Below, piece by piece: positions 1-64,000 of a stretch of DNA of 64,000 bases (positions are counted from its first letter, which is position 1; each line of letters starts with the position of its first letter). The notes under the pieces were generated by a model, which made no database searches, was not told the origin of the DNA, and was given only the letters and a program-made list of their open reading frames with translations. Source of the DNA: Aquificaceae bacterium (GTDB lineage Bacteria > Aquificota > Aquificia > Aquificales > Aquificaceae). A program made the translations under genes and the position numbers. Location of the stretch: assembly GCA_041640635.1 (NCBI GenBank), contig JBEPZX010000008.1:1-64000 (forward strand). Reading direction: 5' to 3'.

Positions 1-8
1 AGCTACTG

Positions 9-1082
9 ATGAGAGTAGGTATATTGGGTGGGGGTCAGCTTGGATGGATGACCATACTGGAAGGAAGGAAATTTGGTTTTAGCTTCTATGTGTTGGAAAA
101 AGATCCAAGCTTTCCAGCTTGCAAAGTTGCTGATAGATGCTTTTTACCTGAGCAAGTGGAAGAGTTTATAAAAGGCTGCGATGTAATAACTTATGAATTT
201 GAACACATAAATGAAAACGTATTGAAGAGTGTAGCTGATAAATTAATTCCCTCCGTAGATGTACTCAACTTAAAAAGAAGCAGATTAGCAGAAAAAACCT
301 TCTACACTAAGAACAGATACCCAACAGCAAAATTTACATACGCAAAAGTGTCCGAACTGAAAGAAGCAATAAAATCCTTTGGAAACCAAGCAGTGCTAAA
401 AACCGACAAACTTGGTTACGATGGTAAAGGTCAATACAAGGTAACCGCATTAGACGATATCTCACAAATTCAAAGAGCACATAAACCTGATGAGATCTTT
501 TTAATAGAAGAGCACATAGATTTTGATTTTGAGTATTCTGTGATTGGTGTTAGAGATAAAAAAGGAAACATTAGGGTTTATCCGTCAACTATTAATTTCC
601 ACAACGAAGGTATTCTCCTTTATAACTTTACTTCTCTGGAAGATTTAAGAGAAGGAAAAGAAATAGTAAAGTCTTTGATGGAAGACTTAAAAATAGTAGG
701 TTTATTAGCCGTTGAGTTCTTTTCTGTAAAGGGTAAAACTCTTATAAACGAAATGGCACCAAGACCTCACAACACGGGACATTACACTTTGGATGCATGC
801 TTTACTTCCCAGTTTGAAAATCTCTTAAGGGCAATGTGTAGTTATCCACTTGGATCCACAGAACTGAAAGTTTATGGGGGTATGCTAAATCTAATAGGTA
901 TCGGTATGGAAGACATAGATTTAGATAGCATACTATCTATAGAAGGGGCAAAACTTTATTGGTACTCTAAGGATAAAAGACCAAGAAGGAAGGTAGGTCA
1001 TATAAATGTAGTAGAGAAAAAACACGCAGACCTTTTGAAGAAACTAGATAGTTTAAGGGAAATAATATATGCTAAGGCTTAA
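9..1082 (+). CDS. purK: N5-CAIR synthase (ATP-grasp)
   Basis: GILGGGQLG, GYDGKGQ, NEMAPRPHNTGH, RRKVGHIN motifs. Confidence 0.95.
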   Translation: MRVGILGGGQLGWMTILEGRKFGFSFYVLEKDPSFPACKVADRCFLPEQVEEFIKGCDVITYEFEHINENVLKSVADKLIPSVDVLNLKRSRLAEKTFYTKNRYPTAKFTYAKVSELKEAIKSFGNQAVLKTDKLGYDGKGQYKVTALDDISQIQRAHKPDEIFLIEEHIDFDFEYSVIGVRDKKGNIRVYPSTINFHNEGILLYNFTSLEDLREGKEIVKSLMEDLKIVGLLAVEFFSVKGKTLINEMAPRPHNTGHYTLDACFTSQFENLLRAMCSYPLGSTELKVYGGMLNLIGIGMEDIDLDSILSIEGAKLYWYSKDKRPRRKVGHINVVEKKHADLLKKLDSLREIIYAKA

Positions 1083-1138
1083 AAGAATTTCTGTATTTAG
1101 TCTCACAAATGAAGTATTTGGGTGTATATTATTTAGTC

Positions 1139-2062
1139 ATGAGGGAAATAGTTGATACATCATGGAGTAACAAACAAAAGTTAGAACTTTTATTACTTGT
1201 TTCCGGCACTGTATTAGCTGTCTTGCTTTCATCCATAAGCATAGATAATTTATTCTGGTATAAAAGTGCCTTGCTAATATACTTCTTTGCCACTCTTATG
1301 TACTTTGCTTATCCCATACTTAGAGACCCACTTATAGCTCACATATCAAGTCTTACATTATTTACAGGGCTTGTCATAAACCTAACAGCCATGATCAGAA
1401 GAGGGATTCAGACATACGAAATGGGAGCTTTTCATCCACCATGGAGCAATTTATTTGAAGCTTTGACTTTTTGGAGTTTTGTAACAGGTGCCATCTACCT
1501 ATATATAGAAAGGAAATACTCTTTCAGGATTTTGGGACTTTTCGTTCTTCCTATCATACTTGGCTTGAGTATATTTGCTAATTTTTACGCTACGAAGGAA
1601 ATTATTCCTTTGATGCCAGCACTAAGGAGTTATTGGCTTTACATACACGTAGTAACTGCTTTTCTTGGTTACGCTGGCTTTACGGTAGCCTTTGGAAGTG
1701 CCATTTTGTACCTTCTTAAGGAGAAGTATCCGCAAAAGAGCTTTTTACCTTCAAAGGAAACACTAGATGAGATTACGTACAAATCTGTAGTAATAGTATT
1801 TCCAATATGGACTGCGTCTATAATCCTAGGTGCTGCATGGGCTAATGAAGCATGGGGAGGTTACTGGAGCTGGGATCCTAAAGAAGTATGGTCCTTGATA
1901 GTGTGGTTGTTTTTTGGAGCATACTTACATGCTAGACAGATGTTTGGATGGAAGGGTAAAAGGTCAGCATGGATGGTAGTTTTTGGTTTTGTAACGGTGC
2001 TTATATGCTTCTTTGCTGTAAACTTATTTTTCCCTGGTTTACATAGTTATGCGACAGATTAG
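1139..2062 (+). CDS. ccsA: cytochrome c biogenesis protein CcsA/CcsB (system II)
   Basis: WWD domain WANEAWGGYWSWDPKE, C-terminal GLHSY; start at 1139 preferred over 1109. Confidence 0.92.
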   Translation: MREIVDTSWSNKQKLELLLLVSGTVLAVLLSSISIDNLFWYKSALLIYFFATLMYFAYPILRDPLIAHISSLTLFTGLVINLTAMIRRGIQTYEMGAFHPPWSNLFEALTFWSFVTGAIYLYIERKYSFRILGLFVLPIILGLSIFANFYATKEIIPLMPALRSYWLYIHVVTAFLGYAGFTVAFGSAILYLLKEKYPQKSFLPSKETLDEITYKSVVIVFPIWTASIILGAAWANEAWGGYWSWDPKEVWSLIVWLFFGAYLHARQMFGWKGKRSAWMVVFGFVTVLICFFAVNLFFPGLHSYATD

Positions 2063-2070
2063 AGAGAAAA

Positions 2071-3294
2071 TCAAGAAACGTAGTTAAGAAGCTCTTCTGC
2101 CTCTTTTTTAGCCTCTTCCAGTATGTTTTTTATGGCTTTGGGTGTTGAGTTAACTCTATTAGCTACCTTTATGTATATATCTTCCGTAGGTTTGTCCTCA
2201 AGAAGGTATACAAGGGATAGTAAAAATCTCAGTTCATTTGGCTTTCCTTCATAAGCTTCAACAATCTCTTTATCTAGTCCTAATTCCTTAGCGACATCTT
2301 CAGGATGTAGTCCAAACATCTCCATAGAAAGTGAAAACAGGCCGGTTAGGTATGCTTTACCTTTTAGCGAGGGTTGATAGATTTGAGAGAGCTTTTCCAT
2401 TAAAACAGCTCTAAACAAAGCCCATTTCCAGTTTTTAATATCAGACTCCTCTGTAAATACATCAGAAAGTGCCATCAGGATCACGAACTTTACAATATTT
2501 TCAAAACCTAGATATGCTACAGCTTCACCAACATCAGATGTTTCCTTTACTCTTGGAAAGTATGCTGAATTTACAAATTTTAGGAGTTTATAAGTGGCGC
2601 CTGCATCTTTCTCTATGACATCTATTATCATCTTCATATTCTCTTCTTTTATAGCTTTATAAAGCTTTATTAATGTTGCCTTTATAGATGTTATGCTATG
2701 TGTATTAAACACTCTCGTAGGTCGCGATAGGTAAAAACCTTGGAAGTAATCAAAGCCCATGTCAAATACCTTTTGATACTCATTTTGTGTTTCCATTTTT
2801 TTTGCAATTACTTTCTTCCCTAGATCCTTTAATGATTTCACAACTTCTCTTAATTCCTCTTCATCGTAATTAACGTTTTTTATATCTATCTTAACAAACT
2901 GGCATTTAGTGAGAAGAGGTAGATAATCTATTCTTTCAAAGCCAAAATCGTCTATACAAAAGCTAAAACCTTTTTTTTGAAGTTGGTTTATAGCATTATA
3001 TACATTATTGTTGAGATTCGCATTTTCTTTGAGCTCTATGCCTACATACTTTGGAGAAAGAAGATCGAACATAGAAGCCTCTAAAAAAATAGCGGGAACA
3101 TTTATAAATATAAGCCTACCTTTTCCTACATTCTTTGGATCCAAATCTACAAGGGTATCTATAACCATACTGGTAGCTTTTAGCGGATCCATGCTTTCAG
3201 GATACATGCCAGTTCTCACATCTTGAAGGAAAACTTCAAAAAATTCTACCTTTCCCTCTCTGTTATATATAGCTTGTTTATAAACACCATACAT
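2071..3294 (-). CDS. EAL + HDOD domain protein (YuxH/PdeH-like)
   Basis: KQAIY..EVF, FINV, IDDFG, FQGFYLSRP; HDOD-like YKLLKFVNSA..AVAYLG. Confidence 0.85.
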   Translation of the reverse strand: MYGVYKQAIYNREGKVEFFEVFLQDVRTGMYPESMDPLKATSMVIDTLVDLDPKNVGKGRLIFINVPAIFLEASMFDLLSPKYVGIELKENANLNNNVYNAINQLQKKGFSFCIDDFGFERIDYLPLLTKCQFVKIDIKNVNYDEEELREVVKSLKDLGKKVIAKKMETQNEYQKVFDMGFDYFQGFYLSRPTRVFNTHSITSIKATLIKLYKAIKEENMKMIIDVIEKDAGATYKLLKFVNSAYFPRVKETSDVGEAVAYLGFENIVKFVILMALSDVFTEESDIKNWKWALFRAVLMEKLSQIYQPSLKGKAYLTGLFSLSMEMFGLHPEDVAKELGLDKEIVEAYEGKPNELRFLLSLVYLLEDKPTEDIYIKVANRVNSTPKAIKNILEEAKKEAEELLNYVS

Positions 3295-3322
3295 GATATG
3301 TATTTTACATTAAAATATCATT

Positions 3323-4501
3323 ATGCTTTCAAAAAGAGTAAAGCATATAAAACCAGCTCCTACTCTAGCTATTACGGCTAAGATAAATCAACTAAAGGCG
3401 AAGGGCGAAAACATTGTAGGTTTTGGGGCAGGTGAACCCGATTTTGATACCCCAGAATTTATAAAGGAAGCATGTGAAAGAGCACTAAAGGAAGGCAAAA
3501 CCAAGTATGCCCCTTCTGCAGGAATACTCCCTCTGCGGGAAGCAATAGCGAAAAAACTGTTTGAGGAAAATTCAGTAGAGTATAAACCTTCCGAAATAGT
3601 AGTGTCCAGCGGAGCTAAGATGGCTCTTTATTTGGTGTTTTTGAGCATTTTGGACGATGGTGATGAGGTTTTGCTTCCATCTCCCTACTGGGTCACATAC
3701 CCCGAACAAATAATGCTATGTGGTGGAACACCTGTAGTAGTACCTTTAGAGGAAAGTGAAAACTTTGTTCTCTCAGCGGATCTTCTTAAACCTTACATAA
3801 CAAAAAAAACAAAAGCTTTGGTTTTAAACTCCCCATCTAACCCTACCGGTGCAGTAATACCACCCAAGGAGATAGAAAAAATAGCGCAGCTCTGTTTAGA
3901 AAATAACATCTTCATAGTCTCGGATGAATGTTACGAAGCCTTTGTTTACGAACCTCACGAATTTATAAGCCCAGCAAGCTTGTCTAAAGAAATAAGGGAG
4001 ATAACCTTTACAGTTAATGCTTTTTCTAAAACCTACTCTATGACTGGTTGGCGAATAGGCTACGTAGCATGCCCAGAAAGTTATGCAAAGTTGATAGCCG
4101 ACATCAACAGTCAAACCATATCCAACGTTACAACCTTTGCACAGTATGGAGCACTGGAAGCTTTATCAAATCCGGAAGGAAAGAAGTTTGTAAGTTTGAT
4201 GAAAGAGACCTTCTTTAGAAGACTAAACTTGGCGTATGAGCTTGTTAAAAGCCTACCTTATGTGAGCTGTGTAAAACCAGGTGGCGCTTTTTATCTGTTC
4301 CCCAATTTTTCCTACTTTTCCAATAAGCTAGGTTCCGATTTGGCTTTGACTGATTACTTACTAGAAAAGGGAAAGGTTGCGGTAGTTCCAGGTTCAGCCT
4401 TTGGAGCAGAGGGTTACTTGAGACTCTCTTACTGCGTCTCTGAAGATACTATAAAGGAAGGTATAAACAGAATTAAGAAAGCACTGGAAAGTATAGTATG
4501 A
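3323..4501 (+). CDS. aspC: class I PLP aminotransferase (aspartate aminotransferase-like)
   Basis: GEPDF, NSPSNPTG, SDECY, SKTYSMTGWRIG. Confidence 0.9.
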   Translation: MLSKRVKHIKPAPTLAITAKINQLKAKGENIVGFGAGEPDFDTPEFIKEACERALKEGKTKYAPSAGILPLREAIAKKLFEENSVEYKPSEIVVSSGAKMALYLVFLSILDDGDEVLLPSPYWVTYPEQIMLCGGTPVVVPLEESENFVLSADLLKPYITKKTKALVLNSPSNPTGAVIPPKEIEKIAQLCLENNIFIVSDECYEAFVYEPHEFISPASLSKEIREITFTVNAFSKTYSMTGWRIGYVACPESYAKLIADINSQTISNVTTFAQYGALEALSNPEGKKFVSLMKETFFRRLNLAYELVKSLPYVSCVKPGGAFYLFPNFSYFSNKLGSDLALTDYLLEKGKVAVVPGSAFGAEGYLRLSYCVSEDTIKEGINRIKKALESIV

Positions 4502-5079
4502 GAGAGCTTCCAAGGCTCTATGCAATAACGGATAGAAAAAGGTATGGGGAAAACTTTTTCGAAACAATAAAGAGAATACTAGAAAAAGGTGTAAGAATGA
4601 TTCAGCTGAGAGAAAAGGACCTGCCCGGCAAGGAACTATACCATTTAGCTGTTAAAGCAAGGGAATTAACAAAAAACTATAACGCTTTACTCTTAATAAA
4701 TGATAGAGTGGATGTCGCTTTAGCTGTGGAGGCGGATGGTGTGCATTTACCTTCAGAAGGCTTCCCACCATCGGTAGTAAAGAAAATGAATAAAAACTTA
4801 ATATTAGGTTACTCAGCACATGACCTGTCTTCCGCTTTATGGGCACAGGAAGAAGGGGCGGATTTTGTAACTCTTAGCCCTATATTTAAGACTTCTTCCC
4901 ATCCAGATAGAGAACCTTTGGGACTTTCTGTACTTCAGGACGTTTCTAAAAACCTAAAAATCCCAGTTTACGCTTTAGGTGGCATAAGTTGGGACAAAAT
5001 AAAGGTTTGCTACAAAAACGGAGCTTACGGCATAGCTGGAATAACTCTATTTCTAGGAGAAGGCGATGTATCTTCTTAA
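4498..5079 (+). CDS. thiE: thiamine-phosphate synthase / TenI family
   Basis: IQLREK, INDRVD, ADGVHL, ALGGI. Confidence 0.8.
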   Translation: MRELPRLYAITDRKRYGENFFETIKRILEKGVRMIQLREKDLPGKELYHLAVKARELTKNYNALLLINDRVDVALAVEADGVHLPSEGFPPSVVKKMNKNLILGYSAHDLSSALWAQEEGADFVTLSPIFKTSSHPDREPLGLSVLQDVSKNLKIPVYALGGISWDKIKVCYKNGAYGIAGITLFLGEGDVSS

Positions 5080-5449
5080 AACTGAACCTTCTGAGTACTC
5101 TTACGATCAGTTAGAAAGGGACACAATTACAAAATGGGATGGTGTAAAAAACCCTCTGGCTCAGAAATTCATATCCCAGATGAAGGTAGGAGATCTGTGC
5201 TTCATATACCACACAGGTAAAGAAAAAGCCATTGTAGGAATAGCCAAAGTAGCTAGCATGCCTTACAAAGACGAAAAGGGGTTTTGGGTGGTGGATGTAA
5301 AACCACACACTAAACTAAAAAGACCCGTCTCCCTTCAGGAAATAAAAGGATTGTCCCAAGCCAAAGATTCTTACCTCATCAAAATACCACGTTTGTCTGT
5401 GATGCCCATCTCTGAAGACTTATGGAAGGCAATATTGAGCTTGTTATAG
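5066..5449 (+). CDS. EVE domain protein
   Basis: LLKTEP..YS, WDGVKN..A, FIYHTG, RLSVMP. Confidence 0.9.
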   Translation: MYLLKTEPSEYSYDQLERDTITKWDGVKNPLAQKFISQMKVGDLCFIYHTGKEKAIVGIAKVASMPYKDEKGFWVVDVKPHTKLKRPVSLQEIKGLSQAKDSYLIKIPRLSVMPISEDLWKAILSLL

Positions 5450-6333
5450 TAGGTGGACCTACGGCGAGTGGGAAATCTCAATTATGTTGCCTATTGGCTA
5501 AAATTTTGTCCACCTCTATAATAAGCGCTGATTCTATGAGTGTATACAAGCATATGAATATAGGAACGGCAAAACTGGAGGGTTGTATAAGCGAAATTAA
5601 GCATTACCTTGTGGATACTGTAGAACCTGGCTTTGTTTTTGATGCCAAACTTTTCGAAGAAAAAGCTCTGGAAGCAATCCAAGAAATAAGGAAAGAAAAC
5701 AAAATTCCTATAGTTTGTGGAGGAACCTATCTTTACATACAAGCTCTTCTCTATGGCATAGAAGATACACCATCTCCCGATTGGAAATTAAGGGAAAAGC
5801 TATACAGCATAGCTAAAGAAAAGGGTAATCAGTTTTTGTATGACAAGCTTAAGTTAATAGATCCTACGTACGCCAAAAAAATATCTCCTAATGATACACG
5901 GAGAATAGTCAGAGCCTTGGAAGTCTTTTTGCAAAGTGGCAAGCCCTTTTCCCACTTTCACAGTTGGAGACAACCTCGCTTCAAATACTTAGGTGTTTAC
6001 GTAAAAAGGTCGTGGGATTCTTTGTGTGAAAGAATAGAAAGGCGTGTTCAAAAGATGGTAGAAGAAGGCCTGGTAGAAGAAGTTAAAAACCTAATGCATA
6101 TTGGACTAGAAAGCTTTATAACATCTTCTCAAGCTATAGGTTATAAAGAATTTATTCCTTACATAAAAGGACAAATAAGTTTGGAACAAGCTATGCAGGA
6201 AACGATAAAAAACACCAAAGATTACGCAAAGCGCCAAATAAGGTGGTTTAGAAAACAAAAATGGTTAGAAGTAGATTTAGATAAGCTGGATTATAATCAA
6301 GCTGTGCAACTTGTTTTAGAAAAGCTAAACTGA
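5422..6333 (+). CDS. miaA: tRNA dimethylallyltransferase
   Basis: GPTASGKS, SADSM, GGTYLY, AIGYKE, YAKRQ. Confidence 0.95.
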   Translation: MEGNIELVIVGGPTASGKSQLCCLLAKILSTSIISADSMSVYKHMNIGTAKLEGCISEIKHYLVDTVEPGFVFDAKLFEEKALEAIQEIRKENKIPIVCGGTYLYIQALLYGIEDTPSPDWKLREKLYSIAKEKGNQFLYDKLKLIDPTYAKKISPNDTRRIVRALEVFLQSGKPFSHFHSWRQPRFKYLGVYVKRSWDSLCERIERRVQKMVEEGLVEEVKNLMHIGLESFITSSQAIGYKEFIPYIKGQISLEQAMQETIKNTKDYAKRQIRWFRKQKWLEVDLDKLDYNQAVQLVLEKLN

Positions 6334-6993
6334 GAGGCTTGACGTGATAAGGCTTTTTAGCTTGCGTGTTTGAGCTTTTATATCATCGTAAGCGAATATG
6401 CCTGAGCCTACTACCAATATGTCCACACCCAATCGGGCAAGCTCTGCTATGTTATCCTCTTTTATCCCTCCATCCATCTGAATCAGTACATTCTCATTTG
6501 TTGTGTTTACCAACTGTCTTAGTTTGATTACTCTTTCCTTAGACCTTTCTATAAATTTCTGCCCTCCAAAGCCAGGGTTTACAGACATAAGTAGCACGTA
6601 ATCAACGTAGTAAATGATCTCTTCCAGCAAAGAAAGAGAAGTGCCCGGATTTATAACCACTCCAGCCTTAGCTCCATGTTTTTTTATAAGTTCAATGCTC
6701 CTATGCAAATGATAGTTATTTTCTACGTGAATACTGATCATATCAGCACCAGCTTTTGCAAAATCTGGAATGTATCTATCTACGTTTTCTATCATCAAGT
6801 GAACATCCAAAGGTATAGTGCACCTTTTTTTGATACTTTCCAACAGCACAGGACCAAAGGTTATGTTAGGAACAAAATGCCCATCCATAACATCAAAATG
6901 CAGGATATCTGCACCGCCTTCTATACATGCTTGTATTTGCTCACCGAGTTTCCAAAAATCAGCTGACAAGATGGAAGGTGCCAAATACTTCAT
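6325..6993 (-). CDS. rpe: ribulose-phosphate 3-epimerase
   Basis: APSILSADF, HFDVMDGHFVPN, MSVNPGFGGQ, DGG. Confidence 0.97.
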   Translation of the reverse strand: MKYLAPSILSADFWKLGEQIQACIEGGADILHFDVMDGHFVPNITFGPVLLESIKKRCTIPLDVHLMIENVDRYIPDFAKAGADMISIHVENNYHLHRSIELIKKHGAKAGVVINPGTSLSLLEEIIYYVDYVLLMSVNPGFGGQKFIERSKERVIKLRQLVNTTNENVLIQMDGGIKEDNIAELARLGVDILVVGSGIFAYDDIKAQTRKLKSLITSSLSV

Positions 6994-8288
6994 TCAAGCT
7001 CCTCTTCTACTCTTATGAGTGTAGTCTGACCCTCAACTACAGGTAAGCTTTCAATTTGTGATATAGCTTTCCTCATGTTGCTTTCGTAAGCTTTGTGAGT
7101 AAGAATTACCAAAGGAATAACTGGCTTTCCTTCCGCGTTTGCCATCTTGCATACCATCTCCTTTTGCAACACACTAGCGATGCTAATGTTATGATCAGCT
7201 AAAACTCCAGCTATGCGGGCAAGCACACCAGGTCTATCGGGAACGTTGAACCTCAGATAATACCTACTGTAGAAGTCTTTTTCCAATTTTAGATCTTCCA
7301 TCCATTCAAAGCACGCATATGATTTGCTGGATGTTAAAAATTTAGCTCCGTCCACTATATCAGACACCACCGCCGATGCTGTAGGATGTGAACCTGCCCC
7401 TTTACCGTATAGCATTATCTTTCCCACAAAATCACCTTCTATCATTACCGCATTGTAAACGTCACGAACCTTAGCTAAAGGATCCTCGGATCTTATAAAA
7501 GTAGGATGCACTCTTATCTCTATAGAATCTTCACCTTTTTTAGCTATAGCTAAGAGCTTTAGTGTGTAACCTAGTTCTTTACCTAACTCCACATCAAGCA
7601 GTTGTATGTTTCGTATACCTTCCACATAGATTTTTTCAAAGGGAAAGTATTTCCCATAAGCTATCATAGCAAGTATGGATATTTTATGTGCTGTATCCCA
7701 CCCATCTATGTCTAAAGATGGATCCGCTTCTGCATATCCAAGCCTTTTGGCTTCGTTTAGAGCCTCTTCAAACTCCTCATCCTCATCCAGCATCTTAGTT
7801 AGTATAAAGTTGGTAGTTCCGTTTAATATACCGTAAATACTCTTTATATTATTTCCCACCAACCCTTCTTTGAGAGCCTTTATTATGGGTATACCACCAC
7901 CCACGGAAGCTTCAAAACCCAAAAATAGACCCTTCTCTCTTGCCAGCTGAAATATCTCCAAGCCATCTTCCGCCAAAAGATGTTTATTGGCTGTAACCAC
8001 GCTTTTACCTTTGGATAAAGCCTCAAGAATAGCCTGCTTTGCAAAAGTTTTGCCTCCTACCAATTCTACTACAATATCCGATTCTTCTATCACTTCTCTG
8101 TAATCTGTTGTTTGCAATTCCCTTGGAACTTCTATTTCTCTTTTTCTTTCCCAATCCTTGTCAGCTACCTTTGACAGGGATAGCCAAATACCAGTCTTTT
8201 TATAGATTAAATCTCTGTTTTTTAGTAGGAGGGCGACAACACCCGTTCCTACCGTTCCGCATCCAATAATTCCAACCCTTATTTTCAT
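6990..8288 (-). CDS. hom: homoserine dehydrogenase with C-terminal ACT domain
   Basis: GCGTVG, VVTANK, FEASVGGGIP, GYAEADP, DRPGVLA. Confidence 0.96.
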   Translation of the reverse strand: MKIRVGIIGCGTVGTGVVALLLKNRDLIYKKTGIWLSLSKVADKDWERKREIEVPRELQTTDYREVIEESDIVVELVGGKTFAKQAILEALSKGKSVVTANKHLLAEDGLEIFQLAREKGLFLGFEASVGGGIPIIKALKEGLVGNNIKSIYGILNGTTNFILTKMLDEDEEFEEALNEAKRLGYAEADPSLDIDGWDTAHKISILAMIAYGKYFPFEKIYVEGIRNIQLLDVELGKELGYTLKLLAIAKKGEDSIEIRVHPTFIRSEDPLAKVRDVYNAVMIEGDFVGKIMLYGKGAGSHPTASAVVSDIVDGAKFLTSSKSYACFEWMEDLKLEKDFYSRYYLRFNVPDRPGVLARIAGVLADHNISIASVLQKEMVCKMANAEGKPVIPLVILTHKAYESNMRKAISQIESLPVVEGQTTLIRVEEELE

Positions 8289-8300
8289 TAAGTTAATATT

Positions 8301-8810
8301 TTAAAGTAGTCCCTTTACTGCGTTTATTACTTCGTCGTAATTAGGTTCTAATGTGACTTCTGGAACTAGCTGTTTGTAAGCTACTTTTCCATTTTTGTCC
8401 ACTACAAACACAGCTCGTGCCAGTATGCCAAGGAGAGCACCTTCACCTATAACTACGCCATATTTAACCATATCCTTATATCTAAAGTCGGATGCAACAG
8501 TTACGTTGCCTATGTTGAAACTCTCACAAAAGCGCTTCTGGGCAAAGGGCAAGTCCATAGACACTACAGTTACATCCACATTTTGCATATTTGCCATAAG
8601 TTCGTTAAATTTCTTTGTTTCTGTTTCACAGACAGGTGTGTCCAAAGAGGGAACGGTTACAATAACTTGAACCACATTTTTTGCCCCACCAACTCTTTTT
8701 TCTTGCAGATCCTTTGTAACCACAGTTACTTGTGGAGCGTCATCACCTACATTTACAGAATTGCCTATTAAAATCACTGGATTTCCCTTTAAGTTTACAG
8801 TTTCTGCCAT
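8301..8810 (-). CDS. tpx: thiol peroxidase (atypical 2-Cys peroxiredoxin)
   Basis: PSLDTPVC, SMDLPFAQKRFC, ARAVFV; SD AGGAGG. Confidence 0.95.
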   Translation of the reverse strand: MAETVNLKGNPVILIGNSVNVGDDAPQVTVVTKDLQEKRVGGAKNVVQVIVTVPSLDTPVCETETKKFNELMANMQNVDVTVVSMDLPFAQKRFCESFNIGNVTVASDFRYKDMVKYGVVIGEGALLGILARAVFVVDKNGKVAYKQLVPEVTLEPNYDEVINAVKGLL

Positions 8811-8880
8811 TGCTTCTACCTCCTTTTTAGTTTTATTTGAATTTTAAAAGCTCTTAACATAGAAAACAATGTGACAAACC

Positions 8881-9285
8881 TCAAGAACCAATAAAATCCA
8901 TCAGTATCTTGGAGTGATCAAATACGAGCTTTTCAAAGGGAATTTCTTCTATTGGAAAAACAAATACACCTTTTGCATCGTCTCCAGCTTTTGGAACACC
9001 AAAGGTGTCCAATACGTAGACTATAGAAACTACGTGAAAACGTGGATCTCTACCTGACTCAGAGTAGACTCCAAAAAGCCTTTTAATACTACAATCTAAA
9101 TTGGTTTCTTCCTTTACCTCTCTCAAAACGGCATCTTCTACAGTCTCACCTACTTCTACAAATCCACCCGGAAGTGCAAAACCCAACGGTTCGTTTCTTC
9201 TTTCTATGAGCACTATTCCTTTTAGTTTACCGTTCTCCCACACTCGTACTATACCATCTACCGCCAAAAGTGGACATTTTGGCAT
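8881..9285 (-). CDS. Nudix hydrolase
   Basis: Nudix box GGFVEVGETVEDAVLREVKEET. Confidence 0.93.
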   Translation of the reverse strand: MPKCPLLAVDGIVRVWENGKLKGIVLIERRNEPLGFALPGGFVEVGETVEDAVLREVKEETNLDCSIKRLFGVYSESGRDPRFHVVSIVYVLDTFGVPKAGDDAKGVFVFPIEEIPFEKLVFDHSKILMDFIGS

Positions 9286-10357
9286 GTTTTATCACCTCCT
9301 GAGCCACACCTATCATAACTATAGACATAAATAAATTGGAGAAACCGTAACTTATAAAAGGTAGAGCAATCCCTTTTGGTGGTATTACATTAGTTACCAT
9401 AGCAACATTCCATAGAAAAGCTAGAGAAAAGTTCATACCTATTCCAAAAAGTACCAATTTACCGAATAAATCGTTAGATTTGATAGCCCAATAAAAAAGC
9501 TTTGCAATTAACATCGAATATAAAGCAAAAACAAACATTAGTCCTACAAAGCCTATTTCTTCACCTATGGTTGATATAATGAAGTCTGTATCTGCTTGAG
9601 GGAGATATCCTATCTTCTGTATACCTTTACCTATCCCCTTACCCAGTAAACCACCATCAGCTAAGCCGTATAAAGACTGAATTATCTGATAACCTGTGTA
9701 CTCAGCATCTCTAAAGGGATCCTGCCAAGCACTAAACCTACTCTGCACATAGGTTCTCTGCCCAAAGAGAATATATGTCCCGAATAACATAAACACAGCA
9801 GATATAGGGAGTATAATCTTAAAAGGCAAACCACCAACAAAAAGAATACTACCCGCTAAAACTAAGATAAATATTGCCGCTCCTCTATCTGGTTGTAGAA
9901 AGATGAGAAACACATTTACGATTACCAAGAAAGCAGACCAGAATATGTACTTGTAATTTTTTAAGTCACCTTTGGAAAATATGTAGTAAGATAGAAAAAG
10001 TATAACTGAAAGCTTAGTAAATTCCATAGGTTGTATACTGGAACCTATTAACCATCGATCCACACTTTTGCCTGTAGCGTACTTTTTTATTAAGACTAAT
10101 AACAGGAGTAAAGTAGAAATTACAATGACACTATAGGAGAAAGTCTTGGTTTTAAATCTTCTGTAGCCTATCCTGGGTATTACAAAAAATGCTACTAGGT
10201 AACCCAGAAAAAAACTTAAAAATTGAAATAAGGGCCTTTGGTATAGTTTAGGATCTTGTGGCGATTCCCAAAGATAAGGTACAGTATTTACACTAAATAT
10301 AGCAGTCTCACCTATGAGAAAAAGTAGAAAAACTAATAAATAAATACTTCTATCCAT
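9227..10357 (-). CDS. ftsW: SEDS family protein FtsW/RodA
   Basis: IQPMEFTK, LQPDRG, YQIIQS, TDFI, LPFISYG; polytopic membrane protein. Confidence 0.88.
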   Translation of the reverse strand: MDRSIYLLVFLLFLIGETAIFSVNTVPYLWESPQDPKLYQRPLFQFLSFFLGYLVAFFVIPRIGYRRFKTKTFSYSVIVISTLLLLLVLIKKYATGKSVDRWLIGSSIQPMEFTKLSVILFLSYYIFSKGDLKNYKYIFWSAFLVIVNVFLIFLQPDRGAAIFILVLAGSILFVGGLPFKIILPISAVFMLFGTYILFGQRTYVQSRFSAWQDPFRDAEYTGYQIIQSLYGLADGGLLGKGIGKGIQKIGYLPQADTDFIISTIGEEIGFVGLMFVFALYSMLIAKLFYWAIKSNDLFGKLVLFGIGMNFSLAFLWNVAMVTNVIPPKGIALPFISYGFSNLFMSIVMIGVAQEVIKHAKMSTFGGRWYSTSVGER

Positions 10358-10488
10358 GCTTAAGTTTTTTTATCAGTCTATTATTACAATTGTAAAATAT
10401 AGCAAATACTTTTTGCTGGTGTATTTAAAAGAATAAGATCTTTAAATTAATCAACATCTTATAAACATAAATTTCCACATACCATTAT

Positions 10489-10516
10489 TTTGCAAGTCAG
10501 AATGATGCTTTATAAT
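10489..10516 (+). promoter_or_regulatory. putative sigma70 promoter of chemotaxis operon
   Basis: TTTGCA-16 nt-TATAAT (10511-10516) upstream of cheZ. Confidence 0.4.
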
Positions 10517-10556
10517 TATAGTATTGATAGTATTAGAAAGTCATGGATGGTGAAAA

Positions 10557-11132
10557 ATGAGTGGGAGGCACCTTAGTATGACAGATGTTAAAGAGCTTAT
10601 AAAAAGCCTAATATCTGAAGTAAGAACCATAGAGAACTTGCTAGAGGAAACCATGAAACCTTTAGAAGAAACTAGCAATATACTACCTGGAGCAAGTGGA
10701 AGTTTAGAAGATGTTATAAAGTATACAGAGCAAGCTGTACATCAAATTATGGACCTCTTAGAACAAACGAGCCAAAATTGCCAAACTATATCAGAAAATT
10801 TGAATTACCTTATAAACTTAAACCCCACTTCATCTATATTGAAAAGACTAGAACTTATAAAAGAGAAGAATGATGATAATTTATCAAAAATTTTGAATAT
10901 TATGAGTCTCATGTCCTTTCAAGACATATCCAGTCAACAAATAAGAAAAGTAATACAAGTTATAGAAGATGTAAAGAAAACTATACTCAAGATGATAATT
11001 TCTTCCGTAGACAAAACAGTATCTAGCCAGGAAGAAAAACAGAAGATTGTAAGTAAAGCTACTGAAATGCTTACAGGTGACAGAATATTCCAAGAAGATG
11101 TCGATGCTTTGCTTAAAGAATTAGGTTTGTAG
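10557..11132 (+). CDS. cheZ: CheZ-family phosphatase
   Basis: TEQA..IMD, FQDISSQQIRKVI catalytic motif, C-terminal QEDVDALLKELGL. Confidence 0.9.
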   Translation: MSGRHLSMTDVKELIKSLISEVRTIENLLEETMKPLEETSNILPGASGSLEDVIKYTEQAVHQIMDLLEQTSQNCQTISENLNYLINLNPTSSILKRLELIKEKNDDNLSKILNIMSLMSFQDISSQQIRKVIQVIEDVKKTILKMIISSVDKTVSSQEEKQKIVSKATEMLTGDRIFQEDVDALLKELGL

Positions 11133-11142
11133 GAGGTTATTT

Positions 11143-11538
11143 ATGGGCATGCCACCGACCAATATAAAAATCCTTACAGTTGATGACATGAGCACAATGA
11201 GAAAAATTATAAGAACTATATTAAGCCAGCTTGGTTATAACAATGTAGAGGAGGCAGGGGATGGTAAGGAAGCTTTATTCAAACTTAAAGCAACAAAGTT
11301 CGATCTAGTACTTCTAGACTGGAACATGCCCCAAATGGATGGAATTACATTATTAAAAGAGATTAGAAATGATCCACAGCTTAAAGATGTTCCTGTAATA
11401 ATGGTGACTGCGGAAGCCAAAAAAGAAAATGTTTTGGCAGCCATTCAAGCAGGTGCAAACAATTACATAGTGAAACCTTTTACACCTGAAGTGCTAAAAG
11501 AAAAAATAGAAAAAGTTTGGACAAGTTTAGGTAAATAA
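11143..11538 (+). CDS. cheY: chemotaxis response regulator CheY
   Basis: VDD, DWNMP, MVTAEA, YIVKPF. Confidence 0.95.
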
Positions 11539-11554
11539 AAACGGAGGTGTAGAC

Positions 11555-11827
11555 ATGCAAAAGGAGGAGGTAATAGCAGAATTGCAAAAAGAGCTAGAAA
11601 AACTTAAAGAAGTTTCCAATGTGTTAGACAGATCAGCTAAGCAGACTAATCTATTAGCTCTTAATGCTGTGATAGAAGCCGCTCGTGTCGGAGAGATGGG
11701 TAAAGGATTTTCAGTTGTAGCTGCAGAGTTTAGAAAAATTGCAGACAGGTCTAATAAGATAGCCAATGATGTCAAATCAATAGTTGCAAACGTAGAAAGT
11801 TCACTAAAAGCGTTAATGGAGGATTAA
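11555..11827 (+). CDS. 90-aa mini chemoreceptor (signalling tip only)
   Basis: [27 protein letters not shown]; own SD GGAGG. Confidence 0.85.
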
Positions 11828-11828
11828 C

Positions 11829-12776
11829 ATGAGTTCTTATTCCATACCAGAAATTCTACAAACGGGGTCGAATGAGCTTGAAGTAGTCAATTTTAGAATA
11901 TACGAAGACAGACCGGACGGACTTTACGAGTGGATACTTGGAGTGAATGTTGCTAAAGTTAGAGAGGTTTTGAGAACTCCTACAATAACTCGTGTTCCCA
12001 ACATGCCTCCTGCTGTTGAGGGCATGACAGAAGTTAGGGGCGAACTTATGCCTGTAGTTAGTCTTGCCAAATGGATGGGTATAGATGAACCTCCAGAAAG
12101 AAAAAAGTATATGCTGCATTTTGAATTTTTAAGGGAACATGTTGGAGTTATAGTACACAATGCCAAGCGTATTATGCGTATATCTTGGGCAGACATAAAA
12201 AAACCGCCTGAATCCATGAATGTAAAGTTAGGTGGTAGGATAATTGGTGTAGTTGATACCGAAGAAGGTATGCTTTTAATACTAGATTTCGAAGGTATTC
12301 TGAACGATATGGGACTCTTAAAAATATTTGGTCTTGAAGAAGCAAAGGAAATGGCTAAGCATGAAACAAAACACTATACCATACTAGTTGCTGAAGATTC
12401 TTCCGTTGCACGTAAAATAATAACAGATATTCTCGAGAGTGCAGGGCATAAAGTCTTAGCTTACGAAAATGGTAAAGAAGCTTGGGAAAAACTCAACCAA
12501 ATGCTACAGCAAGCTCAAAGTGAAGGAAAGAATATTAAAGATTATATACAAGTAGTTTTTACAGATATAGAGATGCCACAAATGGATGGTCTTACTCTAA
12601 CTAGACTCATAAAAAACTCTCCTGGTCTCATGCACTTGCCCGTTATAATTAACACAACTCTGTCGGATGAGGCAAACAAGCAAAAGGCATCCACTGTCGG
12701 TGCAGATGCTTTTCTTGTAAAATTTGACGCAAAGGAAATGTTAGCACTTGTAGATAAGATAGGGGGGAGATCATGA
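11829..12776 (+). CDS. cheV: CheV (CheW + receiver)
   Basis: GVNVAKVREV CheW domain; AEDS, TDIEMP, VKFD receiver. Confidence 0.93.
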   Translation: MSSYSIPEILQTGSNELEVVNFRIYEDRPDGLYEWILGVNVAKVREVLRTPTITRVPNMPPAVEGMTEVRGELMPVVSLAKWMGIDEPPERKKYMLHFEFLREHVGVIVHNAKRIMRISWADIKKPPESMNVKLGGRIIGVVDTEEGMLLILDFEGILNDMGLLKIFGLEEAKEMAKHETKHYTILVAEDSSVARKIITDILESAGHKVLAYENGKEAWEKLNQMLQQAQSEGKNIKDYIQVVFTDIEMPQMDGLTLTRLIKNSPGLMHLPVIINTTLSDEANKQKASTVGADAFLVKFDAKEMLALVDKIGGRS

Positions 12777-14734
12777 TACCAGAAGAAATGAGAGAGATAT
12801 TTGAAGAATTTGTGGTTGAGGCAAAAGAGCATCTTGATAACCTTGAGCAAAGACTTATAGAGATGGAGAAAGGAGCAACAGATGAAAACACCTTGAATGC
12901 TGCATTTAGAAGTATGCACACAATTAAAGGCGGTGCGGGATTTCTAGGTTTAACACCTATAGTAGAGGTTGCTCACGCTGCTGAAGATCTGCTAGGACTT
13001 CTCAGAAGTGGTAATATCTCTTTTTCTTCAGAGATAAATGATGTTTTACTTAGAGCGGTGGATTATATAAGGTTCGCCATAGACCAAATATCTTTAGGTA
13101 ATGAAGTAGAAATTGATGAAAATCTCATTTCGGACATTAAATTAGCTGCAAGCTCTAAACCTAAAGGCAGTGAACCTCCTAAGGAAAAAACACTAGAAGA
13201 ACTCCTAGATGAACATGGATTTTCACATCTTAAAGGGAAACCTATAGAAGATATCCTAGAAGAGCTTGTTTTATTACCACCTGACAAAAGACCTATGGAT
13301 ATAGTAAAGGCTATAGAGGAACTTATAGAAACAACAAAGGTAGAAAGTAGATCATTGGACATAGAACAGGATGTTGAAGAAGAAGCCAACGAAATGATGA
13401 TAAAGTATGCACAGATAGGTATCTTGGGAGAGGAAGCAGAAAAGGCAGTTGAAGAAGAGAAAAAAGAGGAAAGTTATACTCCCATACAAGAAACAAAACA
13501 ACAGCAAGTAGTATCAAAACATAAGAAAGAAACAAAGGAAGAAGAAGGAGAAAAGGTGCTTCGTATCGATGTTTCCAAGATAGAAACTTTGATGAACCTT
13601 GTAGGTGAACTAGTTTTGGAAAGAAATAGATTGCTAAGATCTGTAGAAACACTTTCTCAAGAACAATCTTCAAAAGTCATAGAAGAGTTAGGCTCTATAG
13701 TGTCATCGCTAGATCGTATAGTCGGTGATTTACAAATAGCTGTAATGAAAACCCGTATGCAGCCAGTCAAAAAACTTTTTCAAAAATTTCCAAGAGTCGT
13801 TAGGGACCTTTCTAGAATGTTAAACAAAGAGGCAGAGTTAATAATAGAAGGGGAAGATACCGAAATGGATAAAAGCTTAATGGAAAAGTTAGAAGATCCA
13901 TTGATACATCTTTTAAGAAATGCCATAGACCACGGTATAGAAAACCCAGATGAAAGAGAACGGCTAGGTAAAAAACGAGTAGCCCAAATAAAACTGAGAG
14001 CTTACTACCAAGGCGATAGGGTGTTTATCTCTGTAGAAGATGATGGAAGAGGTATAGATGTAGAAAAAGTAAAGAGAAAAGCTCTAGAAAAAGGATTGGT
14101 AAGTCAGGAGTCTTTAGATAAAATGACACAGAAAGAAATTTTCTCTCTCATATTCAATCCTGGTTTTTCTACAGCAGATACAGTATCCGAAGTATCAGGC
14201 AGAGGTGTAGGAATGGATGTGGTAATGACCACAGTTACCTCCTTCCGAGGTTCCATAGATATATGGAGTGAAAAAAACAAGGGAACGCGTGTAACTATGA
14301 GCTTCCCACTCACCATAGGTATAATCAAGTCCTTAATAGTAAGGCTTAGCAATAGACTCTTTGCAATACCCATATACTCGGTAGTAGAGATAGTTAGCGG
14401 AGACGAAGCCCAAATGGTTAACCTTTCTGGAGAGCAAGCATTGGCACTAAGGGGAATGACAATACCATTAATTAATCTAGGAGAGGTTCTAGGCGTTCCA
14501 CAAGAAAGAGTAGGTTATGTAGTAGTCTGTATGTTGGCAAACAGAAAAGTGGCTATCACTGTAGAGGACATGATAGGAGATGAAGAAATTGTTATAAAGC
14601 CTTTAGGTAGAGTGTTTGGAGATGTAAATGGTATATCTGGAGCTACAATAACAGGAGATGGAAGCATAGTTCTAATTTTAGATCCTGTAGGTCTCTTGAA
14701 AGTGATATCCAATGAAATAAGCGTAGAAGTATAG
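12773..14734 (+). CDS. cheA: chemotaxis histidine kinase CheA
   Basis: P1 FRSMHTIKG, HLLRNAIDHG, DDGRG, SGRGVGMDVV, C-terminal CheW domain. Confidence 0.97.
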   Translation: MIPEEMREIFEEFVVEAKEHLDNLEQRLIEMEKGATDENTLNAAFRSMHTIKGGAGFLGLTPIVEVAHAAEDLLGLLRSGNISFSSEINDVLLRAVDYIRFAIDQISLGNEVEIDENLISDIKLAASSKPKGSEPPKEKTLEELLDEHGFSHLKGKPIEDILEELVLLPPDKRPMDIVKAIEELIETTKVESRSLDIEQDVEEEANEMMIKYAQIGILGEEAEKAVEEEKKEESYTPIQETKQQQVVSKHKKETKEEEGEKVLRIDVSKIETLMNLVGELVLERNRLLRSVETLSQEQSSKVIEELGSIVSSLDRIVGDLQIAVMKTRMQPVKKLFQKFPRVVRDLSRMLNKEAELIIEGEDTEMDKSLMEKLEDPLIHLLRNAIDHGIENPDERERLGKKRVAQIKLRAYYQGDRVFISVEDDGRGIDVEKVKRKALEKGLVSQESLDKMTQKEIFSLIFNPGFSTADTVSEVSGRGVGMDVVMTTVTSFRGSIDIWSEKNKGTRVTMSFPLTIGIIKSLIVRLSNRLFAIPIYSVVEIVSGDEAQMVNLSGEQALALRGMTIPLINLGEVLGVPQERVGYVVVCMLANRKVAITVEDMIGDEEIVIKPLGRVFGDVNGISGATITGDGSIVLILDPVGLLKVISNEISVEV

Positions 14735-14745
14735 GAGGGGCAAAA

Positions 14746-15213
14746 ATGGCAGATATAGTAATAGCACAGACGCAAACAGTAAAAGGTATGGAAAAAATAA
14801 GAAAATATCTGGAATTCCTGGGATTAACTCTTGAGGATGATTTATTTGGAATTCCATTAAAGGAAGTCAGGGAAATACATAAATATTTAGACATAGTTCC
14901 CGTGCCTTTTTCTTCTCCTAATATAAAAGGTATAATTAATGTAAGAGGCGAAATAATCCCTGTACTAGATATAAAGCGAATGCTAAGACTTAGAGAAACA
15001 AAAGAGAGCCAAAGAATTGTAATAGTTGATACAAAGTTAGGCAAAATAGGTATATTGGCGGATATGATAAACGGTGTTATACGAGTAGAGGAAGACAAAA
15101 TAGAACCCAACCCTATGGTAGGAAAATATAGTGTGTTTGTAAGAAATGTGGCACAAATTGAGGATAAGCTCTTGGGTATAATTGATATCGATAAGGTGTT
15201 AGAAAAGGTATGA
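14746..15213 (+). CDS. cheW: CheW adaptor
   Basis: VREI, GIINVRGEIIPVLD. Confidence 0.93.
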   Translation: MADIVIAQTQTVKGMEKIRKYLEFLGLTLEDDLFGIPLKEVREIHKYLDIVPVPFSSPNIKGIINVRGEIIPVLDIKRMLRLRETKESQRIVIVDTKLGKIGILADMINGVIRVEEDKIEPNPMVGKYSVFVRNVAQIEDKLLGIIDIDKVLEKV

Positions 15214-15737
15214 AAACCTTTTACTATAGCGTATTTGACTACTTTTACGAAAAGCGGTTATCCTTATTCCAGTCTATGTTTTATACGCTTTACGATAAAT
15301 ATGGGAAAAATGGTAATACAGAAGCATTTATAAGTGAGTGGTTTGATAGCTACACTTTGAGTAAACTCCTAAGGTATTTCCCATTAAGTGATCTAATCCA
15401 TTATTATTCCATATACATTAAACATAAGAGGAAAGTTATCAGATCCTACATTTGGACCTATTGGGCATTTTGCCAAGCACCACAGAAATATACACAGAAG
15501 ATAAAGGAGTCAATGAAGTTTTTCAACTTGGAAGATATAGATGAATTTCAAATAAAACGAAGGTATAGGCAACTAGTCAAAAGGTATCATCCAGATGTAT
15601 GTAAGGATCGTGAGTTAGCACACAAACAAATGCTTTTGATAAACTATCATTATCAAGTTCTTACATCTTATGTAGAATCTTTGAAAAAACGCACTGGGAG
15701 GTTAGGAAATGTTTTGGAAAAAGAACAACAAAAATAG
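15210..15737 (+). CDS. C-terminal J-domain protein (class C)
   Basis: [23 protein letters not shown]. Confidence 0.8.
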
Positions 15738-16992
15738 CGTAAACTTAAAAGATAGCAGTGCAATTGTTGATGTTTTAAGGAAATTCTCAAAAGGAGATCT
15801 ATCCTTAAGACTAGAAGGGGAAATCTCCAATACTATAGTGGGTGAAGAGATAAACAATCTTCTAGATACTTTCCAAGCTTTCGTAGAGACTGTCTTGAGT
15901 ATTTCCCAGGATCCAAATGCGTATACTGAAGAAATGCCTGGTGAATGGGGAAGTATTTTGGGAAAGATTAGACAAAATATGCAACGTATGTGTGTAGATA
16001 AGGAAGATTTATATGAATCCAAAACTCTCCTACGGCTTGATAAACTAAATCAAGAGAACTTACCAAGGAAACTTCGAGATATACAATCAAGCATGGTAAA
16101 AGCTTTTGAAGAAGCTAAGAGCGTTATTCAACACGCGCAAGATAATATAAAATCAGCGGAGGAGTCATCTTCTATGGTTTCCGAAGTTGTAAATACACTA
16201 GACTTGACCAAGAGAGACATGGAAGATATGGAAGTTTCAGCAAAGAAGATAGAAGAATCAAGTAAATTTATAAACAAAGCTTTAGATTTGATAATGGATA
16301 TAACAGAACAGACTAATTTGCTAGCACTCAACGCAGCGATAGAAGCCGCTAGAGCTGGCGAGCTTGGTAGAGGATTTGCCGTTGTTGCAGATGAAGTAAG
16401 GAAACTCGCAGAAAGAGCCAGATCTGCAGCAGAAGAAATAGCTCAAACAGTAAATGAATTCCAAAAGTACACAGGGCAAATGATAAAGCAGTTTTCAACA
16501 TTAGAGAATCGTATATATAATGTATCGCAAAAAACAAAGGATTTTCATATAGTATTTAAAAATCTCGAAAATGGAACAAGATTGATGATGGATAAGGTGA
16601 GCTATAGTAAAGATCTTGTATTCAGCAATCTAATAAAAATAGACCATCTTCTATACATAAGTAATGCTTATTTGAGTATAAGCAAGAAAGGTAACGCAGA
16701 AGAAGTCAAATTCGTAGATGTGGATCACCATAGTTGCAGACTGGGTAAGTGTTACTACGAAGGTGAGTGTAAAGTGCTGTTTGGACACACCAAAGCTTAC
16801 AAACAATTGGAGCATCCACACAGCTTAGTACATGAAGGAGCAAGAAGAGCTGTCCATATTGCCAAAGGAGACTGGAAGGATGAGAATATTAGGGAAGACA
16901 TAGTCAAGAATATGGAAGAATCCGAAAAAGCATCCCATCAAGTCATGGATCTATTGAGCGCTATGGTAGAAGAAAAACATGGAAAAGCTTGA
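15709..16992 (+). CDS. soluble chemoreceptor with C-terminal CZB zinc-binding domain
   Basis: MCP tip [38 protein letters not shown]; no TM segment. Confidence 0.9.
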
Positions 16993-17965
16993 TATACACG
17001 TACTTGGATCTGATCAACGTATAGTTAGGTGCGCAAGAGTCTCTTTTGGGAAAGATGAACATCTAGATATCCAAAGAGACAAAAAACTTATAAAGTATTT
17101 GTTAGATAACAAACATATGTCCCCTTTTGAGCATGTAATAATTGCTTTTAAGGCAGACAAGAAAAATTGGCTAGATTTAGTAAGTTTTTCTGCCGATAAT
17201 CCCACGCTTCAGATCTACTATGGTAACAACTATGTATGGCTAAACTTAAGAAACTTAATGAACTTATTGAGATTTAACAACCTCCCTCTGATAATGAAGG
17301 ATGTTTTAGAATACGTGAAAAACAGACTTCCAACTACCTTTGCCGTGCTGGAAGGCAAAGATATAGACAAAGCCCAATATACATTGGATGAGAGTTACTT
17401 AGAAGAGAAAATAGAAACACCAGCTGGTTGGGTTGGACTGGTTAGTAAATTGGAGCTTGGCACATTAATGGATCACTACACCTTTGTCGTAGAGTGTCCC
17501 ATATTCGTAGCACGCCAATGGCACAGGCATCGCTTTGGGTCTTATAACGAAGTCTCCAGACGTTATGTGTCTTACGAACCAACTTTCTATATACCCGAAT
17601 ATATACGAAAACAATCTAAAAGTAATAAGCAAGCTTCGTTAGAAGAAGCCATAGAAGAATCGGGACATCTTATTGAAAGAATTAAAAACCTTGTGTCTCA
17701 GTCGTTGAGCCTATATAAAGATATAATCTCAAAAGATGGAGCAAGAGAAATAGCCAGGGGTGTATTGCCACAGTTTATGAAGACACGATTCTATTGGACT
17801 GTTCCAAGAGTAAGCTTAGATAATTTCTTGAGTTTGAGAACACACCAGCACGCTCAAAAAGAAATAAGGGAGATGGCATTTGCCATAAAAGAGATGGTAG
17901 GCTACAAGGGGACGGACAGAGGAGTATGCACAAAAGGGGAACTTCCATTGCAGAACTACTATTAG
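16979..17965 (+). CDS. thyX: FAD-dependent thymidylate synthase (extended form)
   Basis: [42 protein letters not shown]. Confidence 0.93.
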
Positions 17966-18459
17966 CATTGGTAATTATAGCTTTGCTTGGAGCCATATCT
18001 TACAAGAAACTCTCCGATCTAGCTATGGAATATAGATTACGATCAGCTGTGGATAAAGTGCAAAGCGATATAATCCAAATGAAAACTTACTCGATTATGA
18101 AAGAAAATCTTTGGGGCATTAGATTAGAACCTGGTAGGAGCTGCTACGTAATCTTCGAAGACAGAGATAGAAACTGTAGGTTAGGAAACGGAAGCGTTGG
18201 AGATCAGAACTGTATATATAACAATGTTCAAGTGTATCCAAACTGTCACGATCCAACGATAGATTGTATTCTTATAGTTAAGTTGCCAAATGGAATACAA
18301 AGCAGTCTAGATAGGAGCATTGTGTTTGACAAAAAAGGATATCCAAGAAATGCTATATGTGGGCTAGGTATGAACACTGTTAGATTGGTAAATCTTAGGG
18401 GGAGAAAAGGAGATGTAATAGTAGATAGGTATGGAAGAATAAGAATTGTGTATCAATAA
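17926..18459 (+). CDS. FimT/GspH-like minor prepilin
   Basis: [19 protein letters not shown] type III signal; FDKKGYP; several Cys. Confidence 0.75.
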   Translation: MHKRGTSIAELLLALVIIALLGAISYKKLSDLAMEYRLRSAVDKVQSDIIQMKTYSIMKENLWGIRLEPGRSCYVIFEDRDRNCRLGNGSVGDQNCIYNNVQVYPNCHDPTIDCILIVKLPNGIQSSLDRSIVFDKKGYPRNAICGLGMNTVRLVNLRGRKGDVIVDRYGRIRIVYQ

Positions 18460-18473
18460 TCTTATTAAAAGAG

Positions 18474-19217
18474 TTAGGTATTACCAAAAACGTAAGAAAC
18501 GTTTCTGAGTCTATCTCTTACCGTTTTCAATTCCTCTTCCAAATCACTCAAATCATCCTTTGGAATCCAGTGGTTTACATTGATTCTTTGCATAATTTCT
18601 CTACCTTCTGTATCTGTAGACATATTCATTAGTACTTCCAGAACCTCGTCCCTTTTATAAAGCTCGGGATTTACCATAATGTAATGAGAATGGTTACCTT
18701 CCCTAAAAGAGATTGTCTCTATATTGGCTTTAACTAAGTTAGACATTCTATCAAAATAGTCTTTATACAGTATTGAAACCACACTTTCTGTGTTAAGTAC
18801 TTCCTTCACGCATAGTTCCCAAGAGTCTTTGAATAGTATGTTTACTTTAGGCAGGTCTTCAACAAGATCTGAAAGTATGTGTAGACCGAGAACATGAGCA
18901 TATGTATTGTTTACAGAACACACGGTATGAAAATCTATATTAGTATTAACTTTTTTTACTAGATAAGCTGAATCTCTATTGTCTGTACCTACGACTACTT
19001 CAAATCCAGATTTCCACAGCCTAAAAGCATCCAACGGATTTGCGTAAACGATACCACAATCATACATGATAGTCCTAAACACATTAAAACTTCCACCTGT
19101 CCTTTGGTATGAAAGCTGTTTGTCTAACTTTCTAGATAGGTATACTACAAAATCTATCCAATTAGCTTTATTCTTTGGCGTAGCATCATGTGGGCACACT
19201 GTCATGTACTTTGCCAT
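18474..19217 (-). CDS. PhnD/phosphonate-binding-protein-like protein without signal peptide
   Basis: VCPHD, YLSRKL, IVYANP pattern; start 19217 follows SD AGGAGG. Confidence 0.6.
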   Translation of the reverse strand: MAKYMTVCPHDATPKNKANWIDFVVYLSRKLDKQLSYQRTGGSFNVFRTIMYDCGIVYANPLDAFRLWKSGFEVVVGTDNRDSAYLVKKVNTNIDFHTVCSVNNTYAHVLGLHILSDLVEDLPKVNILFKDSWELCVKEVLNTESVVSILYKDYFDRMSNLVKANIETISFREGNHSHYIMVNPELYKRDEVLEVLMNMSTDTEGREIMQRINVNHWIPKDDLSDLEEELKTVRDRLRNVSYVFGNT

Positions 19218-19285
19218 GTTTCTTCCTCCTGAAAACATAACAGCTCAATATTATACAAACTTTAATGTTAAGGAAATGTTAAGAT

Positions 19286-19627
19286 TTACACCTCTATTTC
19301 AATACTTTTTAGATATAGCTCATCTCCAGATACAAGGCTGGAAGGCTGATTACATACGGGACATAGTGTATTGAGTTCTTCTTTGTGAAATTCCCTTTCG
19401 CAACGATTACAGTACACTTTAATAGGAGCTCTTTCTATAATCAACTCAGCGTTTTTTGCAATTGTTCCCTCTTTGAAGGTATCGAAAGCCATCTTCAAAA
19501 GATGAGGCTCCGCACCAGAGAAAGGTCCAATTAGAACAACAACCTTCTCAACGCTTTTGGCATTCTCCTTTTTTGCGTAACTTTCTATCAAAGATAGCAA
19601 ACTTTGAACTATGGAAAACTCGTGCAT
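19286..19627 (-). CDS. hypA: hydrogenase nickel chaperone HypA
   Basis: MHE, two CxxC, SGDELY. Confidence 0.96.
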   Translation of the reverse strand: MHEFSIVQSLLSLIESYAKKENAKSVEKVVVLIGPFSGAEPHLLKMAFDTFKEGTIAKNAELIIERAPIKVYCNRCEREFHKEELNTLCPVCNQPSSLVSGDELYLKSIEIEV

Positions 19628-20622
19628 CAGCAGATCCTAGGCAGTAGTATACCAGAAGGTGGTTCCATAAGACGCCTTACACCGTAAGGGTTCTTTACTA
19701 TCACCTTTGGTTTTTGAGACTTACCGACAACTTTACCTATAATGGAAGGCTTTTCCGCAAGTGGATGGTTCTTCATGATTTCCATAAGTCTTTCTTCGTA
19801 GCCACTCTCCACTATAAAGACCATTCGACCTTCACATGCAAGGTGTAAGGGATCGATGCCTAAAAACTCACACAGTCCAAGAACGGAGCTTCTTACAGGT
19901 ATACGCTCTTCTTCAACCTCTATATCCACATAAGAAGCTCTTGCCATCTCATAAAGGACGCTAGCCAACCCACCCCTTGTTGGATCCCTCATAGCTTTTA
20001 CTTTCACACCTCCCTCTATAACATCCTTTACCAATGACCAAAGAGAGGCGCAATCACTTTGAAGGTCTACATCAAAGTTTTCTCTCTCCGCCAGTATACA
20101 TGCTCCATGATCTCCCAAATATCCAGAAACCGCTATCACATCACCTTCCTGTAAGCTATCCGAAGAAAGACCATAGTAAATCACTTCACCTATACCGGAA
20201 GTAGATAAAACTATACCTTTTAATGTACCAGCAGGCATTACCTTAGTATCTCCCGCAACCACCAAAATCCCAGTCTTTTGAGCTTCAGATCTCAGATCAT
20301 CCACGATCTTTTCCAAATCCCCTATGGGAAAACCCTCTTCTATAACGAAAGAAACGCTCATATACAAAGGTTTTGCTCCCATAGCAGCAAGGTCGTTAAC
20401 GGTACCTGCAACGGCAAGTTTTCCTATGCTTCCTCCTTTAAAGAAGTATGGACTGACAGTAAAGGCATCCGTTGTGTAGGCTATCTTAGATGGTACATTG
20501 AGTATGGAAGCATCCTCGAGCTTGTCCAGGTAAGGGTTAGAAAGACGCTTTAAGAAAACTTTTTTTACTATCTCATAACTCTCCTCACCGCCACCACCAT
20601 GCGTAATGGTTACTCTATCCAT
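19627..20622 (-). CDS. hypE: hydrogenase maturation protein HypE
   Basis: HGGGG, GTVNDL, GDTKV, RDPTRGG, C-terminal PRIC. Confidence 0.97.
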   Translation of the reverse strand: MDRVTITHGGGGEESYEIVKKVFLKRLSNPYLDKLEDASILNVPSKIAYTTDAFTVSPYFFKGGSIGKLAVAGTVNDLAAMGAKPLYMSVSFVIEEGFPIGDLEKIVDDLRSEAQKTGILVVAGDTKVMPAGTLKGIVLSTSGIGEVIYYGLSSDSLQEGDVIAVSGYLGDHGACILAERENFDVDLQSDCASLWSLVKDVIEGGVKVKAMRDPTRGGLASVLYEMARASYVDIEVEEERIPVRSSVLGLCEFLGIDPLHLACEGRMVFIVESGYEERLMEIMKNHPLAEKPSIIGKVVGKSQKPKVIVKNPYGVRRLMEPPSGILLPRIC

Positions 20623-20632
20623 TTCCTACCTC

Positions 20633-21880
20633 CTAATGAGTGGTACATACTGAACAAACATCAAAGCTTCTCAAAATTAACTGTGCACTCCATTCATCCT
20701 TAGCACTCAGCATAGCTTTTTCCGCCACACCTATATAGTTTTTACATCTAGGTCCAAGATTCCAAGCTGAAGGAGTTATTATCTTATAGTCTCTTATTGT
20801 GCCTTTCTTTATCCAAACCTTGTGCAAGAGAGTACCCCTAGCAGCTTCCACCAAAGCATATCCCACTCCGGAAAGATCCTTTACCTTTCCTCTCAACCAG
20901 GAAGGTTTGTTTAAATGGATCTCCAGTTGAATTAAGAGCTGATCCAGCTTTTCAATTAGGCTATGTATCTCATAGAGCCTTGCCAAAACTCTAACCATAA
21001 AGCTGTCTTTGTAAACCTTGAAAAGACTCATAACCTTCCTATCCTTTTGCTTTACAGCTCGAGCTATAGGTCCTACTTGGTAAGGAAGTCCCATATACCT
21101 AACAGTCAAAGCCCACGAATAAGCTAAAGGGTTTTTAGACTGAAAAGAGTAATCATCCCTTTCCTCTATTAAGTCCGGTTTTACAGTATCCTGTTTCTCT
21201 TCGTAGCAAACCTTGCAGTTTGCCAAAAAATGCGTATAAGAATTCCCAATATTCTCAAGACCGAACTCAAAGCACAGATCTTTAAAATTTTCTATGTCCT
21301 CATCGAGTATACAAATGTAACTTTTTGCCTTATTCAAAATCTCTGCGGCCCTTATTAAAGTGTGCTCGTCTACGTGACACGTAACTCCTCCAGGTACCAT
21401 ATAAGAACTGTGGGGCCACTGTCCAGAAAATAAGGCGTTCATTGTAACAAACAGATTGGAAAACTCTATAGCTTTTCTCCACTTTACACCTTTGAAGGGT
21501 TCATAGAAGGGGGAAAGTTCTTTCTTTTTGGTTACGAAGTCGGGCATAAGATACAAATAGAACCACTTGACGTGGTTTTGTAAAATCTCCGATATATTTG
21601 TGATGTCTCTTATAATTTTGGCTTTCTTGGTATGTTTTACTTTTAGAGCGTCTTCGATAGCTTCAACGGTAGCCCTTAAATGAGCATGTCCGCATATCCC
21701 ACAAACTCTAGGATTTATAACCAATGCATCCATATATGGTCTACCTATAAGAACTTTCTCTATTCCTCTGTAATCGTGAACACATACCTTGGCATCAATC
21801 ACTTTACCACCTTCTATTTGAAGATTTATACTTGCAGAACCTTCTATCCTCGTAAGCAAACTTTCTTTAACTACCCTCAT
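20633..21880 (-). CDS. [NiFe]-hydrogenase large subunit, group 2d-like, no C-terminal extension
   Basis: RIEG, RVCGICGHAH (L1), SFDVCSVCTTH-stop (L2). Confidence 0.92.
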   Translation of the reverse strand: MRVVKESLLTRIEGSASINLQIEGGKVIDAKVCVHDYRGIEKVLIGRPYMDALVINPRVCGICGHAHLRATVEAIEDALKVKHTKKAKIIRDITNISEILQNHVKWFYLYLMPDFVTKKKELSPFYEPFKGVKWRKAIEFSNLFVTMNALFSGQWPHSSYMVPGGVTCHVDEHTLIRAAEILNKAKSYICILDEDIENFKDLCFEFGLENIGNSYTHFLANCKVCYEEKQDTVKPDLIEERDDYSFQSKNPLAYSWALTVRYMGLPYQVGPIARAVKQKDRKVMSLFKVYKDSFMVRVLARLYEIHSLIEKLDQLLIQLEIHLNKPSWLRGKVKDLSGVGYALVEAARGTLLHKVWIKKGTIRDYKIITPSAWNLGPRCKNYIGVAEKAMLSAKDEWSAQLILRSFDVCSVCTTH

Positions 21881-22715
21881 CCTTTAGTCTCTCCGGTGTG
21901 AAGGTCTTAGCTATACCTGACATGAGGATGTAAGCTCTCTTTGAAACTCCAATGGGAAGGTCTACGGGAATCCCCATGTAAGTTTTCGTTTCAAATAACC
22001 CTTCACGTGGAAAGTCTAACTCTGTACAACCAAAGCAAGGTGTTCCAGCACGCGTCTTCGAGTTAACACCGTTCCAAAGGTACCTGTTGCAGGAAGCATG
22101 TGTCATTGGTCCTCTACAACCTTGCAAATAAAAGAGACAACCCACTTTAGAACCAAAACCTTTGGCTTCTACCTTCCATTCGAAATACTCGTTTCTCATA
22201 CATCCCCAATGCACAAAATCCGAATAATATATCAGTGGTCTCCTGTATTGGTCAAGCTTTAGATTCATGTCTTTTCTAACAGCCATTAGTGTACCGCATA
22301 TCCATTCTGGGTTAGCAGGACACCCGGTAAGGTTTATAACTTTATTTTCATCCTCTATAACGTTCGATCTTTCTTTAAATCTGTAAAGAACTCCGCATAC
22401 TTCTTTATTCTTGAGCGCTGGAATGTTTCCATAAACCGCACAGTTTCCTACCGCCACTATACACTTGGATCTTTCCGCCAAAAGCTTAAACGTTTCCCTA
22501 TGCCTACCATCTAAAGCCCCTTCTAATACAAGCACATCCAAGGACAAGGATCCCTTTAAAATATCCTTTAATGTATCATCAAGCACATGACTTATTGAAA
22601 AAGCAGGATGGAAAATTACGTCGTATTCATCAAGTACCCATAAACTTTTTTCCAAAGATAGAAAGGAATGGGTATTACCACAACATGTGAGCGCCTGATA
22701 CCATAAAAGCTTCAT
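21867..22715 (-). CDS. [NiFe]-hydrogenase small subunit, cytoplasmic (no Tat signal)
   Basis: LLWYQALTCCGN, GNCA, GCP, HWGC, GCLF..GCRGP, CFGC. Confidence 0.92.
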   Translation of the reverse strand: MKLLWYQALTCCGNTHSFLSLEKSLWVLDEYDVIFHPAFSISHVLDDTLKDILKGSLSLDVLVLEGALDGRHRETFKLLAERSKCIVAVGNCAVYGNIPALKNKEVCGVLYRFKERSNVIEDENKVINLTGCPANPEWICGTLMAVRKDMNLKLDQYRRPLIYYSDFVHWGCMRNEYFEWKVEAKGFGSKVGCLFYLQGCRGPMTHASCNRYLWNGVNSKTRAGTPCFGCTELDFPREGLFETKTYMGIPVDLPIGVSKRAYILMSGIAKTFTPERLKDEGS

Positions 22716-23422
22716 GCACTTTTCCTAGATACCACATGTGTTCGAAGATAGTTCAACCAATCCTGGAAACCTTCACCAGTCTTAGAAGAAAGCAGTATAA
22801 CCTGCGCTTTTGGGTTCACTTTTCTTAAAGAACTTACAGCATAGCTAACATCAAAACCCGTATAGGGTATTAAGTCTGTTTTGCTAATTATTACTAAATC
22901 GGCTTTTCTAAACATCACCGGGTATTTTTCGGGTTTGTCCTCTCCTTCCGTAGAGGAAAGAAGTGCCACATTGAGATGCACACCCAAATCGTAGGAAGCT
23001 GGACAAACCAAGTTGCCTACGTTTTCTATAAAGACAATATCCAGATTTTCCAAAGGCATATGGTGTATACCTTCATGGACCATAAAAGCATCCAGATGAC
23101 AAGCTCCACCAGTAGTTATCTGGTAAGCTGGTGCGCCTTTGGCTTTTATCCTTTGCGTATCCTTGTCGGTCTCCAAATCACCCTCAATAACACCTATCTT
23201 TATCTCATCTCCTAACTCTTCTATGGTTCTCTCCAATAAGCTCGTTTTACCAGCACCTGGAGAACTCATTAAATTTATGGCTAAAACCCCGTGCTCATCA
23301 AAGTGTTCCAAGTTTGACCTTGCTTGTCTATCATTGGCTGATAACACCTTATCCATAACCTCAAGACTCTTTATTTCCCTATGATCATGGTGATTTGCTC
23401 CACAGCCACACTCTGTACACAT
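22712..23422 (-). CDS. hypB: hydrogenase nickel GTPase HypB
   Basis: MCTECGC N-terminus, SSPGAGKT, ACHLDA, ENVGNLVCP. Confidence 0.96.
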   Translation of the reverse strand: MCTECGCGANHHDHREIKSLEVMDKVLSANDRQARSNLEHFDEHGVLAINLMSSPGAGKTSLLERTIEELGDEIKIGVIEGDLETDKDTQRIKAKGAPAYQITTGGACHLDAFMVHEGIHHMPLENLDIVFIENVGNLVCPASYDLGVHLNVALLSSTEGEDKPEKYPVMFRKADLVIISKTDLIPYTGFDVSYAVSSLRKVNPKAQVILLSSKTGEGFQDWLNYLRTHVVSRKSA

Positions 23423-23441
23423 GTCAACCCCCTTATAGTTA

Positions 23442-23467
23442 ATGAACATTCATATAATATATTATAT
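23442..23467 (-). promoter_or_regulatory. hypB promoter -10 plus inverted-repeat operator
   Basis: ATGAA-CA-TTCAT (23442-23453) adjoining 16-bp palindrome ATATAATATATTATAT that contains minus-strand TATAAT. Confidence 0.6.
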
Positions 23468-23473
23468 ACCTTT

Positions 23474-24076
23474 TTAAATCTTTAGGGCTTTCCATAGTGT
23501 ATCCGCTAGCTCTTCAGCGTAGTCCATAAGATCCTTATCCAAGGTTCCTTCACCACTTAAGAATACAAGCCCTCCCATGGATCCCATTAATGTGGTGAAA
23601 GCTACAAAAAAGTCCATATTTCTTAATTCACCTCTCTCTACACCGTTAAGCAAGAGAACCATTATTTCTGTAACTACCTCACCTACGCACGCAAATCCTC
23701 TGCAGTCCTCTAAGAAAACTTCCCTGTTTGCCAAAAATACTCTTAAAAAGTACTCTATGAGTTCCGGTTCCTCTTTGGATATTCGGAAGAAAGCTTTTGT
23801 AAGCTGCTCTATTTTTTGCTTAGTTGGCATATCTGCCTCATTTATTTCCCTAAATTTCTCAGCTATCCAAGAAGAAACCGTAAGCATTATAGTTTTAGCG
23901 AGCTCTTCCTTTGATCTAAAGTAGTTGTATATGTTGCCTACGCTCATATTAAGCTCGTTAGCTATATCGGGTATTGTAGTGTTGTAGTAACCTTTTTTGG
24001 AAAATAGCCTACAGGCGGTTCTTATTATCTCGATCTTTTTTCTTTCTTTTATTTTTTGTTTGAGAGCATCTTTCAT
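23474..24076 (-). CDS. TetR/AcrR family regulator
   Basis: LFSKKGYYNTTIPDIA..SVGNIYNYFRSKEEL; start MKDALK preferred. Confidence 0.93.
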   Translation of the reverse strand: MKDALKQKIKERKKIEIIRTACRLFSKKGYYNTTIPDIANELNMSVGNIYNYFRSKEELAKTIMLTVSSWIAEKFREINEADMPTKQKIEQLTKAFFRISKEEPELIEYFLRVFLANREVFLEDCRGFACVGEVVTEIMVLLLNGVERGELRNMDFFVAFTTLMGSMGGLVFLSGEGTLDKDLMDYAEELADTLWKALKI

Positions 24077-24123
24077 AATACTATAATTTAAACCAAAGGT
24101 CAATAAGCCTATTATTAATAACT

Positions 24124-24327
24124 ATGAAGATCTATGTAACTTACAGGGGAAAAGAAATGGAGCTGTTTGTGAATCAAGAAAAGGTCAGAATCAGTGATGT
24201 TCTTAAGATTTTAAACCTTTCTAGAGAATACGTTTTTGTTGTAAGAGACAACGAAGTTTTAGACCCAAAGGATGAGCTAAAAGATGGAGAAAAAATAAGA
24301 GTTATAAACGCCATTTCTGGCGGATGA
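24124..24327 (+). CDS. ubiquitin-like sulfur carrier (TtuB/ThiS/MoaD family)
   Basis: 67 aa ending ISGG. Confidence 0.85.
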   Translation: MKIYVTYRGKEMELFVNQEKVRISDVLKILNLSREYVFVVRDNEVLDPKDELKDGEKIRVINAISGG

Positions 24328-25272
24328 CTACCTCTCCAGCTCTTCCGGATAAGGATTCAGGTAAGTTTGCGATAGTATATACTCATCATCAAACCTGTAA
24401 GCCCAGTTTCTCAACATCTCCCTAGGGACGCTTATGGGGAATTGTCCTTTTCTAAACTTCTCCAAAATATCCAGGAAATGGCTCTTTTCTTTACGTGTTA
24501 AGAAATCAGACAAGTGTCCAAGTATGTGCATAAAGGTGTTTACATGAGAGCCAACACCGGCTCTCTTCATAAATGCCTTTCTGAACATAGCCTCATACTC
24601 AAGTTTGATCCGCTCTAAGCTTTCATCTTTTTTATATTGAGCTAAGAGATTTCCCATCCTCTTCAAAAGCATTGGACTACGGGATAGCAGGGCATACTTG
24701 TACATCCTGTGAAAGTTCATTAAGTCCGTTATACCTTTAGCTTCCTTGGCGTATGCTCTCCAGTGGGCTGATGCAAAGATGTATGAAAGGAAGGTATCCC
24801 TTATCTGATGGTTGTGTAAGCGTCCTTCATCCTCAACGGGAAGGTCACCGTATGCTTTTAGCACCTCCATAGCAAATATACCTTTACCCTTCCCGTAAAA
24901 TTCCTTTGCATCTCTGTCTTTGTAAACTTTGGTGTTGGAAACACCGCAGGAAGGTGACTTACTCTTTAACAAAAACCCGTCCACTTGAGGTAAGGACTCT
25001 AAAAAAGTATGAGAGAACTCTAAAAGTTTTTCTGTTAAGTCTCTACCCGTAGCAGGCTGAAAAACCCTATAATCTCCGTTTTCTATGTATACATGAATCT
25101 TACTTCTGGGCACACCAAGACCTATGCCAACCTCTGGGCATACGGGAATGATCTGACAGTACTGTCTTAGCTTTACGACGAATTCATCTCTTACTATCTC
25201 TCCGTTGTATCTTACCGGTTGCAAATCAAGGCATGCACTCAGAACCAAGAGAGGTTTTTCAAAAGTTCTCAT
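24328..25272 (-). CDS. DUF523 (TudS-like 2-thiouracil desulfidase) + DUF1722 fusion
   Basis: SACL..RYNG, CPE..GLGVPR, KSKSPSCG, EDEGRL, C-terminal YLNPYP. Confidence 0.88.
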   Translation of the reverse strand: MRTFEKPLLVLSACLDLQPVRYNGEIVRDEFVVKLRQYCQIIPVCPEVGIGLGVPRSKIHVYIENGDYRVFQPATGRDLTEKLLEFSHTFLESLPQVDGFLLKSKSPSCGVSNTKVYKDRDAKEFYGKGKGIFAMEVLKAYGDLPVEDEGRLHNHQIRDTFLSYIFASAHWRAYAKEAKGITDLMNFHRMYKYALLSRSPMLLKRMGNLLAQYKKDESLERIKLEYEAMFRKAFMKRAGVGSHVNTFMHILGHLSDFLTRKEKSHFLDILEKFRKGQFPISVPREMLRNWAYRFDDEYILSQTYLNPYPEELER

Positions 25273-25721
25273 TTTTCCACTTTTAGATACAAGAGCATGT
25301 ATCCATTTTTGAAAAAGTATCGAGAGATTATTACCCTATCTTTAAACTGCTTAGGTATTTTTTCATACAAATTTGTGTTTTTTATAACTTCCCAAAGGTT
25401 CATGCATGCAAATTCCGAGTCCTGCTTAAGAACGTTTTCAAATTCTCCCAATACAGACGGAGTTAAGATGTAGGCTTTTATACATCTTATTTGATCTTCT
25501 TTTTTGTTGTAGACATTTTTTGTGTCTTCTCTTAAACGCAGTTCTAACTTTTTCTTAAAAAGAAATGCTCTTTTGTGTTTAGTTATCCTTAATAATCCAT
25601 CATTTATGTAAAAGTCATAATCTTTAAAAACCTTCTTAAGATCTTCCGGTGTAATTTTTAGCTCTACTTCTGCATCCAAAAGATTTCCAAAGTTGATTAA
25701 GTCCTCTGCAAATATACCCAT
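25269..25721 (-). CDS. hypothetical protein
   Basis: 150-aa ORF, translationally coupled to the downstream gene. Confidence 0.7.
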   Translation of the reverse strand: MGIFAEDLINFGNLLDAEVELKITPEDLKKVFKDYDFYINDGLLRITKHKRAFLFKKKLELRLREDTKNVYNKKEDQIRCIKAYILTPSVLGEFENVLKQDSEFACMNLWEVIKNTNLYEKIPKQFKDRVIISRYFFKNGYMLLYLKVEK

Positions 25722-25743
25722 CCACTAAGAAAGATATGAAACA

Positions 25744-25890
25744 AAAATACCATGTCAAGGTGAACTGCTCCCACCTGTGGAGGTGGAGGCTTCCTGCTTC
25801 AACGAGCGTTTTTCGCACTCTCCACAGGCGTAACTTCGGGCTGTCCCAGCCCTACGTAAAGCAAGCCAAAATTTCTCAAATTCGTAGCAG
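25744..25890 (-). ncRNA. putative omegaRNA/reRNA (scaffold overlapping tnpB 3' end plus flanking guide)
   Basis: inferred from known TnpB biology; 5' boundary not determinable from sequence. Confidence 0.55.
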
Positions 25891-26938
25891 CATTAATGTC
25901 TCTGTCATGAATAGTCTTACAATGTGGACATTCCCATTCTCTGTCTGAAAGTTTCAAATCACTATAAACATACCCACACACGCTACATGTTTTTGAGGAA
26001 GGATAGAACCTGTCCACTTTTATGAGGGTTCGGTTATACCACTTAGCCTTATACTCCAAGTATTGTAAAAATGTAGTCCATGAGCTGTCCAAAATGTGTT
26101 TAGCTAAGTGTGTTTGGGAAAGACCCTTTACGTTCAAGCTTTCCACCACCACGACTTGGCTCTCGTCTATGATGGCTTTGGAAAGCTTGTGCAAAAAGTC
26201 CCCCCTTGAATTCTGTATATACTCAAATTCTTTTGCAATTTGTATTCTATTTTTCTCCCAATTTTGTGAACCCTTTTGCTTCCTTGCTAAAGCCCTTTGC
26301 AATCTTTTTAGCCTCTTTTCAGCCTTGATAAGATACTTAGGAGACTCAACCTTTATAATCCCTTTGTCCGTTACTATTGTAGCAAAGCTTTTAAGTCCTA
26401 CATCTATACCACATACCAGATTTTGTGGCTTTTTTACCTTATTTCTCGTATCTTGCACTTCCACTAAAATGCTTGTGTAATATTTCCCTGCTTTCGTCTT
26501 TACAATTGTTACGGACTTTATCCTACCTTCAAACTTTCTATGAAAACGGACTTTTACTCCTGTTTTGAGTTTAGGTAAGTAAATAAGCCCTTTCTCAAAA
26601 TCTACTTTGCAGTTGTTTGTAGTATACGATTGTTTGTCTTTTTTTCTTTTGAGTTTTGGCAATCCAAAATGCTCTTTATTTTTGAAATAATTTCTAAATG
26701 TTTGTTCTAATTGCAACTGAACATTAGCCAGAGCAAGACTGTCTAATTCTTTCAGGAAAGGATGGTCCTGTTTATACTTTGCTGGAGTTATGCGTGGAAT
26801 GGATTTCTTTTCTTTTAATGCTTGTAATTTTTCTTCAAGCAGTTTGTTCCACACAAACCTGCAACAACCAAAGGTTTTTTCAAAAAATTCTTTTTGTGCT
26901 TCATCAGGATATGCTGGGTATTTATAAGCTTTTAGCAT
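25799..26938 (-). CDS. tnpB: RNA-guided endonuclease TnpB
   Basis: FGCCRFVWN, RuvC GIDVG / VVESL / DRDINAA, zinc ribbon CSVC..CPHC. Confidence 0.95.
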   Translation of the reverse strand: MLKAYKYPAYPDEAQKEFFEKTFGCCRFVWNKLLEEKLQALKEKKSIPRITPAKYKQDHPFLKELDSLALANVQLQLEQTFRNYFKNKEHFGLPKLKRKKDKQSYTTNNCKVDFEKGLIYLPKLKTGVKVRFHRKFEGRIKSVTIVKTKAGKYYTSILVEVQDTRNKVKKPQNLVCGIDVGLKSFATIVTDKGIIKVESPKYLIKAEKRLKRLQRALARKQKGSQNWEKNRIQIAKEFEYIQNSRGDFLHKLSKAIIDESQVVVVESLNVKGLSQTHLAKHILDSSWTTFLQYLEYKAKWYNRTLIKVDRFYPSSKTCSVCGYVYSDLKLSDREWECPHCKTIHDRDINAATNLRNFGLLYVGLGQPEVTPVESAKNAR

Positions 26939-27338
26939 TTCTTTTCTTACCTTGATTTTGAATGTATCTTTTAATTACCTCAACTGTAACTCCACCGCTT
27001 GTCAGTAAACAATAACTTCTTGACCAAAAATATTTCTCCCACAGCTTTTGCCTAATTTCGGGAAACTCCTTTTTTATAAGCCTTGAAGAAGCACTTTTAT
27101 AAGCATTTATAAACTTGGAGAGAGGGGTTGTAGGGGTTGCTTTGAATAAAATGTGCACATGGTCCTTATCATAATTCTACTCAAGCAGAGTTATATTGTA
27201 ATTGGTTTGAATGTATTCAAAAATTTCTTTTAACCTTTTTGAAATTTTCTCATTTATTACCTCTCTTCTGTATTTTGTTACTAAAATCAAATGGTAGAAA
27301 AGTAAGAATACTGAATGTTTGTTTGTGTCAAATTTCAT
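26922..27338 (-). pseudogene. tnpA: IS200 Y1 transposase TnpA with in-frame amber stop
   Basis: YHLILVTKYR..LLE*NYDKDHVHILF..FWSRSY..RYIQNQ; TAG at 27177-27179 in one continuous frame. Confidence 0.92.
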
Positions 27339-27354
27339 CCTTGTAATTAGGATT

Positions 27355-27383
27355 ATTATATACCGAAACTGAATACTTGTCAA
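27355..27383 (-). promoter_or_regulatory. consensus sigma70 promoter of tnpA-tnpB
   Basis: TTGACA-17 nt-TATAAT on minus strand. Confidence 0.85.
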
Positions 27384-27448
27384 CCGCAATTCATCTCCAG
27401 CTTCTAGACCCTGGAGACTTCTTGCGAAAAAATGTTAAAATATCATAT

Positions 27449-28168
27449 GTGTATAAAAAGTACATATACACACTACCTTCCCAAGATTTTTATGACCTTT
27501 TAGTTGAGAAATCCATAGGTGTTGAGATACTTCAAGAGAGTGAGCAGGTAATCTTTGCTACATACGAACCTTTAGAAAATCTAACTCCCATAAAAGTGGA
27601 AGAGGTAAAATTCATAAACCCAAAGGAATCCTTTAGACCCATTTTTATAGAAAGCTTTGTTATATGTCCACCATGGACTGTGCCTATCGTTATAAATCCC
27701 GCATCATCCTTTGGAACAGGAAAACATCCTACAACACAAATAGCATTGAAACTAATATCCAAATACTACAAAAAAGGGTGGTCCGCTATAGATGTAGGTT
27801 GCGGAAGCGGTATTCTTTCTGTAGCTTTAAAAAAACTGGGTTGTAAGAAATTGTTAGCAATAGATACAGACAAAAAGGCTATAAAGGAGTGTAAGAAAAA
27901 CGCCAAGCTAAACGCTGTTAACGTAACTTGCAAAAACTTGAATGTAAATAAGGTAAAAGAAAGCTTTGATTTCTTGGTTGCAAACCTCGAGATAAGTATA
28001 TTCAAAGAACACATGGAAAGTCTTATAGGTATGTTTAAAAAGATTGGTATTTTTTCTGGTCTTTACAAAAAACAAGACCTTGAGGAGTTTCTAAAGCTTG
28101 CAAAAGGTTTGGAAATCCTAGACGTGCAAAAAAACAATAACTGGTACGGAGTTGTGCTTAAGAAGTGA
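27449..28168 (+). CDS. prmA: ribosomal protein L11 methyltransferase
   Basis: SFGTGKHPTT, DVGCGSGILS; GTG start at 27449 (upstream extension lies in the IS). Confidence 0.88.
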   Translation: MYKKYIYTLPSQDFYDLLVEKSIGVEILQESEQVIFATYEPLENLTPIKVEEVKFINPKESFRPIFIESFVICPPWTVPIVINPASSFGTGKHPTTQIALKLISKYYKKGWSAIDVGCGSGILSVALKKLGCKKLLAIDTDKKAIKECKKNAKLNAVNVTCKNLNVNKVKESFDFLVANLEISIFKEHMESLIGMFKKIGIFSGLYKKQDLEEFLKLAKGLEILDVQKNNNWYGVVLKK

Positions 28169-29241
28169 GGTCAAGGGTAAGATACAGGTTACAAGGAAAA
28201 AAGGAAAGGAATACACATATAAGTGTTATAAGAAGGTTTACCATTTTGGCTTTGGTAGGTATCATGATTTACACCGTAGGATTGTTTTTGCTAGAAAAAC
28301 CTAAAGTGTTGAATACACGTGACTTTGAAATTATACCTGCCAAGGGTGAAAAGGTTCTTAAACTTCAAAACATATTTGGTTCAACAAAACTTGATATACA
28401 AGTAATACAAGGTAATAAAGTTTATAAGGTATTGTCCAAGAATGTAAATCAAAGAGAGCAAGAGTTAACACTCCACATAGATACGCTATCTGCAGGTATG
28501 AAAGAAGGACCAGCAAAGGTAGTTATAAAGCTAAAACATAACGTATTTCTAACGAAGAGCTACAGCATAAACAGTTACATAGACACAAAAGCCCCTCATA
28601 TAGAGCTTATATCATTAACGAACCCTGTTAAGCAAGGTCTTACAGGTGTTATAAAGCTAAGAATAGAAGATGCAGATAAAGCATACCTAAAAATAAACAG
28701 TAAAGAATATAAACTTTACTCTGTGGATAATCTTCATTACCTCGCTTTGTTTCCAGTAGAAGTTTCTGGTGTTTTGGACCTAAAAGTTCTTGCTGTTGAT
28801 AAAGCGGGAAATGTCTCACAGAAGGATTTTACATTGAAAGCTCTCTCGTTCAGTAACACTAAAAGTGTCTCTGAGCTTCAAGAAGGTGAAAATTTAGCAT
28901 ACAAAAGTGAGCCTAGAAAACTGTGGGAAGGTAGCTTCTTAAAACCTAATAAAAATAATAGCATTGTTGCCGCAAATAACGGAGTAGTTATTTCCATCCG
29001 CAAAAATCAGGATAACACACAAACACTCATCATAGATCATGGTCTTGGCTTAATGAGTATTTATAAATTTTTGACTCAGGTTAATGCTAAAGAAGGAGAA
29101 TATGTAAAAAAAGGTTATAATATTGGCAAAGCCTCAAAAAATTTTCATTTTGGTATATTGGTTCAAGGTAAAGAAGTGGAAGTTTCACCTTGGTTTGATA
29201 ACAGATGGACTTATGAAAACATAGAGAACTTTCTGAATTAA
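28165..29241 (+). CDS. membrane-anchored M23-like protein with degenerate metal site
   Basis: N-terminal TM, DKAGN Ig-like motif, AANNGVV, IIDHGLG, VKKG. Confidence 0.75.
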   Translation: MRSRVRYRLQGKKERNTHISVIRRFTILALVGIMIYTVGLFLLEKPKVLNTRDFEIIPAKGEKVLKLQNIFGSTKLDIQVIQGNKVYKVLSKNVNQREQELTLHIDTLSAGMKEGPAKVVIKLKHNVFLTKSYSINSYIDTKAPHIELISLTNPVKQGLTGVIKLRIEDADKAYLKINSKEYKLYSVDNLHYLALFPVEVSGVLDLKVLAVDKAGNVSQKDFTLKALSFSNTKSVSELQEGENLAYKSEPRKLWEGSFLKPNKNNSIVAANNGVVISIRKNQDNTQTLIIDHGLGLMSIYKFLTQVNAKEGEYVKKGYNIGKASKNFHFGILVQGKEVEVSPWFDNRWTYENIENFLN

Positions 29242-29242
29242 C

Positions 29243-29905
29243 ATGAAGAAAAAACTAAAGTATTTAGGTATTAGGTTAGTTATTCCAATAGTTGCCTTTT
29301 ATTTAAAGATTGTTAGTAGAACTATAAAATGGCAAAAGCGTTATGACTTTGATAAAAACGCAAAAATATACGCCATTTGGCATGGGAATGCTCTGTGCAT
29401 AGCTATGGCAGGAATAGACAGAGGAATATACACGCTTGTAAGTAGATTTAGAGATGGAGATATAGCTGCTTACTTGCTAGAAAAGCTCGGATACCATGTT
29501 ATAAGAGGGTCCACAGAAGGAGGTAAAGTGGAAAAAGGAGGGAGATCAGCGCTCTTAAAACTCCTGAAAGTTATCAACCAAGGCTATAGCGTAGCCATCA
29601 CCGTTGATGGTCCCACAGGTCCAGCTTTTGTTGTAAAGAGCGGTATAGTCTTTTTGGCACAAAAGTCTGGAAAACCCATAGTTCCAGCTTATGCAGACTT
29701 CGATAAGTTTATTAGACTAAAAACGTGGGATAGTTTTATGATACCTTTGCCTTTTAGCAAAGCCAGATTGATAGTAGGCAAAGAAATACACGTAAGAGAA
29801 GAAGACTCTATAGAAGAAAAAACTAAGGAGCTTCAGGAGGAACTTTTAGAGGTTTCTTCGTTGGGTATATCTTTTCAGCCAACCTTGGTGCAAAAACGAA
29901 ACTAA
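29243..29905 (+). CDS. DUF374 acyltransferase (LpxJ-like)
   Basis: IWHG, SRFRDGD, IRGS, ITVDGPTGP, WDSF.IPLPF. Confidence 0.88.
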   Translation: MKKKLKYLGIRLVIPIVAFYLKIVSRTIKWQKRYDFDKNAKIYAIWHGNALCIAMAGIDRGIYTLVSRFRDGDIAAYLLEKLGYHVIRGSTEGGKVEKGGRSALLKLLKVINQGYSVAITVDGPTGPAFVVKSGIVFLAQKSGKPIVPAYADFDKFIRLKTWDSFMIPLPFSKARLIVGKEIHVREEDSIEEKTKELQEELLEVSSLGISFQPTLVQKRN

Positions 29906-30974
29906 GCGTTCCAAAAAATGCAGTAATCAGGACCAAAAGAACAGTTATACTTTGAGTAGGTGGGTACATACTTGCAAATATCACCGAGAACTCACCTCTC
30001 GGTAAGAAAGAAAGAGCCGCCCTAAGAGCAGCCCTCTTTCTCAACCCGTATGCTATACCTCCCAAATAGGTAGATAAAAACTTAAGCAATAAAGCAAAAA
30101 CCACAAGGATGAAAAAAAAGGAATAATCAATATCCAAACTTATACTTGATTTAAAAGTAAAGAAGAAGAAAAACACACCTATAGAAATTTCTTTGAGCGA
30201 AGAGATTTGTGTCTCTATTGCTCTAAAGAACTTAGAACCTTCTGGCACCAAAACACCAAGCATAAATGCTATGATGGCTTCAGAGATACCCATATGCTGC
30301 CCAAAACCCGATAAAGTAAGCAAAATACCCAATACGAAAAAGGGAAAGAGATTATCATCCGCAATGTTGTTTAATACCGGCAAACCCTTTGGCACGATGT
30401 AATTGTTTATAACATAAAAAAGTCCAAAAACCAAAGCAACAAATAGTATGCTTTTAAAGGGTGTGAATACACTGAAAGCGAATCCTAAGGAGATGGGTGT
30501 TAGCAAGGACAGTAGGACTATACTCACAAGATCCTCAAATATTAGAACTCCTATTAGGAATTCAGCTTCTGGAAAAACAAGTCTCTTGTAGTCCATGAGG
30601 AGTTTAGCTATGATAGAGGTGCTTGTTGGGTAGAGTATGCATGAAATGATTAATGAAAAAAGTATGTCTTTAGTAAAGATATAGGATATAAAAAAAATCG
30701 GCACAAAGTTTATGAAAAATCCTATAAAGCCAGCACGCCATATGTTGAACATACCCTTTAGCTTCTCGAATGAGTACTCAAGACCTATAAAAAAGAAGAG
30801 CAAGGAAATTGCGGAAATTTCAAATATTTCGAATTGCTCAACTGTTTCCTTGTTTAGAAACTTCTTTCCTACAAGTCCTAACATTAGAAAGGAGAGTATG
30901 TAAGGAATACCGAGATTTTTTAGCAACTTTGGTATTATAAAGAGCAACAGGAGAAAAATGCCGGCGTTTAGCAT
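29823..30974 (-). CDS. CPA2 cation:proton antiporter (KhtU-like)
   Basis: LFFFIGLE, TSTSII, LIFEDL, PRGEFS. Confidence 0.9.
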   Translation of the reverse strand: MLNAGIFLLLLFIIPKLLKNLGIPYILSFLMLGLVGKKFLNKETVEQFEIFEISAISLLFFFIGLEYSFEKLKGMFNIWRAGFIGFFINFVPIFFISYIFTKDILFSLIISCILYPTSTSIIAKLLMDYKRLVFPEAEFLIGVLIFEDLVSIVLLSLLTPISLGFAFSVFTPFKSILFVALVFGLFYVINNYIVPKGLPVLNNIADDNLFPFFVLGILLTLSGFGQHMGISEAIIAFMLGVLVPEGSKFFRAIETQISSLKEISIGVFFFFFTFKSSISLDIDYSFFFILVVFALLLKFLSTYLGGIAYGLRKRAALRAALSFLPRGEFSVIFASMYPPTQSITVLLVLITAFFGTLSFVFAPRLAEKIYPTKKPLKVPPEAP

Positions 30975-31459
30975 TAGGTGCTACACCCACCACATATACT
31001 CAGAAGGTTGTTTATTTGCTGTCTAGTTCCTACTACTACCAAAGTGTCTCCTAATAGTATTTTTTCCTTATAAGGGTCAGGACTAGGAATTATATCTTTA
31101 CCCCTCACTATGGCTATTACAGAAGCCCCCGTTAATTTTCTTATTTGAAGCTCAGCTATTGTCTTGTCTATGAAACTGGATTCTGATTCTACCTTTACCC
31201 ATTCCATAACTACTTCTTTTAGAATAAGTTCCATTTTCTCAGTTTTTATAGGTTGATAGAGAGCGCCAGCGATAAGAAAACCCAGTTCCCTGGCTTCATC
31301 ATCAGTTAAATCAAAACTACATATTACATCTTCGTCATCCGTTAAGTAAATTTCTCTTTTACCCGTGTTGTATATAACTATTACTAAGGCTTGACCGTTG
31401 CTTGTTTTTATGGAGTACTTTTTACCTATCCCCGGAAGATCTGTCTCTTTTAGCTCCAT
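30974..31459 (-). CDS. KhtT-like TrkA-C regulatory subunit
   Basis: [29 protein letters not shown]. Confidence 0.9.
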   Translation of the reverse strand: MELKETDLPGIGKKYSIKTSNGQALVIVIYNTGKREIYLTDDEDVICSFDLTDDEARELGFLIAGALYQPIKTEKMELILKEVVMEWVKVESESSFIDKTIAELQIRKLTGASVIAIVRGKDIIPSPDPYKEKILLGDTLVVVGTRQQINNLLSICGGCST

Positions 31460-31844
31460 AGTTTGCTATTATATCCTGTAACCTCACCACATTCTTCGCA
31501 TTTGATAAGACGATGGACTTGATGACTTCATCCTTTTCGTACTCTTTTTCCATTCTTCTTTTTATAAATTCTAGAAGGCTTTCTATCTGTTTTTCCAACT
31601 CCTCGATTTGCTTTTTCATATTTAGCACGATTTCAACACCAGAGAGGTTAACACCTAGTTCTCTAGTTAGTGTTAAAATTAGCTCCAGAGTTTGAAGATC
31701 TTCATCCGTGTATTGTCTAGTTTTTCCTCTTGTCCTGGTAGGCTTTAGCAATCCTTCTTTTTCGTATAGTCTTAAAGTTTGAGGGTGTATATCGTACATT
31801 TTTGCAACTATTCCTATTGTATAGTAACGTTTCCTTTCCTTCAT
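31422..31844 (-). CDS. hspR: MerR-family heat-shock repressor HspR
   Basis: [26 protein letters not shown]; directly after dnaJ. Confidence 0.88.
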
Positions 31845-32986
31845 AGCCTTCTTTCCACCACCCTCTTAGGTTCGGGTAATAGCTCGTTTAGCTCCTCTAG
31901 GAGCTTGGTAATTTTTCTACCATCACCTAGAATCTTATTCATAAAACCAAGCTTCGGAATTTCTATGTGCACCCTTACAAACAAATCACCTCTTCCGTAT
32001 CCCCTTAGTTTGGGCATACCGTATCCTTCTATCCTTATTAAATCACCTTCCTTTGAGCCTTCTGGAATTCTTACTCTCACTTTCTCTCCAGAGAGCGATT
32101 GAACCTCTAACTCTGTGCCAAGTATAGCTTCCGTAACCTTTATGTTTACATCTAAATAGAGATTGTCTCCCTTCCTCTCAAAAATAGGGTGCTGTCTCAA
32201 TTTAATTAGTATGTATAGGTCACCGTTTGGACCACCATTCTTTCCTGCGTGCCCTTTACCCTCCAAAAGGATTTTGGAACCACTGTCCACACCAGGTGGT
32301 ATTCTAACCTTGAGATTCTCCCTGATAGGTATAGTTCCCTGTCCTTTGCACTTGTAGCACGGCTCTCTAATTACGCCAGTCCCTCCACATGTAGGGCAAG
32401 TTTGTGATATGGTAAGGAAAAACTGTCTCTGATAGATTTCGCCTTTTCCACCGCATGTAGGGCATACTTTCTCTTCTTTGCTTCTGTCGTATCCATACCC
32501 TCCACACACATCACAAGCTACATTTCTATTTACCCATATTTCCACTATAGTACCTTTGTAAGCTTCTTCTAATGAAATTTCCACTGTATAGTAAATGTCC
32601 TCACCCTTAATCGGCATTGAATACGACCTTCTTCTACCTTTCGTTGCCTTTTCGAATATGTCCTCGAAACCAAATCCCCTAAGTATCTCATCAAATATTT
32701 CCCCCACGTTAAGGTTTTCTGTAAAGAAGACATCCTGAGCAGACGATGCCTGAGCGCTGAAGGCTGCATGACCATACTGGTCATATAGTTTTCTTTTTTC
32801 TGGATCAGATAGTATCTGGTAAGCTTCGTTTATCTCTTTAAACTTTTCTTGCGCATCTGGGTCTTTGTTAAAATCGGGATGATACTTTCTAGCTAGTTTT
32901 CTATAGGCTTTTTTTATCTCTTCTTGCGTAGCGTTCCTACTGACACCCAAAACCTCGTAGTAATCCTTCTTAGCTGATTGTGCCAT
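31841..32986 (-). CDS. dnaJ: chaperone DnaJ
   Basis: J domain HPD, four CxxCxGxG repeats, C-terminal domains. Confidence 0.97.
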
Positions 32987-33030
32987 AATGTTTTATAATA
33001 AATTTTAGTCAAGTTTTGTCAAGTTCATAA

Positions 33031-34236
33031 CTATTCGGTTACTACTATACCATCTAGCTTTAGTTTCCTTATTTTAATTAATTCTCTCTCTGCTTCTATT
33101 CTAGAGGTGTATGGGCCAAGCATTACCCTATATAAATTATCCTTTTCAGCAATAGTAATATTCTTTAAAGCTGTAGTTTCTTCAAGCCTACTCTTAAATG
33201 CATCAGCATTTGTTTTCATAGAAAAAACAGCAATTTGTATATAAAAAACCGTTTCTGTAGGAGAAGTCTGGGATTTATTATCTACATTCGCCGTATTTTC
33301 TTTGTTTTTCTGATCTTCCTTAGACTGCTCTACTTTACTACTTTCTGAGTCTAGATTATCCTTTTTTGTATCTATTTGCATGACTTTAACCTGTTGTTCA
33401 TCCCTTTGTCCAGGAGATTCATCCTTTTTGAATAGCTCTTTATCTTCCGGTAATAAGCCATGCTTTTTTTTATGTTCACTAATTAGTATCTGATCCAATA
33501 GTGCTTTTGCTTGACTATATGTATTTGTATCAAGATTCCTTTCTTCTAACAATTCAGACAGTATAGCCTTTGATGATGCTGTGTTACCAAATAACCACAA
33601 ACTTCTAGCAGCATCTAATCTTAGCTTAGGATCTAATTGTGGATTTTGTTGGATTAACCTCAAATATACACTAGACGCTTTATCATACTCTTTCCTTTCT
33701 TGGTAAAATCTGGCTAATTCGATTTGAGGTTCTAGAAAATTCGGATTGTATAGAGAGGCTTTAATTAGATTATTCACATACATCTCAGGATTACCTAGCT
33801 GCTGGTAAACTTTAGCTAAGTAATAATAAGCTATATGTTTCTTATCAAAAGTTTCATCACCTATAGATACATCTAGATTTTCTTTTGCTTTTACGTAATC
33901 TCTCTTTTTGTAATACATTATACCCCTATTTAAGTAAGTTTCAGAAAACCCTTTATCGATTTCTATAGCTTTTAAAAAAGCAGCCTCAGCTTTTTCATAC
34001 TCTTCTACTTCAGTATAAGCAATACCTAAGGCATTCCACACCTTGGGATCTCTTGGCATAAGCTGTACGGCTTTGTTAAAGTTGGCTATTGCTTCAGAAT
34101 AGTTTTTTAAAAGGAACGATGACATACCAAGCTCATAGTGATACTGCCATTTGGAACTTTCCTTTTCAGACGAATCTAAGTTCACAGCACAAGAGTAAAT
34201 TAAAAAGATAATACATACAAGAATCGCCTTTCTCAC
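33031..34236 (-). CDS. TPR lipoprotein (PilF/PilW-like) with C-terminal SPOR domain
   Basis: lipobox IYSC, TPR repeats, YIQIAVFS..YRVMLGPY. Confidence 0.8.
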   Translation of the reverse strand: MRKAILVCIIFLIYSCAVNLDSSEKESSKWQYHYELGMSSFLLKNYSEAIANFNKAVQLMPRDPKVWNALGIAYTEVEEYEKAEAAFLKAIEIDKGFSETYLNRGIMYYKKRDYVKAKENLDVSIGDETFDKKHIAYYYLAKVYQQLGNPEMYVNNLIKASLYNPNFLEPQIELARFYQERKEYDKASSVYLRLIQQNPQLDPKLRLDAARSLWLFGNTASSKAILSELLEERNLDTNTYSQAKALLDQILISEHKKKHGLLPEDKELFKKDESPGQRDEQQVKVMQIDTKKDNLDSESSKVEQSKEDQKNKENTANVDNKSQTSPTETVFYIQIAVFSMKTNADAFKSRLEETTALKNITIAEKDNLYRVMLGPYTSRIEAERELIKIRKLKLDGIVVTE

Positions 34237-34775
34237 TTCAGAATAGCACCTCCGAATGTTACTCTTAGTTTTCTAAGCTCAGTGTTTATATCGCTAGTTT
34301 GAACTTTTATCATAACTTTATAAAAGTTTTCCTCTTCCTTTAAATATGCAGAATAGCCTAGAGACTTAGCTTTATTTAGAGCCTTTGTCGCATTTTCTTT
34401 GTTAGCAAAAGCTCCTATTTGTATTGTATAAACTTTGCCAGATTCTTGTTCTAACTTCTTATCTTGTTTACTTTCCTGAGACAATGTTTTTTGTTGTATC
34501 TCTTGTGGTTTTTCCTGAACCTTACTGTCTTGTATAACTTTTGCTATAACATCTTGCTTACTTTCTTGAGTCTTTAGATTACTTTTCTGCTCTTCTGTTT
34601 GTTTTTGAATACTTTCCTGTTGAGATTGAGATTGCTGAGTTTGTACCGGAGCAACAACTACTGGTGGCGGTTGTGGTTTTTCCTTAGAGGATATCCATGA
34701 CTCTAACCCTACATAAAAGGACAGCAAGGCTACTATTATGCCGAGGAGAATTATCAACCTTCTATTTTTTCCCAT
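34233..34775 (-). CDS. SPOR domain membrane protein
   Basis: N-terminal TM, Q/E/K-rich linker, YTIQIGAF..NA. Confidence 0.85.
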   Translation of the reverse strand: MGKNRRLIILLGIIVALLSFYVGLESWISSKEKPQPPPVVVAPVQTQQSQSQQESIQKQTEEQKSNLKTQESKQDVIAKVIQDSKVQEKPQEIQQKTLSQESKQDKKLEQESGKVYTIQIGAFANKENATKALNKAKSLGYSAYLKEEENFYKVMIKVQTSDINTELRKLRVTFGGAILK

Positions 34776-34787
34776 AGTGTCCCTCCT

Positions 34788-36440
34788 TTACATACGAGAT
34801 GGAGCTTCTACTCCTATCAATTTTAAACTATAATTAATAACCTTTCCTATACCTTGGAATAGAGCTAATCTTGCTTTCATTAAGTTCTTATCATCAACCA
34901 AAACTCTGTTGTGGTTGTAATAATTATGAAAATCCTTAGCCAAGGATATGAGATTATAGGTAATTATATGAGGCATTAAGTTCTCAGCAGCATCAATTAA
35001 GACATCCTTAAACAGTAAACACTTTTTCATAAGTTTTGTTTCTACATCTTGACTTAAGAATTGTACGTAGTTTGCCAAATTCTCATTATCTACATCGATT
35101 CCGTATCTTGCCTTTACTTCTCTCGTAACCCCCATTATACGGGCATGAGCATACTGAACATAGAATACGGGATTATCTGATGTTTTTTCCTTGACGATAT
35201 CTATATCAAAGTCCAAAGGAGTATCACTTCGTTTTGTTAGAAACATAAACCTAACAGCATCTTGTCCAACATCCTCTATGAGTTCCTTTAGAGTTATAAA
35301 CTCGCCTGTTCTCTTGGACATTCTTATTTCTTGCCCACCACTTAAAAGCCTTACCATTTGAACAAATTCCACTTTTAACCAATCTTTTATGCCAAGTGCT
35401 TTTAATGCTGCTTCAAGTCTGGGTAAATATCCATGATGATCTGCTCCCCATATATTTATAGCAATTTCAAAATCTCTCTTGTATTTGTTATAGTGATACG
35501 CCACATCGTTGGCAAAGTACGTGTATGTACCATCTGATCTTATCAAGACTCTATCTTTGTCATCACCAAAGTCAGTAGATCTAAACCACAAAGCTCCATC
35601 CTTTTCGTATGTAAAACCTCGCTTTGTAAGTTCTTCTATAACTTCTTTTACCAAACCTTTTTCTAATAGGCTTCTTTCGCTAAAATAACTATCAAAAATT
35701 ACATTCATAGATTTGAGAACATGCTTTATATCCTCCATTAATCTATTGACACTGTATTGGCTGCATACTTGGATAGCTTTGCCTATATCTTCCTTTAAAA
35801 GAGCTTGGCCATAAAAAGCTTTTACATCCTTTGCCAAATCCACGATATATAGTCCTTTGTAACCTTCTTTCTCGAAGGCTTCTTTAATATCAGGGTTTTC
35901 TATTCCAAATAACTCCAAGTATCTATGAAATACAGACAAACCTAGTAAATGGACTTGATATCCTGCATCGTTAATATAGTATTCTCTATAAACATTGTAG
36001 CCGTAACTTTTTAAAAGTTTTGCAATAACGTCACCTACTACCGCTCCTCTTCCATGACCTATGTGCATTGGTCCTGTAGGATTTGCACTTACAAACTCAA
36101 GTATAACTTTTTTACCCTTTCCAAGATCTTCTTTGAAGTAATCCGTACCTAAAGTCAAAAATTTTTCAAACTCCCTTTTAACGAAATTTTCTGTGAATGT
36201 GAAGTTTAGAAAACCTCCTATAGCTTGAGCGGTAAATTCCATAGAGGAAAGATCTTTGGCAATTCTGTTAGCAATTTCCTGCGGATTTTTTTTTGCACTT
36301 TTGGCAAAAATAAAAGCAATATTTGTAGAGTAATCACCGTATTCTTCTTTTTTTGGGGACTCCAAAACCAAGTTATCTACTTTAGGAAGGTTGTTTAAGT
36401 TTATATACTCAGTCAATCTTTTGATTAATAGATTTTTCAT
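34788..36440 (-). CDS. argS: arginyl-tRNA synthetase
   Basis: SANPTGPMHIGH, WGADH, MSKRTG, YVQYAHAR. Confidence 0.98.
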   Translation of the reverse strand: MKNLLIKRLTEYINLNNLPKVDNLVLESPKKEEYGDYSTNIAFIFAKSAKKNPQEIANRIAKDLSSMEFTAQAIGGFLNFTFTENFVKREFEKFLTLGTDYFKEDLGKGKKVILEFVSANPTGPMHIGHGRGAVVGDVIAKLLKSYGYNVYREYYINDAGYQVHLLGLSVFHRYLELFGIENPDIKEAFEKEGYKGLYIVDLAKDVKAFYGQALLKEDIGKAIQVCSQYSVNRLMEDIKHVLKSMNVIFDSYFSERSLLEKGLVKEVIEELTKRGFTYEKDGALWFRSTDFGDDKDRVLIRSDGTYTYFANDVAYHYNKYKRDFEIAINIWGADHHGYLPRLEAALKALGIKDWLKVEFVQMVRLLSGGQEIRMSKRTGEFITLKELIEDVGQDAVRFMFLTKRSDTPLDFDIDIVKEKTSDNPVFYVQYAHARIMGVTREVKARYGIDVDNENLANYVQFLSQDVETKLMKKCLLFKDVLIDAAENLMPHIITYNLISLAKDFHNYYNHNRVLVDDKNLMKARLALFQGIGKVINYSLKLIGVEAPSRM

Positions 36441-36538
36441 AAGATTAATATTATAGATTACAAGCCCATTGTAGCCTCTATTTCCTTAGGTGCAAAGACT
36501 TAAATCACGATAAGAAAGATGGATCTTTAGAATATGTA

Positions 36539-37045
36539 TTAATCGTTACTAAATAACTTTTTTAACTCTATATGTTTTGCACACACCAAAAAAGCTCTTT
36601 CTTTAGCGTTTTCTTTGTAAAACTCACAAGCATGTTCTTTCAGATCTTCACTGAAAGATATTTCATGGAACAGATGAGCTACATTTTCAGAGTCCGTAAA
36701 GCTTTTCCTAAACATAGACCCTACAAACCACAACCCCTTTGTATCGCTCATTTGGAAATAAACCTGGCAAACTTCATTGTAGGCAAAACCCTTTTGTGCT
36801 AAGGTGTAAGTATACAAAAACACATTCTTTGGATCTTTGATAAACTCTGTTCTGTCCTTTGCAATATCAAGATCCAGTCTATAGCATTCCTCCCACAAAA
36901 GTTTGGTAATACTGAAAGGCACATCAAATGATAGATTCAGTTTTCTTTCCAACTCCTGTTCATACTTTTCACTTTTTTTGCAAGATAGAACTGAAATAGC
37001 AATCAATAAAGTTATTATGAAAGGTTTAAGGTTACTAATCCTCAT
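36539..37045 (-). CDS. hypothetical lipoprotein
   Basis: lipobox VLSC; overlaps the carB stop. Confidence 0.6.
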
Positions 37046-38711
37046 CCAAAATCACTTCGCCATTTTCCATATAGTAAGGTCTCTCATATGAAGAGTAATA
37101 ATATGGAGTGTAAGCTCTAAATTCACCAGCACAAGTATCCACACCTTTGAATGTAGGAAGTATGCCCATATTAAATCTTAGCTTTCTTATCTCGCTTTCT
37201 GATTTACCTAGTATTTTGGCTATATGGTAATCCAAAAGTCCCATCTCCTTTGCTATCCGTAGTGTATCTTCGCTTAGGTTCTCTGTGTTTTCAAGATGCT
37301 TTATAAAATCTACTATTTCTTTTATGTTATATAAAAACCATTTATCTATTTTGCTAAGCTGATAAACCGTTTCAATTGGGTAATCTCTCTTGAAAGCTTC
37401 CATCAAACACCATAATCTATCTGGTGATGGTATTCTGATACACCTTTTTAGTTCTTCATCTTCCAAAGCTGAGAATTTTTCATCGAACAAATCTAAGCTC
37501 TCTTTTTCTAAGCTCCTAATAGCTTTCATTAGGGCTTCCTTGAAAGTTCTTCCTATAGCCATAACCTCACCAACCGATTTCATCATCGTCGTTAGAGTTC
37601 TGTCGGCTTCTGGGAATTTGGCAAAATCAAAACGCGGAATTTTAACCACTACATAATCTATTGAAGGTTCGAAGGAAGCTGGAGTATGCTTGGTTATATC
37701 GTTTTTTAGCTCATCCAATGTGTATCCTACAGCCAACTTTGCAGCCACTTTGGCAATCGGAAAGCCTGTAGCCTTAGAGGCTAAAGCTGAGCTTCTAGAG
37801 ACTCTGGGATTCATCTCTATAACGTAAAAGTCCCCATTGTCTGGATTCACAGCAAACTGCACATTTGAGCCTCCTGTATCTACGCCTATTTCTCTCATTA
37901 TGGATATGCACGCATCTCTGAGTATCTGATACTCCTTATCGCTAAGCGTTTGAGCAGGAGCTACCGTTATAGAGTCTCCTGTGTGAACCCCCATAGGGTC
38001 AAAATTTTCTATAGAACAGACTATTATTACGTTATCTTTTTTATCTCTTATGACTTCAAACTCAAATTCCTTCCATCCAATTAAAGATTTATCTATCAAT
38101 ACTTGTCTTATATGAGAAGCATCTAAAGCCAACTTTAACTTTTCCGGAAATTCTTCCATGTTGTAAACAATAGACCCACCTGTTCCACCTAAGGTAAAAG
38201 CTGGTCTTAGAATAGCTGGGAAGCCTATATCCTTTATTACAGCTATTCCTTCTTCTACGGAAGACACTATGGCACTTTCCGGAACTTTTATACCTATGTT
38301 CCGCATAGACTTTCTAAAAAGGTCCCTATCTTCACCTTTTTTTATCGCATGATAATTAGCACCAATCAACTCCACACCATATTTGTGCAAAATGCCTTCT
38401 TCATATAGCTTTACAGCTAAGTTAAGAGCTGTTTGACCACCCAATGTAGGTAATAAAGCATCTGGTCTTTCCTTTTGTATTATTTTTTCTAAAATCTCTA
38501 TAGTTAGAGGTTCTATATAGGTTCTGTCGGCTATTTCAGGATCTGTCATTATAGTGGCGGGATTAGAATTTACTAAAATGATTTTGAAACCTTCTTCTTT
38601 CAAAGCTTTACAAGCTTGGGTTCCAGAATAATCAAACTCGGCAGCTTGACCTATCACTATGGGACCAGAACCTATTATGAGTATGCTATTTATGTCTGTT
38701 CTTCTTGGCAT
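37035..38711 (-). CDS. carB: carbamoyl-phosphate synthetase large subunit, N-terminal half
   Basis: [33 protein letters not shown], ends after [14 protein letters not shown] at 558 aa. Confidence 0.95.
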
Positions 38712-38722
38712 TAAAGTTTTTA

Positions 38723-39616
38723 TTATACACTAACCTTAGCTTTTAATCGGCATACTGGGCAAATTGAAGAAGAGGAAGGTTCACCACATACCTCGCACAC
38801 ACTTAAGTTTTTTTCTTCTTTGGTATTTAAAACAGGATAAACTTTCCTCAGAAACTCTAGATAAAATCTCAGTTTAGTTCCTGGACTTTCTTCTTCTAGC
38901 GAAGCAAGAAGCTTTTTGTAGCTTATAGTAGTAGAACCTTCAGCAAAAGGACATTCTTCTTCGATGTACTCTATCCCACTAAAGAAAGCATAAAGAGCAT
39001 TTTCCTTTTCGGTCATTTTACACAAAGGTTTGACCTTTCTAACAAAGCCGTGTTCCTCATTTAGAACTGGATACTGACGCCTTAGATACTCTAAATTCCA
39101 AGTCATTACGTTAGAGAATAAGACAGCCACCTCGTCGTCCAAGTTATGTCCTGTAGCGATAACATTATAGTTCAAATCTTTGGCTGTCTTATTCATATAG
39201 TAGCGCTTTAGAGTTCCACATACAGAACAAGCAGGTCTCTTGTCTAGCTCCTTTATAGTGGGAATAGGTGCTACTTCTTTCTTCAGTTCCACAATGTAAA
39301 GATGCCTGCCTATAACTTTTGCAAACTTTTCTGCAATCTCTTTGGATTTTTCTGAGTATTCACCTATTCCTAAATCTATATATAGACCATCGGCGCGATA
39401 TCCTAAATGTGTAAGTACTTGCCAAAGGCTTAAGCTATCTTTACCTCCTGAAACGGCAACCAATACGTTGTCACTTTTAGAAAACATCTTGAACTCTTTT
39501 ATTGTTGCTTCCACTCTTTTTTCGAACCACTCTACGTAATGGTCTCTGCACAAAGAAAGCCTATGGGAAGGTAGATAAATCCCAGCTTTTTTATTGCACT
39601 TCAAACACTTTCTCAT
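38723..39616 (-). CDS. ttuA: tRNA 2-thiolation enzyme TtuA/Ncs6 family
   Basis: PP-loop [21 protein letters not shown]- and C-terminal Zn fingers. Confidence 0.88.
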
Positions 39617-39635
39617 AAGTTTATAATTTAAGCTT

Positions 39636-40277
39636 ATGGATATTCAGACCGCTATAATCGCCATACCAGCCATAATGACAGCTGTTATATTGCACGAGTT
39701 TGCTCACGGTTGGGTAGCTTACAAAGTAGGAGACAGTACTGCTAAAGAATTTGGAAGACTAACGCTAAATCCAATACCCCATATAGATCCCTTTGGTACT
39801 ATACTTTTTCCAGCTTTGCTAATAATACTTGGATCCCCCATACTCTTTGGATGGGCCAAGCCTGTTCCCATAAATCCCATGAGATTTAGAGATATAAAGA
39901 AGGGGACATTTCTTGTATCCATAGCAGGTATATCTATGAACATAGTTTTGGCTACAATATTTGCTTTGCTCGCAAGAACTATAAATAGTGGTTACATAGA
40001 CTTTCTAGGTTCATATATTTTAGAACCCCTATACATATTTTCCACTTACTCTGTACTTATAAACCTTGTTTTGGCATTCTTTAATGCTATTCCTATACCA
40101 CCTTTAGACGGCAGCAGAGCTTTAATGAGCTTTTTTTCTATAAAGTACTGGGAGACTTTCTATAGGTTTGAAACTTATGGCTTTTTAATAATAACCATAC
40201 TAATATTTACGGGTGTTATAGGTAAGATAATATTTCCATTCATTAGGTACTTTTACAACGTACTGTTAGGAGTATGA
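39636..40277 (+). CDS. site-2 (M50) membrane metalloprotease
   Basis: HEFAH, GWAKPVP, NAIPIPPLDG. Confidence 0.93.
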   Translation: MDIQTAIIAIPAIMTAVILHEFAHGWVAYKVGDSTAKEFGRLTLNPIPHIDPFGTILFPALLIILGSPILFGWAKPVPINPMRFRDIKKGTFLVSIAGISMNIVLATIFALLARTINSGYIDFLGSYILEPLYIFSTYSVLINLVLAFFNAIPIPPLDGSRALMSFFSIKYWETFYRFETYGFLIITILIFTGVIGKIIFPFIRYFYNVLLGV

Positions 40278-40705
40278 TAATGAGATCTTGGAACTACTTT
40301 ATACAGATAAAGGCTATAGGAAGGGATAGAGAAGAAGAAGCATCAGCTCTTTACATAGTTGCATTGCCTCCAGATGAAAACATACTGAAAAATGTAGAAA
40401 TGGAATGTTACGCACAAGAGTATGTACCAGGTGAGATAGCCATAAAGTATGGCAGAGCTTACGCTATAGGAACGGATTTGCAGATATCCAATCCAGAAGA
40501 ATACGGTCTTATAGGTTATAGGGGAGATATGGATCTTTACATATTTAAGGAAAATATGAGCTTTGAGGAAGGCTTAGTTAATCTGTATAAAATTTTGATA
40601 ACTGATCTTTCTAAGAGAATGCAAATCGAGTATATATACCCAATTGTTGATGTTGGATCACCTCCAGAGGAAGTTATGTTAGATTGCCTTAAAAAGGCTA
40701 TATGA
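40274..40705 (+). CDS. hypothetical protein
   Basis: 143-aa ORF coupled to the upstream gene. Confidence 0.7.
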   Translation: MIMRSWNYFIQIKAIGRDREEEASALYIVALPPDENILKNVEMECYAQEYVPGEIAIKYGRAYAIGTDLQISNPEEYGLIGYRGDMDLYIFKENMSFEEGLVNLYKILITDLSKRMQIEYIYPIVDVGSPPEEVMLDCLKKAI

Positions 40706-40731
40706 GAGATTTAAATTAAATTGGAACACTA

Positions 40732-41214
40732 TTAGCTTAATCCCTTTTCGAAGTCTTCTGGCTTTATATTTTCCAACCATTCCTTCAACTTTTCCTTTTC
40801 TACATCTTCCTCGGGTTTTGGAACTTTAGATTTTTCTAGTACTTCAGGATTCACATATATAGGTACGTTTACTCTTAAGGCTAGATTTATAGCATCACTG
40901 GGTCTAGAGTCTATGATAATTAGGTTTGAGCCCTGTGTTATATGAATTTCTGCGTAATATGTACCATCTTTTAAATCGGTTATTACTATTTTTTCCACTT
41001 TACCTGATAGGCTTTCTATAGCACTTTTCAGAAGCTCATAAGTCATAGGTCTTGGTGGCTCCACCTTTTGAAGCTCTCTAACTATACTATCTGCCTCAAA
41101 TAAGCCTATCCATATGGGAAGCATTAACTCCTCGTTATCTTTGGACTTAAGCATTACAATAGGCATTTGTGACACAGGATCCAAAGTTACACCATGAACA
41201 AACATTTCTATCAT
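40732..41214 (-). CDS. bifunctional nuclease family (DUF151)
   Basis: LPIWIG.FEA, PRPMTYEL, DSRPSDAI.LA. Confidence 0.92.
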   Translation of the reverse strand: MIEMFVHGVTLDPVSQMPIVMLKSKDNEELMLPIWIGLFEADSIVRELQKVEPPRPMTYELLKSAIESLSGKVEKIVITDLKDGTYYAEIHITQGSNLIIIDSRPSDAINLALRVNVPIYVNPEVLEKSKVPKPEEDVEKEKLKEWLENIKPEDFEKGLS

Positions 41215-42524
41215 CTCACCACCTCCAAAACTTCACACCTCAAGTTAAAAGGCGTGGACTCTCTAACCCTAACCTTCACTAATTTACCTAAATATCCCCT
41301 AGATCCATCAAAAGTTGCCCATTTGTTAGTTCTTGTTCTACCTATTAATTTCTTTCCATCCTCTATATCCTCCACTAAGACTTCTTGAACCGTTCCTTCA
41401 TAGAGTTTAGAAATTTCTGAAAGTATAGACTTTTGTAAATTAAGCAATTTTGACATTCTTTGAGTTTTCACTTCATCATCTATCTGACCTTCCATAGAAT
41501 ATGCTGGTGTATCTGGTCTAGGAGAGTACTTAAAAGAAAACACTTGCTCAAATCTAACCTCTCTTAAAACATCCAAAGTATGCTCAAAGTCCTCTTCTGT
41601 TTCTGTAGGAAAGCCCACAATTATATCTGTAGAGAAGGTTATACCTTTTTTGTATTCCTTCAGCATTTGAATTTTCTCCAGATACTCTTCCTTTGTGTAT
41701 CCTCTGTCCATCAAACTCAAAATCCTATTTGAACCTGCTTGAACGGGTAAGTGCAGGTGTTCACAGACTTTATCTATTTCACCTATAGCTCTTGCAATAC
41801 TTTCTGTCATGTCTCTTGGGTGCCCAGTTGTAAATCTTATACGCTCAACTCCATCTATTTGAGCTACTTTATAAAGCAATTCTTCAAAGGGGATTCCTAT
41901 GTCTTGTCCCCAAGCTGTAACGTTTTGACCCAAGAGATGTATTTCCTTTACTCCATCATCTACCAACTGTTTTACTTCTTCAAGTATGCTTTCCAAAGAC
42001 CTTGACCTTTGCCTACCTCTAGTTTTGGGAACAACACAGTAGGTGCAATTCTTATCACACCCTTTCATAACGGTTACATAAGCGCAGAATTTGTTGTCTC
42101 TGACAGCTGGATAGTTCCATAGACTGTCTTCATCTTCTGGTGGGCTTTCCAGTATAGCTATAGCTTTGTAACCTGCTTGGGCTTGTTGTATAAATTCACC
42201 AAGTTGGTGCATGTTAAAGCTTGAAAACATAATATCTATTACAGGAGCTTTTTGGACTAATTGGTCTCCCATTCTTTGAGCTAAACATCCACAAACAGCT
42301 ATTAAAGCGTTAGGATTTCTCTCCTTGATCTTTTTATATTCACCCAGATGCGAGTAAACTTTCTGATCGGGCTTTTCTCTGATAGTGCATGTATTTAAAA
42401 GGATGATATCCGCCTCCTGCCAATCTTGAGCAGGTTCGTATCCTAAACTTTTTAATATCCCTTTCATTCTTTCCGAATCATTAAAATTCATTTGGCAACC
42501 GAAGGTTTTTATATAGTATTTCAT
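41211..42524 (-). CDS. miaB: tRNA methylthiotransferase MiaB
   Basis: TFGCQMN..DSE, radical SAM CDKNCTYC, TRAM domain; start MKYYIK at 42524. Confidence 0.96.
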   Translation of the reverse strand: MKYYIKTFGCQMNFNDSERMKGILKSLGYEPAQDWQEADIILLNTCTIREKPDQKVYSHLGEYKKIKERNPNALIAVCGCLAQRMGDQLVQKAPVIDIMFSSFNMHQLGEFIQQAQAGYKAIAILESPPEDEDSLWNYPAVRDNKFCAYVTVMKGCDKNCTYCVVPKTRGRQRSRSLESILEEVKQLVDDGVKEIHLLGQNVTAWGQDIGIPFEELLYKVAQIDGVERIRFTTGHPRDMTESIARAIGEIDKVCEHLHLPVQAGSNRILSLMDRGYTKEEYLEKIQMLKEYKKGITFSTDIIVGFPTETEEDFEHTLDVLREVRFEQVFSFKYSPRPDTPAYSMEGQIDDEVKTQRMSKLLNLQKSILSEISKLYEGTVQEVLVEDIEDGKKLIGRTRTNKWATFDGSRGYLGKLVKVRVRESTPFNLRCEVLEVVR

Positions 42525-42576
42525 AGAAATTAATTTATACCTTTTGTCCAATTCAGGTGGTTTAATATTTATATTT

Positions 42577-43857
42577 ATGAAGATAGAAGACTTACGAAAC
42601 AGTGCTTGGAGATTCAACGAAAGATTAAGGTTTCTTGCTAGCCGTGGGCACATTGTAGAAGAAGAATATGAACCAAAAGTTAGAGAAATAATAAAAAAAG
42701 TGAAAGAAGAAGGTGATAGAGCGCTTTTTGAATACACAAAACTATACGACAAGCAGGATATATCCCAAGAAAATATAGAAATCCCTTTTGAAGAGCTCGA
42801 GAATGCCTACAACGAAATAGAAGAGGATGTAAAGTCAGCATTAGAGGTAGCCTACGAAAGAATCAGAAGGTTTCACGAGAAACAGAAGGAAAATACCTTC
42901 ATAGTAGAGGAAGAAGGTATAATACTTGGAACACGTGTTACACCCCTTGAAAGAGTTGGTGTTTATGTACCTGGTGGAAAGGCAGCTTATCCGTCTTCCG
43001 TATTGATGAACACCATACCTGCAATAGTTGCAGGTGTAGAAGAGATCATTATGGTAACACCTAACCCTAACAAGTACACCCTAGCTGCGGCTTTTATAGC
43101 AGGTGTGAGTAGAGTTTTTAGAATAGGTGGAGCCCAAGCTGTAGCAGCCTTGGCTTTTGGAACAGAAAGCATTCCTAAAGTGGACAAAATTGTAGGACCG
43201 GGGAATATATATGTAGCTCTAGCTAAAAAACTCCTGTTTGGATACGTAGACATAGACATGATAGCTGGACCTTCCGAGATACTTATAATATCCGATGGTT
43301 CTTGCAATTCTAAATGGATAGCATCTGATTTACTATCACAAGCGGAGCACGATGAGCTAGCAGGAGCTTTCATGATAACCAACAGTGAAAAACACGCCCT
43401 TGAAGTAAAAGAAGAAGTATATAAACTTTTGGAAAACTTTCCTAGAAAGGATATAGCCCAGAAGTCCATAGAACGCTTTGGGACTATATTTTTGGTAGAG
43501 GACATGTATCAGGCATGCCAGGTAGCAAACTACATAGCACCTGAACATTTGGAAATAATTACAGAAGATCCCTTTGCATTGCTGCCATATATAAAGCATG
43601 CAGGAGCTGTATTTCTTGGAAAGTACACAACAGAACCCCTGGGAGATTACATCTTAGGGCCTAATCATACTCTTCCAACAGGTGCTACAGCAAGATTCTT
43701 TTCACCACTTGGGGTTTATGATTTTGTCAAGAGAAGCTCCATTCTTTACGTAAGTAAGGAAGGTTTTGAAAAAGTTGCAGATGCAACAGAAAGTATAGCC
43801 AAAGCGGAAGGCTTATTTGCTCATTACTCATCGGTAAAGATTAGGAGAGAATTGTGA
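42577..43857 (+). CDS. hisD: histidinol dehydrogenase
   Basis: YVPGG.AAYPSS, GPGNIYV, AGPSE, SQAEH, PEHL, GPNHTLPT; ATG at 42577. Confidence 0.97.
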   Translation: MKIEDLRNSAWRFNERLRFLASRGHIVEEEYEPKVREIIKKVKEEGDRALFEYTKLYDKQDISQENIEIPFEELENAYNEIEEDVKSALEVAYERIRRFHEKQKENTFIVEEEGIILGTRVTPLERVGVYVPGGKAAYPSSVLMNTIPAIVAGVEEIIMVTPNPNKYTLAAAFIAGVSRVFRIGGAQAVAALAFGTESIPKVDKIVGPGNIYVALAKKLLFGYVDIDMIAGPSEILIISDGSCNSKWIASDLLSQAEHDELAGAFMITNSEKHALEVKEEVYKLLENFPRKDIAQKSIERFGTIFLVEDMYQACQVANYIAPEHLEIITEDPFALLPYIKHAGAVFLGKYTTEPLGDYILGPNHTLPTGATARFFSPLGVYDFVKRSSILYVSKEGFEKVADATESIAKAEGLFAHYSSVKIRREL

Positions 43858-44420
43858 AATTTTTTTCGCTAATCTTAATCCTTTCTTTTCTCTTTTCTTG
43901 CGCACCCATATATTGCCCAGATGCAGAAAGTATAAAAACTTTATACTCTCAAAGTGTATCTCCTAAAAATTACACAGCTCTTTTAAGTGCTAAGTATGGA
44001 CCCCTGAGAATTCCTGTTTCTGTTGAAAAAAGCAATCAATACTACAACATAAGAACGCTAAGCTCTGAAATCCTATCTTACAAGGACAGAAACATTTGTA
44101 TAGACTCTGTCTGCATAGATTTTCCAATAAACCCAGATGGATTGATCTTTGGAACAGTTCTCGAAGGCAACGAAAAGGTAAGTTGTAGTAGAGAAGGTAT
44201 AGTTCTTGAGAAGGATGAAAACCTATATGTGAAGAAATACATATTTTTTAACGGTCAATTAAAGAGCATGGAGATTTTAGATAAAAGGAGAAATAAGACA
44301 TTGGTTGTAAATTATGGAGAAAGAACAAAAGAAGGTTATTACAAAAATCTAAATCTAAATATTGGAAATATGGATCTCAGAATAACTATAGATGAAGTAA
44401 AAATACTCCAAAACAACTGA
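43854..44420 (+). CDS. hypothetical lipoprotein
   Basis: lipobox LFSC; beta-strand-like pattern. Confidence 0.7.
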   Translation: MKFFSLILILSFLFSCAPIYCPDAESIKTLYSQSVSPKNYTALLSAKYGPLRIPVSVEKSNQYYNIRTLSSEILSYKDRNICIDSVCIDFPINPDGLIFGTVLEGNEKVSCSREGIVLEKDENLYVKKYIFFNGQLKSMEILDKRRNKTLVVNYGERTKEGYYKNLNLNIGNMDLRITIDEVKILQNN

Positions 44421-44437
44421 TATAAGGAGGTAAAATT

Positions 44438-45250
44438 ATGTTCCCAACTATTGTGGAAGTGTTTGGAATAAAGATATCCACCTATGGCGTATTAGTAGCT
44501 ATAGGTGTCTTAGTAGCGTACTTTTTAATCCTTAAATATGCAAAAAGAGAAGGGTTAAACACCAATCATATAGAAAATACATTGATTTTTGCAGTTATAG
44601 GCGGATTAGTCTTTGCTAGACTTTCTTATGTTATAGAGCATCCTGAACACATTGGAGAGCTTTTTGATATAGTAGCCATTTGGCAAGGAGGAATGGATTT
44701 TTTTGGCGGATTGGTCGGCGGCATTGGTGGTGCTCTACTGGGGATTTACAAATACAAACTTCCCTTATGGAAAGCAGCAGATATAGCCGTCTTAGGTCTT
44801 ACTATAGCTCATGCCATCGGAAGACTAGGTTGCACATCCGCAGGTTGTTGTTATGGAAGACCCATACCTATAGAAAGTTCTTTAAGTATAGGCATTCATT
44901 TTATGGACAGGTTTCCCTTCTTTTATGTGGTCTTTCCGCCTGGTGCTGTAGCTCCTCCTTATATGCCTCTATATCCTACACAGATTATGGAATTTATAGG
45001 GCTTTTAACTCTCTTTTTCCTACTACTTTTTCTATACAATAAAAAGAAAGTTGATGGCCTTGTATTTTCCGCTTATATGATAGGCTACGGATTACTTAGA
45101 TTCTTCCTGGAATTTTTCAGAGGTGTAACTCCACCTATAGAGAGTATAGGCTTAACTTGGAATCAATTGGTTTCTATAGGGATGATAATAATTTCTATAT
45201 TTTTATTTTTTACCTTAAAGCAGGGCAAAAGCCATGAGAAAATGGATTAA
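44438..45250 (+). CDS. lgt: prolipoprotein diacylglyceryl transferase
   Basis: [33 protein letters not shown]. Confidence 0.94.
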
Positions 45251-46079
45251 GAGGTTTTTTCTTTTTTTCGTTATAATCTTAGTGCTTAGTATGATTGGAT
45301 CTTTGTTAGCACGCATACCTGTAGGAGATAGGGTAGCTGTAATCAAAGTTGAAGGAGTAATAGTTGATCCAGAGACCATTCTTAAGAGCATAGAGGCATG
45401 CAAGGAAGACAAAAGCATAAAAGCTCTCGTATTGAGAGTTGACTCTCCAGGAGGCTCTGTCGGCGCTTCTCAAGAAATATACAGATCGCTAGAGAGGTTT
45501 AGATCTTCAGGCAAACCTTTGGTAGTTTCTATGGGTAATGTTGCCGCATCTGGAGGATACTATATCTCTTTACCAGCTAATTATATAGTTGCCAACGAAG
45601 GTACCATTGTTGGTAGCATAGGCGTGATAGTGCAGCATATGGATTATAGAGACCTACTAGATAAAATAGGAGTCAAAACTACGTCTATAAAAACCGGTAA
45701 GTTTAAAGACACACTGTCACCTTTTAGAGAATTAACACCAGAAGAAAAGGAATACATACAGAGCACTATAAACGATGCATATGAACAATTCATTAGTTCC
45801 ATACTAAAACATAGAGGCAAATACATATCTGAAGAAAAACTCAGATCTATAGCGGATGGTAGGATATTCACTGGAAAAATGGCAAAGGAGCTTGGTCTTA
45901 TAGATCAAATAGGCAATCTTCATGATGCTATAGACAAAGCAAAGGAGCTTGCAAATGTACCAGAAGCAAGAGTTTTTCATATAGAAGAGAAAAGAGGATT
46001 ACTGAGACATATTCTGAAAGGAGCAGGAATAAACACTAATTTCTACTATACTACGATGATTTACTACATTATGAAGTAA
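45234..46079 (+). CDS. sppA: signal peptide peptidase SppA (S49)
   Basis: [27 protein letters not shown]. Confidence 0.94.
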
Positions 46080-46093
46080 TTTAGTTAGGCAAT

Positions 46094-46438
46094 TTAAAGG
46101 ATCTCTGAAATTTTGTTTTTTTGGTATTCTATTTCCTTTAAAGCTTCAAGAAGGTCTTTATTTTCACTTTTATAAATACTTATAGCTTTTTCCAATACGT
46201 TTGAGTCTTCCACTTTAAATAACCTATCTTCCAATATGGTCTTCACTATGTAGTAAACCTTCTCCTTATCTAACTCAAAGGACTTCTCCAATATATAAAC
46301 TATCTCAATTAGCGTATACTTGGATACAAATATTTTCTCTTTATTTTTTTCTATCTCTTTAAATAATTTACTAATTCTCCTAGATTCTTTGTCGTTGGTA
46401 AAGAAATCAAGAAGTGTTTTTGTGCTTATAGCCTTCAT
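46094..46438 (-). CDS. degenerate PIN-domain protein
   Basis: AISTKTLL, FVSKYTLIEIVYIL pattern resembles VapC but Asp residues are missing. Confidence 0.6.
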   Translation of the reverse strand: MKAISTKTLLDFFTNDKESRRISKLFKEIEKNKEKIFVSKYTLIEIVYILEKSFELDKEKVYYIVKTILEDRLFKVEDSNVLEKAISIYKSENKDLLEALKEIEYQKNKISEIL

Positions 46439-46494
46439 AGTTTATATCTTATAATAATTCTTTATACCACACAAAGTCACATAGGAGGAAAAAT

Positions 46495-47496
46495 ATGGCA
46501 GTTGTGTATTACGACAGCGATGCAAGCCTAGATATACTCAAAGATAAAACAATAGCAATTCTTGGCTATGGAAGTCAAGGACATGCACATGCTCTTAATC
46601 TAAAAGACAGTGGTATAAGGGTAATAATAGGCCTTCCAGAAAATAGTAAATCACGACAAAAGGCGATTAACGATGGTTTTGAAGTTTTTACTCCCAGTGA
46701 AGCTTCCAAAGAAGCCGATATAATAATGTTCTTGACTCCTGACACTGTGCAGTCTCAAATCTATAAGGAATGCGTAGAGCCTCATTTAAATGCTTCAAAA
46801 ACCTTAGCATTTGCACATGGTTTTAACATACATTTTAGACAAATTGTGCCACCAAAGGAAGTAGATGTCTTTATGGTAGCCCCAAAAGGACCAGGACACT
46901 TGGTGAGATGGATGTACGAAGAGGGTAAGGGTGTACCTGCTCTAGTTGCCATATACCAAAATGCTTCTGGACATTGCAAGGATAAAGCACTAGCCTATGC
47001 AAAAGGTATAGGATGTACAAGAGCTGGTGTCATAGAAACGACCTTTAAAGAAGAGACGGAAACGGACCTGTTTGGTGAACAGATGGTTCTTTGCGGTGGT
47101 GCAACAGCTTTAATCAAAGCTGGCTTTGAAACTCTTATAGAAGCTGGTTATCAACCTGAGGTGGCATACTTTGAATGTTTGCATGAACTTAAACTCATAG
47201 TAGACTTGATATACCAGTATGGCATAGCGGGTATGAGATACTCTATTTCTGACACCGCTAAATATGGCGATGTTACACGTGGTGAAAGAATATACAAGTT
47301 TGTAAAACCACTAATGAAGGATGCTTTAGAAGAGATACAAAAAGGTGAGTTTGCACGAGAATGGATACTAGAGAATCAAGCGGGAAGACCTGTGTTTAAT
47401 GCTCTTTTGGAGAGAGATAAACACCATTTGATAGAAGAAGTTGGAGAAACTCTCAGAAAAATGATGCCATGGATAAGTGACAAGGAGCTTAAATGA
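46495..47496 (+). CDS. ilvC: ketol-acid reductoisomerase
   Basis: [32 protein letters not shown]. Confidence 0.98.
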
Positions 47497-48116
47497 ACCT
47501 AACTAAGAAAAGAGAGAATTTGAAAAAAATATACACACCTGTAGGTGTATTGCTTTATAAGCTACATATGCCTCCAAATCTTATTACTTTATTGTCCTTA
47601 ACCACTGGAATGCTTGCGGCTTACTTTTTTTACCATGGTAAACTTCTCACAGCTGTTGCTTTTCTCGTTATGTCTGGATTGTTTGATCTTGCAGATGGTA
47701 TAGTAGCTAGACTATCAGACAAAGCTTCCAAGTTTGGGGCGGTGTTCGATTGGATAGCGGACAAGTGGGTTGATGGTTTTGTTCTTGGAACTGTAGCTTA
47801 CGTATACGCTGGTCCTTTGACCACTATAACCGTAATAACAGCTTCTATGCTTCATTCTTTCATAAAGCCCGTTGTATACGCAGAAATAGGATACGAAAGT
47901 AGAGAGAAAGGAAAGATAAAAGACCCACTGGAGGGTGTAGGTTTCTTTGGAAGACCCGAGACACATCTGACACTCATAGTGTTTTCCGTTATGGAAAGGT
48001 TCGAACTTCCCATCGGTTTAAGCATATGTATCAAACTTATAGCTCTTCTGACTATGGTATCTTTGATTTTGCGCGTACTGTATTTATACAAAAACTACAG
48101 GAGGGATTATGACTAA
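47493..48116 (+). CDS. CDP-alcohol phosphatidyltransferase
   Basis: [24 protein letters not shown]. Confidence 0.92.
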
Positions 48117-48774
48117 AAGACCTTACGTGATTATAGTATCTGAGGTTACTGTAGATGGAAAATTAACCCTTTATAGAGGAGCATCTAGCAAAGAAATTAT
48201 GACATTGATGGACCATGAAGCTTATGTATACCTTCATGAGATAAGAGCCAAAGTAGATGGCATCATGGTTGGTTGTGAAACAGTAAGGACGGACAATCCT
48301 AGCTTAACGGTAAGGTATGCAAAAGGTAAAAACCCAACGCGCATTATCCCTTGCTCTACTCTCAACGTTCCTACAGATGCAAACATATTCTCAAAAGATG
48401 CTCCAACCGTTATAGTTACCACAAAAAGAGCGAGTCATGAAAAAATAGAGAAGATAAAGTCTTTGGGAGCGGAAGTTTTGATTGTGGGTGAAGAACTTGT
48501 TGATTTTGATGCTTTAATGTCCGTATTATTTGACATGGGGATAAAAAGCCTAATGGTTGAGGGTGGTTCCTCTATAAATTGGGAGTTTGCCAAGAGAGGT
48601 TTTGTGGATGAAATAAGACTCATTCATTTGCCTGTTATAGTAGGTGGAGAAAATGTTCCTACCTTAGTAGGTGGAGAGGGATTTAAGAGTCTTAAAAATT
48701 TACTCAACCTCAGGCTACGATCCCACTTCAAAAGAGGACATCACTTGATAACAGAGTGGGAAGTAGTTAAATAA
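48109..48774 (+). CDS. stand-alone RibD C-terminal-type pyrimidine reductase
   Basis: TVDGK, DNPSLTVR, MVEGGS, VDEI. Confidence 0.88.
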   Translation: MTKRPYVIIVSEVTVDGKLTLYRGASSKEIMTLMDHEAYVYLHEIRAKVDGIMVGCETVRTDNPSLTVRYAKGKNPTRIIPCSTLNVPTDANIFSKDAPTVIVTTKRASHEKIEKIKSLGAEVLIVGEELVDFDALMSVLFDMGIKSLMVEGGSSINWEFAKRGFVDEIRLIHLPVIVGGENVPTLVGGEGFKSLKNLLNLRLRSHFKRGHHLITEWEVVK

Positions 48775-48778
48775 AGTA

Positions 48779-48795
48779 GGGAGCGCTAAGCTCCC
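48779..48795. terminator. hairpin between convergent genes
   Basis: GGGAGC-gctaa-GCTCCC. Confidence 0.6.
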
Positions 48796-48804
48796 CATTT
48801 CAGA

Positions 48805-50025
48805 TTATTTCTTACTCTTTACATAGTTCTCCCAGTTTTCTGGTGTGAAGGGTGAGATCTCTCTCAGCAGCTTTATTGTCTTTGGAAACTCCTGCACGAT
48901 GTATTCTACATCTTCATCAGTATTGTCTCTACCAAAGCTAAACACCAGTGAACCGTTTGCTACTTCCTTCGGAACACCAACTGCAAACAATACATGGGAC
49001 TGCTTTAGTGCCAAAGAAACACACGCAGAACCCGAAGCTGTCTCTATCCCGATTAAGTCTAACCTAAGCAGCATAGCTTCCCCTTCTATAAGGTGCACTA
49101 TGAGAGATAGGTGATGAGGTAAGCGTTGAGTTGGGTGTCCTGTAAACTCTATATAATCTAATTGTTCTTGGATCGCTTTTTTAAGTCTATCTCTATAGCC
49201 AGATAGTCTTGCCATCCTGTCCTGGAGTTCTTTCTGTGTTAATTCGCATGCTGCACCAAATCCAACGATTCCTGGTACATTTTCCGTCCCAGCTCTTACT
49301 CCTCTTTCTTGAACACCACCTTCTATTAAGGGTCTTACCTTCACACCTTTACGTGTCCAAAGAGCACCTACTCCCTTTGGACCATACATAAGATGAGCGG
49401 TGAAAGAAGCAGCATCTACTCCCCACTCTTTTACATCCACAGGGTAATGTCCCAAAGTAGGGCATGCATCCGTATGGAATATTACTTTTGGATTTTTTGC
49501 TTTGGCAGCTTGCACCAGATCCTTTATGTTTTGAATAGTTCCTATTTCTCTATTGGAGTGTCCTATGCTTACCAAAACAGTATCAGGGCGTATAGCTTCT
49601 GCTAATTGATCTGGGTGTATTAGTCCATACTTGTCAGGCTTTAGGTATGTGACTTCCCAACCTTTCTTTTCCAAGTTTTTTAAAGGATGAAGTATGGAGT
49701 GATGCTCTATTTCTGTGGTTACTATGTGCTTGCCTTTTTTCTCGTAAGCTTCAGATATGCCTTTTATAGCCAAATTGTTGGACTCTATACCACCAGAGGT
49801 GAATATTATTTCTTCTGGCGTATTTGCATTTATTAGATTGGATAGTTTCTCTCTTGCCTCGTTGATTGCTTTTTTGGCTATCTGTCCAAAGCTGTGCAGA
49901 GATGTGGGATTACCAAAGTGCTCTCTAAAGTATGGAAGCATGGCTTCCAGCACTTCCTGTGCTACAGGTGTCGTAGCTATATGGTCTAGGTAAACGACCT
50001 TTGCCCCTGCCTTTTTGATAAACAT
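48805..50025 (-). CDS. IscS/NifS-like protein lacking the PLP lysine (probable pseudo-desulfurase)
   Basis: IscS fold motifs (ATTP, FGNP.S.H, FTSG, EH, RAGTEN, GSAC) but AHLMYGPKG in place of AHKxYGPKG. Confidence 0.9.
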   Translation of the reverse strand: MFIKKAGAKVVYLDHIATTPVAQEVLEAMLPYFREHFGNPTSLHSFGQIAKKAINEAREKLSNLINANTPEEIIFTSGGIESNNLAIKGISEAYEKKGKHIVTTEIEHHSILHPLKNLEKKGWEVTYLKPDKYGLIHPDQLAEAIRPDTVLVSIGHSNREIGTIQNIKDLVQAAKAKNPKVIFHTDACPTLGHYPVDVKEWGVDAASFTAHLMYGPKGVGALWTRKGVKVRPLIEGGVQERGVRAGTENVPGIVGFGAACELTQKELQDRMARLSGYRDRLKKAIQEQLDYIEFTGHPTQRLPHHLSLIVHLIEGEAMLLRLDLIGIETASGSACVSLALKQSHVLFAVGVPKEVANGSLVFSFGRDNTDEDVEYIVQEFPKTIKLLREISPFTPENWENYVKSKK

Positions 50026-50028
50026 GTT

Positions 50029-51063
50029 TTACCTCCTTAAAATTTCATTTGTTACCAACTTTGCTATGCTTAAAAATGCCTTTGAGACTTCTGAATCTGG
50101 ATGGGACTCTACAACTGGTATCCCTTTATCTGAGGTCTCCGCAACCTCTGGGTCTATGGGTATAGCTCCCAAAACTTTAGTTCCGTATGTATTCGCAAAC
50201 TCAACGGTTTTGCCTTTACCAAATATGTAATACTTCTTGTTAGTCTCTGGACACACAAAGTAGGACATATTTTCTATAACACCTACTATAGGTATTTGAA
50301 CCTCTTTAAACATAGAAGCAGCTTTCTTCACATCCGCCAAAGCTACATCCTGTGGAGTGGTAACTATTATGGCTCCTTCAATCTCTACATTTTGTGCCAA
50401 TGTAAGTTGCACGTCACCTGTGCCTGGAGGTAAATCTAAAACTAAAAAGTCTAAATCTCCCCATCTTACATCAAACAGGAACTGCGTAAGAGCTTTCATT
50501 AGCATAGGTCCACGCCAAATAATTGGAGTGTCTTCAGATGGTAGCAAAAAGCCAATAGAAAGTGTTTTTATGTTGTACCTTTCTAAGGGGATTATCTTGT
50601 TGCTTTCATCTACGCTAACTCGCTCTCCTTTTATACCCAAAATGGTAGGAATACTAGGACCGTATATATCTGCATCTAGCAAACCTACCTTGTAACCTAG
50701 TTTAGAAAGAGCCAAAGCCAAATTGGCAGAAACCGTAGATTTGCCTACTCCGCCTTTCCCACTTCCTACAATTAGTATGTTTTTTATACCATCCACCTTT
50801 CTCCTAGAAAAGATTGTCTGTCCAGAAGTTTGCTGAGGTACGCTCTCTTCTACAAATCTTATTTTAAGATTCTGCACATCTGAGAGAGACTGCACTACCT
50901 GTCTCGTTACATCTTCTATGACCTTTTCTAAATCCCTTTTAGGTAGCCGATAAACTACTTCCAACAAGCCTCCTATAAGTTTTATATCCTTTACTAGATC
51001 AGACAACTTCCATTGATCTATAGTTTTATTTTTAAAAGCATCCATTATTTCTTTAACTGCCAT
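50029..51063 (-). CDS. mrp: Mrp/NBP35/ApbC Fe-S carrier ATPase
   Basis: GKGGVGKST, DADIYGPS, WRGPM, DLPPGTGD, ENMS..CPET. Confidence 0.93.
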   Translation of the reverse strand: MAVKEIMDAFKNKTIDQWKLSDLVKDIKLIGGLLEVVYRLPKRDLEKVIEDVTRQVVQSLSDVQNLKIRFVEESVPQQTSGQTIFSRRKVDGIKNILIVGSGKGGVGKSTVSANLALALSKLGYKVGLLDADIYGPSIPTILGIKGERVSVDESNKIIPLERYNIKTLSIGFLLPSEDTPIIWRGPMLMKALTQFLFDVRWGDLDFLVLDLPPGTGDVQLTLAQNVEIEGAIIVTTPQDVALADVKKAASMFKEVQIPIVGVIENMSYFVCPETNKKYYIFGKGKTVEFANTYGTKVLGAIPIDPEVAETSDKGIPVVESHPDSEVSKAFLSIAKLVTNEILRR

Positions 51064-51104
51064 ACAATACCTCCTTATATGTTAGAATATATGTAAAAGA
51101 AGCC

Positions 51105-51941
51105 ATGAATTATATGCCACAAATCATTAATTATATTAGTAGCAAAAAAGATACAGTGGAGATATACATTGTTCCTAACGCTTCTCCTATGGAGAGGAGT
51201 GGAAATCTTCTCATAAAAATAATAGATAGTGTCCTAACCTCAGAAGATGTAAGGGATACACTTGTAGCTCTAAAAAGTCACACTCCTCATGCTCTAGGAC
51301 CATTAGGTAAAGAAGGCTCATTCTCCTTTGGACTCCATGGCATCGGAAGATTTAGAATAACTTACATGATTCAGAGAGGAAGCTATGTAATTCATATAGT
51401 AAAAACACCTCATGAAGTTCCCTTACTGCAAAATCTATGTGAAGATAGCTCAATAATAAAAAAACTTGAAGAAGTAGTCCTACACGGTTCGGGTTTATTA
51501 CCTATCATAGGGAAAAATTCAATAAAAGCTACAGTATTTATATACTCATTACTTAAGCATATATGTTCCAATTATACAAAGGTGGTATTCATACTAGAAG
51601 ATCCTTTAAGCTTTCTTCTTAGACACGATAAATCTCTTGTAATACAAAGAGAAGTGGGTTCGGATGTAGAAAGTTTTGAAGAAGGTTTGCGGGATGCAAT
51701 ACTCTTAAATCCTGACATAATCTACATAGGATTTAGAGGGTTCCTACCTAGTAACGAGTTAATAAGCATTGTAAGACTCATAGAACTCGATACCACAGTA
51801 GTTATACACTTCCCTTATATGGAAACGAGTAGGTTCTTGCGAGAGTTCAATATGAATAAAGAATACATAAAATCCTTTGTTATAGTTAAGGATGGTACCA
51901 CATCAAAAGATAAATTGAATATAGAAATCACAGAACCATAA
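51105..51941 (+). CDS. degenerate PilT/PilU-like ATPase
   Basis: GRFRI, LEDP, IQREVGSDVESF..L..NPDII; Walker A/B eroded. Confidence 0.75.
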   Translation: MNYMPQIINYISSKKDTVEIYIVPNASPMERSGNLLIKIIDSVLTSEDVRDTLVALKSHTPHALGPLGKEGSFSFGLHGIGRFRITYMIQRGSYVIHIVKTPHEVPLLQNLCEDSSIIKKLEEVVLHGSGLLPIIGKNSIKATVFIYSLLKHICSNYTKVVFILEDPLSFLLRHDKSLVIQREVGSDVESFEEGLRDAILLNPDIIYIGFRGFLPSNELISIVRLIELDTTVVIHFPYMETSRFLREFNMNKEYIKSFVIVKDGTTSKDKLNIEITEP

Positions 51942-53100
51942 CTTCTGGTGGTGGGAAGCCATTAAAGTGTGCACCATAAACGGTAGTGTATGCACCCGCT
52001 GAAAGAATGTAAAGATAATCGCCTACATCTAGTTCAGGTAGCGCTACACTCTTGGCAATTACATCCATGCTATCGCAGGATATGCCACCTACGGTCCATT
52101 CTTTAAGTTCTCCCTCCCTTTGAGCATAGAAAGGATACCTTATACCTCCTAAAGCTTCCGCAAGTCCGTTGAATACACCTGTATCTATGTATAACCAATC
52201 CTCATTCCCTCTCTTAGCTTTTCCAATAACTCTGGTTATCATCAAACCTTGATCTCCTACTATCCCTCTTCCAGGTTCTATCTGGAGTTCATGAGGAGGA
52301 ATTGGAAAGTATTTCTGCAAAAGACCTCTTATATAGTATCCTATATCTTCTATACGCAGGGATTCGTAGGAGTATTTAACGGGTATACCACCTCCCATGT
52401 TTAACATCTGTAGCTTTAGGCCCTCGTAACTTGCCCTTTGCCAGAGTTCGCTAGCTTTTTTGATGGCTATAAACCAGTTCCTATAGTTGTTGCACTGAGA
52501 TCCAACATGAAAGGTTATACCGTAAGGAATAAGTCCTTTATCCTTTGAGTATTTAAGAATTTCTAAGGCTGTGTCTGTATCAACTCCAAACTTTTTAGAA
52601 AGAGGCCAATCGCTACCTTCGTTAGGCACTACGATTCTCACATAAACCCTAAAGCGTTTAGAGACCTTGCATAACTTATCCACCTCAGTAAAGGAGTCAA
52701 CTACGAGCCTATCTACACCAATTTTATAAGCGTAATCTATAAAATCCAAAGGCTTTACGGGATTGCTGGATATTATTCTATCCGCTCTTACGCCTAGAGA
52801 AAGAACCTTTTCCAACTCTGGTGTAGAGGCTACCTCAAAGCCAGAGCCCAGTCCCGCTAAAGTTTTTATAACATCTATATGGTCATTTGCTTTTACGGCA
52901 TAATAAACCTTTACAAAAGGCATATGATACTTTATGGAAATGTACCTGCTTTTTATACCTTCTGAATCCATAAGAAGTAGAGGCGTTTTGGTAGGTTGAA
53001 GGTGTGGCAGAAAGTGTTCTCTGGTGGATACAAACTCCTGAAAGTAGCGCTTAGCAAAATCAAACTGTATCTGTTTTAGATCTAAGGTTTGCTCAACCAT
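51928..53100 (-). CDS. fold-type III PLP decarboxylase (ornithine/lysine type)
   Basis: YAVKAN, FEVAS, KFG, FHVGSQ, EPGR, CDSMD, GAYT; start MVEQ preferred. Confidence 0.9.
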   Translation of the reverse strand: MVEQTLDLKQIQFDFAKRYFQEFVSTREHFLPHLQPTKTPLLLMDSEGIKSRYISIKYHMPFVKVYYAVKANDHIDVIKTLAGLGSGFEVASTPELEKVLSLGVRADRIISSNPVKPLDFIDYAYKIGVDRLVVDSFTEVDKLCKVSKRFRVYVRIVVPNEGSDWPLSKKFGVDTDTALEILKYSKDKGLIPYGITFHVGSQCNNYRNWFIAIKKASELWQRASYEGLKLQMLNMGGGIPVKYSYESLRIEDIGYYIRGLLQKYFPIPPHELQIEPGRGIVGDQGLMITRVIGKAKRGNEDWLYIDTGVFNGLAEALGGIRYPFYAQREGELKEWTVGGISCDSMDVIAKSVALPELDVGDYLYILSAGAYTTVYGAHFNGFPPPEVMVL

Positions 53101-53147
53101 GATATAAAAATAATGCAAAATTTTAAAGTTTACATGAAAATATTGTT

Positions 53148-54050
53148 ATGAGATATAAAATCACTGTGCCTGCAAGCACTAGTAATCTAGGATGTGGATT
53201 TGATACCTTTGGACTTGCACTAAAGCTTTACAATGAGTTCACCATTGAACCTTTTAACACTTACCATTTACAGATAGAAGGTGAGGGAAAAGATCTGCCA
53301 AAAGACGAAAACAATCTATTTGTGAGAGTCTATAGGGAATGTTTTAGAGTCTTTGGTGGAAAAGAGATTGCTTTGAAAGTTTTGCAAAAAAACAGTATTC
53401 CTACATCGAGAGGATTGGGTTCTTCATCTACAGCTATTGTAGGTGGTGTCTTAGCTTACCAAGCCATATCGGAAAAAAACCTAGAAATAGAAGAAGTCTT
53501 ACATCTAACTTACAAATTTGAACCGCACTTCGATAACATACTTCCGGCTATGTTGGGAGGATTTGTCGTATGTGCCAATAATGGAAGCCATGTGGATTTT
53601 GTGAAGCTACCCTTTCCAGCTGATCTCTTGCTGGTATTTGTTGTTCCAGAGTTTGAGCTCTCTACAGAAGAAGCCAGAAAGGTTATAAAAAGAGAAGTAT
53701 CCCTTGAGGATGCTGTAAACAATATACAAAGAGCCAGTCTATTTTTAGCTTCCTTATTTACCGGCATGTATCCAACACTAAAGGAAGGTGTAAAAGATAA
53801 ATTGCATCAACCCTATAGAGCAAACCTCATACCTGCATACCATCAAGTAGTTCAATCTGGTTACGAAGCGGGAGCATTGGCTGTATTTTTGAGTGGTGCA
53901 GGTCCTACAATAGGCAGTATCTGCTTAGAAAATCCCCACAAAGTAGCTAACGCTATGGTAGAAGCATTCAAAAAAGCAGGAATACAAGCCAAAGCCCTGA
54001 TTCTGCAGCACGATGAGCAGGGTAGCAAATGTGAAAGTATTAACACTTGA
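53148..54050 (+). CDS. thrB: homoserine kinase
   Basis: PASTSNLGCGFD, RGLGSSS, H.DN, LSGAGPT. Confidence 0.96.
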   Translation: MRYKITVPASTSNLGCGFDTFGLALKLYNEFTIEPFNTYHLQIEGEGKDLPKDENNLFVRVYRECFRVFGGKEIALKVLQKNSIPTSRGLGSSSTAIVGGVLAYQAISEKNLEIEEVLHLTYKFEPHFDNILPAMLGGFVVCANNGSHVDFVKLPFPADLLLVFVVPEFELSTEEARKVIKREVSLEDAVNNIQRASLFLASLFTGMYPTLKEGVKDKLHQPYRANLIPAYHQVVQSGYEAGALAVFLSGAGPTIGSICLENPHKVANAMVEAFKKAGIQAKALILQHDEQGSKCESINT

Positions 54051-54714
54051 TATAGGAAACACAACCGTAGATGCTTGTTATTTTGATGGAGCAAATCTAA
54101 ACTATGTAGGAAAGTTTACACATAACGAAATACAAAGCCTAAAAGGAAATTGGGATTTGGTTTTTGTTTCTTCTGTTAAACCTAGTATCAATAATAAAGT
54201 AAGAGAAATTTTCCCTCAGGCTAAACTTATAAACTACAAAGAAGTAAACATTGCTACACGAGGAATGCAAAAAAGTAAAGTAGGGATAGACAGGCTTCTA
54301 AATCTTTACGGTGCTCTAAACTTTTACGCAACTGATGCTGTACTTTTGCTATGTGGCACGGCTTTGGTCGTGGATATATTGATAGACGGAGTATTTTTAG
54401 GTGGATTTATCACCCTTGGTTTGTCAAATAAACTAAGGTGTCTTCACGAAAAAGCGGAACTTATACCTTACTTTGAACTTCAGAATTTAAACGTTGCCTT
54501 TGGAAAAGATACCAAGTCCGCAGTGGTAGGGGGTGTCATAAAAGAAGCAAAAGCGTTTGTAGAAAAGGTCAAAAGCGATGTAGAAAAGGATACTAAAAAA
54601 ACTCTCAGCTTAATAGTAACTGGAGGAGATGGTTGGGTATTCGAAGATATGGGGATTTACGATAAACTACTAATTCACAAAGCTATTTTGCACCTAAAGG
54701 GTTTTATTACATGA
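54031..54714 (+). CDS. coaX: type III pantothenate kinase
   Basis: DIGNT, SSV, GIDR, GTA, TGG; GTG start at 54031. Confidence 0.9.
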   Translation: MKVLTLDIGNTTVDACYFDGANLNYVGKFTHNEIQSLKGNWDLVFVSSVKPSINNKVREIFPQAKLINYKEVNIATRGMQKSKVGIDRLLNLYGALNFYATDAVLLLCGTALVVDILIDGVFLGGFITLGLSNKLRCLHEKAELIPYFELQNLNVAFGKDTKSAVVGGVIKEAKAFVEKVKSDVEKDTKKTLSLIVTGGDGWVFEDMGIYDKLLIHKAILHLKGFIT

Positions 54715-54891
54715 GCTTTTCCAAAACATATTCACCACAAGGAACTCGATAAATTTCCAGATGTTACGTGCTAACTTGCTTTTTCGTAGTGCATATTATA
54801 CGTGATAAAGCCTTCATTGAAATAAAAAAATTGTTTACTTCTCTGTTTAAAAGCGCAGCAGGAGAAAATCAAAGAAGTATTACCCAAAATG

Positions 54892-56092
54892 GGAAGCATC
54901 CCAGATTCAGTGATGGAAAATAAATAAAGCTCACCACATAACATTGTCTACTAAACATACACAGAAAGTAAGCCTTATAAAGCAATTAAAAGTATCCTTC
55001 ACTATTGGTATACCACTAAAACAAACTGACATCCACTGGTTAGAAGAGAAGTTATTGAAGAAAAGGGAATAGGTATCTTTGGAGATATTTTGGAGATATT
55101 GAAAAAAAAGTTATGGAAGCTGTTGAGAAAGAAGCAGTTAAATCTAAAGGTTTATTCAAGGAGTTCTGGTAAAGATTAGTGAGGAATGGTAGTGAAACAA
55201 AGAAGATAAAGACATTACTTGGGACTTTACCAATAAAGAGGACAAGGCTTGGTTGCTGTAGGTGTAGGAAGGATATTTATCCTTTAGATGAGACCATTGG
55301 GCAGTTATGAGAAATTCAGTTTAAAGAAGTTCACAAGGTTAGAGGTTTTACACAATAAGATACACACAATAGCATTGGAAGAAGGAAAAAGGATAGAGTC
55401 ATGGGAGGAAGAAAGGCGCTCTAAGATAAAAGAGGCAGAGGGTTTAGGAGGGTCTTTGAGAAAGAGTCCTGAAGTTTTTCATATTCACGTAGATGGCACA
55501 GGGGTAAATAAAGGTAGGGACGAGTTTCAGTGAGAGGGTTTTGATTTCAAAAAAGAGGGTATGGATAATGGATAACAAAAGTTACGTCCCTGTTGAAGAT
55601 GCGGAGTCTTTCAGGGAGAAGTTTTATGTGGATTGTGTAAGGTGGATTTGCAACTTGAGGGGGAGCTATTTCCCTGAGACTACAGGAGTACTGGACATGT
55701 GGCATTTAAAGAGGGAGTTTAAGAAGGTATTTGGAGTTGGGGGTAGTAATTTAGTTGCTTATCTTAAGGATCTTGCATTAAAAGGTGGGGCAAAGAGGAT
55801 AGTAGAGATGTTAAGAGAGGAGGCATTGAGGCAAAGGGGAGAGATAAAAACAAAGGTTAAGGATCATATAGAGCATGTGAGTAACAACTACCAGTGGATA
55901 GAGAACACACCGCTGATATTACAGTTGCCGAGATGTTTAAGAAGAAAGGCATGAGCTAGTATAAGAGTGATGCAAATCCTTTAGTGAGGGCTTTTGAAAC
56001 TCAATGGCGAATGGGATATCTACTGGAAACAGCGGTGAAAGGAGTTACTCAGGTATGCAGACTGAATTTTATCACGGAAAAAAGATGCTTAC
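54892..56092 (+). mobile_element. decayed ISLre2/ISKra4-like DDE insertion sequence
   Basis: 9-bp direct repeat CCCAAAATG (54883-54891, 56093-56101); imperfect TIRs GGAAGCATC/GTAAGCATC; fragmented transposase (IKTLLG..CCRC..YPLDE, DGTG, LDMWH, NGEWD.YW). Confidence 0.8.
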
Positions 56093-56177
56093 CCCAAAAT
56101 GCACACCGGAAAGTTCTAAAGTGTATAACGTTTAATTAAAACTTTGAACATCTAATAAACTAAAGAGGAAAAACTAT

Positions 56178-56855
56178 CTACCCATCCGGAAGAACTACTT
56201 GGTAGAAGTTTTTAGCTACGGGATGTTTGGAAGTGGACTCTTCCTCTCTTACAATTCGATAGGTGTGCATACCTGCAGACTTTGCACAATCTAGTTCCTC
56301 TTCTACATCAGACAAAAAGAGAATATCATCTGCCTGTGTATCTATAGATTTTGCTATTTCTAAATATGAATTTACCTCCTTTTTGCTCCCTATTTTCGTA
56401 TCAAAAAAGCCATTAAATAGGTACGTTATGTCTCCGTATACAGAATATGAGAAAAAAAGCTTCTGAGCTTTTACCGAACCTGAAGAAAACACATATATTT
56501 TCAAACCTTTTTCCTTCCACTCCTTCAGTTTTTCATAAGCATCCGGGTATATGTGACCTTTTAGTTCCCCGTTTTTAAAGCCTTCTTCCCAAATTAAGCC
56601 TTGCAGCTCTTTTAAAGCCGTTTCTTTTAAGTCCTTTTCTATCCATTCTTTAAAAATCTCAGTAGCTTCTTCTAAGCTTACCTGCTTAGATAGTTTTTGA
56701 GATAGTAGGTTTATTATTTGCCTTACCTCCTGTGTGTCCCAGTTTTCTTTTAAAAAACTTCCCAACCTTTGCAAAGAGTAAGGAAACATGACGTCCTTGA
56801 CGTAAGATATAGAAGATATAGTTCCTTCTATATCTGTAAGAATTGCTTTAATCAT
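56178..56855 (-). CDS. mtnC: enolase-phosphatase E1
   Basis: DIEGT, LKELQGLIW..G, SSGSVKAQKL, FLSD. Confidence 0.95.
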   Translation of the reverse strand: MIKAILTDIEGTISSISYVKDVMFPYSLQRLGSFLKENWDTQEVRQIINLLSQKLSKQVSLEEATEIFKEWIEKDLKETALKELQGLIWEEGFKNGELKGHIYPDAYEKLKEWKEKGLKIYVFSSGSVKAQKLFFSYSVYGDITYLFNGFFDTKIGSKKEVNSYLEIAKSIDTQADDILFLSDVEEELDCAKSAGMHTYRIVREEESTSKHPVAKNFYQVVLPDG

Positions 56856-57399
56856 TTTATGTTTATAACCTCATCGTGCGTAGGAAACTTTTTAGAGATG
56901 GAACTTCCCGTGAAAGAAGCAACCCATCCATCAGGTATAGAAAAGAACCTTATGGCTTTGAAGCTTGGTTTGCTTCCCATATCAAACCAGTGAGGTGTGT
57001 TAGCAGGTACGCTTATGAAATCTCCATCTTCACAGAGGGTTACATAAACTCTGTCCTTTATGTGTAAATAGAAGGTTCCACTTCCGTAAACAAAGTATCG
57101 TACCTCAAAGTCTGAATGAGTGTGTTCATTCAAAAACATATTCCTTAGCTCTTCCTTTTTTGGATGGTCTGGCGTCAAAGATACTACATCTATAGATTGG
57201 AAGTTATACATTTTGTTTATTCTGTCTATTTCCTCTTTGTAAGCTTGCAAAACTTCTTGGGGTGTTGCTGACTCATCCAGATTTTTTGTTTCCCATTTTT
57301 CTAACGTAACACCTAAATTTTCAAGCTTTTGAGAGATTTCCCTGTAATCGTAAACCTTTTCCAAAAGGTTACCTTCTTCGTCGTATATAAGTAGCAAAG

Positions 57400-57403
<4 letters not shown>
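56852..57403 (-). CDS. mtnD: acireductone dioxygenase
   Basis: EHTHSDFEVRYF, PHWFD, GWVA. Confidence 0.95.
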
Positions 57404-59922
<2,519 letters not shown>

Positions 59923-61546
59923 TCTGTAATAAGATGCTACCCTCTCCGCCAATTCTCTAAAATATGGAGCCGCCACAGTACCACCGTACACGTTAGGACC
60001 TTTTGGTTCGTCAACCATTATACCAGCTACAATTTTTGGCTCTGTGGCTGGAAAGTAACCCACAAAGTAAGCCACAAGTTTTTCTCTGGAGTACTTGCCT
60101 ATGCTAAAATCAAACTTCTGAGATGTACCTGTTTTTCCAGCTATATAAAAGTAGTTGGATCTTGCTAGCTGAGCTGTTCCCTCTTCAACGACCTTTATCA
60201 TATTTGTTCTTAACCACCTGAAAGTCCTTTCCGAAAAAACGCCATCCTTTAAAACCAATGTTTCGTCGTTAAGCAGTATTTTGGGCTTCACAATCTTATT
60301 AGTTGCCAACCCACCAAAGGCGACGCAAAGATTCAGCAAGTTAGTAGCTAACCCTTGCCCTATACTAACATACAGCAAATTGGCTGGGTAGTATAAGTTA
60401 GGCAGTTTGGGCTTTGTTTCTCCTGGAAGAACTCCAAAGGTGTTGTTTAAATGTATTGTATCTATAAGCTCTTCAACATCTTTTCTGGAAAGGTATCTGG
60501 CTATCTTTATGGTACCTATGTTTGAAGATTTTATTAATATCTGGTCAATAGTAAGGTATTTACTTGGTTTTACATCTTTCACGTACCTACCATAAACCTC
60601 TATTCTATCCCCTATGCTCGTTCCAAAGTTTTCACCTACATACCCTCTGTCTAATGCTTTCCCTACAAAAAACGGCTTTAAGGTAGAACCAGGTTCAAAA
60701 ATATCTGTAACAGCGTAATTCCTCCTTTGCCATTGTTTGTATTTCCAATAAAAGTTAGGATCGTAATTAGGATACGTGGATAAAGCAAGTATGTCACCAT
60801 TTGTTACATCCATAACAAGTATAGCTACACGCCTTGGACTCCATTGCTTAACGATTTTTTCTGTTATATCTTCAGTTATTATCTGAACACCTATATCTAT
60901 TGTAGTTTTAATGTCTCTAACTTTAAAAGACTCTTCTTTGTAAGGGTCTAAAATCATACTACCTCCAGCAAAGAATACAGCTTTTACGCTTTTACCTCCT
61001 ATGGTATCTTCGAGAGCATACTCCAAACCTTCCAATCCTCTTCCATCCAATCCGACAAAACCTATTAGGTTACTTGCCATGGTTCCGTGTGGATAGAATC
61101 TTTTAAAATCTTCTTGAATACCAACAGCAGGCTTGTTATCTGTTTCTCTGATGACCCTTTCAATCAGATTTCTTTTTTCTTTATCTACCTTGAAAGCTAA
61201 CCAAACAAATTTTTTCTCTGTATCGAGTTTTTCCCTTATTGTTACATCGGGAACATCTAATATAGCTGATAGCCTCCTTACAAACTCATCTTTGTTTTTT
61301 ATAAACCTTGGAAAAGCATAAACAGATATAGTAGGTATACTTATCGCAAGATCTTTATCGTTTCTATCTAAGATAGCTCCCCTGTAAAGAATGAGATTTT
61401 CAACTTTAACTTTAGGGAAATCCTCTGCAATCCTTTCTACAAGAGCCCTTCTCTCTAAGATTTGTATTCGAAAGAGATTAATTAATATCCATAAAAATAT
61501 CAGAACTAAAAAAGGAATTATTAGCAATATACGTGCATTACTCTTT

Positions 61547-62662
61547 TTAAGAGATTGCATAACATATATTTACAAATTCTTTGAATATATTGTAAGAATC
61601 GTGGGGACCAGGTGAAGCTTCTGGATGAAACTGTACACAGTATATTGGAAAGTGTTTATGTATAAAGCCTTCCACTGTATTATCCAAAAGATTTATATGC
61701 GTTATTTCCACATCTTCCAAAGTGTCAGGGTCCACAGCAAAGTTATGATTTTGCGCCGTTATTTCTATGTGACCATCTCTTAAATCCTTTACCGGGTGGT
61801 TCCCTCCATGATGCCCAAAAGGCAACTTGTAAGTTTTGCCTCCTAAAGCCAAAGCTATTATTTGGTGACCTAAGCATATGCCAAATATGGGTTTTCTTTC
61901 CATAAAGTGCCTGACCAATCTTATTCCCTCTACAACCCTCTGGGGATCACCTGGACCGTTGGATAAAAATATGGCATCTGGATCTAAATCCCTTATCTTG
62001 CTGATAGAATCGTAAGGTGGTACGACGATAACCTTTGCACCTTCTTGAGTTAGTCTTCTAAGTATGTTGTTTTTTACCCCAAAATCAACGACAGCTATAA
62101 CTGGTCTCTCGTTTTCCATGTAAGAATAACCCTTGTATAAATCCCAGTCGCCTTGTTTATAAAGGTACTCTTGTTTGGTGGCAACTTGCTCAACAAGGTT
62201 TTGCCTTGATATGTCCTCTACGCTCCTTGCCTTTTTTATTAAGCTTTTGGGATCCAAGTCTGAAGTTGATATAACACCTCTTAAGGCTCCCTTTTCTCTT
62301 ATCTTCTTTACCAAAGCCCTAGTGTCTATATGTTCAATGCCAACTACCTTGTGTTCTTTTAAATACTCATCCAGAGATTTTTTTGCTCGCCAGTTACTAA
62401 CAACTTTTGAGGCTTCCCTTACTACGAACCCATTTACCTGAACAGATGAAGACTCCACATCTTCGTCGTTAATTCCATAGTTTCCCACCTGTGTATAAGT
62501 CATAACCACAATCTGTCCCTTATATGAAGGGTCGGTTAATATCTCTTGATAGCCAGTTATGGATGTGTTGAAAACTACTTCCCCTTGTGTCTCTCCTTCC
62601 GAGCCTAAAGAGTAACCAACAAAGTAGGAACCATCTTCCAGAGCCAATATAGCCTTTTTCAT
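61547..62662 (-). CDS. carA: carbamoyl-phosphate synthetase small subunit
   Basis: GYQEILTDPSY, SNGPGDP, GICLGHQ, HPE. Confidence 0.97.
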   Translation of the reverse strand: MKKAILALEDGSYFVGYSLGSEGETQGEVVFNTSITGYQEILTDPSYKGQIVVMTYTQVGNYGINDEDVESSSVQVNGFVVREASKVVSNWRAKKSLDEYLKEHKVVGIEHIDTRALVKKIREKGALRGVISTSDLDPKSLIKKARSVEDISRQNLVEQVATKQEYLYKQGDWDLYKGYSYMENERPVIAVVDFGVKNNILRRLTQEGAKVIVVPPYDSISKIRDLDPDAIFLSNGPGDPQRVVEGIRLVRHFMERKPIFGICLGHQIIALALGGKTYKLPFGHHGGNHPVKDLRDGHIEITAQNHNFAVDPDTLEDVEITHINLLDNTVEGFIHKHFPIYCVQFHPEASPGPHDSYNIFKEFVNICYAIS

Positions 62663-62675
62663 TTTTTCTCCTAAA

Positions 62676-62765
62676 CGGAGAGGGCGGGATTCGAACCCGC
62701 GGTAGGGCTTTTAACCCTACAACTCCTTAGCAGGGAGCCGCCTTCGTCCACTCGGCCACCTCTCC
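62676..62765 (-). tRNA. tRNA-Ser(GCT), CCA not encoded
   Basis: GGAGAGG/CCTCTCC acceptor stem, anticodon loop CTGCTAA, long variable arm, GGTTCGAATCC. Confidence 0.95.
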
Positions 62766-62801
62766 TTTGCTTACAAAATTAAGTAATAATATAAACCATA
62801 T

Positions 62802-63722
62802 TCATAACTCCATCAAGACAGCTCCCCAGGTCAAACCTCCACCCATAGCTGTAAATAAAACGATATCACCCTCTTTCACACGTCCTTCTTGAAAAGCTTC
62901 ACTTAAAGCCAGCGGTATGGATGCTGCACTTGTATTCCCGTATTTATGTATATTGGTATACACCTTTTCCATAGGAAAGTTAAGTTTTTCCGCTAAAGAC
63001 TCTATTATTCTTATATTAGCTTGATGGGGTATCATAAGTTTTATATCTTCAGGTGTTATACCAGCCGTTTCTATAACTTCTCTGCATGCTTCTTCCATGC
63101 TTCTAACAGCTATTTTAAAAAGTTCCCTACCCTTCATGTTTATATAATCACATTTTTTTGCATAAAGAATCTCCCACAGAGAACCATCAGAAAGTAGTCT
63201 GGAAATGTAAAGCTTATCTTTACCTTCGTCAGATAGAAGCACAGCTCCTGCACCATCTCCAAATAAAACGCATGTGTTTCTGTCTTGCCAATTGACTATT
63301 TCGGACAGTTTTTCTGCGCCTACCACCAAAACCTTTTTAGCTTTTCCAGAACTTATAAAGGAATGAGCTATATCTAGAGAGTATATAAAGCCACTGCAAG
63401 CTGCAGAAATATCAAATGCAAAAGCTTTTGTATTTCCTAATCTAGCTTGTAAGAGGCACGCACTAGCAGGAAAGGAAAGTTCAGGAGTAAGTGTAGCGAG
63501 TATAATCAAGTCTACATGGTCACCGTCTGTCTGCGCCATCCTTAGAGCTTCTGTGGAAGCTTTGTAAGCCATATCTATCAAGCTCTCATTTTCTGATATT
63601 CTTCTTTCCTTTATACCTGTGCGTGTGGTTATCCACTCATCTGAAGTGTCCACTATCTTTTCAAGGTCGAAGTTGGTAAGAATCTTGGAAGGTATATAGT
63701 GTCCTATTCCTATCAATTTCAT
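62802..63722 (-). CDS. fabH: beta-ketoacyl-ACP synthase III
   Basis: RTGI, AACSGF, FGDGAGA, PHQAN, GNTSAAS. Confidence 0.97.
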   Translation of the reverse strand: MKLIGIGHYIPSKILTNFDLEKIVDTSDEWITTRTGIKERRISENESLIDMAYKASTEALRMAQTDGDHVDLIILATLTPELSFPASACLLQARLGNTKAFAFDISAACSGFIYSLDIAHSFISSGKAKKVLVVGAEKLSEIVNWQDRNTCVLFGDGAGAVLLSDEGKDKLYISRLLSDGSLWEILYAKKCDYINMKGRELFKIAVRSMEEACREVIETAGITPEDIKLMIPHQANIRIIESLAEKLNFPMEKVYTNIHKYGNTSAASIPLALSEAFQEGRVKEGDIVLFTAMGGGLTWGAVLMEL

Positions 63723-64000
63723 ATTCTTAAGCCCTGAGGAATAATATTTTTGATATTTCTAGAAAGCACCTGATTGAACTGATGTGTTATAAATTCGTTA
63801 GCTACCTTTATGGAGTTTCTTATTGCTTTGGCGTTTGCTTTCCCATGAGTTATTATAACAGGTTTGTTAGCTCCTAAAAGGGGTATGCCTCCGTATTCTG
63901 CAAAGTCAGCTTTTTTCTTAAAGTTATTTAGAGCAGGTAGCATCAAAAAAGCACCTATTCTAGCTAATAGGCTCTTTCTAACTTCTTCTTTTATCATTTG
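63719..64000 (-). CDS. plsX: phosphate acyltransferase PlsX, C-terminal part (truncated by window edge)
   Basis: EYGG.PLLG..PVIITHG..AIRNSI; upstream of fabH. Confidence 0.9.
   Translation of the reverse strand, partial: QMIKEEVRKSLLARIGAFLMLPALNNFKKKADFAEYGGIPLLGANKPVIITHGKANAKAIRNSIKVANEFITHQFNQVLSRNIKNIIPQGLRI

Follow-up and report, generated by a model that had tools for sequence, protein, structure and literature searches.

We analysed an IscS-like protein (IscS*) of a hot-spring-type Aquificaceae bacterium that lacks the PLP Schiff-base lysine of cysteine desulfurases. It is probably a non-catalytic partner of IscU, whose cluster would be ligated by the loop cysteine of IscS*, Cys335; this residue probably also carries inorganic sulfur, likely donated by TusA, and the Mrp protein encoded beside iscS* would act downstream. 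The new point is that most of a family, also devoid of SUF and SMS, has a lysine-less IscS as its only desulfurase homologue; the unexplained co-occurrence of IscS* with a one-cysteine Mrp is also of note. If this reading is true, most of the Aquificaceae builds its Fe-S clusters from inorganic sulfur.

The iscS-like gene and its mrp neighbour

Both genes lie on the minus strand of the window, i.e. the whole stretch of 64,000 nucleotides that was analysed, and show the following features:

48777..48797, minus strand: terminator-like hairpin directly 3' of iscS*, suggestive only (3 in the region versus 1.7 +/- 1.4 in shuffles)
48805..50025, minus strand: iscS-like gene (IscS*), 406 aa, without the PLP Schiff-base lysine (NF002806, 328.5 bits, cut-off 304)
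48817..48879, minus strand: C-terminal segment 383-403, equivalent to the IscU-binding helix of E. coli, absent in the lysine-bearing paralogues of relatives
48943..48945, minus strand: Val361, at E. coli Arg354 (alignment)
49021..49023, minus strand: Cys335 (GSAC), the loop cysteine, equivalent to E. coli Cys328 (alignment)
49066..49086, minus strand: helix E314-L320, equivalent to the IscU-contacting alpha8 of E. coli (7/7 positions invariant in 25 orthologues)
49390..49392, minus strand: CTT codon of Leu212 (AHLMYGPKG), at E. coli Lys206 (ORF and alignment)
49459..49461, minus strand: Pro189, corresponding to E. coli Gln183; clade members have Pro or Ala (alignment)
49549..49551, minus strand: Arg159, corresponding to E. 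coli Asn155; the same in all clade members (alignment)
50029..51063, minus strand: mrp/apbC-like P-loop NTPase, 344 aa, with intact deviant Walker A and one Cys (PF10609, 352 bits)
50032..50037, minus strand: AGGAGG, ribosome-binding site for iscS*, within the final two codons of mrp and 6 nt ahead of the iscS start codon ATG
50251..50253, minus strand: Cys271 (CPET), at the first cysteine of the customary CxxC, whose second cysteine is missing (alignment)

The residues, the open reading frame and the one-cysteine mrp 3 nt upstream, as described by the first-pass annotation, were all present in the ORFs and in the alignment with E. coli IscS. In this alignment with the K-12 protein, K206, N155, Q183 and R354 are replaced by L212, R159, P189 and V361, and further changes affect S10 (I16), T76 (I80), S241 (A245) and H350 (N357), while H15, H108 (preceded by E107, also kept), D186, T209, H211, T247 and C335 are retained. 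As regards the hallmarks of type I cysteine desulfurases in E. coli numbering, IscS* has the fold-type I sequence and fold, H104, D180, the phosphate-side residues (T76 being I80) and the loop cysteine, and it lacks the Schiff-base lysine and the pocket residues N155, Q183 and R354. Genes of this type are therefore mis-annotated as cysteine desulfurases.

The substitutions are not peculiar to this assembly. Among the 120 best homologues of 7997 matches, position 212 was occupied by Leu in 98, Tyr in 21, Phe in one and Lys in none; R159 was found in all 120, V361 in 118 and C335 in 119, the remaining two and one sequences, respectively, being truncated at these positions. Conservation of the lysine and arginine replacements among orthologues, on which the case for a repurposed protein had been made to depend, was thus borne out, with Tyr or Phe as occasional alternatives to Leu212. 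In the loop around Cys335, 15 of 16 positions were invariant in 25 orthologues.

The mrp stop lies 3 nt upstream of iscS*, and Cys271 is the single Cys in the whole Mrp protein. The family profile PF10609 matched with an E-value of 1.7e-105 and the deviant Walker A (S101-T110) was invariant in 28 sequences, as expected of Mrp/NBP35/ApbC proteins, whereas the CxxC cluster motif, which E. coli Mrp bears at the position matching CPET, is lacking and the ApbC score (322.5) fell below the cut-off of 348. Judged by these features, the neighbour is an ATPase of the Mrp family whose cluster site is atypical. Judging from the gene spacing, mrp and iscS* would be co-transcribed, and the ribosome-binding site inside the end of mrp suggests translational coupling of both genes.

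Three other features were observed near the pair. A short degenerate PilT-like ATPase gene (window 51105-51941, plus strand; 89.9 bits, cut-off 319) is divergent from mrp, and an archaeal-type inositol-phosphate CDP-alcohol transferase-like gene together with a stand-alone archaeal-type riboflavin reductase gene (window 47493-48774, plus strand) is convergent on iscS*. Two short ORFs (window 55288-55954, plus strand) resemble what we take to be transposase pieces.

Fe-S machinery and gene neighbourhoods

In this genome, IscS* was the sole tblastn match to itself, and a PF00266 search gave four places, namely IscS*, one aminotransferase and two weak partial matches. No other NifS/IscS/SufS-like gene was found by tblastn and PF00266, and no SufB/D by profile search, in an assembly that is 98% complete and comprises 52 contigs; the genome search for a canonical IscS or SufS proposed earlier was therefore negative. 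Since absence from such an assembly is by itself no proof, closed relatives were consulted. By the PF00266 search, nine of 11 closed Aquificaceae genomes (G034, G035, G038, G046, G047, G050, G072, G074 and G083) had no lysine-bearing NifS/IscS/SufS, while a lysine-bearing copy was present in the other two (G001 and G010); three of the nine also carry an extra lysine-less copy that is more degenerate. A further lysine-less NifS-like gene, much more degenerate but with a loop Cys retained, was seen at L085:1321-2514, L273, L275 and L278 (genomes G034, G031, G072 and G046), between homocitrate-synthase-like and aldehyde:ferredoxin oxidoreductase genes. The lysine-bearing IscS paralogue of G001 and G010 (L083:5-2610 and L084) adjoins fdhE and a GcvH-like gene, which suggests a formate-dehydrogenase accessory role. 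Paralogues of the lysine-bearing type occurred in 10 of 89 Aquificaceae and 36 of 50 Hydrogenothermaceae genomes, the lysine itself having been read in four.

The genome encodes one IscU, with its three Cys and one His ligands (G000:C1:22075-22443), in a separate unit on contig C1 that consists of iscU, a thiI/mnmA-like gene and tusA. The ThiI/MnmA-like gene (L005:404-1417), which lies between iscU and tusA across Aquificales, encodes several Cys and an NFACT-R_2 domain; its product matched PF02568 and PF18297 and scored under every NCBIfam cut-off. At L319-L320 (G000:C4:80327-91237), tusA, dsrE2 and dsrE are followed by heterodisulfide-reductase-like (identified from sequence) and GcvH-like genes, a set that presumably resembles a sulfur-oxidation cluster. 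With four TusA-like genes in the genome and this tusA-dsrE2-dsrE cluster, persulfide carriers would be available.

We surveyed 178 genomes of the phylum, which are kin and not independent, including those of families f1-f5. From the names on homologue matches we infer that f1 is Aquificaceae (Hydrogenobacter, Aquifex) and f2 Hydrogenothermaceae (Persephonella, Sulfurihydrogenibium). The IscS query matched in 87 of 89 Aquificaceae genomes (one only weakly) and 49 of 50 Hydrogenothermaceae genomes (at least one only by a paralogue), and gave at most four weak matches among the 38 genomes of f3-f5. IscU was distributed alike (79/89, 47/50 and 0/38, respectively). Conversely, SufB/D-core matches, and hence SufB/SmsB, were absent from every Aquificaceae and Hydrogenothermaceae genome searched (0/89 and 0/50, i.e. 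0/139), but were found in 35 of 38 f3-f5 genomes, mostly in the form of lone genes for proteins of about 310 aa, read here as putative SmsB. This mirror-image distribution suggests that IscS*/IscU and an SMS-like scaffold replace each other. SMS is itself reported to use sulfide (PMC13066941, section 2.4).

Wide loci were collected from 20 Aquificaceae and 20 Hydrogenothermaceae genomes with long contigs, chosen across genera. The mrp linkage, whose conservation the first-pass annotation had proposed to test, is upheld: mrp was directly upstream of iscS* in 40/40 loci. The genes iscU, thiI-like and tusA were found within 5 kb downstream of iscS* in 17/20 Hydrogenothermaceae loci, in the order mrp-iscS-iscU-thiI-like-tusA, and in 0/20 Aquificaceae loci. 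Around 30 Aquificaceae iscU genes, the thiI-like gene was present in 29 and tusA in 24, several of these loci being cut by contig ends. The mrp-iscS* pair resembles the leading half of an older mrp-iscS*-iscU-thiI-like-tusA operon, which was split in Aquificaceae. In some Hydrogenothermaceae (L061 and L069) an opposite-strand CLC chloride-channel gene breaks the iscS*-iscU junction.

A single motif Cys was found in Mrp at 39 of the 40 loci, in contrast to CxxC in 18/18 Mrp proteins of f3-f5, the families without IscS*, orthologous f3 proteins included. A Hydrogenothermaceae Mrp (L072:6249-7328) has no Cys at all, and its gene is nevertheless directly upstream of iscS*. In one genome of 76% completeness (G071) no iscS* match was found within 750 bases after mrp.

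Outside the phylum, 17 of the 150 closest representatives of 50% clusters have no such lysine; among 10 proteins looked up, members of the lysine-less clusters include Nitrospirae, Chloroflexi and an Odinarchaeum. An alignment of 13 proteins of this kind, of which 12 are lysine-less, served to fetch 80 outside loci. Of the 22 lysine-less loci, 12 had iscU, 13 tusA and none mrp beside the gene; tusA without iscU occurred at six, and four, some on short contigs, had none of the three. The corresponding numbers at the 58 lysine-bearing loci were 8, 0 and 1, and four tested neighbours of the outside loci were of the DsrE family. From the order that includes G180, a Caldimicrobium record, 30 loci were fetched with 1.5-kb flanks, one of which repeats L171; 19 of the 30 were lysine-less, with iscU beside 18, tusA beside 17 and mrp beside none. 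G180 itself combines a lysine-less IscS and iscU with a CxxC Mrp elsewhere and a lysine-bearing copy. In G179, one of five outside genomes, a lysine-less IscS is the only IscS match, and a Mrp without motif Cys directly precedes a second iscU (L255, G179:C21:99158-102823).

IscU as the probable partner and alternative readings

According to PMC2854127, IscU contacts E. coli IscS through helix 309-316, E347 and helix 379-391. IscS* retains E314, E316 and E354 as well as the C-terminal LR-x-x-SP-x-W segment, in which it is identical to E. coli at 7-8 of 16 positions, compared with 0-2 of 16 in the lysine-bearing Aquificales paralogues, 4/4 of which stop before the C-terminal IscU-binding helix. 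Identity in alpha8 (3/8 for IscS* versus 0-5/8 for the paralogues) is not discriminating alone. We regard IscU as the probable partner because the contact helices are kept, because iscU is linked in Hydrogenothermaceae and because lysine-less IscS genes outside the phylum lie by iscU or tusA. Against this reading, iscS* is linked in this genome to mrp, with iscU elsewhere, and in Aquificaceae the adjacency to mrp has outlasted that to iscU.

In the proposed mechanism, the conversion of cysteine to alanine would be beyond IscS*. The protein would dock on IscU, and Cys335 would then swing over to the site in IscU, where it would ligate the cluster transiently and probably also act as carrier of persulfide. 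Sulfur would come from an inorganic pool, most likely via the TusA encoded with iscU, and Mrp would ferry clusters from IscU to client proteins, the one-cysteine Mrp being the likely carrier. The donor step is apparently the weakest part of this proposal: W45, E49 and D52, which contact TusA in E. coli, are Q48, K52 and N55 in IscS*, and R27 of TusA is Ala. As residues differ on both sides, the step would need a re-wired interface. A sulfur source other than cysteine, also put forward by the first-pass annotation, is a likely consequence of the mechanism. Extended further, the reading would have most Aquificaceae building all their Fe-S clusters and thio-cofactors without cysteine desulfurase or SUF/SMS, the IscS-TusA relay running backwards from inorganic sulfur to TusA, Cys335, IscU and the one-cysteine Mrp, whose open ligand site might be filled momentarily by Cys335; we consider this extension possible, though doubtful.

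The initial proposal was that IscS* binds the one-cysteine Mrp directly, with Mrp as the scaffold and Cys335 as its missing ligand or sulfur carrier. It would account for the immediate adjacency of both genes in both families and for the loss of CxxC where IscS* is present; since PMC6345978 describes CxxC as indispensable to the bridging cluster, a one-cysteine Mrp dimer may lack ligands. However, Cys loss in Mrp and gain of IscS* map to one ancestor, so that the correlation amounts to a single event (n = 1), and adjacency is kept next to the Cys-free Mrp of L072 and lacking in the incomplete G071 assembly. Mrp motifs without Cys also occur in other lineages, Melioribacter and Rokubacteria among those named (27 of the last 31 Mrp matches, a number biased by the Cys-less-variant query). 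Moreover, G180 has a lysine-less IscS and iscU and, elsewhere, a CxxC Mrp, and mrp was never a neighbour of the lysine-less genes outside the phylum. Together with the intact IscU of this genome, the kept IscU-binding helices and the iscU clustering in Hydrogenothermaceae, these observations speak against Mrp as the main acceptor for Cys335, and we judge a direct Mrp scaffold improbable, though the gene set of G179 leaves it some room. Improbable as well, in our estimation, is that IscS* serves mainly to distribute persulfide, through TusA and ThiI/MnmA-like proteins, to tRNA thiolation and to the sulfur of cofactors, while IscU builds clusters from sulfide without its help. The thiI/mnmA-like gene and tusA do travel with the cluster, and tusA without iscU was found at some of the outside loci; nevertheless, the best conserved surface of IscS* is that of the IscU-contact helices, and IscS* and IscU are distributed alike in the phylum.

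A remodelled pocket, in which IscS* loads Cys335 itself with non-covalently held PLP or PMP, or with an anionic donor such as thiosulfate or polysulfide at Arg159, appears rather unlikely. Arg159 is invariant, the pocket that has lost its Arg at 361 has regained one at 159, and the retention of H108, D186, T209, H211 and T247, in addition to H15, makes non-covalent PLP/PMP and some chemistry possible; PMP is held by A. fulgidus IscS according to PMC8918507. On the other hand, Arg at 159 does not characterise the class, since other lysine-less lineages mostly keep Asn there or have Ser, Gly or Pro. K217 of the GPKG motif probably does not take over as Schiff-base lysine, given that active enzymes have it beside K206 and that several lysine-less relatives have lost it (GPQG, GPNG, GPLG, GPPG). 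As for a decaying gene or an assembly artefact, only the loss of catalytic residues speaks for it. The gene is intact in all full-length relatives, an orthologue has been expressed and crystallised (9WFY), and iscS* differs from that of the nearest species by a dN of 0.009 and a dS of 0.34 (dN/dS about 0.03), pN being 0.07-0.12 with saturated dS against four more distant species. Conservation in homologues and loci, in two families, and the dN/dS ratio refute decay, which has hardly any probability left, and uphold the earlier view that the gene was repurposed.

Comparison with known systems

IscS* belongs to the class of inactive IscS proteins, a known type, and an orthologue has already been crystallised. 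PDB 9WFY, deposited as 'cysteine desulfurase' and which we take to be the Aquifex aeolicus protein, is 82% identical to IscS*, has 406 aa and the same R159, P189, L212 and V361, and matches the protein of locus L036 letter for letter. The variants 9WFE, 9WFB, 9WF8, 9WEW, 9WER and 9WEP revert 2, 3, 4, 5, 6 and 9 residues stepwise, starting with R159 and L212, then V361, P189, I80, I16 and lastly G155, A188 and T209; the four positions highlighted by the first-pass annotation are all among them. These stepwise pocket reversions suggest that the depositors treated the wild type as devoid of the chemistry. No study matching the series was found in the literature, and the comparison draws on the sequences and the molecule name. 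That a structural group is already in possession of the orthologue and the reversion series lessens the value of our finding.

The next-best solved relative by sequence, about 43-45% identical, is IscS of Archaeoglobus fulgidus (IscS2-IscU; PDB 4EB5, 4EB7, 4HVK; D199K, 4R5F), in which, like in IscS*, the lysine is replaced and the loop Cys is kept; IscU is present in both cases and the contact surface is kept in IscS*. The archaeal protein has Asp at the lysine position instead of the Leu or Tyr of the IscS* clade. PMC8918507 and PMC7585200 describe it as inactive and as ligating the IscU cluster through a Cys, sulfide being the proposed source; unlike for IscS*, no mrp link is described in the passages considered. 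It raises the question of the sulfur source for clusters in cells whose IscS is inactive. In a quick tree of 64 rows, built with 37 of the 133 lysine-bearing representatives and without the A. fulgidus sequence, archaeal-type rows stood apart from Aquificales and the lysine-less label changed six times, three of them forced by strong branches. Given this separation and at least three forced changes, the lysine may have been lost in Aquificales separately from the archaeal-type loss, and the tree suggests several separate losses of the lysine.

The MIS system (MisS-MisU), as portrayed in section 2.4 of PMC13066941, also combines an IscS-like protein with a one-domain IscU-like scaffold in the absence of SUF. 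MisS is defined there as a cysteine desulfurase and MIS as carrier-less, whereas IscS* lacks, as judged by sequence, the residues of a catalytically competent MisS and is linked to mrp and tusA. With Mrp/ApbC/NBP35 carriers the neighbour shares PF10609 and the deviant Walker A, but the second Cys of CxxC is missing.

Methanosarcina acetivorans IscS1 (MA0808), without the catalytic lysine and PLP-binding residues, has been proposed to act like the A. fulgidus protein, together with IscU1 (PMC7585200). This precedent is blurred by the two intact IscS copies and the SMS of the same organism, neither of which most Aquificaceae searched possess. Among the 11 closed Aquificaceae genomes examined, nine have no recognisable machinery other than the lysine-less protein and IscU, and culturable members of the family would therefore offer a clean test.
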